NCBI GenBank assembly: GCA_044892525.1
Contig: CM097885.1
Coordinates: forward strand, 225,060,001 to 225,124,000
Source of the DNA: Schmidtea polychroa
Taxonomy: Eukaryota
DNA: 64,000 nt
Direction: 5' to 3'
Shown piece after piece: positions 1 to 64,000 of the stretch. The notes under the pieces were generated by a model, which was not told where the DNA came from, ran no database searches, and saw nothing but the letters and a program-made list of their open reading frames with translations. The translations under genes and the position numbers were made by a program. The first letter of the stretch is position 1. The number at the start of each line of letters is the position of its first letter.

Positions 1-235
1 TGCTGAGATTCATTTTTTAAGTAATAACATAAAATATATCAAGCAATTAGAATTCATTTTTTATATATGCGGACATAAAAAAATCTCAACCAGTAATTGA
101 GAGTACTTTTTTAGTGTCGTTTCATTTCATATCGGATTATTTTCTTATGCATTTCAATGTAATAATTTCATAATTTCACAATTAGTATACAACAATTTTT
201 TTTTCTTTAAAGATACAAATTATAAATAAATTAGG

Positions 236-278
236 GCCGCAGCAAATATAAAATCGGGCCGCGGGTTCTGCATGGCTG
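236..278. mobile_element. Right end of a hAT (Buster/Charlie-type) element; the rest runs off the window start
   Basis: GGGCCGC subterminal motifs ending ...GTTCTGCATGGCTG, followed by ATCTAGAG (279-286), an NNNTANNN octamer typical of Buster target sites. Confidence 0.55.
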
Positions 279-1715
279 ATCTAGAGTTTCAACCTTTTAT
301 TGTTGCGACACACTTAACGATTTCAAAATTTTGGGGCACACAAAGAAAAAGATAAGTTTAAAAATTATTTACTTACCTATAACACACTGCCCAATCAAGT
401 TTCTTTATATCTAATTTTGGGAAATAATGAATAATTCTCTAGGCTAATGCTGTCAAATGGTCAATAAAAGTTATTAATATTTTTATAACAGTAAATTTGG
501 GACTGAGCCAAACTTTTCTAAATTGCCTTTCTGAGCTTTATTCTTCTATAAAGTTATTTGTTTTTGAAATCCCACCAGCTTATCGGCTGAGTTTAATATA
601 TTTTCATTAGGTCCTTGTATATTTGAATTTATGTTATTAAAAATAACAAAAATGTCTGATAAGTAAATACACCATGTTTTTTCTTCCAACAAATGAACAA
701 AATTATAATTTTTATCTTGTGTAAAAAACATTTTCATTTCGTCTTTTAATTCCAGTGCACGAGATAAAACTTTTTCCTTACTTCCGTATGCAGTAACAGG
801 GATTCGTATTTGTTATTTTTATGACATTTTTTGAATTTATTTGGAATTATTTTGATATATTATATATTTAAAATTTCGCGGCACAGTGGTTGAGAATCCC
901 CGAGTGGCTCTTAATGTTTTTTGTAGTTTTACAGCCCACCTAATAAACATAAATATTTCAGTGGTCCCCAATCTTGCAATTATATTTTTTATAAAATATC
1001 GATTTTTTAATATTTTACTATTAAAACATAAATTCAACTATTAAAGATACTAACAAAATTTTTAAGTAAAAAAATTTGTATTTTTGTGAAACGCAATATA
1101 TTTTTATATAAAATTTTTAGGTGCAATTGATTTTAAAAATTTTTTTCAAAATAAATTATTTTGTAGAATTTTTTAGGTATGGTTTTATTCACATAATTTG
1201 GCTAATTCTACTGATTAGAAATTACTACTCTAGATCAGAATTTTTCTATTATTTTCGAACAGGAATCTGTAATTGTCACAGAACACCTTGAGTTTTATAG
1301 CATGAAATTTCATCATTTATACATTTATATCAAAATTATAGTTATTTTATAGTTCGAAATCAAAAAAATCTGACTCATTATAAAATTTAATTTTATCAAA
1401 TTTCACTTATTTAAAAATTGTTAAAAAATGTTATTATTTGTAATATTATTCTGCAATATTTTTAATCTCCGTACAACTTAATTTCAATACATAAATTATT
1501 ANNNNNNNNNNNNNNNNNNNNNNNNNNNNNNNNNNNNNNNNNNNNNNNNNNNNNNNNNNNNNNNNNNNNNNNNNNNNNNNNNNNNNNNNNNNNNNNNNNN
1601 NNNNNNNNNNNNNNNNNNNNNNNNNNNNNNNNNNNNNNNNNNNNNNNNNNNNNNNNNNNNNNNNNNNNNNNNNNNNNNNNNNNNNNNNNNNNNNNNNNNN
1701 NNNAAAAAACTTTAG

Positions 1716-4700
1716 GAATCCGCTGTATGCAATTTCTGTTCCCAAATTATTCTTGATCAATTCTATGTTGAGGTTGATGGGCTACTGTGGCATAGCAGTT
1801 GTTTACGATGTAACGCTTGTCAAGTCAGTCTAAGCAACATGAGATCATGTTTTACTAAAAATAAAAAGTTTTGGTGTCGCCAAGATTACGATAAGTGAGT
1901 TGATAATTTTATGTATGTTTATATTATATCTAATATTAAATTATAATAAATTATAATAAATTATATCTAATACCATGAAAAATGTAGGGTGGACAAGTAT
2001 CGGTTGAAAATTACTAATTTTTAACACAATATGGTAAACTAAAAAGTGTAACTTTAGGAAACACGTAGTTTCTTTTCAGTTTTCTTTCTCCTTCAAAGAT
2101 ACAAATACATAATATTTAGGGTTGTACATTGCAGTTGAAACTTGATTTGTTCATCTTTTATTCTGAATGCATTAAGTAATACTCTGTTTCGGTCTCTAAA
2201 TTTATTCTTCAACTCAAAATGTATTTATAACCTATATAAAGAATGATAAATTAAATATAGCAAGACACATTCTGTTTTTCTTATAAAAAACTTCTTACCC
2301 TATCTCAATAATTTTAGATAGTCCGAAATTTTAATTAGATTATTAGTGGATATATAGTGGATGAATTTCTCCTTTAACTTAACTATCGCATTTACAAATA
2401 TGCCATATTCTAATTCATCAAGCCCACTTGGTTTTGGTGATTGGCATTATTTATTCACAAAAACTATTGAAACGACATTTCGATTGCATATTGTAAATTG
2501 CACTCATTTGAAGTAGACTAGTTGAAAGTACCACTTATGAGCAACTGATACGATTTATTGTTGTGGAAAAACAATTTTGTCAATTTTTTAAAGTTTTTAA
2601 ATGTTAACAGAAAAGCGCAATAATAGAGGTAGAAAGGAGTAGTTATCGATATCGATGCGACAAAATAATGCATACTTCATTAAATGGTCATGTAGCGCTT
2701 AAGAATATGTCAACGAAACTGAATTTTGTAAATGGTGTACTGTTAATCCTGTAAATTATTAGTTTTAGAAACAGTTACACGAATATGAATGTCAGTCATC
2801 TTTGTCTAACATCACACAATGGATTCTCTCGACTGATAATAAGAGAAATAGGGGCATGGATGAAGTGGGTGGTGATATCTTTAGATATGGCATGTCTGAG
2901 GGAAAAACCAAAAACAACTAAATGTTTATATTCTGGCGCATGTTTTAATCATACACAGAAATTTAACTGATTACGAGATGGATTTGCCATAAAAATTTTA
3001 TAACCTAATGTGAGATCATTAGGCATCCTTTGCAAAAACTAGTAAATCACAGAATATAAACCTAACTTTCGTCAACATAATTGCAATATATCATAGACTA
3101 TTATTTTCACTTTCACAATAATTTGATATTCGACCCTTGACTACAATAATATAATATTATTACATGTGAATGTCTTATACTTGACATTGTACTATCTCAA
3201 TGAGCTGATATTTGGTTTTTAAAACGTTCAAAATTTGCACATAAGACATATTTTGGAAATTCATGTTGATAAAAACATAAATCAAATTGAAACACCGGCT
3301 TAGATATTAGAAAAATGTAGATGAAATTGTAAAATATTGTGAAGAATTATGAATCAGAAAAATAATGTCAGAAGGCTCATAAAAATGCTTCAAACTGAAA
3401 AACACTCAATGATAATTCGCAAATAATATAATCCAATCAAAATAGATTAACGAAAGCGGCTGCGCAAAATATTTTAATACTGATGTTCTATCCTTCCTAA
3501 AACTGAGATTTTATTCCTGGGCTTTTCTAAATGTTTTCTCATTCAAAGATACAGTTAATTTGTCAAAGAGTGAAATAAACGAAAAATTAAAAAGCTTAGG
3601 GGAAAATTTTTAACCATAGGAAAATGAAAATTTCTTTGAAATGAATCCAAAAATAATGGTTAAACAGAAGTTGCATTGGATGGCATTTGTTACATTTACA
3701 AGGGTTTTTTGAACACATCACTGACCTCGCTATAATATTTACAAAGCCAAAAATTATGCGACATCATATACCTTGAAAATTCACTAAAAACAATTTTATT
3801 TGATATTTAAAAAAACATTAAATAAATTGTGAAAACAAATTTTAAAGAAAATTTTGATTAATAGGCAATTCAAATGTCAAAAATGTTGTGAACCATTAAA
3901 ATCCTCAGACTTGATCATGAGATCTGGAAATTCCGGTTTACCATACCATGTCGGTTGTTTCAGATGCGATCTTTGCAACGTTTTATTATTGGCGGGAGAT
4001 TTCTATGGATGCGTGAACAACCAGCTGTTTTGCAAAAATGATTTTCTCGTTACTCAGCGAGATATGAATAATTGTTCGGAAAATTGGCGATATTCTACCG
4101 AGACAGGATCACTAAATACGACAGATGCGAATGGGAATTTATCCACAGTCATTGATAATCCTCTGTCTGCTCTTTGTCAACTAAATGTCGACGAATATCT
4201 CAGAAATAAAACCTCAACATCTGCAGTTCCATTAATTGATAAAAGCAACCTTTCATCAAAACTTATTTCACAGTCTATAGATGAAAGAAAAAGTATTCCG
4301 TATAATTCTTTGTTGGAAACTGAAAGTCCCAATACTAAAGAATACACCTCACTGACATCGTGTAAGATTATCCCAGAACCAAATTCAAATTATGAAGACC
4401 AAGAACTTTCTGAGGAATCATTACCAGGTAATTACATTTTACGTATATTTGATGTAAGCCTAGGATTTTAAATTCATTTTCAACGACAAATCTTTAATCA
4501 GAATTTTAAGGACCTTTACATTTATACGCTTATTGAAAAAAAGGTTTTTGGAGTAAGAATTTTATTTCTTTATTGAATTCTAAATCTGTTTACATGAAAG
4601 AAATGGTAGTAACAATCAAAGTCACCAACAATTACAAAAATATCCGTACTATTTCTTTTCAATGTTGTTTGACCCTATGCACCATTTTGCCACAACTGTG

Positions 4701-7700
4701 ACTCTATAATATGATTCAGCTGCCTCTTCCTGTAGTAAAACCGTTTTTTCGATAACAAAGAGGTTTGATTTGGCAATAAAGGACTCAAACTTCGTCAACA
4801 ACTCATATAAACATGGTACTCACTATTAAAATTAATTATATCATTACAGATATTAATTATAATGAAATTGTTAATTTGTTTGCAAATTGAAAGACAAAAG
4901 AAGGGCAATATAATATATATTTGGATTTATAGTTCCCAAAAGTTGTAATACTTTCAATTATAAGACTTTGCAGGGCCTATAAAAAGCTAGGTAATACACA
5001 GTATAAAATTTGAATATCAAGAAGACATCATTTTATTAAAAAGCTAGAATAGATCATATGAGTACAAAACATATTTTCCAAATAAAATTCTACTAGTATA
5101 ATACCCTGTCAAGATTGATGGGAAAAGTTAAAATGATAATAAAAATAAAGTTGATTTTTTGTAAATTTTATTTTTAAAATTTTTCTAGTAACTTAAAGTT
5201 AAATTGCCTTATAAACTACATTTTGAATGAATAATTTCTATTTGATCTGACACAAGTACAACAAATAAACAAATTAATGACGGCAATTATATTAATTATA
5301 AACAGGAAAATGTATGCAATAGTGCCACACTGTCAAAAGCACATGAAAATTAAAAGAAAAAGACTAAACAATCCATCCGGATATATCCATTCTTGTCTAA
5401 CTTACAACTCGACACACAACTTCACAATTGTTCATTTTTGACTAATAATACCAACAAACAAAAAATAGCAAATGAGAGAGACGCACAAATTGCTTGTTTA
5501 TAGCAGATTCAATTCGAACTTCACTGATTTTGTTAACTTGAGAATCGGGTATATCATAACAACGCATAATAATTTTATCCATTGGAATACAATTCGACAT
5601 TCTTTCAACTTTAGCTTTCATTATACAAAAAAATCTTTCAAAAACTCTATTAATTTAAATTTTAATCTTTCACAAATCTTTTACAATTTAAAACAATATC
5701 ATCGCAAAATTAGAAAATTACAACTTTAAACAAATTTAATAGAAAAAATCAAAAAATATTTACAAAATCAAAATACCAATTATGATTTAATTTCAAACAA
5801 AACAAACAANNNNNNNNNNNNNNNNNNNNNNNNNNNNNNNNNNNNNNNNNNNNNNNNNNNNNNNNNNNNNNNNNNNNNNNNNNNNNNNNNNNNNNNNNNN
5901 NNNNNNNNNNNNNNNNNNNNNNNNNNNNNNNNNNNNNNNNNNNNTTATAATTATAAATTATTAAAATAATGCATCCTATGTGCTCTTGAAAATTTTTAAA
6001 GAACTCAATGAAGCTGGCATTTGATCAGACTCACCTACCTAATCAATAAAGTCTTGAGAAAAACGAACTCTTGATTAAAACTCCGAGAAAAGAATATCTC
6101 TCGTAAGTTTGACAAATTGGTGTATGTATATCTGAAAACTCAAAATAAAAGAAAAAACGATTGAATAAGTGTTATTGTCGTTCTTCTACTCGTTCAGGTG
6201 TTTTGAAGAGCTCTGTTCACAAGCTCATAAAAACAAATTTATTTTCAGTTGAAGATTTGTAAGATAAATTTTTTTTTATTTCAGTGTAGATAAACAAAAA
6301 AATTTAGTAATTTTATAAGTCGAATCTTATTTATCAAAAGTATGATAATTTATTATAAACTAAAAGATTTTGTCCTCGGAGCACTCACTAAGATAAATTT
6401 AGATTTCCCAATCCCAATAATTACGATGATATTTTCACATTGTCATCACCACTCAATGTCGGCAGTTCTATGTCATATAACACATATATAACCACTCCAC
6501 TATCCGCATCACTTGATCCTTCATGCTTCATTTGATTTCACTCGTTTCAATCATTTTTCTTTAACGCTTTATTTATTAAACTGAAATTATATAAAAGACT
6601 AAATTTGTTTAAATGTTTTCAATCGATATGGCACATTTTTAGCGCAAAGTGTTTCCTATTTTTCTTGATAAATAAAAAAGTGAAAAATAAATTTATTAGT
6701 AATAATAATTACATAGCTACTGTGAAGTAGACTGCGTGATCAATTACTTTGCGTTACGTACGTATTGCAATTTATTTCTCTCGTCCAGTTTGCAATATCG
6801 GATTGATAATGAATAATTAAATAGCCAACCTCCCTAATGAGGATAGCGTGATATTCATTACTTAAAGCTTATAATTATTACCATTTGTTGAAAATCTTAG
6901 TGGCTTAATTTTGTATAGTTTCTAAGTGTTTCGTCAATTTTCTTTTTCACCAATTCAGATAAAATCCACGGAGTTAATCAAATAAAACTTGAAAACACCA
7001 GCTCTCCAAACTCAAATTATGAAGCAGATGAAAAAAATATCGATGAAACCGTCGAGTCTAATGAAATGTCTTCAGAAACAGATATGGGAAAGGAGCTGAT
7101 TGATCATAGCTCGATGCATGAAGCCTCAACTCTCGGAACAGAAGACGATGAAGGAAGTGGTGGATCTTGCTGTGAAAGTGATGACAAAATTGTACTTTCT
7201 ACCAAGCAAGGAATCACCAAAAAAGGCTCAAATAATTTGAGACAAAAAAGAGTTCGAACATCATTTAAGCATCAACAGTTAAGGACAATGAAAGCTTATT
7301 TTTCCATGAATCATAATCCCGATTCGAAAGATCTACGGCAACTTTCTCAAAAAACTGGTTTATCAAAAAGAGTTCTACAGGTAAAAGAATTATTAATAAA
7401 GAATGGAATTAGTAAAACTATTTAATTCTTTTCTGAAAATAAAAAAAATCAAACTTTTATATTTACTGGTATAATATAAAATTAATAAATGATAGGATAT
7501 ACATTTGTTGCAAATTATTGTTCCAAAATAATCGCCGGGCAAAATACAAAAATATTTTTAAAATATTAATAAGACTTTCCCTACTTATAATATATTATAC
7601 TATTTCATGGGAGTGTCTGACAAAAGAATGCGGCCTTTACTGAGAAGTTAGATTTTCTATTGCTTAGAATTTGTTTTTATATGAATCTTTGAAATCACAA

Positions 7701-9374
7701 GTATAAATATATTTGCATTTGCCCTGAATTCACTTCAACTGAACTTTTTTTAAATAAAAATACAAAATAATTTTTAAAATTAATATATCCGATCTTACAT
7801 TGGTCGTTCGAGGGCCGCATTTGGCAATCCCTTATATATAACANNNNNNNNNNNNNNNNNNNNNNNNNNNNNNNNNNNNNNNNNNNNNNNNNNNNNNNNN
7901 NNNNNNNNNNNNNNNNNNNNNNNNNNNNNNNNNNNNNNNNNNNNNNNNNNNNNNNNNNNNNNNNNNNNNNNNNNNNNNNNNNNNNNNNNNNNNNNNNNNN
8001 NNNNNNNNNNNNNNNNNNNNNNNNNNNNNNNNNNNNNNNNNNNNNNNNNNNNNNNNNNNNNNNNNNNNNNNNNNNNNNNNNNNNNNNNNNNNNNNNNNNN
8101 NNNNNNNNNNNNNNNNNNNNNNNNNNNNNNNNNNNNNNNNNNNNNNNNNNNNNNNNNNNNNNNNNNNNNNNNNNNNNNNNNNNNNNNNNNNNNNNNNNNN
8201 NNNNNNNNNNNNNNNNNNNNNNNNNNNNNNNNNNNNNNNNNNNNNNNNNNNNNNNNNNNNNNNNNNNNNNNNNNNNNNNNNNNNNNNNNNNNNNNNNNNN
8301 NNNNNNNNNNNNNNNNNNNNNNNNNNNNNNNNNNNNNNNNNNNNNNNNNNNNNNNNNNNNNNNNNNNNNNNNNNNNNNNNNNNNNNNNNNNNNNNNNNNN
8401 NNNNNNNNNNNNNNNNNNNNNNNNNNNNNNNNNNNNNNNNNNNNNNNNNNNNNNNNNNNNNNNNNNNNNNNNNNNNNNNNNNNNNNNNNNNNNNNNNNNN
8501 NNNNNNNNNNNNNNNGAATTTGTGAGAAATTCTCTTAATTTTTAACGACCTTTTATACATTTCTAATTTTACATAATTTCCTTTATGAACTGAACTGGAC
8601 GTGTTAATAAGAACGTGTACAAAAAGCGTTTAAATAGGAATTGTATCGAAATTTCATGATTTATCTCAGTAGTCGGTGAAATTGAGGCATCGTGTTACTA
8701 CCAAAGATATTTATCCATAATTTGTTCTAAAACAACAGAAAATTAATGATAAATCAGCCACCTCAGACATTTTAATATCGGAAACAATTAAAAAAAATAA
8801 CTAATGATAATTTTATATTGTTAGTAAATTACGATTTTTCCCCCCAATTTAGGTTTGGTTTCAAAATGCGCGCGCAAAATTCCGCCGAAGTCTTTGTCGG
8901 CAAACTGGAGTAATGTGTGGCCCATCTGCCAACCAAATACAAATGCCAAATGTGTTCGATGACACTTCCTTAATCAGTATTGACAAAAATGGCAATTACT
9001 CAACCAAAACCACAATGACAACCTTTAATGACATATCCTCGTCGATTTTGAACCATTCCGTACAGAACAATCATCGACTCTGTTCAATGAACGACATCAA
9101 TTATCAGAATCCAACAACTAATGGATTGTTGCAACAATCGACGATGTCAAGTCTTCGAGACCGATATTTTCCAAATGGTAAACAATCCTTCATTCCTGTA
9201 ACCTCATATTACAATAGCACTATCAATCCCGCCTCCCAAAGTTCTCCGTCTTTATTTTCAATGGATGTTGGAAATTTAGCTGTTAATTTAGGATTGGCTG
9301 AATTTCCCCGTGATACCGGCGATTCGTTCCATTTAACTGAAATAGGAATGGGACAAAAGATCTCGTCAATTTGA
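1716..9374 (+). CDS. lhx2/9: LIM-homeobox transcription factor, Lhx2/9 (apterous) class. Exons 1716-1894, 3865-4427, 6959-7380, 8853-9374; N-terminal exon not located (may lie in the gap at 1502-1703)
   Basis: Exon 1 encodes LIM1 (CNFC...WHSSCLRCNAC...CRQD). Exon 2 encodes LIM2 (CQKC...YHVGCFRCDLC...CKND). The homeodomain QKRVRTSFKHQQLRTMKAYFSMNHNPDSKDLRQLSQKTGLSKRVLQ|VWFQNARAKFRR is split by an intron and matches the Lhx2/9 signature. All three introns are GT-AG with consistent phases (2,1,0). The four exons total 1686 nt. Confidence 0.93.
2400..3480 (+). mobile_element. Possible highly decayed hAT-like transposase remnant in Lhx2/9 intron
   Basis: Only scattered motif-like pieces (SSSPLGFGDWHYL, RQNNAYFIKWSC), with many stops and no termini found. 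Confidence 0.25.
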
Positions 9375-11567
9375 AAGTTTGGTCAATTTGAGAAAATTAT
9401 GACGTCAATTATGATCTCATCAGACGATTTTACTTCGAAATATTTCACACACACACACTCTAAATTATTTGTTGTATACATATTTGAAATACAGAATAAA
9501 TAGTTGATTATGTCTTTTTTTATTTAAATTTAAATAATAATAATATTATTAATAATAATAAACGCCACTTGAACATCACAGACGATATTTTCGACAGGTT
9601 CACAATCAATATCAGATAGGAAAGAAAATAGAAATGTTTGTTTAAACAATTTATAAAAATTAATAAAATATTAATTTTTAAAAAACCTTATTTTTGAACA
9701 TTCATATACAAATCTGAAAATTAAAAATTAAATTTTTTTTAAATTTAATAATTTTATCAACAAATTAATCATTAAATTCTTTTAAAACAAAACATCACTT
9801 GAGTTAAATTAAACATCCTAATTATTTAAACACATACAAAACACAAGTGTTCACAATATTTTGCAAATTTATTTTCCATGAACTACAATATTGTACTTCA
9901 AATATACCAATACAAACGCAAACACACCATATTCTGCATACGCACTACGCATACACACTCTATTGTGCTCCGTAATATTAATCAATCTCTTCGGTCTACA
10001 CTGATCAAAAACTAAAGTACCTAGATGACTGGCAGTCATTTTCATGCATGTGGCATTGTACTCATAATATTTAAATTGATTAACAAGATCCGAAAACAAT
10101 AGTTGTTGTAATATTTAAAATACTTAATAAAATAATTAAAAGTTAAATATATATTATTTACGGCATATACAGTTATTATTATTATCATTTCATATACCAA
10201 CAAATTAAAAAATGGATGCGTTTAAATAAAGTCAATAAATAAAAACACTTAAATAAACATTTTCCAAGAAGACTTGATATTTTCGTTTTACAATAAATAA
10301 AGACAAAATTATAAAGCTCAAGTTAATATGTGGACAAAATTCACTTAAGAACGATTTATCAAAATTTTCCAAACATTGTTATTGAATTCAAAGAGAATTG
10401 TTAAAGTGGAAAGGTTCACATTTGTTTGGAAGCATATGCAATTAAAAGTAGTACGTGGATGTATATTACAGGAATCCCAATGAAGTAACTTTAGTTTTTT
10501 GGTTTCTATTCAAATATATGCACCGGTGCCCACTTGATAATGGAATATTTAGTAAAGCCTTCTAAGTGTAATGGATATTAATACAAATAACAACATAAAC
10601 GTTTGTTGAGTAGCATACACCTAATCCTATTTTTGCGTGGCCTTTTTTACACAATTTTGAAATAACACTAAATAAATATTATATTTATTGATATTTATTA
10701 ATATTTATTATAAATATTTATAAATATTTCAAATTCGTGTAAAAAATTATTAGGTGTATTTATAATTATTATGAATAATTAAGTTCATAAATTATTATAA
10801 ATAATTCGAAAAAGTACACAACTCTTGCTAATGATATTAACTGGAATTTAATACAAATAATTTATATAATATTAACATTAAAGTAAAATTTTCGTGAATA
10901 CAATGGCTTGACGATACCAATACCCGCGATACCAATATTTATCCTATTGCAGCATCCTCCTTTAATATCGTTTCACTTTTAGCGGTCTCCTAATTTTTTT
11001 ATAATGCTGAAAATAAATTCGTTTTCTTGTTAAAACTTTTGTGAAATTTTACTTTAATTTTCGAAAGAAGTTTTCTATTATTTAGTTATTTGTTATCCAT
11101 ATTTGTAAACCTAACTTTTTCAGAAATCAAAAACAAACAATAACTCTATTTGAACATTGTTTCTGTTTTTAGGAACGGTATTATATATAAAATGACATTT
11201 TTACAGTATTTCCCCGAAAATTATACCGGGTCTTATTTTAAATTGCTTACTTTCTTGTTAGGTCTGATTTTCGGAGAAATAAGGTTGATGTTGTAGTTGA
11301 AATATTTTGATTCAATAAATAAAACAAATGGAATTTGTTACGATGCTGAAAAGGTTAAAATTGATAAAAAGAATAGCTGGATTGGAAAGTTTTCAAAAAT
11401 ATTACCCATCTATACTTATTTTTTGTACAATAAATTTCTTATTCAACGTATGAAAAGTAACCGAGTTATTAAGAGCTGAACAAATGGCCATGAAAATATT
11501 AAATTTGTATTAAAAGAAGGTTTGAATATTTAAAAAACAAATATCCAAATTTTATTAAAAATATAAA

Positions 11568-12810
11568 ATGAATATTAAATTTACGTGTGAAGAAGAAAAA
11601 TTGTCTATGATACCGCTTTTGGATTTGCTATCAGACTGAAATACATAGAAAAGCGACTGATAATGGTCTTTATATTACTCCTGAGAGATTTTGTGAATAT
11701 AAATACAAGCGGAATATGGGGAGAGTATTAGTTTTTCGTGCATGGTCTTTATCATCCACGTTTATTAATTCAGTGAAAAGTATTGATTCTCTGGTTTTGT
11801 TGCTTCTTAAAAATGGATATCCTAAATCTTTTCTTGAGCGCATGACAAAAGAGACCGTTGATAAATGGATATTGAATACTCGTGATCCCTGCACAGGTTT
11901 ATCTGAAGGTAATGATCATATTTCTGATGTAGAAGTTAATATGTTGTCATGTTCGGAGGATGAAAAAATCAGATCTAAACACACTGATCAAAAATATGTG
12001 TTGGTATTATCCTTATTCTGAATGTTTCAGAGAATTCAAGCATAAGATTCTTAAACATGTAGACAAGACTATATTTAGGATTGTTTCAAAATCTTGCAAG
12101 GCTGGTAGCATGTTCACTAATAAGTCGTCAACTCCAGTTTGTCTGTGTTAAGAACTCGTGTATCAATTTTCATGTAATGGGTGTAATGCAACATACATTG
12201 GAGAGACTGCCAGTTATCTCTGCACTCGAGTTCTTGAGCATTGCCGACGGAATGGATTGAACCACATTAGTGATCATTTTAGGAAGTGTATCAGTAAAAA
12301 AATGAGTATTACTGATTTTAGGATCTTGTCGAAAAGGTTGAATAATTACTGGGAACAAGTAAAGTGCAAGGCGTTGTTAATTAGATCTTTAAATCCTATA
12401 ATTAATATTCAAAGTGTCCAGTCTACAGGGATTTTGAATAAATTTAAAAACATTTACTCGTATATTTAATATTTGGGATGATGTTGTTGTTTGTTTAATT
12501 TTTTGTATAAAAACAATTTTTAATTTTTAAATTTAAAATAAATTTATTTTTTATTTTAATTTAAAAAACAATTTTTTGAATGAGAATGTTAACAATTTTG
12601 TGCGTTTCTTTTAATTAAAATTTAGATGATTAAATTTTAGATGATTAAATATATGTTTTTTAAAATTTTATTAAAATATCTTTTAGTTTGATACATTTTA
12701 ATTATGATTATTAGTTGTTAATTTGTTTGAATATTATTTTCATTTAGTTGTTATTAATACGATTCCCAGCGTGAAGAAGACTGTTAAACAGTCGAAATAT
12801 ATAGCAATGT
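11568..12810 (+). mobile_element. Penelope-like retroelement copy 1 (5'-truncated): RT C-terminus plus GIY-YIG endonuclease, frameshifted, with 3' tail
   Basis: KFTCEEEK..IPLLDL, TEIHRKATDNGLY, RAWSLSS, then VYQFSCNGCNATYIGET..LCTRVLEH and EALL-like KCKALLIRSLNPIIN. Homologous to copy 2 at 14.5-15.8 kb. Confidence 0.88.
12771..12806 (+). ncRNA. Minimal hammerhead-ribozyme-like motif at the 3' end of the Penelope-like element
   Basis: gTGAAGA-A-GACTGT-TAA-ACAGTC-GAAA-TATATA: core TGAnGA, a 6-bp stem II, GAAA and a palindromic stem III. C3 is replaced by G and stem I is only about 2 bp. Confidence 0.5.
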
Positions 12811-12821
12811 TATATTTTAAT

Positions 12822-13179
12822 TAGGGTTGTTAAACGAAAATCGGAAATCCGATTTTCGATTTTGAAAACGATTATCGGTTTCTTTATTTCACAAAACGAT
12901 AATCGGTTTTGTTTCGGTATATACTATATACAGGGAAAATTACCGAAGAAATTGAAAACAAATTTACTTATATGCTTTAACTTTTTACATAAACAGTCAG
13001 TTCATATTCTCCTTGTGTGTGGTATAAACTTTGAATAAAACTAATTATACTATACACGTGCGTGAATAGTAATAATGTAAGTAGCTTTGGTTATGCAAAG
13101 TGCAAACGATAATCGGTTTAAAATCGGATTTATACAAACGATAATAGGATTGCTCGAAAAACCGATATTAACAACCCTA
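12822..13179. mobile_element. hAT-type MITE, 358 bp
   Basis: TIR TAGGGTTGTTAA / TTAACAACCCTA; 8-bp TSD ATTTTAAT / TTTTTAAT (7 of 8 match); repeated AAAACGAT/AATCGG internal motifs. Confidence 0.8.
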
Positions 13180-14246
13180 TTTTTAATATACTTATTTGGC
13201 GATTTTCTATTACAAAAACTTTGCCTTCGTTCTTTGATTATTTAATTATTTAATCTATTAAATTAATATTAGAGTTATTTTTACTATTTTTTGTCTGGCT
13301 CTGAATTGCCGCTGAAATAACCCTTGGAATAAGATAATAAATTACATGAGTTAATTTTCTTTTTTATCTAATGATTTTACTAAAGAAATTTAGAAATACC
13401 TTGACAATGATTAACAGATTAATTAATTACTCTACAAAGTCTCATTTAAAGTAAATGTCAATGAAATAAATTTACAAAAGTTAATAAAACTACAAAATAA
13501 TTTTCAGAATTCAAGTATTTTATTTTTAATTACAAAATTTTTCACTCCTAAGTCGTATAAGTAAATTCAATTATTTTATATTAAATTAAATTTAATAAAA
13601 AATTAAATTTTTGCATTTTCAAATGATATTTCCAGATTTTCAGAAAATATTTTCCAATGCCCAAAAAATATTTTTTTTACATTTAAATATAAAAACAAAT
13701 AATCCATTTTTATTTAAATCTATTTAGAATTTCAATATTTTTTATTTATTTAACGTGAATTTTTTATTCAGTTTTTTGATTCTGTAAAGAAATGGTGAAG
13801 AAAATTGAAAATGAAAAGATAATGCTGATTTTATCAAATTGGTAATTTGTGATATATAATCTGCAATAAATGTCAAGACCGTTAGCAACTTGAACGCATC
13901 ACTAATTTCTGCACCGAAGATTCATGATATTCTTCATACATTCTCTTAATTTTAAATTAATTTTCAAAAACGTTGAGTTTGACACAGTTTTCCGACCAAA
14001 GAAACAAAATATCATTTTATGCAGTCAACAAATTAGTTAATTCTGGTCATAAAACAAGGAGTTTAGCCGGGTACCCACTCTTTATATTTATCAACATAAA
14101 AATATAACCGATTTACCTGAATAAAAACAGAATAAAATGTAATGTTGCTTGGGGGTTTAAAATATTTTAGGCTACACGACTAAATATTTTACTAAAACAA
14201 GTTATGCAGTGAAATATAAAGAAATTAAATAAAGTGAGAGATTGTT

Positions 14247-14250
<4 letters not shown>

Positions 14251-14293
<43 letters not shown>
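14251..14293. repeat. (TA)n microsatellite
   Basis: Uninterrupted TA run. Others occur at about 40113-40170, 41657-41708 and 52391-52419. Confidence 0.95.
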
Positions 14294-14298
<5 letters not shown>

Positions 14299-14513
14299 GA
14301 AAACGCCAATCAAACATTCTTTTCACAATATATTTCAACAGTTTTCCAGTTATCATCAGGTAATATATAATAACTATATAAATTAAGGATTTAAGAAAAA
14401 TTTAATTTTATTAATTATATAAAAAATTTTTATTTAATAAAAACATTTCATTCTTTTTAAAAATTATAATTAAAATAATATATTATTCGCCCAATGTATA
14501 TCATTTTATAAAT

Positions 14514-15788
14514 GTATGGGCTTCCAAAAATCCATAAAGATGACGTGCCTATGAGACGTGTTTATCATTGATTGGCACTGCCCAGTATAAAATAGCCAAA
14601 TTTTTGGATGGATTATTAAAACCATTAAAACGATCAGAATTCGAATGTAAAGATAGTTTTGAATTTGTTTCCTGCATTGCACAATATGATAGACAAAGTG
14701 TGGATGAAATTATGGTTTGGTTTGATGTTTGTAGTCTGTTTACTAATGTACCATTAGTTGAAACAATTGAATTACGTTGCTTGTTATGGAATGAAAACAT
14801 CTCTGAACATCATATTTTGGATTGAAGAGCATTTCGTGAATTTCTTGAATTTGCTACTTCAAAAATCAATTTTCTTTTCAATAATGATTGGTATCAACAA
14901 AAAGATTAAGTTGCTATGGGTTCTCCTTTAGCACCAACGATGGCTTCAATTTTTTTTAGCAAGCTTAGAAAAGAAAATTGCATTTTTCCAATGTATGAAA
15001 CCCACTGTTTATAAACGGTATGTGGATGATATTTTTCTTATATTTGAAAATCAGAGGCATGTTGATCCGTTTTTGCATTATACGAATAGTCTAAATAAAA
15101 CATTGTATTCGCATGTGAAACGGAGAAAAAATCATCATTTGGTTTCTTGGATCTGTTAATACAACGCAAAGAGAAACACTATGAGACAGAGATTTATAGA
15201 AAACCAATTGATACTGGTCTCTATACTTCATCCGAAAGCTTTTGTGAATTCAAGTATAAAGGAAATATGGTGAAGGGGTTGATTTATCGTGCATGGTCCT
15301 TGTCTTCTACTTTTAAAAATTCAGTAAAAAGTGTTGACATATTGGTTGAATTGTTAATGAAGAACGGTTATTCAAAATCCTTTTTAGTAATTATGGTGAA
15401 AGAGGCTGTTGACAAATTTCTTAAAAATCCTAAGGATCCATGTTTGAGAAAATTTGGGTGTGATGTTGTTGAGATGTGTGAGTCTGATGAGTTTAAATCT
15501 GGGTGTGATTTTGTTGAGGTGTGTGAGTCTGATGAGTTAAATAAATTAAATAGTGTGATCAAGAATGATGAGCCTAAATTTGTGTTAGTATTGCCGTACT
15601 CAGAAGGTTTTAAGGATTATAAAGTAAAGATAAGAAAGCAGTTAAGGAATTTAAACTATAGGATAGTGTCAAGTTCATGGAAAGTACGCAATGCGTTTAT
15701 TATTAAGTCAAAGACTCCGGTCGAATTGTGTTCCGATCTCGTTTACCAGTTTACATGTAATTGGTGTAATGCCACATACATTGGATAA
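14514..15788 (+). mobile_element. Penelope-like retroelement copy 2: degraded RT, truncated in the GIY-YIG domain
   Basis: YGLPKIHK, FDVCSLFTNVP, AMGSPLAPTMA, RYVDDIFL, TEIYRKPIDTGLY, VYQFTCNWCNATYIG*; several stops and frameshifts. Confidence 0.9.
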
Positions 15789-17059
15789 AAATAAAAATAA
15801 TAATAAAAATACAAAAATTGAAAAATAAGTTAAATTAATAAAATAAAAAATAAGATCTTAAAATGAATATCTATTAACACCCAAAAATCCAGCAATAAAA
15901 TATTTTAACTTACAAAAAAATAAGTGAAAATTACCAAAATTTACCACTGATATTTTGTAGATTTTAAATAATCTGTGATTTTTTTAACTATTGATTTTTT
16001 CCTTTATACTATAATTTTGTATTGAAAATTTCAAAAAATCTTTCTTATTTTTGTAGAAATTTTTGACAATTTTTACTGAGAACACCATCAAAATGAAAAT
16101 CTAATCATTTGTTACATAAATGAAAATGAAGAAAGTTTACTTTAGTTTTCAATGATAAGAGGACAATGTGATGAGTATATAATTACATTTTATACCGATT
16201 CTCACATGGTTGATGTAACTTACTGCTTTGCTGGGATTTCTACAGAACGCACAGGTGCCAATGCTACCCGCAGCAGGGGAGTTATCCAATATCTGTGGTT
16301 TGGCTGTTTCCGTATTACGGTATCCTCAGCACCGGTTAAGTCAAGACTGTTTTGCAAATGCTTGTTCACAAACTTCATGCGATCACCTGAAGCAAGTAGG
16401 GAAATTGAGAACGTAAATTTTGCAACTTATTTTCAGATGATAAATTCATTAATTAATTTTCATTTATTTAATTGAATTAATAACATGTAAAATCGATGAA
16501 AAGAATTTTATAAACTTAAGCACATTTTTAAATATAATTATATAATTTATCAATTTCTGAAATTTTCCGTAAACTTAAATTTGTAATAAGTGGCGTTTTA
16601 GAAATGAAAAATAAATCCCAGAACTTCCTGAGACCGAAATCTAATATTAGACATCTTAACCCTACAATACGCAAATCTTTTGAATGAAATTAAAAAAAAT
16701 AATTAAAAAAAAATTCAGCCGTATAAAATTATTTGTGTATGAAATCTAACATTGAAATTTATTTACAGTTTACACAAGGATTTTTCAAATTAAAAACAAT
16801 GCGTATCAACTCGCCTATCTGATGTGCTTGTATTTATTGACAAAATAATATGACGTCTTAAATTTGATACAATGCGTATTGTAAGATTAATGTTAATTTG
16901 AACTATTTTGTGCAAATTCATACATTATTAATATCCTTTGAATAGGCAATAATTAAAATAATTGAAATAAATGTCATCTAGTTCAACAGTCAGAAGCCGT
17001 CTTCTATTCCTTAGATTTGACATAAATATTTTCAAACTCTATAATTTTTGTCACTATTG

Positions 17060-17400
17060 ACTTATCTTTATTGTTTGACACGAAGAAATAAACTTGAATA
17101 AACTTCAAAAATTAATAATCAGACGGAGCTACTTTTGGATTATAAAAAAGGTGAGGTGATAATTCAACGGTATCTAATTCTTTGATCTTTTGTAAAACCT
17201 TTCTAAATATATTGATGAAAGTTATCTTGTTGATGAATCGTTCGCTTCCGGTTCACTAAATCTAGTTCCCAAATAAAATCATAAAAGGTAATATAACTTT
17301 CGCTTAAGTTTTCTAAATTTTTGTAATGTTTTGATACCCAGAGAATATCCAAGGTAGGATAGGAGTTTTTTGGTGGGTTTGCTAAAACCTGATTTTGCTA
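17060..17400 (-). mobile_element. Decayed mariner transposase C-terminal fragment
   Basis: Minus-strand LVNRKRTIHQQDN and ELSPHLFYNPKVAPSDY resemble the mariner HQDN and HPPYSPDLAPSDY motifs. Confidence 0.5.
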
Positions 17401-17533
17401 TCTATCCTAGGGTATTTTCATTTACAAAGATATGTTGACTAAAACTTTTCTTAGCATTATTAATCTTTAGAAACAATCAACTAACTGTTTTTTTCTATAA
17501 TGACATTAAGATCTTCAAGATGAAATATTCACA

Positions 17534-17981
17534 TAGGCTTGCCAACTCTCCTGTTTTAGTCAGGAGTCTCCTGGAATCGGCTTTCGTCTCCCGTCTCCCG
17601 GTTAAATATGGCCCGGGAGATGTAAACCTCCCGTCTTTCAGTTTTTACAATATTTTACAATTTTTCAAGAAAAAGTTCAGTTTTTGAAGTTTTAACTTTT
17701 ATTTCTCTAAAATCACCAAAGCTATTGGAGTCAGCCCGACGACATATAAATACAATTTTAAAAACAAACAAAAATAGCATGATTTGGTAACTGTACTATG
17801 CAATATGTAAAAATAATTGTTTTGTTTAAATCTTTATAGTATTAGTGATCATATAGTTAAAATCACTTACACGTGTAAACCAAAAAAGTGAAAAAACACC
17901 TGTTACATTATTTCTTAAGCGTTATACTGTTCGCAATTTTATTATCTCCCGGGTTCGAGGTTGTGGGAGTTGGCAACCCTA
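17534..17981. mobile_element. hAT-type MITE, 448 bp
   Basis: TIR TAGGCTTGCCAACTC / GAGTTGGCAACCCTA; CTCCCG subterminal repeats; TSD not preserved. Confidence 0.72.
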
Positions 17982-18019
17982 TATCGAAGTTTTATGTATA
18001 GCAATAGTTCATATCCACA

Positions 18020-18192
18020 TTAGAAATCATTTTGTATCAGCTGCTCAAAAATTGCAATATTTTTCTCTTCATAATTTTCGATCCTTGGTTCATCATTATA
18101 AGAATCCTCAAAATCATCTTCATAGTGGTCAATACTTTCTTCATGTATTGTTTGAGAAGATTCATGGTTTTTATAAAAATAATCAAAATCTC
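18020..18192 (-). CDS. Candidate terminal exon of an unidentified gene (acidic peptide)
   Basis: AG acceptor followed by 57 open codons: DFDYFYKNHESSQTIHEESIDHYEDDFEDSYNDEPRIENYEEKNIAIFEQLIQNDF*. No upstream exon could be joined in frame. Confidence 0.35.
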
Positions 18193-18779
18193 CTAATATT
18201 GTGATTCAATTTTACCTGAGCAAGTTCTACCTTACTTTAACGTCATTGAAGCACCATCACAAGTAGTACATTCGATATCCATTTCAAGATTTATGTTGAA
18301 TATAAGCAGGGGATTTTTGACTTTATCGACCATTTAATCTGCATTAGAAGATCCTAGAATAGCAATTAGCCCTAGATTTATGCATTATTCGTTTCATTCA
18401 AATATCTATATTTTCTTAAACTTGTCCATCCATCACTGGTGATACTGTTGTTGTTTCGAACTATTTTACATTTTTCAATAATTTTAATCATCTCCACTTT
18501 CTTTGTTTAAAAATTATTTTGTATTAATTTCATTACACTAGTTTCGCAGTTTGGTAAGGAATTAAAATTTAACTGAAATTGAATTACGAATTAATGCAAA
18601 TTTCGTTATAATACGAATTGAAATTTTATCAACCGCTGCCAGCTTTGATAATATATTTTCCAAAGTTTGGAATCCAAATTGTCTCGCTTAACAAAACCTA
18701 ATATTGAAGTTGAAGCTCTTGGAATTTTAGTCGTATATTGTTCATTGTTAACAGTTTCGTTTATACAAATCTTATGAAC

Positions 18780-19254
18780 TGTTAGGATCCTCATCCGTTA
18801 AAACATTAATATCGGTTTGCAAATTACTAGATAATTCCATAAATTTTATTTAATATCCTCAAACACTCAAAACTTATCTTTTCTTTTGTTTGTTCTTTAA
18901 AAAAAATTTCTAATTAAAACTTTTAGAATCTTTCATCTTCCTCATATCCCGCTTCTTAAAAGATTTTTTAAGTTTTTCCACGTTACTTTCAATCTTTTTA
19001 CCATTCTCGTTTCTTGAGATAGGTCGTCTGTCATGCACTTTCTCGATCACTTTATGTGGTCCCTCATATCTGTCCTACCTTTTGTTGCGTGTTTCTAATT
19101 TTACTAACACGACTTCTCCTACGTTGAATTTCCTCCTTGTTTGTTCTTGTTCTTCCTTTACCTGTTTTTCTTTTGACCCGTACCATTTTTCCTTGCTATT
19201 CTTTTTCCAAACACTATCTCTGCCGGCTTTTTCCTCTCGTTTTTTGTTTAGTTG
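18780..19254 (-). mobile_element. Gypsy element D, 3' part: integrase C-terminus, PPT and 3' LTR (18780-18946); same family as element C
   Basis: Reverse complement aligns to 30890-31403 (SKEKWYGSKE..GEVVLVKLETR). PPT AAGAAGCGGGA is followed by an LTR reading TATGAGGAAG...CCTAACA. Confidence 0.85.
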
Positions 19255-19399
19255 TGTAGTGTAATGCATAATCTATGCATAATCTATGTCGTACAAGGCG
19301 AGAATGGGTATATATGCATAAACATATGCATGTGAGAGGGAGGTTAGAAAACTCTTCATGCAAGAACCGGCTTGGGATATGTAGAAAAATAGAACGATT

Positions 19400-22300
19400 T
19401 TATTAATGAATCAAATGGCACAGTAAATAAACTCACGAAGGATGAAAAATAAATGACAAAAAGGCAATAGAAGCAATATTAGACAAAATTAAAGAAAGAT
19501 TGTGTTCAAATATTAATGAGCCTGATAAGCCTGAATTGATGAAAACACTAAAAAATAATAAAGATATTTTAGGTAAATACAAGATGGACATCGAAGAATC
19601 TGAGGAAGTGAAACATTACATTGACACCGGAAATACAAGACCAATAGCGTTTTAGCCACGAACGGTTCCGATAGGATTAGAAAAAGAGGTTCATCATAAG
19701 GTAAAAGATTTAATAGATGCAGGTATAATTAGACCGAGTTCATCACCATGGAATTTTCCTATAGTGGTGGTAAAAAAGAAAAATGGGGATATAAGAATGT
19801 GTGTCGATTATCGAGCACGCAATGCTAAGACGGCTAGACCGATTTTCCCAATACAAGCTGCATAGGAGTTATTTGATACCATTGGTGGGGCCAGATATTT
19901 TACTACGCTATATTTATCAAGTGGGTATTATCAAGTACCAATTGACGAAAAGGATATACAGAAAACGGCTTTTAGTACAAAATATGAGCAATTTAAGTTC
20001 ACCAGAATGCCTTTCGGACTTTGTTCAGTTCCTGCTACATTTCAAAAACTCATGGACATGGTTCTAAGGAAAGAAAATTGGATTAATTGCGTTGTGTATC
20101 TGGATGACGTGTTGAATTTTTGAAGAACATTAGAAGAACATAATGAACGACTTGATAAAGTGCTAGGGCGCATCAGAGAATCTGGACTTAAATTATCGCA
20201 TGATAATTGTATATTTTTAAAGACAGAGGTTAGCTATCTAGGTCATATCATAAATAAGGAAGGTTGTTAAAACAGATCCAGAGAAAATCAAAAGTATCAG
20301 TTCATGGGAAATTCAAGCATGTAAAAAATAGTTGCAGTGGTTCTTGGGATTTTGCAATTACTATGCAGAGAAGAGACTTCAGAGAAATTGAGTGTGATTG
20401 AGCAGTTTCCAGCGGAATGAGGACAGAAAAGCAGCGTTCTATGAGCTAAAGCGGTTATTGTTCTCTCCACCATTGTTGGCATTACCAATCAAGAAAGAGC
20501 AATATATTTTAGACACTGATGTATCACATAATTGCATTGGAGCTGTCTTGTTGCAGATAATAGAAGGCGAGGAAAGAGTACTATGTTATGCGTCAAAAAC
20601 TATGAGTAAGTGTCAGAGACAGTATTGCATAACAAGGAAAGATCTACTGGCAATTTATAAATTTGTGTTAAAATTTAAGCATTATCTACTTGGATCCAAA
20701 TTTATAGTAAAGACTGATCACCAAGATTGAAGTGGATTTTGAATTGGGATAGCCAAAATACATATCTCAATATTGTGTTTGGAGAGCTGAATTAGAAGGT
20801 TTTGACATTGTGGTCGAATATAGGAAAGGCACTGAGCATGTTAACGCTGATGCAATGTCACGATTACCACCATGTGAACAATGTATGATCACCCAAGGTG
20901 ACCCTAAGAAATGGAGAAATGTCAAAGTATACAAGGATGAAGATTTTGAGGAAAATGACCATGAACCTGAAAGGACAATAAATCAAATAGTCAAGGAAGA
21001 GGATGATTGGGGACAAGACAAGGATGCAGATATTCGGTTTATAATTAATTTGATGGAGAAAGGTGATTATTTAACTGAAGAAAATCCAAGCAATTTAAAG
21101 AATGGCAGTAAAGAACTAAAAGAATTATGGGCTCTTAAAACACATTAGAGATTGCGAGGTGGTTTACTATATATATGCCGGGATGATAAATAGTTATTGG
21201 TGGTACCAAGAACGGAAAGAGATTCCATCATTAAGCAGTTTCATTCCTGTTTAGCGCCTACAGGTATTGAAAAGACAATTGGAGCCATTAAAAATGAATT
21301 TTATTGGCCAGTCATGGATAAAGAGATACGGGAAGTTATTGTAACCTGTAAGGAATGTTTGTATAATAAGAACTTAAACGGGCGATTTAAAGCACCTTTT
21401 CAAAACGTTGTGGGTGAAAGATCTTTCCAGATTATTAGAATCGACATAACAGAACCCTTTAAACCAACAACTGTGGGTTACAGATATATACTTGGAATTC
21501 TCGATTATTTCTCGAAGTATATAAGTTTAATACCAATGGCAGCGATAGAAGCACCGAAGGTTGCAAAAGAACTATGGAGAAACTGGATATCAAAATTTGG
21601 TGTCCCAGAAAGAATACACTCGGATCGTGGAAGTAATTTTCAATCACAATTTCTCCTTGAATACATTATTTAGAAACAAGACACTTTTTGAATTTGTAAA
21701 TCTTTATTATTACATATTTAAACAAAGTTTAAATAATTAGATTATTATAAATACCTATAGTATTTATAATAATTATTTAATTGATTTGGCTACATAGCCC
21801 TCCGCCGAGATCATGGAGTGATCTATTAGATTCTTGGAGATGGGCTGCTTTGAGTTTGTCTACCGATATTCGAAAAGTCGTCGTTGGTAATTGAATTTAA
21901 AATGTTTTAAAATCTGAACTTCGGCTAATTACCCTATATGGTCCGTCATATACAGGCTTGAGGGTGGTTCTTGATTCGACTTTGAGCCACACGTGAGTAG
22001 ATTCCTTCAGCTCGCTCGGTAGGAATGGTTTCCAATTTTGATTTCTTTTCCTTCTGATTATGATATCGCCAGGTAGCCGTCATCAGTTCCAAAAACACTT
22101 TGGCTCGGTGATACATTTGTTTCTTTAGAGATGACATTGCGAAGTCCAAGTAGAACTGACGGAAGTTCATTTGAGTGTGCTGCTTTAAGAGTTCTATGGA
22201 ACCTTTCAACTTTGCCATTACATTGTGGATAATATAGTGTGGTGTGTCTGAATTTTTGACATTGAATTTTTGACACATCTCTCTGAATATAGCCGAGATA

Positions 22301-25300
22301 AATTGCTTGCCATTGTCTGTGATGATGATTTCTGGAACTCCATAGCGGCATATCCACTCGGTCTCCAGGGTTCTCGTTATTATGTTGCTTGTTATTTCAG
22401 AGATCGGGATGGCCTCCGACCAAGAAGTATATCTGTCAATAATAGTATGAATATATTTTTTGTTGTTTACCTGTGGTAAAGGACCAACAATGTCCACGTG
22501 AATAACTTTCAATTTTCCTAGATTTGAAAGCTTTTTGAGTGCTGATTTCGTGTGCCTGCTTATTTTGTTTTTCTGATATTTCTCACAGTTTTTGCACCAT
22601 TTTCGGATTTGTGCTCGCATAAGTGGTCATACGTATTTAGACGATATTAGCCTAATCGTCGCGTTTGCTCCCGGGTGGCATATATTGTGGAGCCGTTTAA
22701 ATTCAACAAACTGGTGGCTCTCTGGCAGGACTATTCGTTGTGATCCTGTTGAAATGTTTACAAATATTCCATCTTCCTTCCTTTGAATTTCAAATGTGGG
22801 AAAAATTTCTAACATTTTGAAGAATGATAGCTCTTTCTGTTGCTGGATGATTTCAGTTTGTGTTATCTGTATTGAGTGAATATGTGTTTCTTCATTGGCG
22901 TTGTCACTGGCTCCCATTTGCCTGGATAGAAAATCTGCAACCAAATTATCTTTGCCCCTTATGTGATTGATCTTTACATCGAATTCACTTATGAACTGGA
23001 TCCACCACCATTGCCGATTTGATGGCTATTTCATTGTGTTTAGGTAGATCAGTGGTTTATGATCGGTAAGTAATTCAAAACTGTTGCCCCCCAGGTGATG
23101 CTTGAAATTTTTGATGACCAGGTAAACTGCTAGCAGTTCTCTGTCAAATGTTGTATACCTGCGTTCCGTACTATTTAGTTTTATTGAAAAGAAGCTGATG
23201 GGTGTGAGTTTGTCATCGCTATTTCTGTGATTGAAATTTGCGCCAATGCCTATCTCTGATGCGTCCGCACATAGAATGAAAGTTCGCCTTGAATTTGGGA
23301 GGGTCAACTCGACAATTTCTTGCAGTTTCTTTTTTGCCGCCTCAAAGGAGAGAGTATGTTGTTCAGTCCATAAGAACTTGCGTTTGTCCTTGATACTAAC
23401 TGAAACTAAATCATGTAGTGGTGCAATTATTTCTGCCAGGTTTGGAGTTAGCCAGTGATAAAATGTTATTGCTCCTATGAATCTTCGAAGTGATTTTGGA
23501 AGTGATTTTGGACATGATGAAATTGTTTATATTTTGTCTGGTTGTGGTGATATTCCTGAACCTCAAATGTTAAATCCAAGGAATTTTACTTCTGTTTGAG
23601 TCGTGCAGCACTTATTTTCATTGATGGACAAATTTGCGTCTTGTAATACTTTCCGAATGACTGTAAGTGACCATGATGTTCTTCCCTAGACTTCGAGAAG
23701 ATGATTATATCATTTATGTACGCTCTGACAAATTCTCTGTACGGGTGAAGAAGTTTGTTAATGAACCGTTGGAAGGTCTGCGACCCATTTTTTAATCCAA
23801 ATGGCATTTTTAAATATTCATATAATCCAAATGGCGTGATTATTGCCATTTTTGCTATATCAGTTTTTGAGATGTGGATTTGATGATATGCCTTCTCTAA
23901 GTCGATGGTTGAGAATATTTGGTTCCCTCCCAGTTGATCGAGCATATCAGTTATTCTCGGTAATGGGTATCTGTCTGACTTTGTTGCTGCATTCAAAAAT
24001 GGGGATACCCAGTTGCTTTTACTTTGTCGCAAAATGCCTTTTGCGATTAACTCATTAAATTCCTTTTCCATCATTTCTAAATACTTCCCACTTAGGCGTC
24101 TAGCTGATTGTGCAATTGCTGGGCATGATGTCTCTATCTCCAATGCGTGCTCAAGAAGAACTTAGTTGATATTTTCAGGAGCAGACCTTTCTCTGACTTC
24201 TGTCGTATTTTCACAAATGTAGATCTTAGCATTTCTACAGTCAATCACAAATGGCCTGCTAGAAAATCTGCTCCTAGAATCGGGTAGTTTACATCTGCAA
24301 CCACGAAGCTCCATCTTAAGTTCTGCTCTATGTTTGAAATCCTGGAATTTAGCGTCTTCAAACCATACATTTTGATGTTGCCGTTATGGGCTGAAACAAG
24401 TTTAATAGGCACGTCTCTAGAATCAGGAGTAAATGCATTTGTTGGAATGACGCTGACATCCGCTCCAGAATCCACGAGGAAATTGTATGTTCTGTCGCTC
24501 TGAAAAATTGGCGCAGTGAATATGGCTTGGATTTTTGTCGACTGCTGAGTATTGTCCCTCTGTCGTCGACATCAAAGATATCATTGGTCTTTTCACGTAT
24601 ATGATGACTTAGTCCAATGACATGGCTGTTCGCGTTTTCGGGCATCTTTCCCAAATCTTCTGTGAAAATAGCATATAGGATTCATTGTTGACAGTTTGTT
24701 GTATTGACTGGATTTGTTATTTGATTTTATAGCACTGATTTGATTTTGGAGATTTTCTATTGTCTGTTGATACTGGATTTCGGCTTGTTGTCGATTTTCC
24801 ACTTTAGATATAACATGATTTTCGATGCCATGTGTAAGTTTGCAATGTTTGCCAGATCATCAATATCCGCTTTCTTTCACACTAATAAGTGTTGTATGTG
24901 AACTGGCATGCAATTTATAAATTGAAATCTCAGGATCTGGCTCGTTTGTGGGTTTCCATTCGGTTCCATTAGTTTGTAACAGCGCTTGAGTTCCCCGAGC
25001 AATCGACTTGGTTTTCGGTCACCAAGTTCTTGTTTCTGCAGCAATTTTTTGGCAGCCTCTGTTGTCGATCCTTTTGATTCCCTGATTATTGCGTCTTTTA
25101 ACGTCGAATACGGCAGTTTAATTTGTGGGTCCTGTAGATCCGAGTATTTTTCGAGGATTCTTGGTGGTAGACTAGTAAGGAGATGAAAATATTTTCATTT
25201 TTCATTTTTTATTGATGCCAGCTCGAGTGCAGCATCAACTTGTTGGAACCACGCTACCAGGTTGTCGAAGAAAATCGGTATCTTCATCTAGATGTGACTA

Positions 25301-26371
25301 CTTTCATGAGCCACACTTCTGACACCTATGTTTTCATTTTCAGAATACATTATTTAGAAACAAGACACTTTTTGAATCTGTAAATTTTTATTATTACATA
25401 ATTAAACAAAGTTTAAATAATTGGATTATTATAAATACCTATAGTATTTATAATAATTATTTAATTGATTTGGCTACACTGTAAAGTCTTGGGTATTCAA
25501 AAAACCTTCACTTCACCATATTATCCTCAAAGTGATGGTCTGGTGGAAAGATTGTTTGGAACGGCTAAAAGTATAATAGGCACGGTGTTGGAAGAAAGTG
25601 CGACAAGGGATTGGAGCATGATTCTACCAACCATAGAATTTGGGTTTAGAACCACTAAACAGAAAACCACCAAACATTCCCCATACGAGATTGTATTTGG
25701 AAAGAAAGCAAAACTTCTAATCGGACCGGCTAGAGTACTAGGAGAGAAAATTACAAATTATGATGACTATGTAGAACAACTACAGATATACAGACAATTC
25801 AAAAGAAAGTTAGACGTATTACTGAAGAAAGTATGAAGAAAATTACAGAAAGATATAATTAAAATCGATGAAATAAGGAAGCACGGATCGAAGATCTAGT
25901 GATGGTTAGAAACGAAGACAGAAAAAGTTTTGAAAGGAAATTCGTAGGCCCATTTATTATTCAGAAAATAAAAAGCAAATGGACATTTATATTATATAGT
26001 GATAAATTAAGGAAGACAATAATAAGAAACTTCAATCAAATCAAAGTAATCAAGGACATAGGTAAGAAATTCGAGATAGAGAATATTACAGAGAAAACCA
26101 ATATTTGGTCAAGAAAATCGAGCGTAAAAACAAAAGAGAGAAAGATTTATCCAAAGAGAGACAAGAAATTCAAACCCACGATACTACTTCGATTGTTGGC
26201 GAGGGGGATGTTATATAGATTAAATTAATATTTAATTCATATATTATAATTTTAAAGTTTTTATTCGAAAGAATTTAAAATTAACATAATTTAAAATTGT
26301 TTCAATAATTTATTTATTGGAATATATATTTTGAACTATTTCTTATTTTATAATTTTATAGATATATAACA
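19400..26371 (+). mobile_element. Gypsy element A: degraded RT-RNaseH-integrase, PPT and 3' LTR (26209-26371). 5' LTR and gag are absent. Interrupted by element B
   Basis: SSSPWNFPIVVVKKK, RMPFGL, YLDD, LDTDVS, KTDH, HSDRGSNF|CKVLGIQKTFTSPYYPQSDGLVER, GPF. PPT GGCGAGGGGGA is followed by an LTR reading TGTTATATA...TATATAACA. Many stops and frameshifts. Confidence 0.88.
21659..25478 (-). mobile_element. Gypsy element B (CsRN1/Mag-like), degraded gag-PR-RT-RH-INT with two LTRs (25329-25478; 21659-21794, terminally clipped)
   Basis: Direct repeats about 136 bp long. PBS-like AGGTGTCAGAAGTG (tRNA-Leu type) follows the 5' LTR. gag KIPIFFDNLVAWFQQVDAA, protease DSGADVSVIP, RT MPFGLKN..YINDII, RH LCADASEIGIG, INT HVDIVGPLP..DNGKQF. 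PPT GGCGGAGGGCTA. Confidence 0.9.
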
Positions 26372-26563
26372 AATCTCCTTCCGTAGAGATAGTGCTTAAA
26401 ATGAATACAAAAATAGTATTCCGCCAATAATTCCTTTATTGTAATACAATATCCTTTGTCATGGCTCGTCATCGAGTGTGATTCATACGCAATTACTCTC
26501 TCCTTTCCATCTATATCTCTTTGTGAAAGCACTGCTCCAATGGTATCAAAACTGGCATCAGTA
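26372..26563 (-). mobile_element. Gypsy element D, RNase H fragment (continues at 31887-32007)
   Basis: Reverse complement reads TDASFDTIGAVLSQRDIDGKERVIAYESHSMTSHDKGYCITIKELLAEYYFCIHFKHYLYGRR, paralogous to 29765-29938 of element C. Confidence 0.88.
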
Positions 26564-27085
26564 CAGTAAACCCCCGCAATTACGACCTAATTGGTTGCTG
26601 AAAATAAGTCGTAATGTGAGCAGTCGTAAAGAGAGGTTTTATTTCCCATTGACCCAATGTCATAAATAGCTAATTCGTCGTAGGTCTTGAATTTCGCCTA
26701 TCTATTCTTTAACAAAATAATTTCATGCAACTAAATGCGAGTATAAGTAACACAAAATCACTAACGTAGTTCGAAGATCAATTCATTAATAAAGGAAGCT
26801 TACACTTGCTACAGACAAATATATTATGAAAAAAAACCATCAGTTCAAAAAACATTAGATTGTTATTATGAGGAAGTTTTATAATGAAGAAATTTTTAAA
26901 TTAATTTTTAGATTAATTTTTAAAAAAACAAAATAAGAAGATATTTTAATTAAAAATATCTTCGTAGAAAATTTGTTTAAATAAGAAAGTTTAAAGAAGA
27001 TATAATTTGATTTTGATATTTACTGAAATAAAATTTATGGAAACAAAAACTGATTTTAATGTTTTACAGAATGAACCTCCTAATA

Positions 27086-27098
27086 TGGTGGCAGCGGT
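27086..27098 (+). promoter_or_regulatory. Primer-binding site of element C, tRNA-Leu type
   Basis: TGGTGGCAGCGGT directly abuts the LTR and is complementary to a tRNA 3' end ACCGCTGCCA-CCA, as in eukaryotic tRNA-Leu(AAG/TAG). Confidence 0.8.
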
Positions 27099-28131
27099 AA
27101 ACACGGACGCAATCACCGAAAGATTGCTACCAAAGGTATTCTGCCAAGGTGACGACTTGGAAAAGTTCATTAAAAGATGCGAAATTTATTTCGACGCCAA
27201 GAGAATCACGCAGAAGAAAGATCAGGAAAGATTAACATCTTGCATGATTGATGAGGATCTCCTGGAAGTGTACGCCAAAACACTGAAAAAAGCCGAAGGA
27301 TTCCAGGCTAGGTTGCGATTGGCATTCGATCGCGAAAGAGATGTTTTAAAGGATCTACAAAACTTGTTGAATTACAAGCGGAAGGGTGAAGAAATAGAAA
27401 CGTATTTTAAAAAGGTGGAGGACCTTGTTGATAGGTTGTTCGAAAATAAAGAATTTATCAAAGAGAAATTAACAGCAAGGATGTTAATAGTATGTGCGGA
27501 GAATAAAGAAGTTGAGAAAGAAGATAAAAGACGGAAGACAAAAAGCACAGAAGAAATAAAGGAAACACTAACTCTGATGGACAAAGTAGACAAGCAAAGA
27601 GATCAGATAAACAGTATGAAAAGTTACGCCAGAGTGGTCTATCAGGAACCACAGGGAAGAGTACAATACAAGAAGAAAGAACAGAGAGAAGAAAGTATCC
27701 GAAGAGAAATGCCAGAATGCTGGTTATGCCACAAAATAGGACACACGAAAATTGATTGTCCAATAAAAGGTAAAATAGAATGCTGGACATGTCATAGAAG
27801 CGGACATATAAGTAGAAACTGTCCAGATAAAAAAGCTCCAAGATGTTTTGGGTGTGGGAAAGAAGGTCATATAAGAAGATTGTGTCAGGAAATACGTTGT
27901 GAAAGATGTAGCAGAAATGGTCATAGATCCGAGGAGTGTTATACAAAGATGAGGTACGGGAGAGCGACGGAGAGACAAAGATTCACGGGAAACAGATACA
28001 GTCGGATAAATGGTATCGAGAAAGAAGAAGAAAGGGAATCGTGTGTAGAGACAAATGAAGATAATTTTAGGAAGACGTACCCAAACAACAGGGCTCCACC
28101 AGTAGAGGAGTTGGTTGGAGCCATATTCTAA
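27086..28131 (+). CDS. Gag of element C with four CCHC zinc knuckles
   Basis: Open frame to TAA at 28129-31 (likely start at the ATG at 27085, MVAAVN...). CX2CX4HX4C occurs four times: CWLCHKIGHTKIDC, CWTCHRSGHISRNC, CFGCGKEGHIRRLC, CERCSRNGHRSEEC. Confidence 0.9.
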
Positions 28132-31100
28132 CAGAAAATTGGATGGGATATCCTCAAGGGGCAGAAAAGTGGGAGAATATTGGAAGGGTAAGCGAGAAAG
28201 TATACAGGTTCCTAAAGAGAGAAATGTTTGAAGAGGAAGTGGAAAGAATTGGAACCATTGAAACGGAGCAGGTTGTTGAAATTTTGTATAACAGAATGCA
28301 AGGAAGGCCTAGTATAACAGTAAGGATGAATGGGGAAAATTTCAACTGTTTATTAGACACTGGTGCAAGAATCAATGTAATGAGTGTGAACTGTTTTAAC
28401 AAGCTACGAGGACAAAAATTGACGAAAAGTGACGATAAGTTACGATGCGCAAACGAGAGTACGATCGAGACAATAGGAAAAACGAAGGTGCAAGTAACCA
28501 TTGGAAATGTTTCGAAGGAAGTTATATTCATTGTGGCGGAGAAAGTGACACCAGACGTGATTGGAGGAATCGAATTACAAGAAACATTTGGATTTAGACT
28601 GTTAAAAATTAAAGATATCGAGGCTAGTGAAAAAGACAAGAACTATATTTGTAACATTGAAGCAAAATTTGGCAGAAAAATAAAGGATGAAGAACGATTG
28701 ATACGAGCGTTGGAACAGTTAAAGATCAATGAAGATAGCAAATTAAAGGAAATTATAACAAACAGTGGAAACGTGTTTATGGCAGATAAATGGGATGTGG
28801 GTCGCACACATTTGGTAAAACACAAGATAGTTACAAGAGGTGAGCCGATAAACATAAAACCATATCGCCAACCACTAAATTTGGAATCAAAGATTGAAGA
28901 AGCAATACAAAATTTGTACGAAAATGGAATTATACGGAAATGTAACTCTCCATGGAATACACCGCTAATATGGGTATGGAAAAAAGAGAAAAAGGATATT
29001 AGACTATGCTTAGACTTTAGACAGCTGAACGCGGTAACAGAGAGGCAGGCATTTCCAATGCCAAACATAGACGAGATGTTGGATTTGTTAGGAGGATCCG
29101 TCTTTTTCAGCTCAATCGATCTAGGTAATGCATATTACCAAGTGGAACTAGAAGAAAAATCACAGGAGAAAACAGCTTTTTCAACAAAGAACGGACAATA
29201 TTGTTTCAACAGAATGCCGTTTGGAATTGCAGCAGCACCAGGTACGTTCCAAGAAATTATGACAAAAGTATTAGGCAAAATAAAGGGAGCAATGGTGTAT
29301 TTGGACGACATCTTGATTTATTCAAGCAGTAAAGAGAAACACTATACAATACTCGGAGAAGTGTTAAAGGCGATTGAGGAAGCAGGCCTAAGGATTAATC
29401 CAGAAAAATGCCAAATAATAAAGGAAGAAATCAGATTCTTAGGACACATAATCAGCAAGGAAGGAGTACAGACAGATCCATCTAAAATTCAGGCCATACA
29501 GAACTTTGGGAAGCCTAATTGCGTAAAGAAACTCCGAAGCTTTTTAGGTATTTGCAATTATTATAGAATATTCATCAGTGATTATGTAAAGAAGGCAAGG
29601 ATGTTAGAACAATTATGTAGCGGACCAAGTAACAAAAAATTAGAATGGAGTGAAGGAACGAATAGCGTGTTTGAGGGATTGAAATTAGCACTCACGACGG
29701 CACCAATCTTATGTTTTCCGGATCTGAAAAAAGAGTTCATTTTAGATACTGACGCTAGTTTCCATACCATTGGAGCAGTACTTTCACAAAGAGATAAAGA
29801 TGGAAAGGAAAGAGTAATTGCGTATGGATCACACTCGATGACGAGCCACGAGAAAGGATATTGTATTACAAGAAAGGAACTATTGGCGGTATATTATTTT
29901 TGCATTCATTTTAAGCACTATCTCTACGGAAGAAGATTCACGCTCGGACAGACCACAAGGCAATCACGTTTATGATGACAACCAAGAAGCCGATTACTTC
30001 ACAATTCCAAACATGGATCAATTATTTGAGCAGTTTAGATATAAGAGTAGAATACAGAAAGGGTATTAATCACCAAAATGCAGACATGGTGTCGAGAACT
30101 AAATGTGACACGTGTGTTCAATGTCAAATGGCCCACGAAGAAGCTAAGAAAGGAAAGATAAAAACCAGATTACTAGACTCGATCAGAGAAGAGGGAAGAA
30201 GCAACATCCAACATGGAATTGTAGAAGAAGTACGAAAGAAAACGAGGATACCTGAAAATGAGTTACAAGAAACAATAAAGGAAATACATAGACTATTGTG
30301 TCATGCTGGAGTCGAGAAGATAGCCGATTATATGAAAGATAGATATGTTGGAAAACACCTGTGGAGTCAGATTCAGGAAATTGTTCGAAGTTGTGAGATT
30401 TGTCAAAAAACCAAGGCTTTAACAATAACAACGAAAGAACCAGTAAAAAAACAAGATTCGAAGGAAATGTTCGAAATTATATTCGTGGATATATGTGGAC
30501 CGTTGGCAGAAACAAAAGGACGTAAGAAGTATATATTGGGCATAATAGATCAGTATAGTAAGTATCAAGTCTTGACAGCGATAACAAAACAAGACGAAGA
30601 AACAATAAAGAAAACGATTTTAGAAAAGTGGATTTTAAGATTTGGATGCCCAAAGGAGATAAGAGTTGATTGCGGAAAGGCGTTTGAATCAGGAATAATG
30701 AGAGAATTCACAAAGATGCTAGATATTAAATTATGTTTTTCGAGTCCATACCATCACCAAACAAACGGTCAGATAGAAAGACAATTCAGGACAATACGGG
30801 ATTTGATAAATGCTACTTTACAGGATAGAAAGAAGACGGATTGGGCAGAGATATTACCAGAAGTCGAATTCACTTTAAATGCAACCAAACAAAAAACGAC
30901 AGGGAAAAGCCCGGCAGAGATAGTTTTTGGAAAAAAGATTAGCAGGGAAAAATGGTACGGGTCCAAAGAAATACCGATAAAGGAAGAACTAGAAGAACAA
31001 ACAAGGAGAAAATCCAATGTAGGAGAAGAAGTATTAGTGAAAGTAGAAACACGCCACAAAGGCCAAGACAGGTATGAAGGTCCGTACAAAGTGATAGAGA

Positions 31101-31198
31101 AAGTGCATGACAGACGATACATCTTAAGAAATGAAGATGGAAAAAGGATCGAAAGAAATGTGGAAAAACTTAAAAATTTCTTAAGAAGGGGGATATGA
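28071..31198 (+). CDS. Pol of element C (protease, RT, RNase H, integrase) with a single 1-nt frameshift near 29945
   Basis: LLDTGA, SPWNTP, LCLDFRQLN, RMPFGI, YLDD, LDTDAS, HRLLCHAG..CEIC, VDICGPL, VDCGKAF, GQIERQF, GPY. FTL-GQTT versus expected FTL-RTDH indicates one missing base. Confidence 0.92.
28080..28122 (+). promoter_or_regulatory. Candidate -1 programmed ribosomal frameshift signal (gag-pol)
   Basis: C CCA AAC heptamer in the gag frame, 5-nt spacer, then the hairpin GGCTCCA-CCA/TGG-T-TGGAGCC. The pol frame is -1 and open from 28071. Confidence 0.78.
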
Positions 31199-31886
31199 GG
31201 AAGTTTTATGATGAAGAAATTTTTAAATTGAAAATTTTAAAAATTAAATTTTAGATTAATTTTTAAAAAAACAAAATAAGAAGATATTTTAATTAAAAAT
31301 AAGAAAGTTTAAAGAAGATATAATTTGATTTTGATATTTACTGAAATAAAATTTATGGAAACAAAAACTGATTTTAATGTTTTACAGAATGAACCTCCTA
31401 ATAGTTATTTTAAGAAGACTCCAGCTATTCTTGGGGGGTGCTCAACCTGTATGTGTCAGCCAATCAATGGAGGTTGATAATAGAAAGGTGATAGAAGATT
31501 TTACAATTGAAAATGATGTAGTTGCAATCGACGATGACCCCATTGAATTGTGCCCTTCTCAATCACACGAAAATTGTAGTTTAAATTTTTTTATGAAAGA
31601 AATATTGTTTGTATTTTAAATATTATTCACTAGATATTATTCACTTATTAATAAATATTAAAAATAAACAAAATACTTAATAATATTCGGTAGTATTGTG
31701 ATTGAAAACATGAATGTCTAGTATTTTGTTACAAAATTAGTCATTATACTTTCATTGAAGTTAGGGCCTAACTATTGTAGGTTGGGTAATGCGTGGCTAG
31801 GCTAGTCGTAATTGTGAGTCAAGGTCGTGATTGGCCTCAGAAAACGAGGTCGTAAAACCGGGCGGTCGTAAGGCGAGGGTCTACTG

Positions 31887-32007
31887 TATCTAAAATGAAC
31901 TCCTTTCTCAGAATCGGAAAGCATAGGATCATTGTCGTTGTGAGTGCTAACTTCAATCCCTCGAATACGTTATTTGTTTCTTCAGTACATTCCAGTTTTT
32001 GTTACTC
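31887..32007 (-). mobile_element. Gypsy element D, RT/RH connection fragment
   Basis: Reverse complement reads KKLECTEETNNVFEGLKLALTTTMILCFPILRKEFILD and joins seamlessly to 26563 once the MITE is removed. Confidence 0.85.
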
Positions 32008-32949
32008 ATTAAAGTACAATTACAAAAAAAATAAATAAGTAACTGATTGTCACAGTGTTTAATAAAATATTACGACCAAAAGTAGATCCTATTCAAATCC
32101 TAAATTTAACTGATATTTCGATTTCAAATTTTGTTCTTTACTCTTTAACAGTTAAATTTCTATTTTAGGTTGAAATATTTCCACTTAATAAACGCTGCAG
32201 AAATGCTTACCTATTTGTTTGAATTAAGTTTTTATAAATAATTCCATGACTGACAAGTTTGTGTTTTAAATATAAATTACAGTTAATCAAAGTATACAAT
32301 GTCATCAAAAGTTTTAATAAATAATTTTTTGAAATTCTTGGAACCTGTGTATTCAGAACTTGGTGCTTCAATGGTTTTACACTTGATGAATAGAAACAAT
32401 AGTTATATTGCTAGGTTCAGAAAATCTGTGATTATATTGTAGATATATATATATTTTTGTCATGGATCAGTGATGGTCAGTCAACTGTAGATTTAGTTTT
32501 ATCTTAGAATAATGTGATTGATTATTTGCGCAGGTTGTCAAGTGTCTGCCAAGTCCTACTTCAAACACAATTGATCAATCACTATTTTTAAAGAAAATAT
32601 TTCAGATAAATAAATAAACATCATATTCTAGAAATGGATCATACAAATAGATCATACAATTGGGTCATGCAAACGATAAATGAAACTACAAGAATTCTTA
32701 AAAATCTTTTTTCTACAAAAATGATTTTAGTAAATTATAAATATTATTTTTACACAATTTGATCACAATTATAGCTTGCTCACTGATGTATTGCTTAATC
32801 TTTTTTCCTCTAATAAGTCGCGTATCATTATTCTTAACAGAATATATACATACTTCTTTTCATCAAGCCAATCCTTTAGAAAAGTGGTTTTCAATCTTTA
32901 TATAATTTAATCTTTTTCTAAAGTATCTTGATGGAGGCATTATTTAAAT

Positions 32950-33430
32950 CAGGGGTCTCAAACTCAAACTGGCCTGCGGGCCGCATTAGACTAGTATCAT
33001 GAGCAGGCGGGCCGCAACATAAATAATTGTTTTCCAGAACATGTGGAGTCTGAAACACCGACGTTAATATTTATTTAATTAAAAACTTTTTATTTAAATA
33101 TTTTATTTTAATATTTTAGCATTCATTATGCTGCTTTCTTACATTAAAATACTAAAATTAATGTTACTGTGAAATCAATCCATGTTTTGCCCACTTACCT
33201 GGCATCGTTTAGCATCAACCAAGGCATCAATGTTAGGTTTAATGTCCTGTGATGAAACCAGTCTTAGAGATGCTTGTAGATGTTCATCAGTAAGCCTAGA
33301 TCTTAATGGCGATTTGATAATTTTCATGGAAGAGAAAAATTGTTCGCAAACATACGTACTTCCAAACATTGCTATCATCCTTGCAGCAGCAGAAAGTAAC
33401 ATAGGAAACCTTTCTTTTGAAACAAACTGA
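32950..33430 (-). mobile_element. hAT (Buster/SPIN, GTF2IRD2-like) element 3' end with transposase dimerisation-domain fragment
   Basis: TIR CAGGGGTCTCAAAC at 32950, preceded by the NNNTANNN octamer ATTTAAAT. ORF 33402-33175: MFGSTYVCEQFFSSMKIIKSPLRSRLTDEHLQASLRL. Confidence 0.85.
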
Positions 33431-34327
33431 TAAAATTCTAAATTTTAAATGTTAAATGAGTAAATGACAATATAAGCCTTTTCCTGTAAAGTATATATTG
33501 AATAAAATGAAAAAAATATTCGATTATGAAAATAATTCTTGTCAATTTCTTGGAATTTAGATTTTTAATTTTCAAATGCTTTTTGATCTTTCTTTTTAAT
33601 TTTATTTTCTCCCTTCTCATTGTTTGATAAGGCATTTATATTATTTACTTGTTAATTTGAAATTATATTTTTTAAAAATGAAAAGAAATCAGAGATGAAA
33701 ATCAANNNNNNNNNNNNNNNNNNNNNNNNNNNNNNNNNNNNNNNNNNNNNNNNNNNNNNNNNNNNNNNNNNNNNNNNNNNNNNNNNNNNNNNNNNNNNNN
33801 NNNNNNNNNNNNNNNNNNNNNNNNNNNNNNNNNNNNNNNNNNNNNNNNNNNNNNNNNNNNNNNNNNNNNNNNNAACACAACTGTATATTTTATTAATGTA
33901 ATTATAGCATCTTCCTTCCTTTCGATAAGCCTCAAGGAAAATTTACAAACATGTCCAAGCTCGAGCTATTTAATGAAATGCAGTAACAACAAAGTGATCA
34001 AATATTACTTTTATGATATCAAAGTCCGTTAAGTATATAAAACAGCCTACTTACACGTATCATAATTGTCGTCATTTCTTTGTCATCCTTACAAATCGTG
34101 CTTTTTCTTGATTTCTATTCGCTATGTGTTATAAATATATAATTATTATTCTAAATAATTCTAGATCTTTTGAATTTTATCTTTATAGATGTCACATTGA
34201 GGAGGGTAACATAAAAATGTCAATGTTTTTTAACAGTTATTTTAAGAACTAGGCGACAGTTACTACAATTTATTTTTTCATGCTCACCAGTTAATATCGG
34301 TACTTATTTATTTTCTAAACTTGTTTC

Positions 34328-34664
34328 GGATCAAGTTCAAAATCCCCCCCCGTAAAAATATTAATAAAATATACAAAAAAAAATAAAAAAACATAAAAAA
34401 AGTTAAAAAATATATATTCATAAAATGTACGTGTACAGTATACCTTAGCAGTACCCTTGGGGGGTCAAATTCCTTTTTCGGATAAACCATACTATATATA
34501 AAATAATAATAATAATAATAATAATAATAATTATTATTATAATTTTATTAATTTATTATTCATTTATTATTTAATTGTTATTTATTTAATATTAATAATA
34601 TTTATTTAAACAAGGTCAAAATCCCCCCCCCCCCCCCTGCCGGGGGGGATTTTGACCTTGATCC
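34328..34664. mobile_element. MITE with GG termini and 8-bp TSD (Merlin-like), 337 bp
   Basis: TIR GGATCAAG(T/G)TCAAAATCCCCCCC at both ends; perfect TSD CTTGTTTC (34320-27 and 34665-72); an extra internal TIR copy at 34611 makes a 19-bp hairpin with the right end. Confidence 0.8.
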
Positions 34665-34672
34665 CTTGTTTC

Positions 34673-35879
34673 TGTGCACGCTTATCGCAACCATTATTTC
34701 GCGCACCATACCCAGTTAACCGATTTTTTATGATGTCCTTGATTAAAAGGTTCATTATGTTGGCGTATGTGGGGAGGAGAAAATATATACACGCCCTTCT
34801 ATCTAGCCTATCAAGCCTCATCATTTCGTTTAGACATTTCCCCTACATACCCCAAATGATCATTCGCATATTCCCACGTATGAGCCCGTGGTGATGTTCC
34901 ACGTTGGTGCTGCTCACACGGGTCGGAAAGAATTAGCAGGTGAGCCCCTGCCTTAGGACTACTCCTAACTCTTTCTCTGTTCGGGTTCTACGGTGCCTTA
35001 GAAGGACTTACCCATGCTTCACGCATCATTTGGTCCGCCCTGGTCCAAAGGGGACGACATTCAAGCTTCTACTGCTCCTTCAGGATCTTCTACTCATGAA
35101 ATTCAATCATAGCCAATCATACATATAAATCAATCAACATACCTATAGCTTCGAAAAACTGGAATGAAATCAAATGTAAACTGGTCTCGAATAAATTAAA
35201 TGTAAGTTCTGAAATCTCTGTGATGATGGTTCGGTACTCTGTGGAATATCTGCAAGTTGAAATCTGTAATCGTGAAAATTAAAAGTGGGTGTAAGTTTTT
35301 CTAAAATTTTACCTGTAATCGTGAAAATTAAAAGTGGGTGTCTTCTAATTTTTCACGTTACATATATAGTATTTTTCGTCCAATCAGGACGCTACCTGCT
35401 TGTATTTTTACTATTTATTATTATTTTTATGTTTTTATCGTCGTATATTAAATTTTTAATGACTTGACTTACCTCTTATTATTGTTTTATTTATTTTCTT
35501 ATTTTTCTCCATTTTTCCTGTGGACTTATTGTCATTTTATTGCAATATCATTTTTTGTTTTAATTAAACCTAAAATGGTTTTATTTTTATTTATTTCTTA
35601 AATTTCTTGTTTATTTGTTTTTCGCTTTTTTACTTATTCGCCTTCTATTTTATCCACTGGGTGTCCCAAATCGTTTTATTTCTAAATCTTAAGGGGTTTA
35701 TTGAGTTTTATTTAGTTTTGTTTTACTTATTCTTATTTTCTTATTGGTATTTTATTGTTCCTTTCTATTTCCTAGTGAGATCTTGCTGGTACTTTATATT
35801 TTTATCTTATTTCATTTATCTTTCGAGGTTTACCTTTTTATTCGTTCCAGCTTTCTCCACTCTGCATTTTAGCCCAACA
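34673..35879 (-). mobile_element. LTR-like element E1: putative 5' LTR 35879-35175 (TGTTGGGCT...TTACA) plus decayed internal region
   Basis: Starts TGTTGGGCT, then an A-rich tract, CCAAT (35380), TATA (35368-62) and a 29-bp direct repeat. Ends CGAGACCAGTTTACA|TTTGA, like E2. A weak integrase-like IFSSPHTPT motif lies near 34790. Confidence 0.55.
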
Positions 35880-36579
35880 ATTATATTTGATAATTGAAAT
35901 TTATTAAATTGTAAAATGTCAATTAATTAAAAAGTATAATTCTATGTAATATCTAAATTAATTTTGATTAATAAATTTTAATTAATTAAAATTTTAATGA
36001 AACAAATATCCATTTAAAATATTAAATTTATTTAAAAGATTTATAATAAAATTTATTATAAAATTCTTTTTAATGAAATAAAATAAAATTAATAGTGGAA
36101 TTTTGATGGCTCGATCATTTCCAATTTTGAATTGAAACATGTCTTCCACTTCAAACTTCTAGACACATTGATGCCTGTTTTTTTCATAAAATTTGCCACT
36201 TATTTTCACAAGACATAATTGAAAATATTTTTTTTCAATTACATTTTAATATTGCAATGATATTTACAAATTTTCAACTTTTCAAGAGCCCTCAACTAAA
36301 TAGTCTTTGTATTATACATTCTTGTTTACAAAATATTTTTGACATTCAATTTAATAAATATTTTGTAAAAATAAGTTTTAAATATTGAAACAATTAAATA
36401 AAATCAAAATTTAAATTAATAATTTTTGAACATAAAATATTATTTATTACGTAGTAAAATTAGTTTAAAAATTAACAAGCGCGTAAGGGTACATTACTAA
36501 ACATACTTTTTAATATTTATTATATGGTTGTTTCATAATTATTATCTGGTATGTTGAACCATTTGATTGGGAGTTAATC

Positions 36580-39480
36580 ATAGAGTGCGCACTGGGACAT
36601 ATTTGGTACAAATCACATTCAGATATTTGTAGTCTATGCAGGTGCAACTGGTGTACATGTATAGGACCCAGAGATTGGAAGGACCCTGAAATGTAACTGT
36701 GAAAAGAATTATCTTTACATTATATCATAAAGCATAAACCTATAAATGGAAATAGAAAATATGAAGACAATATCATTCCAAAACCTATACTTAGTGAGTA
36801 ATGGAAAAAAATGTATCGAATTTTTGTATTGAATTATAATTTTTTATTGGAAATATTTCGAGCTTAAACTTAATTTTTTTTTAATTATTTATAAGAATCC
36901 ATTTTTTTTATTTCCTAAATAAGAAAACAATGGAAAATAGAAAACCTTCTGGTAGTACAAACAAAAACGACCGCATATAGTGGAGCAAATGAAGAATAAT
37001 CAAAAATCGTTCGACACTTTTTTGGTTAAACCTCATCAAGAGGAATTGGTCAACAGAAATCAAGATATTGATGTCGGATCTGAAAAATTAATTCAAACAA
37101 CTGAGTCTATTGAAGCGGAAACTGTACGAGTAGTTCACTTAGATGACTGCAAATCCAATTGAAATAACTCCAAAAATTAAACCGGTAACTGAATCATTAT
37201 TATTTTTCAATGACAGAAGTGACTGGCCAGAAACTATTAACAGAATCTATTAAAGCATAATGTCATTAAAGCAACCGACAATGTCCAAGAAAATTTGAGA
37301 CAATATCCAAAAAAATTCGCATAATTTTAGTTTTTCTAATTATTTTCACCGAATCATGGATAATGGTGAAAAAATTCGAAGGTCGTGGTTAGTTTATTCA
37401 AAAAAGGCACAGAGATTTTTTTTGTTTTTGCCTTAAAATATTTGATCCGAATCTTTTTCTTCTACTCCTTGCAAAGTTTATAAAGACAATAACTGAAACT
37501 TTCTAAAAATTTTACAGTTTTTTGTAGAATTCGACCCGGTTATGGAGAAATATTTATTAATAGCAAAATAAAAACCAAATAGAAATCCAGAATGAAATTT
37601 TAAGACTTGATTGGCATTTTTACATCAAAAGCAAAATTTTAGAGAGGGGCCAAAATTCTGTGTACTGTTCAATTATTGTTGATTGTACCCCAGGCATCAG
37701 TCACCAGGAACAAATATCAATGCTGATTGGATGTGTAGACGTGGATTATAAAAACTGAATTACATGAAAGTTTTCTTGGATTCCACTTGATGGAAGGTTC
37801 AACAGGAATTGAATTAACAAAGATAATTATTGATTCTCTAGAAAGCTATAACTTATCATTTGAAAACATCAGAGCTATAATAATGGTGTGAATATGACAA
37901 GTCTTAGGAAGGGTGTTCAAGCTCATATTCTGAATACAAACTCCCGAGCATTTTATATTCCATGCTACAATCACACTTTCAATTTAGTAGTAGTCGAAGT
38001 GTTCACACGAAATTGCCCTTTTCTTCAACTTAACAGATTAAGTTTATAATTTCTTTTCTGTGCCAACAAAAGAATGGGTTGTTTTACAGTCAAAATGTCC
38101 ATATTTTACAGTAAAAGCACTAAGCAATACGAGATCAACACTGGAAACAATTGTGAAAACTACAGCAGAATCAATTCCTTCAAAAATCACAAGTTTCCAT
38201 TTTCTATGTTCGATCATGATTTGGTATGAAGTATTATTTAAAATAAATTTGTCAGGTAAACAATTTCAATCAATTTCAATGAATATTATGGAGGCTTCAA
38301 TGTCTCTGTAAAGTACAATGATTTTCTTGAAAGTTAAAACCAAAATAAATTTGATTCTAATATTTTAAAAGAAAAAGAACTTGCTTGAATTTTGAAAGTG
38401 AAAAATTGTTTCCCCCAAAATCCGTTAGAAGGGAAAGAAAAAAAACGATTTTTGACGAGCCTGAAATTGTCTAACAAATTTTATGTCCAAAGAATACCTC
38501 GCATAGTACGGTTTCGATCAGTACGGTTTCTCTATAGTACGGTTTTGAAATTTTCAAAATATGATTGTTTTTGAAATGATTAAATAAAATTTTCGAAATT
38601 TAAAAAAGTTTTTTTAAATTAATTTTTTAGAATTTATTCGTTATTATAAAATCATACAGCACATGTTTTGTTACGTTTAATTTCTGGTTTGTAGTTTTAA
38701 TAAAAAATTGAATAAATAAACCGTAAAAAAATTCACTACGGATACATTCACGATCGCGGTATTGCCGGCTTATAAATTTCAATAAATATATATTTAAATG
38801 TACAACTGTGTTAAATATGCTTGTTTTGCTCTTGAATATCAGAAAAATAAAAATACATAACAAAATATTTTTAGTTTACTAGATTATAATCACGATTTTT
38901 AAATTTCTTAATAGGGGTACTAAGTCGTAAATTTATTAGCGCCAGAATGCCTCGAATAGTCCGGTTCCAAATAGTACGACTAAATTCCAGAACCGATTAA
39001 CCGTACTGTTCAAGGTATTCCTGTACAAGCAAAATGTTTTCGATTAGATGTTTGAATGTGCCATAAGAGTATTTAAAGATCGTTTTGAAGCTTTTCAAGC
39101 AGAAATTGAACTACTCATATTTTTATTCAACATCAAAAAACTTTGTGATGTCGGATGAAAAGTTAAAAATTTGTTACGAGGGTTTGAAAACCAAATTAAT
39201 TGAAGGAGCTAAAACAGATATTTCTAGAGCAGAATTACACTTTGAACTGAAATCTCTCACCTCTCGATTTTCCGAAGATTTTGAACCAGAAAAATCTTTA
39301 AAATTTTTGTATAAAAAAAATTTAAATGAAATTGCATTAAAGATTCTTACAGTTGCATCTGCAGAGAAAAAATTTTAAAAATTAAAAATTATTAAAGGTT
39401 ATTTAAGATCTAGTATGATTCAAGACAGACTGAACAATTTAGCTATTATTTCTATTGAAAGCTGTAATTGGCACTGAACA
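36580..39480 (+). mobile_element. Degraded hAT transposon (ZMYM1/Tip100-like transposase)
   Basis: RSWLVYSK (about 37378), DCTPGISHQEQIS (37681), YIPCYNHTFNL (about 37953), ILTVASAEKKF*KLKIIKGYLRSSMIQDRLNNLAIISIE (39340-39460); many stops. Confidence 0.85.
38487..39023. mobile_element. pogo/Tc1-type MITE inserted in the hAT remnant
   Basis: Imperfect TIRs (left CAAAGAATACCTCGCATAGTACGGTT; right rc CAGGAATACCTTGAACAGTACGGTT), TA at 39024-25, repeated AGTACGG motifs. Confidence 0.6.
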
Positions 39481-40118
39481 ATATTTAATTCACTCAGCAT
39501 ACACCCCAGATTTTTTAATGGTTACGCAAAAAAAAGTAACGGCTCTTCAAATTTTTCCTTATTACAATAAATGCGCAGATTAATCTATATTGACTCGTGA
39601 ATTAAGGCATATAGTAATTTAAAAAAGATATATGGACTAGCTGGAGATATTTTATTTTTATCTGAGATTTTATTGTTCACGCTTTTATTGGTGGAAACCG
39701 GCAATGAGGAGACATTATAATTTAAACTCATCAATAATAATGACTAGGTTATACATAATACCCAAAAGCAAACAACTTAGATCACTAAGCTTGACAGTTA
39801 CTAGAATCAATTTAAAACGTTGTTGCACCTATACTTAAGTCATTAAAATTATTGAATATAAAGACCGTACATGATCGGTGCGGGATGTACTGTTGTCAAA
39901 TAGTAGATAATATTAATTTTTAAGGAATGGTGTCAGATTTGTTTGCGACCGACAATTAAAAGAGGCTGTTTATTTCTTTAGTGTCATCTTCAGAACAGGG
40001 GTTTTATAAGAGCACAAGAAAAAAATCGGCACATATGGGCGGGTCAATATTGCAATCAAAATATAGAGATTGTAAGGCAATAGGTATTGGATGGGAATTG
40101 TGAAAAAGAAATATTAAA

Positions 40119-40174
<56 letters not shown>

Positions 40175-41652
40175 TTATTTCTTTGATATCTAATTAATAA
40201 ATTTTCACTTTCTTTAATTAGTATCTTTAAACACTAAAAGAGTCCCGATTAAAAAAGCGGAGCGTATGGGGGGGGGCATTGTGGCATTTTAATTCTTTTT
40301 CCATTGAATAAATGTGATATTTCATCCATCGAATAAGTATAGAATTTGTCAATTGGCTCTTGTATTGGACAAATAAATTGGACCACTGTCAAACAGGAAA
40401 TTGGTCCATTTTGGTGTAAATCAATTAGCACTTTAGTTTCACTACTATAAAATGTTCTTGGTTCAATTTCAAAATTATGTAATTGAGGACTCAAATTATA
40501 TGGGAGTATGACCTAAATTTGACATTAAATTCAAATCAGAATTAGAGTATTTTTTTTCCATCATTATTAGACAATTCTGATGGGGAAAATATATCGTAAA
40601 AATATCTTTATTATAATACAAAGAATCCATATACCTTGTTATTTGTGTAATCAAAGTTTTGGAAAATCGGATCAATCAAATCTGTCAATGGAGTTTCTAT
40701 GTATGTTTCCATGTTTACACTAACCCTTTCCTGGCTAATGACGCCATTTTCAACTCCTAATTCAGCCAGGAAAGGGTTAATACCCTCAAATATTTGACAG
40801 ATTTGAATACATAATTTGAAATATTTCCTTTCCATCTATCACATTGTAATGTTTACCACTTGGACAATTAATTATTTCTTTGCAAGTGCTGTTTAACAGT
40901 TTATTCTATTTGATATTCGACCGAAAAGATTTCGCTTCCAATTATACACTATTCAAAAATGTTTTTATTATTAAAGGTTAAATAAATATTGTATCATGTA
41001 TAGAACCATTTCCATTGTTTTCGTTGAATACAGTTAACAATTAAAATCTAATTGAACTATGTTGCGAAACAATGGTTATTTCCTTCATTCGAATAAGGAG
41101 CTGATGACGGAAGACGGTTCATATTGGAATCGACATTAACTTTTGTAAGTATGACTAATTGTAGTAATGATACTGTATTATGATCAAGAATGAAAAACGA
41201 AGACCTCTTAAAAACCTCATGTGATTCAATTTTATAAATTTGAGTTTCAAATTTCTCTGGATTTCACATTTAATTTGAAACTTCCTATATTAAATTTAAA
41301 AAGATAAATGATTAGTTCTTTTGTTGAATAAAATTCTCGATGATGCATCTAGTGACATTATGTGGAAGAATGTATCCGACATTGTACACGTTTTTCTCAT
41401 CTAAACAGATCACAGAACATGCAGTCAATGGATACGTCAAGTTCCAATCAAAAATTACGCTCGAATCATGGAGACTACCACATCACAATTGAATTTCCAA
41501 ATATCCCGAAATCAAGAGTCGTATTCAATGAAATGTAATGTCATTCCTAAATTCGCAAATGCCAGATACACTTTGTACAAATAAATGGAAGTTAATCGAA
41601 AATTTTCAGACCAGTAAGGGGGGGGGGAAATATATCTTGTCAGATAAACTCT

Positions 41653-41712
<60 letters not shown>

Positions 41713-42323
41713 GACATTAAATTCATTGTTCATGTGTGTATAATATTAATGATAGTAATAATAATATCATCATTATCTTGTTTTTGACTTGGATTCCAAA
41801 TTCCTATATCTTTCACTCGTCTTGTTGATTCTATTCTAAATTTCTGCTTTTGACATTGAAGAACAATATATGTCAAATGGAGAATTCATCGGAACCTTTG
41901 AAAACATAAATCCTAATAGTTATGCAATGGAAACAAAACTGGTTTTTGAAATTGTGAATAACTGTTCAGATAGACTTTGTTCATATTCAAAATTTTCTAT
42001 TATCAAAAAGCTCACAAGTAGATTTTTAATACTATTTTTCCATGGCTTTCACTATTTTGGCTTTAATATTTGTTTTAACTTTTTTTGTTCAACTACTAAA
42101 TTTACATTTTTTTCAATAACAATCAATTCGATAATTTTCTTAAAAATCGTCACAAGTTCTTATATATTAAATTTTTGTTTAAATAATTTAGTAGCCATAT
42201 TAAAGTTTTTATATTTATTTAAATAATTCTTCATCTCTCAACTTCTATCTCTTCGTTTTTCTACTACCGAAAGCGTATTAAATTCTAAAAAATTTAACAA
42301 AAACAAGTCATTGAAAACATTTA

Positions 42324-45300
42324 TTATTTCATTTCATCTGATATCACATAGTGAAAGTTTTGACTGGTATAAATCAACAATGCAGATGCAGAAACGTGAG
42401 TTTCCATTTCTGCGACTTCAACTTCATGATACCAAGCAATATTTCCCCATTTGCTAACCTATGTATTATAAGCAAATTGTATTTGTAGATAACACAGTTA
42501 TATACACAGACTATACCTGATGCTCATACTCTAAACGGCTCAATTTAACTGCTTGCTCCACTGATAACACGTTATCAGTCAGAGCTATAGCCAAATAAAC
42601 TGATTTCAAGGTTTCAATACAATGCTGAAAACCTGATGATTATTAAAAAATAATTTAATTAAATTCAAGTTTAGATAGATGTAAACAAAGAAAATGTTCG
42701 GTTTGTTTTACGATTTTATTTCAATAAAGGTGAAAACGCAAGCTAGGCGGCGGCTGAAATTGTAAATGGTGTATATGGTCCCAATACTGCAACAACCAAT
42801 CAAGCGCAATTTTGTTTTCGTCGATTTCGTTCATGTAAATATGATGTGAAAGATCCATTACGCAATGGGAGGCCTATCGTCGAAAATGTCGATAAAATCT
42901 AGGAAATGGTTGGAGTAGACTGCCATTAAAGTTGTCATAGCCCAGGAACTAAAGATCGAGTACAGAATACAGTCTTAAATCATTTGCATAAAGATGTGTT
43001 GTAAAAAAGCTTCATAATTGGGTACCGCGCGAGTTGACAGGAGAAAACTTGATGTTTCCATCTGCGAATCCTTGGCCAAATGGAACGAAATCGAAACATT
43101 TCTGAAGAAGTGACGAGAAATGGATCACATACGAAAATGTCAAGAGACGTTTATAGTTGAAAGCCGATGAAGCAGCCCAAACGATGACCAAACAAGGATT
43201 GACAGCCCGGAAAGTCTCACGCTGTGTTTGGTGGGATTGGAAGGGGATCATTTATTATGAGGTGCTCCCAATGGCCAAACACTCAATTCGAATCTTTATT
43301 GCCACCATTTGGACCGATTGAAAGCAGCAACCAACCAGAAGAAGCCAGAATTGGTCAATAGAAGAGGTGTCATGTTCTACCAGTGCAATGCAAAACTCAC
43401 ACATCTATAATGACCCGCCAGAAGCTCAGCGAGCTTGGTTGAGAAGTTCTTATGCATCCACCTTATAGTATGGACCTGCCCCTAAGCAATTATCAACTGT
43501 TTTTTGTCTATATCAACGGTGGGAAATTGACCTCAAAAGAGGCTCGTGAAAACTGGTTATCTCAGTTTTTTGCAACTTGGAACAAGTCATTTTGGGAAAG
43601 TGGCATAATGAAGTTACCTTCTAAGTAACAACGAGTCATCGAAAACCTGGGGGCATATTTAAGTCTAAGCGAATGATTGTAACAATATTAAATAAAGCTT
43701 CAAAATAAACGTAAAAATGAATTTCTTTTTCCCCAACCTAACATTACACAATTTTCATTTCTGTTCGAAATTCTTGTGTCACTTAGTAATAATATTTTCA
43801 TTGATGCCTACTGTCCAATGAAATCTATTTCGAACTATAGAAGATACCCATAGCTCCAAATAATACAGGCAAATAGATCTTAATATAAGCGGGGCATTAT
43901 TATGTTCTTGAATATGAAATTCTATAAGGGCATCCAAAAAATGGAGATTTACAGAATTTTCTTTAATTTTCAAAGAATTTTATTGCATTCTGTGCGAAAT
44001 CTGATGACAATACTTTTTTCTCAAATATTTATTTTATAATTATTAAAATATCTTTCGATTCCCAACAAACTATTTTTCAAAAACCAAAAAATAGAGAGTT
44101 GAAAATAAGCCAGACAAATAATCTGTAATTCGAAAGTGAGAAGGAATATATTTTCGGAACTAAAGAGGGTTGGAGGTAAATTGTAGACAAAATTATATAA
44201 ATTTCTTTTAATTAAAAAAATTTTTTTATTAAAAGACAATTGTTATCTTATGTAAAAAATAGTTAATAATAAATAAGTTATTTCGACAAAAAAAGAAATC
44301 TGTAAATAATTGTAGGTTAAATGTTTTTGAATCGTTTCAACCATCCATTTCATTCCATTCAACAATTTTGCAACAAATTGATATTATATTAAATTAGATA
44401 GATCAAATTAAAATTTACTTAAACAATTATTTTTAATTGATATTATCTGAAAATCGACTTTTATCTATTGAATGATGTATATAATTTATTTAATTTGACA
44501 AATAAATTCTTAAAGCTTATTTATTTTTGAAAATGAAATATTATTTTTGGTAATGAAATAGTTCAAACTAAATATTTGTATAATTTTCAATTGGCTCATT
44601 GGAAATATTTTTTACTATAGAAATATTTTTTACTACATAGTTTTCAAACTAAAATTTTGATATAAATTAAATATATAAACTAATAAAAATATAAACAATA
44701 AACACTTTTAAAAAATTATCAATTTTGAATTGGACAAAATAAATATTAAGAAATTAATAATTATAAATCAAAAACGTACTATTTATTATAAGGTGAAAGA
44801 TGTGCACTTATGTAAACATTATTAATATGAATCTGAAAGGAGAAAACAATGATAAAAATATCAAAAAATTTAGCCCATTTCATTCAACCGGAAAATAATC
44901 GAATTTTTGGATTGGGGAAATGAAAATTTTAAATTACTATTAGAAAAAAAATACCTGTCAGACCGAAGTTATTGTTAGCTAGTAAATGCCTTTCGAATAT
45001 TTTACGAGACTCGTGTGGTAGCCTAGGTAAAACAATGCCGTCAGTAATGACTGGAGTAACATTGTATTGCTGTTCAATGTATTCCAAAACTGGATTCCAG
45101 AATGCACATTGCAGTTCATGCAAGTCATCCGGTTCAGTGCATCGAAAACTGAACATGAATGGATTTTTTTATACTTTTAGTTAATAACAATTTTCATTAT
45201 TATAAATTTTTATATTTTTTTAAATTGTCTTGCATTTGTTTTTTTTTAACTTTTATTTGTTATGAAACCTAATAAAATCTCATCTGATCTTACATGAATT

Positions 45301-47763
45301 TGTTGAGGATACCTGAATAATAAATAATATTAGGGGAAACCGATAGGGTGATTGGGATAGCACTCGGAAACTTGGAGAAGAAAACAGAAAAGCTAAAAAA
45401 TTGAGAAATGAGGAAGGAATAACAAAACAAAAGAAATACAACAATAAAGCGGCGAAAGGTCACTTGTAATTAATAAGTGCCAGAAACCAAAACGGAATTC
45501 CAAAATTGGAAAACAAAAACAAAACATGAAAACAAAATCGGCATCTCCGAACTTTCAGAGATAACGTGGGAAATAGGAAAACATATGCAAAAATGCAAGA
45601 AAATCCTGAGTGCCGAACTGCCAGGGGCAACACGAGAGTTGGGAAAAGTATGGGAAATGCCAGAAGCAAAATGGGGGAAATGCCAAATTATCTCGAGTGC
45701 CGAACTATCGGTGATAACACAGGTGCTATACAGAGTATGGAGAGACAGGAATGGAAAAAATGATTTGATTTTTATAAAGCAAGTCTTCTTAATGGAATCA
45801 GAGAAAAATTAGTGGTCGAGGGAAAATTAAAAGATAGTCGAGAAATAATTGTAATTAGAGAAATTAGAAATTGGAAAGAAGAGAAAATATTGGAACTAAA
45901 TGTTACGCTAAATTTGAGTTCAATAAGAAAGGTTTTAAGTATACAGAAACAATTCAAGTCAAAGCAAAGGAGAATTCAATTCAATATACCGAATTATAGA
46001 GTTAGATTAGTGGCTAGTGATTGTTCAGTAATTGGGAATTATACGAGTAGAGCTATTCCTCACGTAGCTCTGTGTAATTTCCCATTTGAGTATTGAATCA
46101 ATCGTGTTGTTATAATTTGTGTAATCAATTGTGATAATCAATAAAGGTTTATATTGTATTCTCAGTATCTTATTCATATTCAAAATCATTCTTAGATATA
46201 ATTTTGTCATATACTTTAGGCATTTTTTAAACTACATATTCGTTGACATCGGTGAACATTTTTTATTTTATTATAAACAAGCACAGAGAATCCTTATTCG
46301 TCAAAATAGAATATTTCTATAAGTTTTAATGATTCTTTAAGTTGTTAGATTTCGCAAAAGTACATTCAGTAAAATGGGCAACTTTAGATGGTTCCAGGAA
46401 AATTCACGGAATGGAAATAATTAGATTTAGATATACAATATAATTTTAAAACTTATATCAATATAAAATGTTTTTAATCATTATTATTTTTATAAATTTA
46501 ATAGTCCAATATGGCCATTCAATTCAATATTTATTACTACAATATTAATTACTAATAAAGACTTTGGTTACGATTCTTTTTATGTAAGATTATATTTTTT
46601 ATTATGTTTATTTAATTTAAAATATTTTTAAAACTATTTTTATTTTATTTTTATTATTTCTAGCTAAAATAATTCATATTAAATAAATATTTAAATTTTA
46701 AATAACACATTTAAATTTAAATTAAATAAAACATAAAAAATATAAATATAAAATTTGAATACAATTTTAAAAAAAATTGTGTTTATTTGATTATTTAATT
46801 TAGAAAAATTTAAATTGACATTAAATATATTTTTAAATAATATTAAAAAATTGTAATATAATTTAAAAATAAAATAGTTTTAATAGAATCAATATATAAA
46901 TAATTAAAAAAATATTAACACTAGATTTACAGACTGAGCCAATTTGACTCATTTAATATATATAAATTTAATTGAAATTGTAATTTTAAATAATATCAAA
47001 AAATATTTTTAAAAAATATTATTAAATAATCAGGCAAATAAAAAAGTAAAAATTAAATAAATATAAATAAAATTTAAAAATAAATTTATATAATTTTAAA
47101 AAGTATTAAATAAATGTCCATTTACACGACCAGGGTCAAGTGTAATGTCTTGACCCATAAACTGTGCAGGCCCTTACATAAACTAATTATAATAAATTTA
47201 TACATAAAAATTGAGATTTATTAAATAATCAAAAATAAAATATTAAACCACATATAATGTATTGATTGTATTGGTTATTCTTACCAAATTGTATCACTAT
47301 CTAGATATTCCAATAATCCTTTAACAATAAGTTCTGAATTTCTTCCTGTTGGGTTATCTATTGCTCTATTACATAAAGATGTCTATAAGAAGCATTAGTC
47401 TGTAGTTGCAAGTAACTATCTTACTAAAGACATACTATATCTTTTGATGGTTTCATTTTGAGAATCCCATTCATGAGCAATAGCATGTGCTAGACTTTCA
47501 CTATTAATAATAAATGGATTTCCATTTGGAGTTTTTAAAGCCTTTGAATCAAGAAGAATTTGGTATTCATTTACTTATATATTAAAATATTAAAAATTTA
47601 TATAAATAAATTACCATTCTGTGTGGCTACTGATACATTCTTATAAAATTTTTTTAAATCTAAAATTTGAAAAACTTATACTGGTTACAAAATTAACTTA
47701 ATAACTTTTAGCTGAAGAGTAATTTCTTCGGATAAATAAAGATAATTTTGTGAAATTAAACAT
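42324..47763 (-). CDS. ATPAF2: ATP synthase mitochondrial F1 assembly factor 2 (ATP12), 264 aa. Exons 47763-47706, 47659-47615, 47573-47425, 47382-47285, 45148-44955, 42632-42517, 42458-42324
   Basis: MFNFTKLSLFIRRNYSS (presequence-like), KKFYKNVSV, LLDSKALKTP, LAHAIAHEWDSQ, TSLCNRAIDNP, YLDSDTICFR, LKSVYLAIAL, SRLEYEHQVSKWGNIAWYH. All introns are GT-AG, phases are consistent, and the CDS is 795 nt. Confidence 0.95.
42672..43741 (+). mobile_element. Degraded mariner (mellifera-subfamily-like) in ATPAF2 intron 5
   Basis: DVNKENVRFVLRFYFNKGENAS..VNGVYGPNT..RRFRS..GRPIVENVDKI, WVPRELT, DEKWITYEN, WWDWKGII, HPPYS. Right TIR ATTTCTTTTTCCCCAACCTAA; left TIR lost. Confidence 0.9.
45301..46259 (+). 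mobile_element. Solo-LTR-like insert in ATPAF2 intron 4
   Basis: TGTT...AACA termini, A-rich body with repeated GAGTGCCGAACT/GGGAAATGCC motifs, AATAAA near 46140. No TSD confirmed. Confidence 0.4.
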
Positions 47764-48449
47764 CAAACTTATAGAATTAAAAGTATTATTAAAACAATTA
47801 CTAAATTACGACCTTAAATAAAATAGAAATAAAAACACAGATTTATTGAATAATATTACGCGATAGTCAAGTAAAACTTGAACTCATCATATTAAATATG
47901 TATATTGGCTTGTATAGGATAAAATCCAATTTAAATCCAATTTAATTCAAAATATCTGATTGAAAAACTTATGTAGATATGATCAAATTTACACAAAATT
48001 AAATTTATATTAATAAAAAATTTCAAATAAAAAGTAAAAAAAATACTGATAGTGGATTCGCAAAAGCTAATTACTATATTCCTTAGATTAATCGTTCTGT
48101 GGGGTAGTGACAATTGACCAAATTTCATCTCCTTGACAACTAACGTGCTTCATCCTCAGGGTTGTTACTATTATTCGAATTCCAAAAAGTCGCAACTTTA
48201 AAACAAAGTTTGATTCCACCAAATCACACCTATCAGAAGTGACAGTGGTACCGTGTAGCTTGGGTGGGACGCGAAAACCAGTTGAAAATTCCCCAGGCTT
48301 ATTAAGTTTCAAATTTTTCGGGTTCATATGTAACACATTTCTAATGATAGCTTCAATTAATAGTAATTGGTTAGTTCTCAAACAAATTTGAAATAGAGTT
48401 GAGATGTGCATTCGAACAGCAACACCAAGATACATTGTCGATTCACTTG

Positions 48450-48680
48450 ATGATGTTTCATAAATTGCCATAGTGTGAGATATAGGATCACTAGATTTCA
48501 GAACGATTCGTGAGTTACGACCTGAAGTGTACAAAGAAAGAACTTCTCGAATTGAAAAATACATCATTAGTGCATTAAATGTCTCCAACATAATTTGAGT
48601 CATGGATACCATGTCTGCTTTGGGAATATTGAAAAGAACTTCTCAGTTCCATGCGAAAGAGTTAAAATGAACAAAGATAT
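48450..48680 (-). pseudogene. Actin fragment (decayed)
   Basis: [49 protein letters not shown] aligns to actin [49 protein letters not shown]. The conserved DSGDG loop is destroyed and the homology stops afterwards. Confidence 0.75.
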
Positions 48681-50049
48681 AATTGTCAATCATTGACTAT
48701 CAATGTTAACACTTTTGAATCCATATCCATTCTTTAAGTTAAACCATTTAATAATGAAAATGAAAGTTTTTAAAAATCTTTATTCTATTCAAAAATTTCA
48801 TTTATTACGATTCTTATGCCTTGAAAGACTGTTTCTCGTTCATAGTCTGCTAAGGCATTTGAACTAGTAAACACACAGTGCCACTAGGTTTATTTAGGTA
48901 ACATTTTATTATTTTTCCCCGATTTAATCAATCCCGTCATCGTTGTAATATAAATAGGGAGACGTGTGAAAATAGTTTCGTTATAATCAAGTATAGTAAC
49001 GATATGATNNNNNNNNNNNNNNNNNNNNNNNNNNNNNNNNNNNNNNNNNNNNNNNNNNNNNNNNNNNNNNNNNNNNNNNNNNNNNNNNNNNNNNNNNNNN
49101 NNNNNNNNNNNNNNNNNNNNNNNNNNNNNNNNNNNNNNNNNNNNNNNNNNNCGGGTACGATGCGTGATTTTCACGCAGGCGCCACGGCGGAAAAATACAA
49201 AAGGCGGCAAAATTGTACAGAAATTTGTTATTTTCATAAGATTTTTATGTTTTTATAATAAATATGAATTAAATTAAAAGTAATAAAGTTATATTGTTTT
49301 GTTATGTATGCATTTATCGTTTTTTTTACTCTTATTTTGGAATGCGAAGGCGGTAATATGCAATTTTCACACATCATCTGAAACTCTAGCGCCGGTGCTG
49401 ATTATTATTATTATTATTATTGTAGTAGATCGTTGTAAATAATTGTAAATAATTTTAAATAATTGTTATAAACAATACCATAATTAGGTTCTGTGTTTTT
49501 TATTTATTATCGTCCCCATAGCGTCGGGGAAAGAAAATTCAATAAAAAAATTGAAAATTGAAAAAAAATCGATAAAAAATTCACGACAGGAAGTAGTAAA
49601 AAGAAAATTCTATTGTTAGCAATTTATCATCAAATACCCGAGTATCAATAAGAAGAAAAGAGCAAATTAATCCTCGAAAGAAAGTAAAGACTATTTTATA
49701 TTTCTATTGTAAGCAATTTATCAACAAATTATATTTTATGAGTTTTATGTAATATTTATTTATAGTCATTCTCACCTTTATTAATTGATCAACTCATCCT
49801 TAGCTGTTATAGCGACAGGTCTAATTACAGTTTATTACGTTCTAGCATAGTTTGACATATCTTCTGTGCTTATTTAAATTATCCTACGCTGTTATTTAAA
49901 TACTCTCTAAATTATTACTACCAATGATATTAATTATTATTTAGAAAGGTACATTTAATTAACGTTTAGAATACCTTTAAATGATTACTTACAATTTTGT
50001 TAAAATCCTAGAAGCTGGAAATTACTAAAGGTTAATATTTAGATAATCT

Positions 50050-52385
50050 ATTGACACGTTTCCTACTTATATTTCATTCATACTATCCCGTACCACCATG
50101 GTTGGATTAAAAGATTTTAGTACGGATCCTGGGAGTAAGATACCCTTAAGAGGTAGAATGATTCGTCGAACTCTTAATATCAAGGTATATTGTTACAAAA
50201 GGAAAATTCAAGACTTCGAATTTCAGTTTCGTCGGTTAACCTAAAACCACAAAAACGTATCCTGGTCGGCATTTGAGATTAATTCAGAAGGGTCCGAATA
50301 CTGTAATTGGCGCTTATGTGGTTTGGTTAGAATTTCGCTGATTCCCCAAGCAAGGTCACTATAATTAGTCAAATTGTGACCCCGATTATTATCCACAATA
50401 ATCACCAAACATTATTATTATTATTTAGACAAATTAATTGACAGTTTTCTAGCCATTGCCCGGTGTGACTATTCATGCTTCAGTTCGTGGTCGTTGATTG
50501 TATAGTGTAGCGCGTTGGCGATATGACTGTTGTTATTGGCAGTTGTCTCTACGAGTTGATAAGTTTTGTGTTGTTCCTCAGGCTAGTCGTTATCTAATGC
50601 GATCACGGGTTGTTGTTCACATCACTGAAATTGTAATTGAGTGACATATAGTGGATGACTCGATATCAGAAAATTGCTAGCCAGTGAGGTGACTTCTCAC
50701 GTATTTTCATGGGCAGATGACGTGTGCTAGATGCATAATGTTTAGCTATATGGGTAAGATTTGGTGGGATTATCAATTTGTCTATTCATGCGATGTCGGA
50801 GAATTTTACTGCTGTCTCACATTTGTCTATTTCCCGTCTCGTCTAAAAAGGTTGGAATCTATTATTATGAATCGAAAATTCTACAACTAGATATATTTAC
50901 TGATGGAATTCCCAGCTTTCCCAGGAGACGGCTACAAATTTCAGTGGAGGACATCCCGCATGGATCAATTGGAAAATATTAAACAGGTAACACCAAATTT
51001 GGTTTAATATGTGTCTAAAAATAAATTTTTTCTCGTAAATCTGATTTTTCGATTTAATTTGTTTCCTATAATTGCTATTCGACCGTTACATGTATTCACG
51101 TTGTATGAAATTGGAAAACTAAACTTCTCTCAAGTTTGTTGATAAAAATGAAGATTATAGTCCAGTCCTCGAAGTGCCACGGAGACTCGTCAGCGATGGA
51201 AATGAAGCGATTATTTAAAGTAATGCTACAACTCCAGAGGTGTAGCTAGTGGCAGTGCGAACGTCTTAGAAGAGGACGACTTGCATCGTAGAATCATTAT
51301 GGAAGTTCCCTCAGTCATTGTGAAGCATGTGGCTTAACTTTTTCCCACTTTCAGGGTACACCGTTTTGAACTAATATTCGTTAGTTTACTGGATTTTAAT
51401 GTCACCTTCAGCGATAGGACCCGTGAGGAAGCCCCCACATTCCGGCCCAATACAGCTGCGTGATTGAAGAACCTCATGTCCACCGGCTGAGCTCCCGAAG
51501 GCACCTCATACCATGACATGAAGTTCCTCAACTCCACGTTACTCATCAAATGAAAATTCAGAAAATATCTAATTCAAATAATAAAACATAGACATCTAGA
51601 TAAAAATTATTTATTAATTCTATAATACTCAAACATGAAAATTTCATTAAAACATTAAAAATTACTAAATATGGAATCAAATGAAGAGGTTAATAAAGAA
51701 TTTACTATAATTCAGCCTTCATAATTACTTTAAGGTATTAAAATTCTAAACAAAAGTTCGGCTTACCAATACACTAGATGCTGAGCTGAGTCAAAAATTC
51801 AAATCTAATGTTTCTGAAAATTAGGCTGTTCGCTGTGAATCTGAATAGTTCTCAAATGTTGTCTCGGTTCCTCGTAGCTTCTGTAAGTATTTGCTGTAGT
51901 TGGTAAGGTGTTGAAGTTAACTGTGATCTGTAAAATTTTCTGAGTAAACGGTCTCTATCAAAATCTCACTTACCTATAAAATTTTCTGAGTAAACGGTAA
52001 TCCTAATGATTTTGGTGCCGCTTTATATAGTGATTTTTATTTTATGCGGACCAATCAAAATCGAGTACCGCTTATTTCTATTAATTTAATATAATTTTCT
52101 TGTTTTTAGGTTGTTTTTTCTTATTTTCTTTATTTTTGATATGTTTTTCTATTTATTTCTTTAGTTTCCTTATTATTTATTAAATTCTTCCTTATTTATT
52201 TGTCAACTTGTTGTTCCATTTTAATCTTTTCTTAATTTTATTTTTTTTTGTTTTAATTCTTGTGTCTTAATTATTATTTTTCCTATATCTTATTTTATTT
52301 TATCTTTAATTTCGTTTATTTTATTTTTATTTTCCTTAATGTTCTACTTTCTTATTTTTTAACGATTAAGTTTTTGGACTCAGCC

Positions 52386-52390
<5 letters not shown>
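50050..52390 (-). mobile_element. LTR-like element E2: putative 5' LTR 52390-51857 (TGTTG...CAACA) plus decayed internal region
   Basis: Starts TGTTGGGCT next to a (TA)n run, then an A-rich tract, CCAAT, TATATAAA (52029-22) and a 25-bp direct repeat. Ends CGAGACAACA|TTTGA. Internal pieces are weakly integrase-like (SSTEICSRLLGKLGIPSV; VFGPF). Confidence 0.55.
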
Positions 52391-52424
<34 letters not shown>

Positions 52425-52769
52425 CTGAAAATATGTATAAATATATTTGTTATAGCTTTCGAAAAGTTTTGGGTGGACGTTGCTTACAATACAGCCAAGG
52501 TAACCATGGGTGCCAAAGCCTTGGTCACGGAATTTCGATTAATCAATTTGACATTGTTCCATTCTCACCATGTTATCAAAATGAGCACAGAGAAAGCACA
52601 TCAAGGAGAGCCAAATGATTGTACTGGATTTAAGAGTCACGTCACAAGAGTATACCATCTTAAAATTACTTTTCCACGTCCACGAGAGACTCGGGTTAAA
52701 GGCCATTTACAATGAACAAGAACTGTTTAAAATGTTTCAAATCCCCGACTTATACCATGAACCAAGCTA

Positions 52770-55302
52770 CAGTCTTCCACCGAATATAGTACGCGCGCTT
52801 TTTTGTTTTTTTAACGTTAAAACATTTTTATGTTTCTATATTATATATATATATATACATACGTATAATATTATTAGAAAATAGAAATCAAATGACTTGT
52901 GTTTATAGTGTACACGCAATATTAATTTCTCAATCAAAATGATTATGTAGAATAATCATACTCAATAAAAGTATGTATGTATATATGTATTGTAAACTAT
53001 TCAAAATAGAATTTTTGATTCAATTTAAAAACTTCACTTGTAAATTCAAAAATACAAATCTAAGTAGGCGTTGCTTAATTTTCGCGAAAATATAAAATAT
53101 GTAATTCTTTTGTTTACGTTTAGTTTCATTAGAAATTTGGTGACACATATATCTAAATATTTGTTCTAATTAGATCAGGTTTTGTTTAAAATAAAATTTC
53201 TTTAAATAAGTACATAACTTATAATTTATTAAAACACCATACGATGAGCAGCAATAAAACACTTTCAACCAGAAAAAATTATACAATCAAGAAAAAGGTT
53301 GATATATTAAATGAAATTAAACCAGGTGAACCAGGAAAGAGTTGTCGTGCAATTGCTAAACTACATGGAATTAATGAATCGGTATTACGTGGTTGGAAAA
53401 ACAAAAAAGAGAATCTTCTTAAGGCGGTAAGTGATGTAAATATTTGTACCCGTATATGCAGAAGATTAGCTGGTGATGGAAGGCAAATGGAATATGAAGA
53501 AATCGAAAACAAAGTTCTACAGTGGGTTTTGTTACGAAATAAGAAAGGAATCCGTGTAAAAGAAAAATATATTCAATTAAAAGCTTTGTCAGTTCGAAAT
53601 GATTTTATAGCACATGGCGGTAATGAAGAGTTAAACAAATTTCAAGCATCAGCCGGATGGGTTGACCGCTTCAAAAAGCGAAACAATTTAACTTCACGAC
53701 GATTTACCACTACAAAGAAGATTCCGGACAATGTAGATGAAATTTGTAGAAGTTTCATTCAGAATTTTCAAGGTTTCGTTGCGAAAATGAATGTAAAAAC
53801 TGAAAATATAATCAACTTCGATCAAGTCCCACGGTACTTTGAATGTGAGCCAAAAAGTACGATAACTTCAAAAGCTACGCGAGAAGTCTTTTTGCGTAAA
53901 TCGTCAACGTCGCACAAATGTTTTACTTTGACCTACGCAATTACTGGTGCAGGTAAGGTTTTAAAACCTCATCTACTCTTTTCAGGACTTGTTAATAAAC
54001 CTACTGTAGAACAGCGATGTTTAGTTGAGGTAAATCGTACAGGCATGTGGAACGAAAACATTTTAAAAAACTTCATTTCTGATGTAATTCTAACGAGAAG
54101 ACAAACAGCTTTCAGTAGAGAACCTGTTCTTATTTTGATGGACTCCTATGGTACACATGTTAAGTTTTTTGAATCAGAAAACGAGAAACAGAAATATGCG
54201 AAACATAACATTCATTTCATGCTAATACCACCAAATATGGCCGGATTGCTGCAACCAGAGGATGTCTCACTTAATAGAAGTTTCCAGCAACATTATTCTA
54301 CAAATTATGATAAATATCTTGCAGATGCCTTAAAAGATGATAATTCCACATTACGAACAAAGGCCGGAAATATTAAATCACCTAATTATTCTATCGTTTC
54401 CAAGTGGATTCTAGAATGGATCGACTCTTTGTCCAACGAAACTGTGCAAAAAGCTTTTAAAGTTTGCGGACTGGTACCAAAGGATAAATTCGACATTCAT
54501 AACTTGCATGAGCCATTAAGAAAATTTTTCGATGATTCAACATTTAAATTTGAAGAGTGGGAATCAAGTTATGGACAGATTTTGAAACAAAACAATAATT
54601 TTTTCTTGAATAATGATTCTGAATGGCACTGGCCTCTTGACATCCGCACGAGTTTTTTTCATTGTATTTGGAAAGCAAGTAATGAAACTGAAAGTGATTT
54701 CGAAAGTTGGCTTCCTAAATTTACTCGTAAAGTTTTTAAATTTATTGACAAATATGCCGTCTGCAAAGAATTGCTGGATGATTCTGAAAGAAACTGTCTT
54801 CAAAATGGTGAATATACTGGAACCAATATTGAAATTTTTTCAGTTTCTATTATAAATAATTGGAAAATTCAAGTCACAACTTTAGATGAGGAAGCATGTG
54901 AAGTGTCGAGCTTTATTTATGGGTCTAACTCAACAGTAAAAAATATTCATATTATTAAGCACAAGGACTTTTTCGGCTTACAATTATAAATTTTAATTAC
55001 CTTTTTTTAATTTATGAATTTTAATTTAATTTTATTTTATTTTGAATTGATTTTGATTTTATTTAATTAAATGAACTGATTTGAACTATGTGATATTATT
55101 TGAACTAAGAATTAATAATAAAATTACAAAATAAAAGTATGAAACTTTTATTATTTAACTCTAAAATTGAATTTCGAATATAGTACGTGCGTGTTATATT
55201 TGAGTGCGCATTTAATTTGAAAAAAACTAAAATATTTCAAATATAAAATAATTTCAGAAAACTCGAATATAACGCGCGCGTACTATATTCGGTGGAAGAC
55301 TG
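52770..55302 (+). mobile_element. Intact-looking pogo/Tigger-type DNA transposon, 2533 bp
   Basis: Perfect 29-bp TIRs CAGTCTTCCACCGAATATAGTACGCGCGC; TA TSDs at 52768-69 and 55303-04; one uninterrupted ORF. Confidence 0.95.
53244..54989 (+). CDS. pogo-family transposase (psq/CENP-B HTH plus DDE_1) with a C-terminal extension of about 120 aa
   Basis: RKNYTIKKKVDIL HTH, FQASAGWVDRFKKR, catalytic NFDQVP / LMDSYGTH / LLQPEDVSLN; 581 aa. Confidence 0.93.
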   Translation: MSSNKTLSTRKNYTIKKKVDILNEIKPGEPGKSCRAIAKLHGINESVLRGWKNKKENLLKAVSDVNICTRICRRLAGDGRQMEYEEIENKVLQWVLLRNKKGIRVKEKYIQLKALSVRNDFIAHGGNEELNKFQASAGWVDRFKKRNNLTSRRFTTTKKIPDNVDEICRSFIQNFQGFVAKMNVKTENIINFDQVPRYFECEPKSTITSKATREVFLRKSSTSHKCFTLTYAITGAGKVLKPHLLFSGLVNKPTVEQRCLVEVNRTGMWNENILKNFISDVILTRRQTAFSREPVLILMDSYGTHVKFFESENEKQKYAKHNIHFMLIPPNMAGLLQPEDVSLNRSFQQHYSTNYDKYLADALKDDNSTLRTKAGNIKSPNYSIVSKWILEWIDSLSNETVQKAFKVCGLVPKDKFDIHNLHEPLRKFFDDSTFKFEEWESSYGQILKQNNNFFLNNDSEWHWPLDIRTSFFHCIWKASNETESDFESWLPKFTRKVFKFIDKYAVCKELLDDSERNCLQNGEYTGTNIEIFSVSIINNWKIQVTTLDEEACEVSSFIYGSNSTVKNIHIIKHKDFFGLQL

Positions 55303-55817
55303 TAGTTGTTCCTCCATAGCAAAGACGTTTGTCAAAAACGCACGGGAAAGAACGAGTAGAAACGATTTATCCGTTAAATGACTACTACTAGCTAGAACAA
55401 ACAATGAAGTTTCTCCATCAATTGGACATGTTGAGGTCAGTATATTAAAATAAATTTAAATAAAATGTAGGTCAAATGAAAAATAGAAGTGTGGTCATGC
55501 ACATAATTGATAGCAAAGGAGATTATGATGGAAACAATATTAGGAAATAGCAAAAGCAGTTACGAAAGGCAAAAATCCTAGAACCCAGAAAATCAATAAA
55601 TTGTAAATTTATCGAAATTGAATCGGAAAAACGGGACAGGTATAGATTAGGTAATGGTCAACAAGATGGTGATTAGAGATTAGTTTTAGAGAATAGTTTT
55701 AATATAATAACATGCATGAGTTAGAATGTGATATCTTTTACGGTTATTCCATGAGCACAAAGGTGCGCAAGGGCATTAAAAGTTCAAGTAATGGTTCGTT
55801 TGCCGATGGTCACCCAC

Positions 55818-56098
55818 GGTTCTGGGACAAAATGTCACCGGACAAAATGTCGCAGACAAAATGTCGCGGACAAAATGTCGTGGACAAAATGTCGTCGACA
55901 AAATAGCGTGGACAAAATATACATACTCAGAGTTTATTCGACAAAATATTTTGTCCCCCTATGGGTATTGGTCGCAAAGGTACTGATCACACTCAACATT
56001 TATACCATGATATTTTGTCCATGACATTTTGACACGACATTTTGTCCACGACAGTTTGTTCACGACATTTTGTCCACATAACATTTTGTCCGGCCACC
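55818..56098. mobile_element. Mutator-like foldback MITE, 281 bp
   Basis: Perfect 9-bp TSD GTCACCCAC (55809-17 and 56099-107); inverted arrays of a roughly 15-bp GGACAAAATGTCG unit; GGT termini. Confidence 0.85.
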
Positions 56099-56175
56099 GT
56101 CACCCACTAACGCATAGGGTCAATGCCACTTTCAATGGGTGCACTGTGGCAAAGGAACATTATAATACATTACGG

Positions 56176-57193
56176 CAGCGGTTTCCAATCTTTATGCTAC
56201 CGCGCCTCACCCATAAAGAATTTTCTTGGCGCCTCCCAATCTTTTTTTTAATATATATAATAAGATAAACACGTTTTAAACAATAATAACTTTATTACAA
56301 AAAAAATTAAAACTGCAATTAACAGAATAAAAACAAGGTTTTGTTATAACATACGAACATGTATATTATTTGTATATTAAATTACTAATTAACACTGCGT
56401 CGGTAGCGCCCATTTTTCTTACATCGTTGGTCGCGTGGGGTCTTTAAAGGCCCGGAGCTTAGAAAAATCGACATAAAATTTTAATTATTTGAGTTACAGG
56501 TTTGTGTGTCTCAGTAGCTGCCTAAATAATAAGTACGCACTTTGCAATATATGCGCGGCTGAGTTTTCGCACGACGCCTGAGTAGAGCAGATTTTTGTTG
56601 GCGCGCGGGCTTGTAATGACCCCACACGACTGATTACGTATTTTTTTTGCTTGAAAAAATTTATAAAACCTAGAAAAAATATCTCAAAACATTAGATTTT
56701 TCTCTTTTTGATGAGTACCTAAAATATAGAAGTACTATACAAACTCTCACACGAACACAACGCCGACATATTATGCACTTCATAGTAACAATATTTTACT
56801 AGAACAATCTCAAAATGAAGTTCGACCAGCCATAAAAAGATGTATACATTGCCCTCGAAATCTTGACAGAAAATATTCAACAGTATGCGTTTCATGCGGT
56901 AAAATATATGCCCTAGACACGCGGCGTCAATTTGTGTAAGCTGTTCGGAAGATCAAAATGTAGAGTGATTTTTTATATTTTTATATATGTATAGTTATAA
57001 GTATCTTGATGTTTAAAAATAAAGAATGCATGGAATTCGATATTTCTTGTTATTGTGTAAAACAGTTTAAATTTTGTTATTTTTTATTTGGTAATTTTAA
57101 ACTCGAAGTGCTAAAAATGACGAAATAATAATTATGGTATGATAATTATTTTTTACCCAAAAGTTTTGGCGCCTAGCGGGTTGGAAACCGCTG
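56176..57193. mobile_element. hAT (Buster/Charlie) non-autonomous element, 1018 bp, carrying piggyBac-derived sequence
   Basis: TIR CAGCGGTTTCCAA / TTGGAAACCGCTG; perfect TSD CATTACGG (56168-75 and 57194-201). Confidence 0.9.
56838..56968 (+). pseudogene. piggyBac transposase C-terminal cysteine-rich domain fragment
   Basis: RCIHCPRNLDRKYSTVCVSCGK-x-ICPRHAASICVSCSEDQNVE* after correcting one 1-nt deletion; matches the CxxC..CxxC..CxxH..CxxC pattern of the piggyBac C-terminus. Confidence 0.7.
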
Positions 57194-57843
57194 CATTACG
57201 GTGAGGAGATTAGGACGTGGAAAAGTTTGTATTTCGCAGTAGATTTCTCCATTACCGTATACTGTACATATAATAATAATTCAAAGATATATATTTCGTT
57301 TGTTATATGGATAATTTATTATCGATATGCGAACCTAGTGGATACCAAGATTAGCGATTTGGGTCTCACAACAAACCTTTGCGTTATTACCAGGACACGG
57401 ATGCAGTACCAACGTCAGATCCTGATGGATATTTGTTGTTACATTAATATATATATGCCGGGTTGTTCGATAAAGTTAACTGAGATCACGCTAGAATTTC
57501 AAAAATCCAATTTCTTATTTTTGAATTACATTTTTTATTTGGGGGTTTCCAATATTTTTCTTATTTCTAATTGAAATATTTTTATTATCATAATTTATCG
57601 TTTAATAGTTTATTTAAATTTAGTAATTATGGTGTCCTTTTAAACATGATTTAAATTTAATTGTTATGTTTTGGATATTATTTATACACTGATTATAATA
57701 AGAATGCATTGCCGTTTAATATTTCTCTGAGAATACTCGAACGTGTTTAGTACTCTATTTCTTACCTATTTTATAATTTAATGATTTATAATATATTTAA
57801 AATTACATATATTTGCTTAATTTTGTTTTAAAAATATTTAAAA

Positions 57844-58753
57844 ATGAGTGATGATTTAAATATATTTTTTTGTATAGAAACATTTAAAGAGCATCATATT
57901 CCAGAGCATTTAAAAGTATCGAATTTAAATATTGTAAATTTTAATTTTGATAGAATGGTGGATGTAGGAGTGTAGCCGATTTTGAAAAAGTTGAAAGAAT
58001 AGGAGAAGGTACCTATGGAATAGTTTGTTCGTTTTAATAAAAATAAAAACAATTTAAAATTTTTAATTAGACAGTGGTATTGATATAGCAACCAAAGATT
58101 TATATGCTCTTAAAAAAATTAAAATGGATGGAGAAAAAGATGGAATTTCTTTTAGTACATTAAGAGAAATAAATATACTTTTAAATATTAAACACGATAA
58201 TGTTGTTAATCTTCGAGAAGTTGTAGTTGGTCGAAATCTGAACGAGTATATGAATGGAGTTTTAATAATTGTAATTTAAGATATTCTAGTATGTATCTTG
58301 TTATGGATTATTGTGAACAAGATTTAGCCACATTAATCGACAACATGATTGTTCCATTTGCTGAACCACAAGTAAACAGTATTTTTAAAAGCATTTTGGT
58401 TCAATAATTTACAGATTAAATGCATTCTAATGCAATTTTTTGAAGGAGTTCATTTTTTGCACAAATCATCTATAGTTCATCGAGATTTAAAAGTTTCAAA
58501 TATGCTGATAAATAAAGATGGAATTATTAAAATTGGTAAATGAAATTTAATTGTCTTTTTATATAATAGTTATATTTATAGCCGATTTTGGAATGGCCAG
58601 ATTGTTTTCTAATAATATTACAAAAATGACCACTAAAGTCGTTACAATTTGGTAAGATAATATGAAAATTTATTATTCATAAATTTCAATTAGGTACCGA
58701 CCACCGGAAGTATTATTTGGAATAGATATCCAAACTTTTAATACGGATATGTG
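57844..58753 (+). CDS. CDK10: Cyclin-dependent kinase 10, 5' seven exons: 57844-57915, 57954-58026, 58071-58245, 58290-58371, 58415-58535, 58582-58651, 58694-58753. Remaining exons not found in the window
   Basis: [108 protein letters not shown] introns of 38, 44, 44, 43, 46 and 42 bp. Confidence 0.92.
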
Positions 58754-59263
58754 GTAATGAAATATTTAACATTTTTTATATTCGATTTATAGTTTTCATT
58801 TATTTAAATAACTAAATTTATAACGCTATTAACAATTCAATTAAAATTTTTAATAAATAACAGGTTATTTGAATCCTCAAGTAAGTTCTCTTGTTTCACA
58901 AACTATTTTGTTAAATATAAAGACAGTTCGAGTCCATAGGTTTCTATTCAGGCCATAACACTCATTTCCAAAGGCAAACGGAACAATTATATCACCAAAG
59001 ACCACACTAGTTGAAGTGCAATTGGCCACTTTAAGCGCTTTTTAGCCTTAAATGCTGCTCGTTAAATTTGGAGTACGAGTTCACCAACATTCATCCTTGA
59101 CTATTTTCACAATTGCAATATGATCGGGTGCTTCACCATAGCCAAATCAAAACCGTTTCTATGAATCTGTATATTTTCTCCATATTGCGTCATCATGCAC
59201 CATTTCATTTTTTGAGAGAATATTTCAAAACCTTAAAAAATCAATCAGGATTTCCGATAAATG

Positions 59264-59297
<34 letters not shown>

Positions 59298-59884
59298 AAG
59301 TCATTTTTGAATGCCCACTTGCTGCATCGATACATTTTGTACCATTTCTTTATGCTTGCGTACAGACGAGCTTCTCAACCTCCTTGCCATCTGTTTGACA
59401 AGTTATGTAACTGTTTATAATGAGCTCAATTCCATTAGATCTCAAACAGCCTATGACGAGTCTTTATAATTGGATACAGCAGCGGTGCCCAAATAACATT
59501 TTGTGACCCTCCTGACTCGTAAATATGGGAAAATGAGCTGAATACAAATAGTGCCATATTTTGTTTTCATTTAACCGTTAACCTTATTCTACCGGCTGCA
59601 GCGGCCATGTCCACTTTAACCTAGCTATATCTTTTCTTAGAATTAACAACCATTAAAAAGGGCTTATGTAATCTCCTAGTTCTTTAAATCGATGTGAAAC
59701 TTCTCGGAAAAAATATTTTACGACTTTCACGTGGTTATAAAAACTCCGTCATCCATTCGCTAACTGCGGCCGACGAGAATTAGTTAACTAAAATGATTTA
59801 TGATAAATGCCTGAATCAATAAAAAAAGAATTGAAAATGATATAGTTTTATTTTGTGTATAAATAAATTAATTAATAAATAAAT

Positions 59885-60122
59885 CAGTGGTGGCCAACCC
59901 AAATCAATCGAAGGGCCAAATTTTCGGAAAAATACTATCACGGGCCACAATAAATTCATTTAAATAAATATTACTCGTTTTTACGATTCAAGTAAACTTA
60001 GAATCAATTTTTTAAATTAAAAACATGCTTAATTCGAATATGAATTCTAAAAAAGACAATTATTGATTTGATGTTTAAAATTGTGTCCGAGCCACATCAA
60101 AACGCTTCGCGGGCCATGGCTG
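59885..60122. mobile_element. Small hAT-type MITE
   Basis: CAGTGGTGGCCAACC left end, ...GGGCCATGGCTG right end, flanks AAATAAAT / AAATAAAA. Confidence 0.5.
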
Positions 60123-60202
60123 AAATAAAATATAAGTAATAAATCTAAATATCATAATTGATAGTTGTATTACATTTCTATTACTATTCTAAGCCGCTAG
60201 AC

Positions 60203-61737
60203 CAGTGGTTCCCAAAGTAGGCGCTACCGCCCCCTGCTGGGCGCTGCAGCGATCCAGGGGGCAGTGATGGTTACATGTGCATTTTAGGGCGATGAATAGC
60301 TGTAAGTGGGCGGTGAAAGTATAAAAGTAAGTCAATAAAATTGCGTTGAGGTATTCATGTACAATCCCGCACCGCTACTGTTCATAGGATGCTATTGAAT
60401 TGCGAGCGTAATATAACTGTAAGTTAGATTGTTGTGATATTGTCACTAGTTAAAGTTAACTTACTAAATTGGTAGCAGCATATCAGATTCATCCTTCTCA
60501 TTAAGATGATTTCGGACTTTTTCTTTTTTTGTATTATACTAGTTTTTCAATAACAAATTCAATAAAAAGTTTCATTATTTGTAATTTACAACTTTCTTTA
60601 CTATATTTTACGAAAAGGGTGGAAACATTAATACATATAAGTTGTGTGATGGTTTAGTAGACTTAAGAGGCAAAAGTAAGTCAATAAAATTGCGTTGAGG
60701 TATTCATGTACAATCCCGCACCGCTACTGTTCATAGGATGCTATTGAATTGCGAGCGTAATATAACTGTAAGTTAGATTGTTGTGATATTGTCACTAGTT
60801 AAAGTTAACTAACAGATAGTGCGTCTATAATTGGTAAGTATTATTTATGTCGCGGAAATGCGATTTTTGTTTTCTTCTATTTGTGTTACTCTGTTGAGCA
60901 TAAAGATGCTGTTTTTGAGTTGACTATTAAATTAGCGATACACAATTTACACATAACCGTTAGTTAAAATAAATAAAGGCAATTAAAATAAAGTTAAATT
61001 AGTTTAAAATACAAATTGTTAGTAAAATTCTGGTTGCAAAAGGAGATTCCTTCTGCGTATTCTGAAATATGGGCTTTAATTCAAAAGTTCTTAATTGCAT
61101 TTCATTCATCATATTTGGTGAAACGCGCATTTAGTGCGGTAACAAATTTATTAACCAAAAAAGAAACCAATTGGAAATAGTCAGGCGCGGTGATTTAAGG
61201 ATTGCTGCTGACAAAAATAGAGCCGAGGATTACTAAATTGGTAGCAGCATATCAGATTCATCCTTCTCATTAAGATGATTTCGGACTTTTCCTTTTTTTG
61301 TATTATACTAGTTTTTCAATAACAAATTCAATAAAAAGTTTCATTATTTGTAATTTACAACTTTCTTTACTATATTTTACGAAAAGGGTGGAAACATTAA
61401 TACATATAAGTTGTGTGATGGTTTAGTAGACTTAAGGGGCTTCTTCATAAAACTCTGTACTTTGTTTAAAATTTATCTCTTTATATACTTTTTCTCCTCT
61501 CCTTTCTAACCTCCTTTTTTACTATTCACTAATTTCCTTATTAGTACTATCATTACCTATCTTGATCATCACTTTCCATATTTGTTAATTATTCCCCATC
61601 TGAAAATCACTTTCCTTTTCTGATTAATCAGATTCTTTTAGTATATATTTCTGCTTAAATGCTATTAAAATAGGGGCGCTGATTAATATTTTTTTGTGGA
61701 AAGGGGGAGGTTGATCAAATAAATTTGGGAACTACTG
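60203..61737 (+). mobile_element. hAT (Buster) deletion derivative with an internal duplication
   Basis: TIR CAGTGGTTCCCAAA / TTTGGGAACTACTG; TSD CGCTAGAC / CTCTAGAC; transposase tail SSYLVKRAFSAVTNLLTKK..RRGDLR..TKIEPRITKL..YQIHPSH* at about 61110-61272. Confidence 0.85.
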
Positions 61738-61863
61738 CTCTAGACTGACAAAACAGTAGTATGAGGTTAACGGTTAATGCATTTATTTAACAAAAATAAC
61801 AACTATGATTCAGGTAATTATTATTGGGTAATCATTATAAATGTTTTTGCTAAGAAATAATTA

Positions 61864-62000
61864 AATTGATTATTAAATTATAGAATTGATTATTAAATTA
61901 TAGAATTGATTATTAAATTATAGAATTGATTATTAAATTATCAAATTGATCATTAAATTACCAAATTGATCATTAAATTATCAAATTGATCATTAAATTA
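61864..62000. repeat. 20-bp minisatellite, about 7 units
   Basis: AATTGATTATTAAATTATAG / AATTGATCATTAAATTATCA units in tandem. Confidence 0.9.
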
Positions 62001-62001
62001 A

Positions 62002-62215
62002 TATTAGATTTACGGAACCCGTCAATTTGACGGATTCAATTTTTTAAATTAAAAATACAAGAGAAATATTATTTTTTTCAATTTTTTAATGTTAGTTATT
62101 AATGATATATCACTATCCTTTTTTGTCGCCTTTTTAGTTTAGCGGAAATGTTTCAGTAAAAATAAGTATACATTTAATGTCAGTAAAACTTGTGTTAATG
62201 TCAGTAAATCTAGTG
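62002..62215. mobile_element. piggyBac-type MITE with TTAA flanks; a related single end lies at 46919
   Basis: TTAA|TATTAGATTTAC ... GTAAATCTAGTG|TTAA with the palindrome CCGTCAATTTGACGG. TTAA|CACTAGATTTAC...GAGCCAATTTGACTC occurs at 46915-46950. Confidence 0.65.
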
Positions 62216-64000
62216 TTAATAAAACGTTATTGAGTTAATCTAAAAAATAAAGATGAAGAAATCATTATTTACTTAGATATGGATCTAACTATTATAATAA
62301 TGTAACGCTTTTATATTATTCGATTTAACCATCAACAACTAAAATCATTTTCCAGTGTGCGTTAAATATGCTTTTGTCAATTCTAATTTATACATTCATT
62401 ATACACACCATAATTAAAATGAATTCCTTGATATCATATACTTTATAAGTTCTTTAATTCTTACAAACATAAGAAATGTTATCACCTATTAAACATTTTA
62501 CCTTACTAGATAATGTTTAAATTTAGATTAAAACTTTAAAACCAAATAACTAACTAGAAATAATTATAGTAGAAATTATTTCTTATATCCGAGTATATCT
62601 GGGTACTTACGCTATTAATTCTTTCCATTGTATCTTTTAAAAAACGAACGCTTTCAAGAAATATGAGAGCTGAATTATCAGAAGATTTTAATGTTGAAAT
62701 TGGGATATATGATTAAATATTGACTACATATAATTGATCACATCATATTGATTACATAGACAAATGATAATTTTTATCTTTTGACTTCCGCGCAACACCG
62801 GATATGTCAGCTAATAAGTAAATAGAGGGGAAAGCTTGATGGGGCCAAGATGAGAAACGGTAGCTTTTAAGAATCAAAATAGAAATCATTGATTTCATAG
62901 ATTTTTAAATGATATTAGACTAAATTAGGAGGTATATATATAACAGGAACTTTCAATTTTTACCTCTGATGTTTTTATAATTGACATGTTATTTATTAAA
63001 AAATTGACATTGATATTATTGGTATTAAACGATAATTTAAGACTTGCCGAGAAGTATTCAATAAAATGAAAGAATTTTCAACTTTAAAAATAGTACTTTT
63101 CAATTTATTGGTATTATTGATTTTATCAATATAAAATACAAAATAGATTTAATTTTCCCCAAATTTTTTAAAATCAATAGATAATGATCAAAATTGCTTG
63201 AAAAGACTGTCGAAAATTCGTGAATATCAAAAAAACTCGATATCTTTACTGTTTCATAGTCAATTTTTTTAATAAATATGTCTTTTGAAAAGAAATCAGA
63301 GGTAAAAATCAAAAGAAGTTCTTATTATATTATAAATATATAAAATCTGTAAAATATATTTTCTATTATCTGAGTATTTTTTATAATTTTATTTTACAAT
63401 TTTCAATTTAATTTTGATTAGAAAGGAGTGTTTTTTTTCAATTACTTTATGGAGTTTTTCAAGCTTTTCTTTGGCTAGTTTTCTATTCTGAAATCCGCCT
63501 TTTCCTTCTCCATTCTTATATAGAAAGAACAGAAAATAACTAATTAATACTATGAAAACAAATATATCCTTTGATTATAATTACAATTTAAATAAAAAAA
63601 ATTTACAGAATCCACTAACCGATAATTTTTTTTACAGTTTGAATAGAAAAAACTAATTTTTCTAAAAAATATTGGTTTCAAATTAGATTTTTCCAATATG
63701 ATTTTTAAAAAAATTTTCCATAAACAGAAAATTATTATCTTTTTTCTTATTTGCTAAATTGAAGCGCCCCGTTTTGCTTGGCGGCTGAGGCGATTGCTCC
63801 AGTTTGCCTAATAGTAGATACGGCCCTGCACACAATTGAATAATTACTGGTTGTGTAAAATGAAATTTAGATAAATTCGGTTATAAATTGAAATTATAAT
63901 ATTTCTTTCACAATAGTAAAAAAAATTTATTCTTTGTTATTGTGAAAATGTGGTACTCAACAGCTAGGATTTTATGATTTATAGCCCCGTTATTATATGA

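Follow-up and report, generated by a model that had tools for sequence, protein, structure and literature searches.

Introns are lost when spliced RNA is reverse-transcribed, and it may be asked how an intron could then be kept in the terminal repeat of an element that multiplies by way of RNA. This question is raised by a locus, here designated E1, on the minus strand of a 64,000-nucleotide stretch of the Schmidtea polychroa genome (assembly GCA_044892525.1, contig CM097885.1, positions 225,060,001 to 225,124,000; the whole of this stretch is referred to as the window). Identical 29-mers are found in E1 at 35341-35313 and 35292-35264 (29/29), and the second of them ends a 49-nt GTAAAA...TTACAG segment that has the appearance of a small intron. 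The motifs listed in an earlier, sequence-only reading of this DNA (the start, the CCAAT on the plus strand, the TATA, the 29-mers, the 49-nt segment and the TTTGA motif) were each recovered at the position given for them. Together with the other features of the locus they are arranged as follows.

35880..35883, minus strand: target site duplication TAAT (minus strand), upstream copy, 4 bp (from the sequence)
34758..35879, minus strand: E1, very probable solo LTR of 1122 bp with a 6-bp terminal inverted repeat (from the ends, the length, the fall in depth at both ends and a flank-joining contig)
35390..35879, minus strand: A-rich upstream part (49-59% A), predicted U3, holding all 11 AATAAA of E1 (from composition)
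35380..35384, plus strand: CCAAT box, GATTGG on the transcribed strand (from the sequence; putative function)
35361..35368, minus strand: TATA-like box TATATATG, first T at 35368, 27 nt ahead of repeat copy 1 (from the sequence; putative function)
35313..35341, minus strand: repeat copy 1, 29 nt, predicted exon 1 and start of R, with CAG preceding the donor (from the TATA spacing and the boundary of identity)
35264..35312, minus strand: predicted intron, 49 nt, GTAAAA...TTACAG (from the sequence; predicted splicing)
35293..35312, minus strand: unique spacer, 20 nt, comprising the donor and a variable part (8/20 identity to the 20 nt before copy 1)
35264..35292, minus strand: repeat copy 2, 29 nt, the 3' end of the predicted intron, co-varying with copy 1 in the family (from the sequence and variant tables)
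35143..35263, minus strand: predicted exon 2, 121 nt
35189-35170, minus strand: motif CGAGACCAGTTTACA followed by TTTGA, taken earlier as the E1 end, within predicted exon 2 (from the sequence)
35137..35142, minus strand: second donor-like site, TAG/GTATGT, with an E2 equivalent, GTAAGC, at 51766 in the same order (read from sequence only)
34760..35030, minus strand: GC-richer 3' part with two predicted hairpins and a predicted terminal stem (34855 to 34760; fold prediction compared with shuffles)
34754..34757, minus strand: target site duplication TAAT, downstream copy, 4 bp (from the sequence)

The window is AT-rich animal DNA, with a GC content of 20-38% in most 1-kb bins, and contains LIM and homeodomain exons, several Gypsy-type frames and one Tc5/DDE_1 transposase; a search of the whole window against Rfam at the gathering score gave no matches. 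A compact Gypsy element on the plus strand (26865-31403) has gag (CCHC), pol and integrase frames, LTRs of about 220 bp ending TA...TA and a 5-bp target duplication, GTTAT. Its 5' LTR is followed by TGGTGGCAGCGG, which we take to be a leucine tRNA site; the gag frame opens in the LTR and extends across the primer site, and the LTR has an acceptor-like TTTTACAG. At 55825-56093, 14-bp units form a palindromic array of two opposed blocks, and interleaved near-identical duplications of 142 and 211 bp occupy 60323-61440.

The extent of E1 has to be established before its repeat can be interpreted. On the minus strand the termini are TGTTGG at 35879 and CCAACA at 34763-34758, and on both sides they are flanked by TAAT, which makes up 1.4% of all 4-mers in the window. 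The TGTTGGGCT start at 35879 has a single other occurrence in the window, at 52390, where it opens a second element, E2. The sequence-only reading had placed the end of E1 at 35175, which turns out to be an internal motif: depth stays high across 35175, and the sequence continues to the CCAACA and then to TAAT. Contigs of four runs were placed on 34500-36100 (n = 2150, 1097, 173 and 73; they are mostly less than 99% alike, and these numbers do not represent copy number). Their summed depth drops at 34716-34769 and 35850-35957, with no drop at 35175; in run X5 the bins from 35201 to 35040 have depths of 1590, 965 and 1118, and the bins just outside the E1 ends have 79 and 226. One X5 contig, from another study, connects 34758 with 35883 (depth 34.9, shorter side 50 letters). 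As it carries five extra letters at the joint it does not represent a clean empty site, and no flank-joining contig was found among the other three of the four runs placed on this interval. Record 8 of run X1 matches the inserted E1 junction exactly.

Owing to the terminal motifs, the paired TAAT, the depth profile and the flank-joining contig, E1 is read as a discrete insertion with LTR-type ends. It belongs to a dispersed, multi-copy family of high copy number, and we are confident, short of certainty, that the copy described here is a solo LTR. The missing primer site, which had been regarded as a puzzle, is accordingly no longer one, since a primer site is not expected after a solo LTR with its target duplication and no separate explanation is needed. 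A search for a tRNA-type primer site found no TGG within 9 nt after any of four candidate ends. For Tf1-like self-priming, the best complements to the predicted spliced leader after the candidate ends are 5-7 nt long, and with the first 20 nt they reach 7 nt in E1 and 10 nt, at a distance of 1.25 kb, in E2; all of these were judged to be chance matches. A tblastn search with the 11 retroelement frames of the window gave no match near E1 or in the downstream part of E2, and no Gypsy protein, internal region, primer site or enzyme is linked to E1 within the window. By self-comparison there is no second E1 copy or tandem partner in the window, and E1 contains no long internal direct repeat that would represent two LTRs, as a TRIM would need.

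The predicted fold of the 3' part has a z score of -1.9 (7/200 shuffles), and that of the last 247 nt (35000-34754) a z score of -2.7 (2/100); the terminal stem of E1 alone, compared with shuffles, is not significant (24/200). In three of the four runs, bins 34878-34985 belong to the most deeply covered of E1; many contigs diverge on either side of them, and this stretch is probably a module common to several LTR families. At 34611-34660, 100 bp past the E1 end, C and G runs are surrounded by an inverted repeat that has a partial third copy at 34328-34351 and is probably separate from E1. Downstream of the TATA-like box, E1 contains no AATAAA, ATTAAA or AATATA, a point against the cycle considered below. 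A role of the E1 intron in poly(A) suppression was considered and dropped, as the intron contains no such hexamer. The sole poly-T loose end listed, at 35444 in one X10 contig, lies upstream of the TATA-like box; if it were a true RNA end no R would be left, and it possibly reflects priming on the A-rich part.

How unusual the arrangement is was assessed by scanning both strands of the window for AG/GT...AG segments of 35-120 nt whose tail repeats the sequence ahead of the GT. Two loci were found, E1 (49 nt, 29/29) and E2 (46 nt, 24/25). In 60 block-wise 2-mer shuffles the mean number of hits was 0.017 when at least 14 matches were required and zero when at least 20 were. A relaxed repeat scan added four loci, all of them simple or tandem repeats without GT, and scans of metagenome contigs and viral contigs for the layout pattern gave no matches. 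The repeat has a distinct boundary: the in-register identity falls from 29/29 in the unit to 8/20 directly upstream of copy 1, which is the predicted start site, and in the E2 counterpart it is 24/25 in the unit versus 7/21 upstream. In E1, copy 2 is followed by AT and not by GT.

Judged by its letters, the predicted E1 intron fits what is expected of a U2 intron, with GT...AG ends, a branch-like TTAAT (its A at -16, within the repeated part) and a length that the host appears able to splice. Two host introns, both deduced from reading frames, serve as controls. When 42 nt at 47424-47383 are taken out as an intron, two open frames are joined in a gene that is presumably ATP12-like, and the same CAG/GTAAAA donor is present at 7381 in an intron of the LIM-homeobox gene. 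Near the ATP12-like gene there is also a degraded actin-like frame (48088-48642, minus strand; Pfam Actin, E 3e-6, below the cut-off). An RNA that starts at copy 1 and loses the predicted intron would equal the genome read from copy 2, letter for letter. For this reason the test of splicing by RT-PCR or RNA-seq that had been suggested would be uninformative as proposed.

The second locus is described by two features.

50302..52390, minus strand: E2, candidate extent about 2.1 kb, with a tentative end (3/4 match to the upstream four bases)
51928..51998, minus strand: E2 counterpart of the repeat, with a 25-nt copy 1 (51998-51974) and a 46-nt GTAAGT...TTACAG segment ending in a 24/25 copy (from the sequence scan)

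E1 and E2 share their first nine bases and the order of their features. Their repeat units are unrelated, as had been claimed before: the alignment score of the two units is reached by 204 of 500 shuffles. The case for shared ancestry is the common feature order; in the alignment check only one of eight segments, the promoter (10/500, uncorrected), beat most shuffles. The corresponding values are 35/500 for the start, 43/500 for exon 2, 43/500 for the region after the second donor, 65/300 for the E1 tail and 166/200 for the E1 hairpins; the U3 parts gave 39/200, and their 62% match, considered as homology, was rejected because composition explains it. We regard a common ancestry of E1 and E2 as plausible. 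The candidate E2 end (50302-50410, minus strand) is similar to that of E1, and the predicted stem that it closes is likewise similar, though made of other pairs (2/200 shuffles). After the second donor of E2, at 51400-51570 on the minus strand, a long hairpin is predicted (z -4.3, 0/200 shuffles) that has no sequence match to the E1 hairpins. A Tc5/pogo-type transposon (52767-55305) with an open frame of 599 amino acids and 35-bp terminal inverted repeats (97%) is located 400 bp from the E2 start.

The duplication might have been private to the E1 copy, which would have counted against the sequence-only reading by its own account; instead, both copies are present across the family and vary together. 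Over the repeat region 66 records were placed from run X1, 53 from X5, one from X7 and three from X8. The variant data are tables of changes and not contig sequences, 11 indel rows and 103 pieces lie outside the rows listed, and the word size of the contigs is 31 letters; X8 and X10 are guessed to be RNA runs, none of the runs being on record as RNA. One added base follows position 35323 in copy 1 and, 49 nt further on, position 35274 in copy 2; these paired insertions account for 55% and 61% of the summed depth in X1 and for 45% and 46% in X5. In X8 the rows were assigned to the three records via depth and coordinates. In copy 1, record 19 (depth 42.9) carries a change at 35319 and the insertion behind 35323; both recur at the mirror places of copy 2 in the loose end of this record. 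In record 18 (depth 5.5) a base is missing at 35284, and the mirror base at 35333 is missing in the loose end. Of the four placeable copy 1 changes, three are each mirrored within a single contig; for the fourth (35316) the mirror is seen only in the loose end of a separate X5 contig. Two short contigs underlie this phasing, and record 19 carries further differences at unprinted places.

Variation is unevenly distributed around the two copies. Among the rows listed, the 20-nt spacer has four substitution sites and five indel rows, and there are no changes at 35308-35315 (CAG/GTAAA) or in the final CAG. At 35290-35292, the first three bases of copy 2 and the predicted transfer junction, there are indels in 4 of the 12 indel rows listed. 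Since both copies are found family-wide, co-vary and retain their splice dinucleotides next to a changing spacer, the layout is considered to be maintained. The earlier argument for selection on the architecture is nevertheless incomplete: the perfect identity of the copies is more readily accounted for if one has repeatedly been copied onto the other.

No joint that skips the intron is listed in X1 or X5 at a threshold of 3%. The sole X7 contig (depth 3.9) skips 59 letters and has 10 others instead, a net difference of -49 nt, and reads as TATA, one copy and exon 2. This contig may represent a spliced read-through RNA, an intron-less copy or an assembly collapse, the last being conceivable because the unit and a shared G make 30 nt, against words of 31 letters. 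If it is RNA, read-through transcripts could be spliced, which would speak against the unspliced 3' LTR step of the cycle considered below. In loose ends from X1, X5 and X8 the last seven bases of copy 2 are tandemly repeated (35261-35275), so that some members have consecutive acceptor-like sites.

We propose, with somewhat more belief than doubt, that the predicted first intron of the E1 solo LTR is rebuilt by strand transfer in reverse transcription. Transcription would start at the first base of copy 1, and at its 5' end the genomic RNA would lose the 49-nt segment by splicing, so that it would begin with copy 1 joined to exon 2. The 3' LTR part of the same RNA would stay unspliced and end beyond copy 2. 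The minus-strand strong-stop cDNA, complementary to copy 1 and exon 2, would anneal best to copy 2 and exon 2 at the 3' end of the RNA, where it could pair over its full length, compared with only 29 nt at copy 1. Extension from copy 2 would recopy the spacer, copy 1 and U3 and would produce a new LTR that contains the intron and in which copy 2 is derived from copy 1. In each round the intron would thus be restored and copy 2 overwritten by copy 1. Such a cycle would lead one to expect what is observed, namely that identity stops at the start site and at the donor, that changes are mirrored, that the spacer varies freely, that the E1 and E2 units are unrelated and that the first bases of copy 2 are untidy. 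In retroviruses and Ty1, errors are known to occur where strand transfer takes place.

The co-variation and the splice signals also bear on other explanations of the repeat. It is unlikely, but deserves serious weight, that the solo LTR has a real leader intron which is spliced in the mRNA only, the genomic RNA remaining unspliced as in retroviruses, and that the repeat goes back to a tandem duplication that created the intron, the likeness of its copies being due to occasional local conversion or to a recent origin. Intron gain via a duplicated AG/GT segment is established, according to the accessible part of PMC3265369; record 19 of X8 is unspliced, and GTAA opens both the spacer and the 20-nt stretch ahead of copy 1 within their 8/20 match, as would be left by a 49-nt duplication. 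However, the reverse transcription of unspliced RNA has no route for copying changes between the units, whereas three changes are mirrored in phase next to a spacer that diverges, and the AT behind copy 2 of E1 stands where a duplication would be expected to leave GT. Still less probable is a repeat that is no intron at all, being a duplicated promoter, initiator or strand-transfer signal with incidental GT and AG, the copies of which are equalised by out-of-register cDNA annealing. The frequency of AG and GT in AT-rich DNA, the weakness of GTAAAA as a donor by general consensus and the lack of any direct sign of splicing at 35312-35264 in the contigs placed would all agree with this. They have to be set against two unrelated units that both end in YAG followed by GT, segments of 46-49 nt with branch-like sites, the canonical GTAAGT donor of E2 and splice dinucleotides that show no change in the family among the rows listed; moreover, out-of-register annealing without splicing would delete the spacer, and no such joints are listed in X1 or X5.

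Whether E1 is an LTR at all can be questioned in the same way. That it is a non-autonomous cut-and-paste element, or a Penelope-type pseudo-LTR, carrying a promoter and an intron by chance seems to us very improbable. Cut-and-paste elements with a 4-bp duplication (e.g. Ginger) have terminal inverted repeats of tens of bases, compared with just 6 bp in E1, and TG...CA ends together with a 4-bp duplication fit a retroviral-type integrase. In favour of such an element, E1 could be connected with neither a primer site nor a polypurine tract nor a coding region, and Penelope pseudo-LTRs contain an intron of 75 bp and a repeat of 34-37 bp along with the start site, as described in PMC2377424. On the other hand, with no Rfam matches in the window there is no recognised hammerhead, which most Penelope clades have, and E1 is a single unit with its own target duplication and no tandem partner in the window, which differs from the partial-tandem arrangement of the Penelope type. 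Finally, the duplication could be without consequence and the mirrored variants artefacts of placing short contigs on a repeat, which we consider barely credible. Units of 29-31 nt are indeed close to the 31-letter word size, and in X1 the depth of copy 1 is about five times that of copy 2. Yet the records that fit two places number 0/66 in X1, 1/53 in X5 and 0/3 in X8, and both phased records cross their own spacer variants, showing both copies together.

Rebuilding of the intron by strand transfer, which we prefer, can be compared with known systems. According to the available part of PMC4558846, flatworm LTR elements and solo LTRs mostly have 4-bp target duplications, the Echinococcus ta-TRIM and lennie solo LTRs resemble E1 in having TG...CA ends and mostly 4-bp duplications, and isolated Echinococcus LTRs act as promoters and can donate splice sites. 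The ta-TRIM LTRs differ from E1 in their length of about 198 bp, and neither an intron inside the LTR nor an exon-copy repeat is described in that part of the source. The planarian giant Gypsy-like elements Burro and GYPSM1, whose LTRs enclose a giant internal region with a gag-env-pol polyprotein, are similar to E1 in having long LTRs in an AT-rich animal genome. In the excerpts of PMC6431247 at hand, they have LTRs of several kb, an internal region of up to 25 kb and a total length of over 30 kb, and LTR introns are unmentioned there. The E1 LTR of 1122 bp is below this several-kb size and has no polyprotein linked to it, although a shorter relative is conceivable. The HTLV-1 LTR is like E1 in having a donor and an acceptor in an LTR-derived segment, as far as the available portion of 10.1101/2023.01.28.526022 describes it; these sites were seen in a vector, and that portion describes neither an exon-copy repeat nor regeneration.

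Two further systems concern introns of this kind directly. The accessible sections of PMC2377424 and PMC8557442 describe Penelope-like elements that, like E1, have a short spliceosomal intron near the start site in the terminal repeat and keep it through retrotransposition. Deletion of this intron abolished reporter protein in Drosophila, and the reason for its retention is stated there as unknown. Unlike what is proposed for E1, their pseudo-LTRs originate from tandem insertion and not from strand transfer, and the same sections do not describe the intron end as a copy of exon 1. In the Rogers model, as given in the available text of PMC3265369, a duplicated segment ending in AG supplies the donor with its first copy and the acceptor with its second, and splicing restores a single copy and defeats ordinary RT-PCR. 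Such a gain is a one-off event after which the copies diverge, whereas here the copies stay identical while the families diverge, and the second AG is without GT. The words 'intron' and 'splic' do not occur in the available part of PMC8532177. An exon-copy intron inside an LTR is not described in the literature searched, the scope of which lay outside subscription journals, Grohme 2018 and Repbase, the last two of which may cover these LTRs.

The lack of introns is one of the cues by which animal cells recognise mobile DNA, as reported for human cells in the accessible part of PMC8770142. A layout that restores its intron at the first strand transfer would, if true, be an exception within ordinary LTR replication, and it would offer a testable parallel to the question of intron retention in Penelope-like elements, which is treated as open in the available part of PMC8557442. 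In such LTRs the repeat boundary would provide a marker of the transcription start that can be read from DNA alone. The E1 locus contributes a revised boundary, a contig in which the flanks are joined, and variants of copy 1 and copy 2 that are in phase with each other. Tentatively, and with less assurance than for E1 itself, the proposal may be extended to LTR retrotransposons generally: exon 1 would also serve as R, the intron would have the twin of exon 1 as its 3' end, and every cycle would rebuild the intron at the first strand transfer, E1 and E2 being two lineages with unrelated units. What such elements might gain is an exon-junction mark, by which their RNA could pass as a host transcript.

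Follow-up and report, generated by a model that had tools for sequence, protein, structure and literature searches.

The LTR of a giant Gypsy-type retroelement in Schmidtea polychroa carried a 25-nt sequence twice just downstream of its TATA box, the two copies changed in concert, and the edges of the second copy bore scars. The first copy was followed by a splice donor and the second closed a short GT-AG segment, a predicted mini-intron. We consider it about three in four that the packaged RNA has a spliced 5' end and an unspliced 3' end, and that strong-stop DNA lands on the intronic copy and restores the intron and its donor. The start site, the splice and the 3' end in this reading were predicted from DNA.

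The LTR in the window and the element it belongs to

The window was a 64,000-nt stretch of contig CM097885.1 (assembly GCA_044892525.1, positions 225,060,001 to 225,124,000). All the coordinates given in the earlier note for the TATA box, the two repeat copies, GTAAGT, the 46-nt GT-AG segment and the single mismatch were reproduced on the minus strand. The LTR started with TGTTGGGCT from 52390, and its TATA box, TATATAAA, had its first T at 52029. Copy 1 (25 nt, 51998-51974) was followed directly by GTAAGT from 51973, which opened the GT-AG segment (51973-51928); copy 2 (51952-51928) differed from copy 1 by one base (position 23 of the repeat, T in copy 1 and C in copy 2, at 51930). This mismatch was private to the window copy, and nine of the nine closest two-copy relatives had identical copies. 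The best repeat with at most one mismatch in 51857-52100 was 25 nt long, compared with 15 nt or less in 200 first-order Markov resamples. The CCAAT box reported earlier was present, but in inverted orientation on the minus strand (ATTGG at 52055). The features of the window copy were as follows.

49774-52390, minus strand: first (5') 2.6 kb of an approximately 4.1-kb LTR of an element that is Burro-type giant Gypsy by its layout, from identity to relatives L035, L036 and L037; this copy lacks the rest, with the distal acceptor, the LTR reading frame and the LTR's 3' end
51999-52390, minus strand: inferred U3 promoter part; the terminus TGTTGGGCTGAG is common to the loci, and the part stops one base before copy 1
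52051-52073, minus strand: conserved promoter motif with the inverted CCAAT box (ATTGG) at its end; 465 exact genome matches to the degenerate 23-mer
52022-52029, minus strand: TATA box; first T 30-31 nt before copy 1 in 94 of 98 parsed loci
51974-51998, minus strand: copy 1, predicted exon 1 (the first 25 nt of the RNA), with AG at its end; A after a pyrimidine at its start in 70 of 70 haplotypes, a pattern that the parser required
51953-51973, minus strand: unique 5' part of the predicted intron, donor GTAAGT and spacer; GT in 98 of 98 and GTAAG in 89 of 98 loci parsed with a donor pattern
51953, minus strand: junction G, a predicted cap-copy scar; G there in 31 of 70 haplotypes, and a hot spot of change between siblings
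51928-51952, minus strand: copy 2, predicted 3' end of the intron and the place where strong-stop DNA is predicted to land; it contains YAG and, at positions 5-8, a branch-like TTNA
51610-51615, minus strand: candidate poly(A) signal AATAAA, then repeated TTTTATG words; in 53 of 78 loci an AATAAA lies 50-100 nt ahead of a conserved anchor
51393-51570, minus strand: block conserved across subfamilies, with self-complementary stretches, from BLAST blocks and a conservation profile; subfamilies diverge at 51393
52391-52421, no strand: (TA)n microsatellite in which the LTR was inserted, read from the sequence

The window held only the first 2.6 kb of the LTR (52390-49774), which was 97% identical to L036/L037 over 2.6 kb and 95% identical to L035. 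The copy was inserted in the (TA)n tract and broken off at 49774, and a target-site duplication (TSD) cannot be read for it, one LTR end being absent. CAACA at 51857, where the interval of the earlier note stops, is not the LTR end: relatives starting with TGTTG and ending with CA(A/G)CA continued to 3.6-4.1 kb.

A genome search with window positions 51700-52100 as query gave 889 candidates, 40 of which were scored. That the sequence is an LTR was confirmed by paired LTRs and 4-bp TSDs in the relatives. TSDs of this length flanked 8/8 solo LTRs with both ends complete (among 16 rows checked), two more solo LTRs and two of three full-length pairs. The LTR pairs were 98.3% (L143/L144), 99.4% (L147/L148, 4005 bp) and 99.97% (L149/L150, 3819 bp) identical, and the latter two, with matching TSDs, bracketed about 22 kb. 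Another pair, L009/L010, was 99.6% identical over 1582 bp and lay 23.7 kb apart; between its members Pfam matched gag, zinc knuckle, fusion-glycoprotein env, protease, RT, RNase H, integrase, ankyrin, RING, TRAF and MATH domains. The PR-RT-RH-IN order of Gypsy/Metaviridae pol was seen in the Pfam matches of L033/L032. BIR and BCL2 domains were not detected by Pfam in 14 frames of one copy, in which the frames were interrupted. An identical 18-mer starting with TGG lay 7 nt behind three 5' LTRs (L143, L147, L149), and we take it to resemble a proline-tRNA primer-binding site. A conserved word ending in TGATT, not a plain purine tract, preceded the 3' LTR (L142, L144, L146, L148, L150), and T(G/A)ATT was present on both sides, behind the 5' LTR and before the 3' LTR.

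Giant size, env between gag and pol, and ankyrin plus TRAF/MATH cargo mark the element as Burro/GYPSM1 type, judged by layout against the published description and not by sequence identity to Burro1-4. Burro/GYPSM1 elements are giant Gypsy-like elements of planarians whose long LTRs enclose about 20-25 kb of internal sequence (PMC6431247). The present element shares with them gag with CCHC knuckles, a fusion-glycoprotein env between gag and pol, PR-RT-RH-IN, ankyrin and RING/TRAF/MATH, but the sections of that account drawn on here mention no LTR anatomy, intron or repeated first exon (PMC6431247). A Penelope-like element was rejected because integrase, protease and true LTR pairs with TSDs were present. 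Rfam gave only a chance match to (TA)n in 49000-53000, and no family for the conserved block; a ribozyme idea was dropped.

Several other features were recorded. Two LTRs, L035 and L040, were near-identical over the first 1000 bp, split sharply at the end of the conserved block and rejoined near position 2900; the LTR middle is exchangeable, with the split point at window position 51393. At L151:444-8434, two solo LTRs of different subfamilies, separated by about 600 bp and pointing the same way, each had a TSD; this pair was duplicated 36 kb away. A 599-codon open frame for a pogo/Tigger-type transposase (CENP-B_N, HTH_Tnp_Tc5, DDE_1; 53190-54989, plus strand) was located 800 bp away from the start of the LTR. 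Two further Gypsy-type LTR elements, both small and with short direct repeats and matches to RT/RH/IN, occupied 26863-31403 (plus strand) and 21659-25478 (minus strand). About 2 kb past the end of the LTR fragment, on the same strand, was a gene that we take to be ATPAF2-like, and between the two was an actin-like fragment (48088-48642, minus strand; Pfam E 3e-6, below the cut-off).

The doublet as a family trait and the likeness of its copies

The 23-nt promoter motif upstream of the doublet had no match in its reversed control, and a TATA-to-donor pattern had 580 genome matches (control, 17). The family comprises about 600 LTRs in this genome. We examined 120 loci, 30 chosen by likeness to the window and so biased to the doublet, and 90 chosen by the promoter motif, which is blind to it; the latter were drawn from the first 100 listed of the 465 motif matches, 3 of those 100 being left out. 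All counts come from related sequences of one genome, mostly from its first chromosome-scale contig. Two repeat copies were present in 101 of the 120 loci and three copies in none. The motif-chosen, unbiased set had two copies in 73/90 loci, showing that most family members retained the doublet, which the earlier note had set as a check. The 19 loci without a doublet comprised 17 with a single copy, one with a broken copy 2 and one interrupted behind the donor. All of 17 further loci picked by the TATA-to-donor pattern had the doublet, 13 with identical copies and 4 with one difference, these 4 being duplicates of one insertion. A metagenome scan with the promoter motif gave 0 matches.

Intron-less copies were mostly single tips nested among two-copy relatives in a U3 tree (the bootstrap had not settled), as would be expected for repeated losses that rarely spread. 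Losses of the doublet also occur by other routes: in one discordant pair (L074/L075, that is L143/L144) the 5' LTR had one copy and the 3' LTR two, with flanking 4-mers that differed at 1/4 bases.

A parser that itself required donor, branch and copy-1 start patterns read 98 of the 101 two-copy loci. In the three others (L069, L070, L109), the doublet and the donor and branch were visible by eye. The copies were identical in 71/98 loci and had one difference in 22 and two or three in 5, with 53 different copy-1 sequences among the 98. Four loci were dropped before haplotypes were counted (L101 and L134, start mis-parsed; L017 and L085, exon end mutated), and identical rows were then collapsed, leaving 70 haplotypes; haplotypes and sibling pairs are related, so that their counts are not independent trials. 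Differences numbered 0.36 within a locus, compared with 7.0 between the copy-1 sequences of the 70 haplotypes, and the lowest mean among 10,000 shuffled copy pairings was 5.96. These values point to one copy often being rewritten from the other, by some process. Mismatches shared by copy 1 and copy 2 failed as a test of direction, as the sharing loci were duplicates of one insertion.

Tandem duplication in the host genome with gene conversion at the DNA level, unrelated to reverse transcription, is hardly credible as that process and already largely refuted. Deletion between the repeats after insertion is possible, as the discordant pair L074/L075 illustrates. However, the copies were equal in LTR pairs of 99.4-99.97% identity and hence already equal at insertion, and such conversion does not account for repeat limits that coincide with the start site and donor, or for the one-sided G hot spot described below.

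The limits of the repeat were sharp. Its left end lay at TATA+30/31 in 94/98 loci, bearing out the earlier note's distance of about 30 nt to a start site that is itself predicted, and its right end lay at AG|GT, with the match between copies running at most 4 nt past the donor in any of the 98 parsed loci. The distance from TATA to copy 2 varied from 74 to 85 nt, whereas that to copy 1 was fixed at 30-31 nt. The GT-AG segment measured 44-54 nt in the 98 loci, with a branch-like TTNA 16-22 nt before the final AG. The predicted intron thus has a GTAAG donor, a branch-like motif, a YAG acceptor and a host-like length; its polypyrimidine tract is short, and A-rich in many variants. Of the short host introns cited earlier as the genome's own class, one of 42 nt ending in a similar acceptor (TTATAG; 47424-47383) was verified by reading frame in the gene that we take to be ATPAF2-like. 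A spliced-leader-RNA reading of the arrangement (short exon, donor, Sm-like site) was dropped because the Sm-like word was not retained in siblings.

The same products could come from an unspliced genome by recombination, if strong-stop DNA made on RNA from an intron-less copy switched to the 3' end of a two-copy RNA packaged alongside, or if RT slipped between the repeats. Intron-less copies do exist (17/120), LTRs are mosaic with blocks swapping at LTR positions of about 1000 and 2900, and the same G scar would be expected. We nevertheless judge this improbable. Only a minority of copies lack the intron; these are mostly tips of the tree and too few to homogenise about 50 variants, and slippage should yield three copies and duplicated spacers, which were found in 0/120 loci. 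Further, the 44-54-nt length was held though the junction gained and lost bases, and the branch-like TTNA kept its place before the AG.

Scars at the edges of copy 2

The base before copy 2 was G in 31/70 haplotypes and T or C in the other 39/70, whereas the base before copy 1 was G in 0/70. When the match between copies was extended leftward, the first foreign base was G in 39/70 haplotypes, compared with 7% G in the spacer; the corresponding count in the motif-chosen unbiased set was 29/55. Among 36 near-sibling pairs, some of which share members, the base before copy 2 differed in 14 and the base before copy 1 in none, while U3 differed by about 2% (1.8%) per site. Many spacers ended in remnant starts of an older copy, stacked before copy 2 and often closed by G. 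The spacer tail contained bases of the U3 tail in 8/98 loci, in which the match extended 3-8 nt to the left.

In HIV-1, copying of the cap turns the base directly upstream of the major start to G in about 5% of cycles, according to the portion of the study used here (PMC12172438). We infer that the G before copy 2 is a cap-copy scar of the HIV-1 type, shifted downstream of the predicted start by the length of one intron. Strong-stop DNA copied from a spliced 5' end would have its 3' end at this very place. The likeness to HIV-1, as far as that portion of the study describes it, extends to strong-stop DNA pairing with R at the 3' end of the RNA, a copied cap leaving G upstream of the landing site and misaligned transfers scarring the junction; in HIV-1, by contrast, the genome is unspliced and the scar falls at the U3-R junction, immediately ahead of the start (PMC12172438).

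By itself, the G scar is equally expected from a start site at copy 2. The mini-intron would then not be spliced at all: RNA would start at copy 2 or at both copies, and copy 1 and its donor would be an upstream duplicate refreshed occasionally by mis-annealing in strand transfer. Both copies share an initiator-like start, and the HIV-1 G lies directly upstream of the start in the results drawn on (PMC12172438), as the G here lies before copy 2. However, we regard this as very improbable, since the TATA box keeps a fixed distance to copy 1 while copy 2 wanders, a donor upstream of the start would be useless and yet is kept, and nothing in this account gives a reason for identical copies in 71/98 loci. 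The direction of flow set out next also runs against it.

On the right edge, GTAA, the first four bases of the intron, stood behind copy 2 in 20/98 loci, and the match was never longer. An exact 4-nt GTAA insertion relative to close relatives was found in four separate lineages (L090, L078, L082, L122). A shift by 4 nt, reportedly the commonest donor shift, could explain GTAA behind copy 2, but this explanation is weakened because GT now occupies donor positions +5/+6 in only 2/4 clean insertions (the others have GC and GA, one each); the proportion among all cases was 14/20. Two loci joined copy 2 to the next downstream AG, losing 7 and 52 nt, the outcome expected of a shifted acceptor; microhomology was present, so these could be RT slips, and the small duplications behind copy 2 also have microhomology and can be RT slips. 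The right-edge scars are therefore only suggestive of splice-site shifts. Taking both edges together, sequence appears to flow from the copy-1 context into the copy-2 context and not in reverse, the direction that renewal of copy 2 from a spliced 5' end would give.

Predicted splicing, the RNA end and the proposed renewal of the intron

Eleven whole LTRs were compared (L035, L040, L044, L046, L048, L049, L144, L148, L150, and two at L151). A strong-donor pattern occurred only once, at the end of copy 1, in 10/11; the eleventh had GTAAAG. All 11 had a pyrimidine-rich YAG 5-10 nt before the ATG of a sense reading frame of 247-255 codons (about 249) at LTR positions of about 2370-3610. This frame was intact in 8/11, was followed by AATAAA in 8/11 and encodes a protein in which no Pfam family was found; it is absent from the incomplete LTR in the window. 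The distal YAG is likely to be the far partner of the copy-1 donor, and this acceptor would be a sufficient cause of donor conservation in its own right. Under recombination with an unspliced genome, the conserved distal acceptor (11/11) would give the donor its only role, in the long intron to the LTR reading frame, perhaps together with U1-based suppression of poly(A) as in foamy virus. In the part of the foamy virus work drawn on, a donor is retained in R for splicing-independent control of poly(A) (PMC3694450). With a spliced 5' end, the same donor would have both a near and a far acceptor.

No AATAAA was found in the spacer or copy 2 of the parsed loci. The signal was present at the position corresponding to 51615-51610 in 53/78 loci (26/51 in the motif-chosen set), and candidate poly(A) signals lay about 340-390 nt and about 3 kb downstream. 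The RNA thus probably ends well downstream of copy 2. A poly(A) site at copy 2 was rejected because no signal lay there, which leaves unsupported the earlier suggestion that the 3'-LTR transcript ends at the intronic copy. An RNA end beyond copy 2 alters that model yet helps it, because pairing of exon 2 sets the register.

Assembled contigs of four runs, which are uncertain to be RNA, were inspected over 51300-52450; none had a joint at the intron and none spanned it. One contig departed from the reference at 51970, as an intron-less genomic copy of another subfamily likewise would. Reads from a spliced 5' end would align to copy 2 with no gap, so that a check of RNA-seq for the 51973/51928 junction is nearly blind.

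The proposed cycle would run as follows. Pol II would start at copy 1, 30-31 nt from TATA, and the cap-proximal donor would be spliced to the AG of copy 2, giving cap, one repeat copy and exon 2. In the 3' LTR the same donor, far from the cap, would be left unspliced, with the RNA ending downstream of copy 2; here copy 2 would simply be the sequence adjoining exon 2. Going by known minus-strand transfer, strong-stop DNA would pair through exon 2, placing its last 25 nt on copy 2 and not on copy 1. Copy 2 would then be overwritten by copy-1 sequence, sometimes accompanied by a G derived from the cap or by a few extra bases where the start had shifted. Like U3, copy 1 and the donor would be inherited from the 3' LTR, and the intron would be restored in both new LTRs. 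Pairing on copy 1 instead would give the scattered intron-less copies. The donor would have to be kept, as the sole strong donor with a conserved distal acceptor before the approximately 249-codon frame, which would be its purpose.

This cycle is supported by the concerted change, the sharp limits, the consistent lack of a third copy, the G hot spot, the copy-1-to-copy-2 flow and the nesting of intron-less tips. Of the earlier idea of an intron restored by strong-stop DNA, the parts that could be checked in DNA (LTR pairs, TSDs, a retained doublet) stood, and the RNA end at the intronic copy was not supported. Against the cycle stand the escape of the 3' copy from splicing, which has no explanation in the data, and the 39/70 haplotypes with T or C, which had no G at -1.

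A further, tentative step, to which we give somewhat less than even odds, is that the genomic RNA itself is spliced, one cap-proximal donor picking either the near acceptor (genome) or the far acceptor (mRNA of the LTR protein), with donor and intron rebuilt from the 3' LTR each cycle. Splicing of the mini-intron would use up the donor, shield the remaining RNA from splicing and mark the RNA as spliced. The intron could instead be a tolerated, self-perpetuating by-product with no role in the choice between genomic and subgenomic RNA, although spliced and with copy 2 rewritten in the same way; we think this rather unlikely, and it is counted within the three in four given above. Such a cycle would sustain itself without selection for function, intron-less and weak-donor copies recur, and the junction scars resemble noise. 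However, intron-less lineages seldom expand, suggesting a fitness cost of losing donor or intron, and the length band and the branch-like motif were kept.

Parts of the renewal cycle have parallels elsewhere. As in foamy virus, a donor stands in both LTRs upstream of the poly(A) signal; the viral donor is recognised in the 5' copy but masked in the 3' copy of the RNA, which sets a precedent for the 5'/3' asymmetry that the cycle needs; the foamy virus results used here describe no intron wholly inside R, no exon copy, and suppression that is independent of splicing (PMC3694450). Penelope likewise has a cap-proximal spliceosomal intron in its terminal repeat (75 nt, 46 nt from the start), and this pseudo-LTR intron raises expression (PMC2377424). 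Unlike the present element, Penelope is not an LTR element, and its pseudo-LTRs arise by tandem insertion; no known regeneration mechanism and no exon-1 copy at the intron tail are described in the sections of that paper drawn on (PMC2377424). The portions used of two further papers (PMC5542766, PMC8532177) contained nothing on an intron inside an LTR with an exon-1 copy. The literature searched gave no account of an intron inside an LTR with a tail that copies exon 1; Repbase and the original Burro description with its supplements may bear on novelty. In split-intron retroviral vectors, which are engineered and single-cycle, reverse transcription copies a splice site placed in the 3' LTR into the 5' LTR, and in intron gain by duplication of an AGGT segment, a one-off DNA event, splicing can reduce the duplicate around AG|GT to a single copy. 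In neither case is the tail of the intron rewritten from RNA that has been spliced. The element family is likely to be one already known, and the proposed intron renewal would be a variant of LTR replication.

The accepted view is that the RNA packaged by retroviruses and LTR retrotransposons is unspliced, since an intron once removed by splicing cannot be recovered by reverse transcription. If the proposed cycle is true, such splicing would be invisible in ordinary RNA-seq mapping, and the arrangement would offer a design idea for intron-keeping vectors. The LTRs would hold a natural fossil record, in DNA, of cap copying, start-site choice and splice-site choice in past generations. A testable mechanism would be available for the retention of an intron in a retroelement, an open point for Penelope-like elements. 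If the genome itself is spliced, the element would sidestep the difficulty that retroviruses face in exporting a genome that is not spliced. Above all, an LTR element would keep a spliceosomal intron indefinitely by way of its 3' LTR, with the exon copy as the landing pad.
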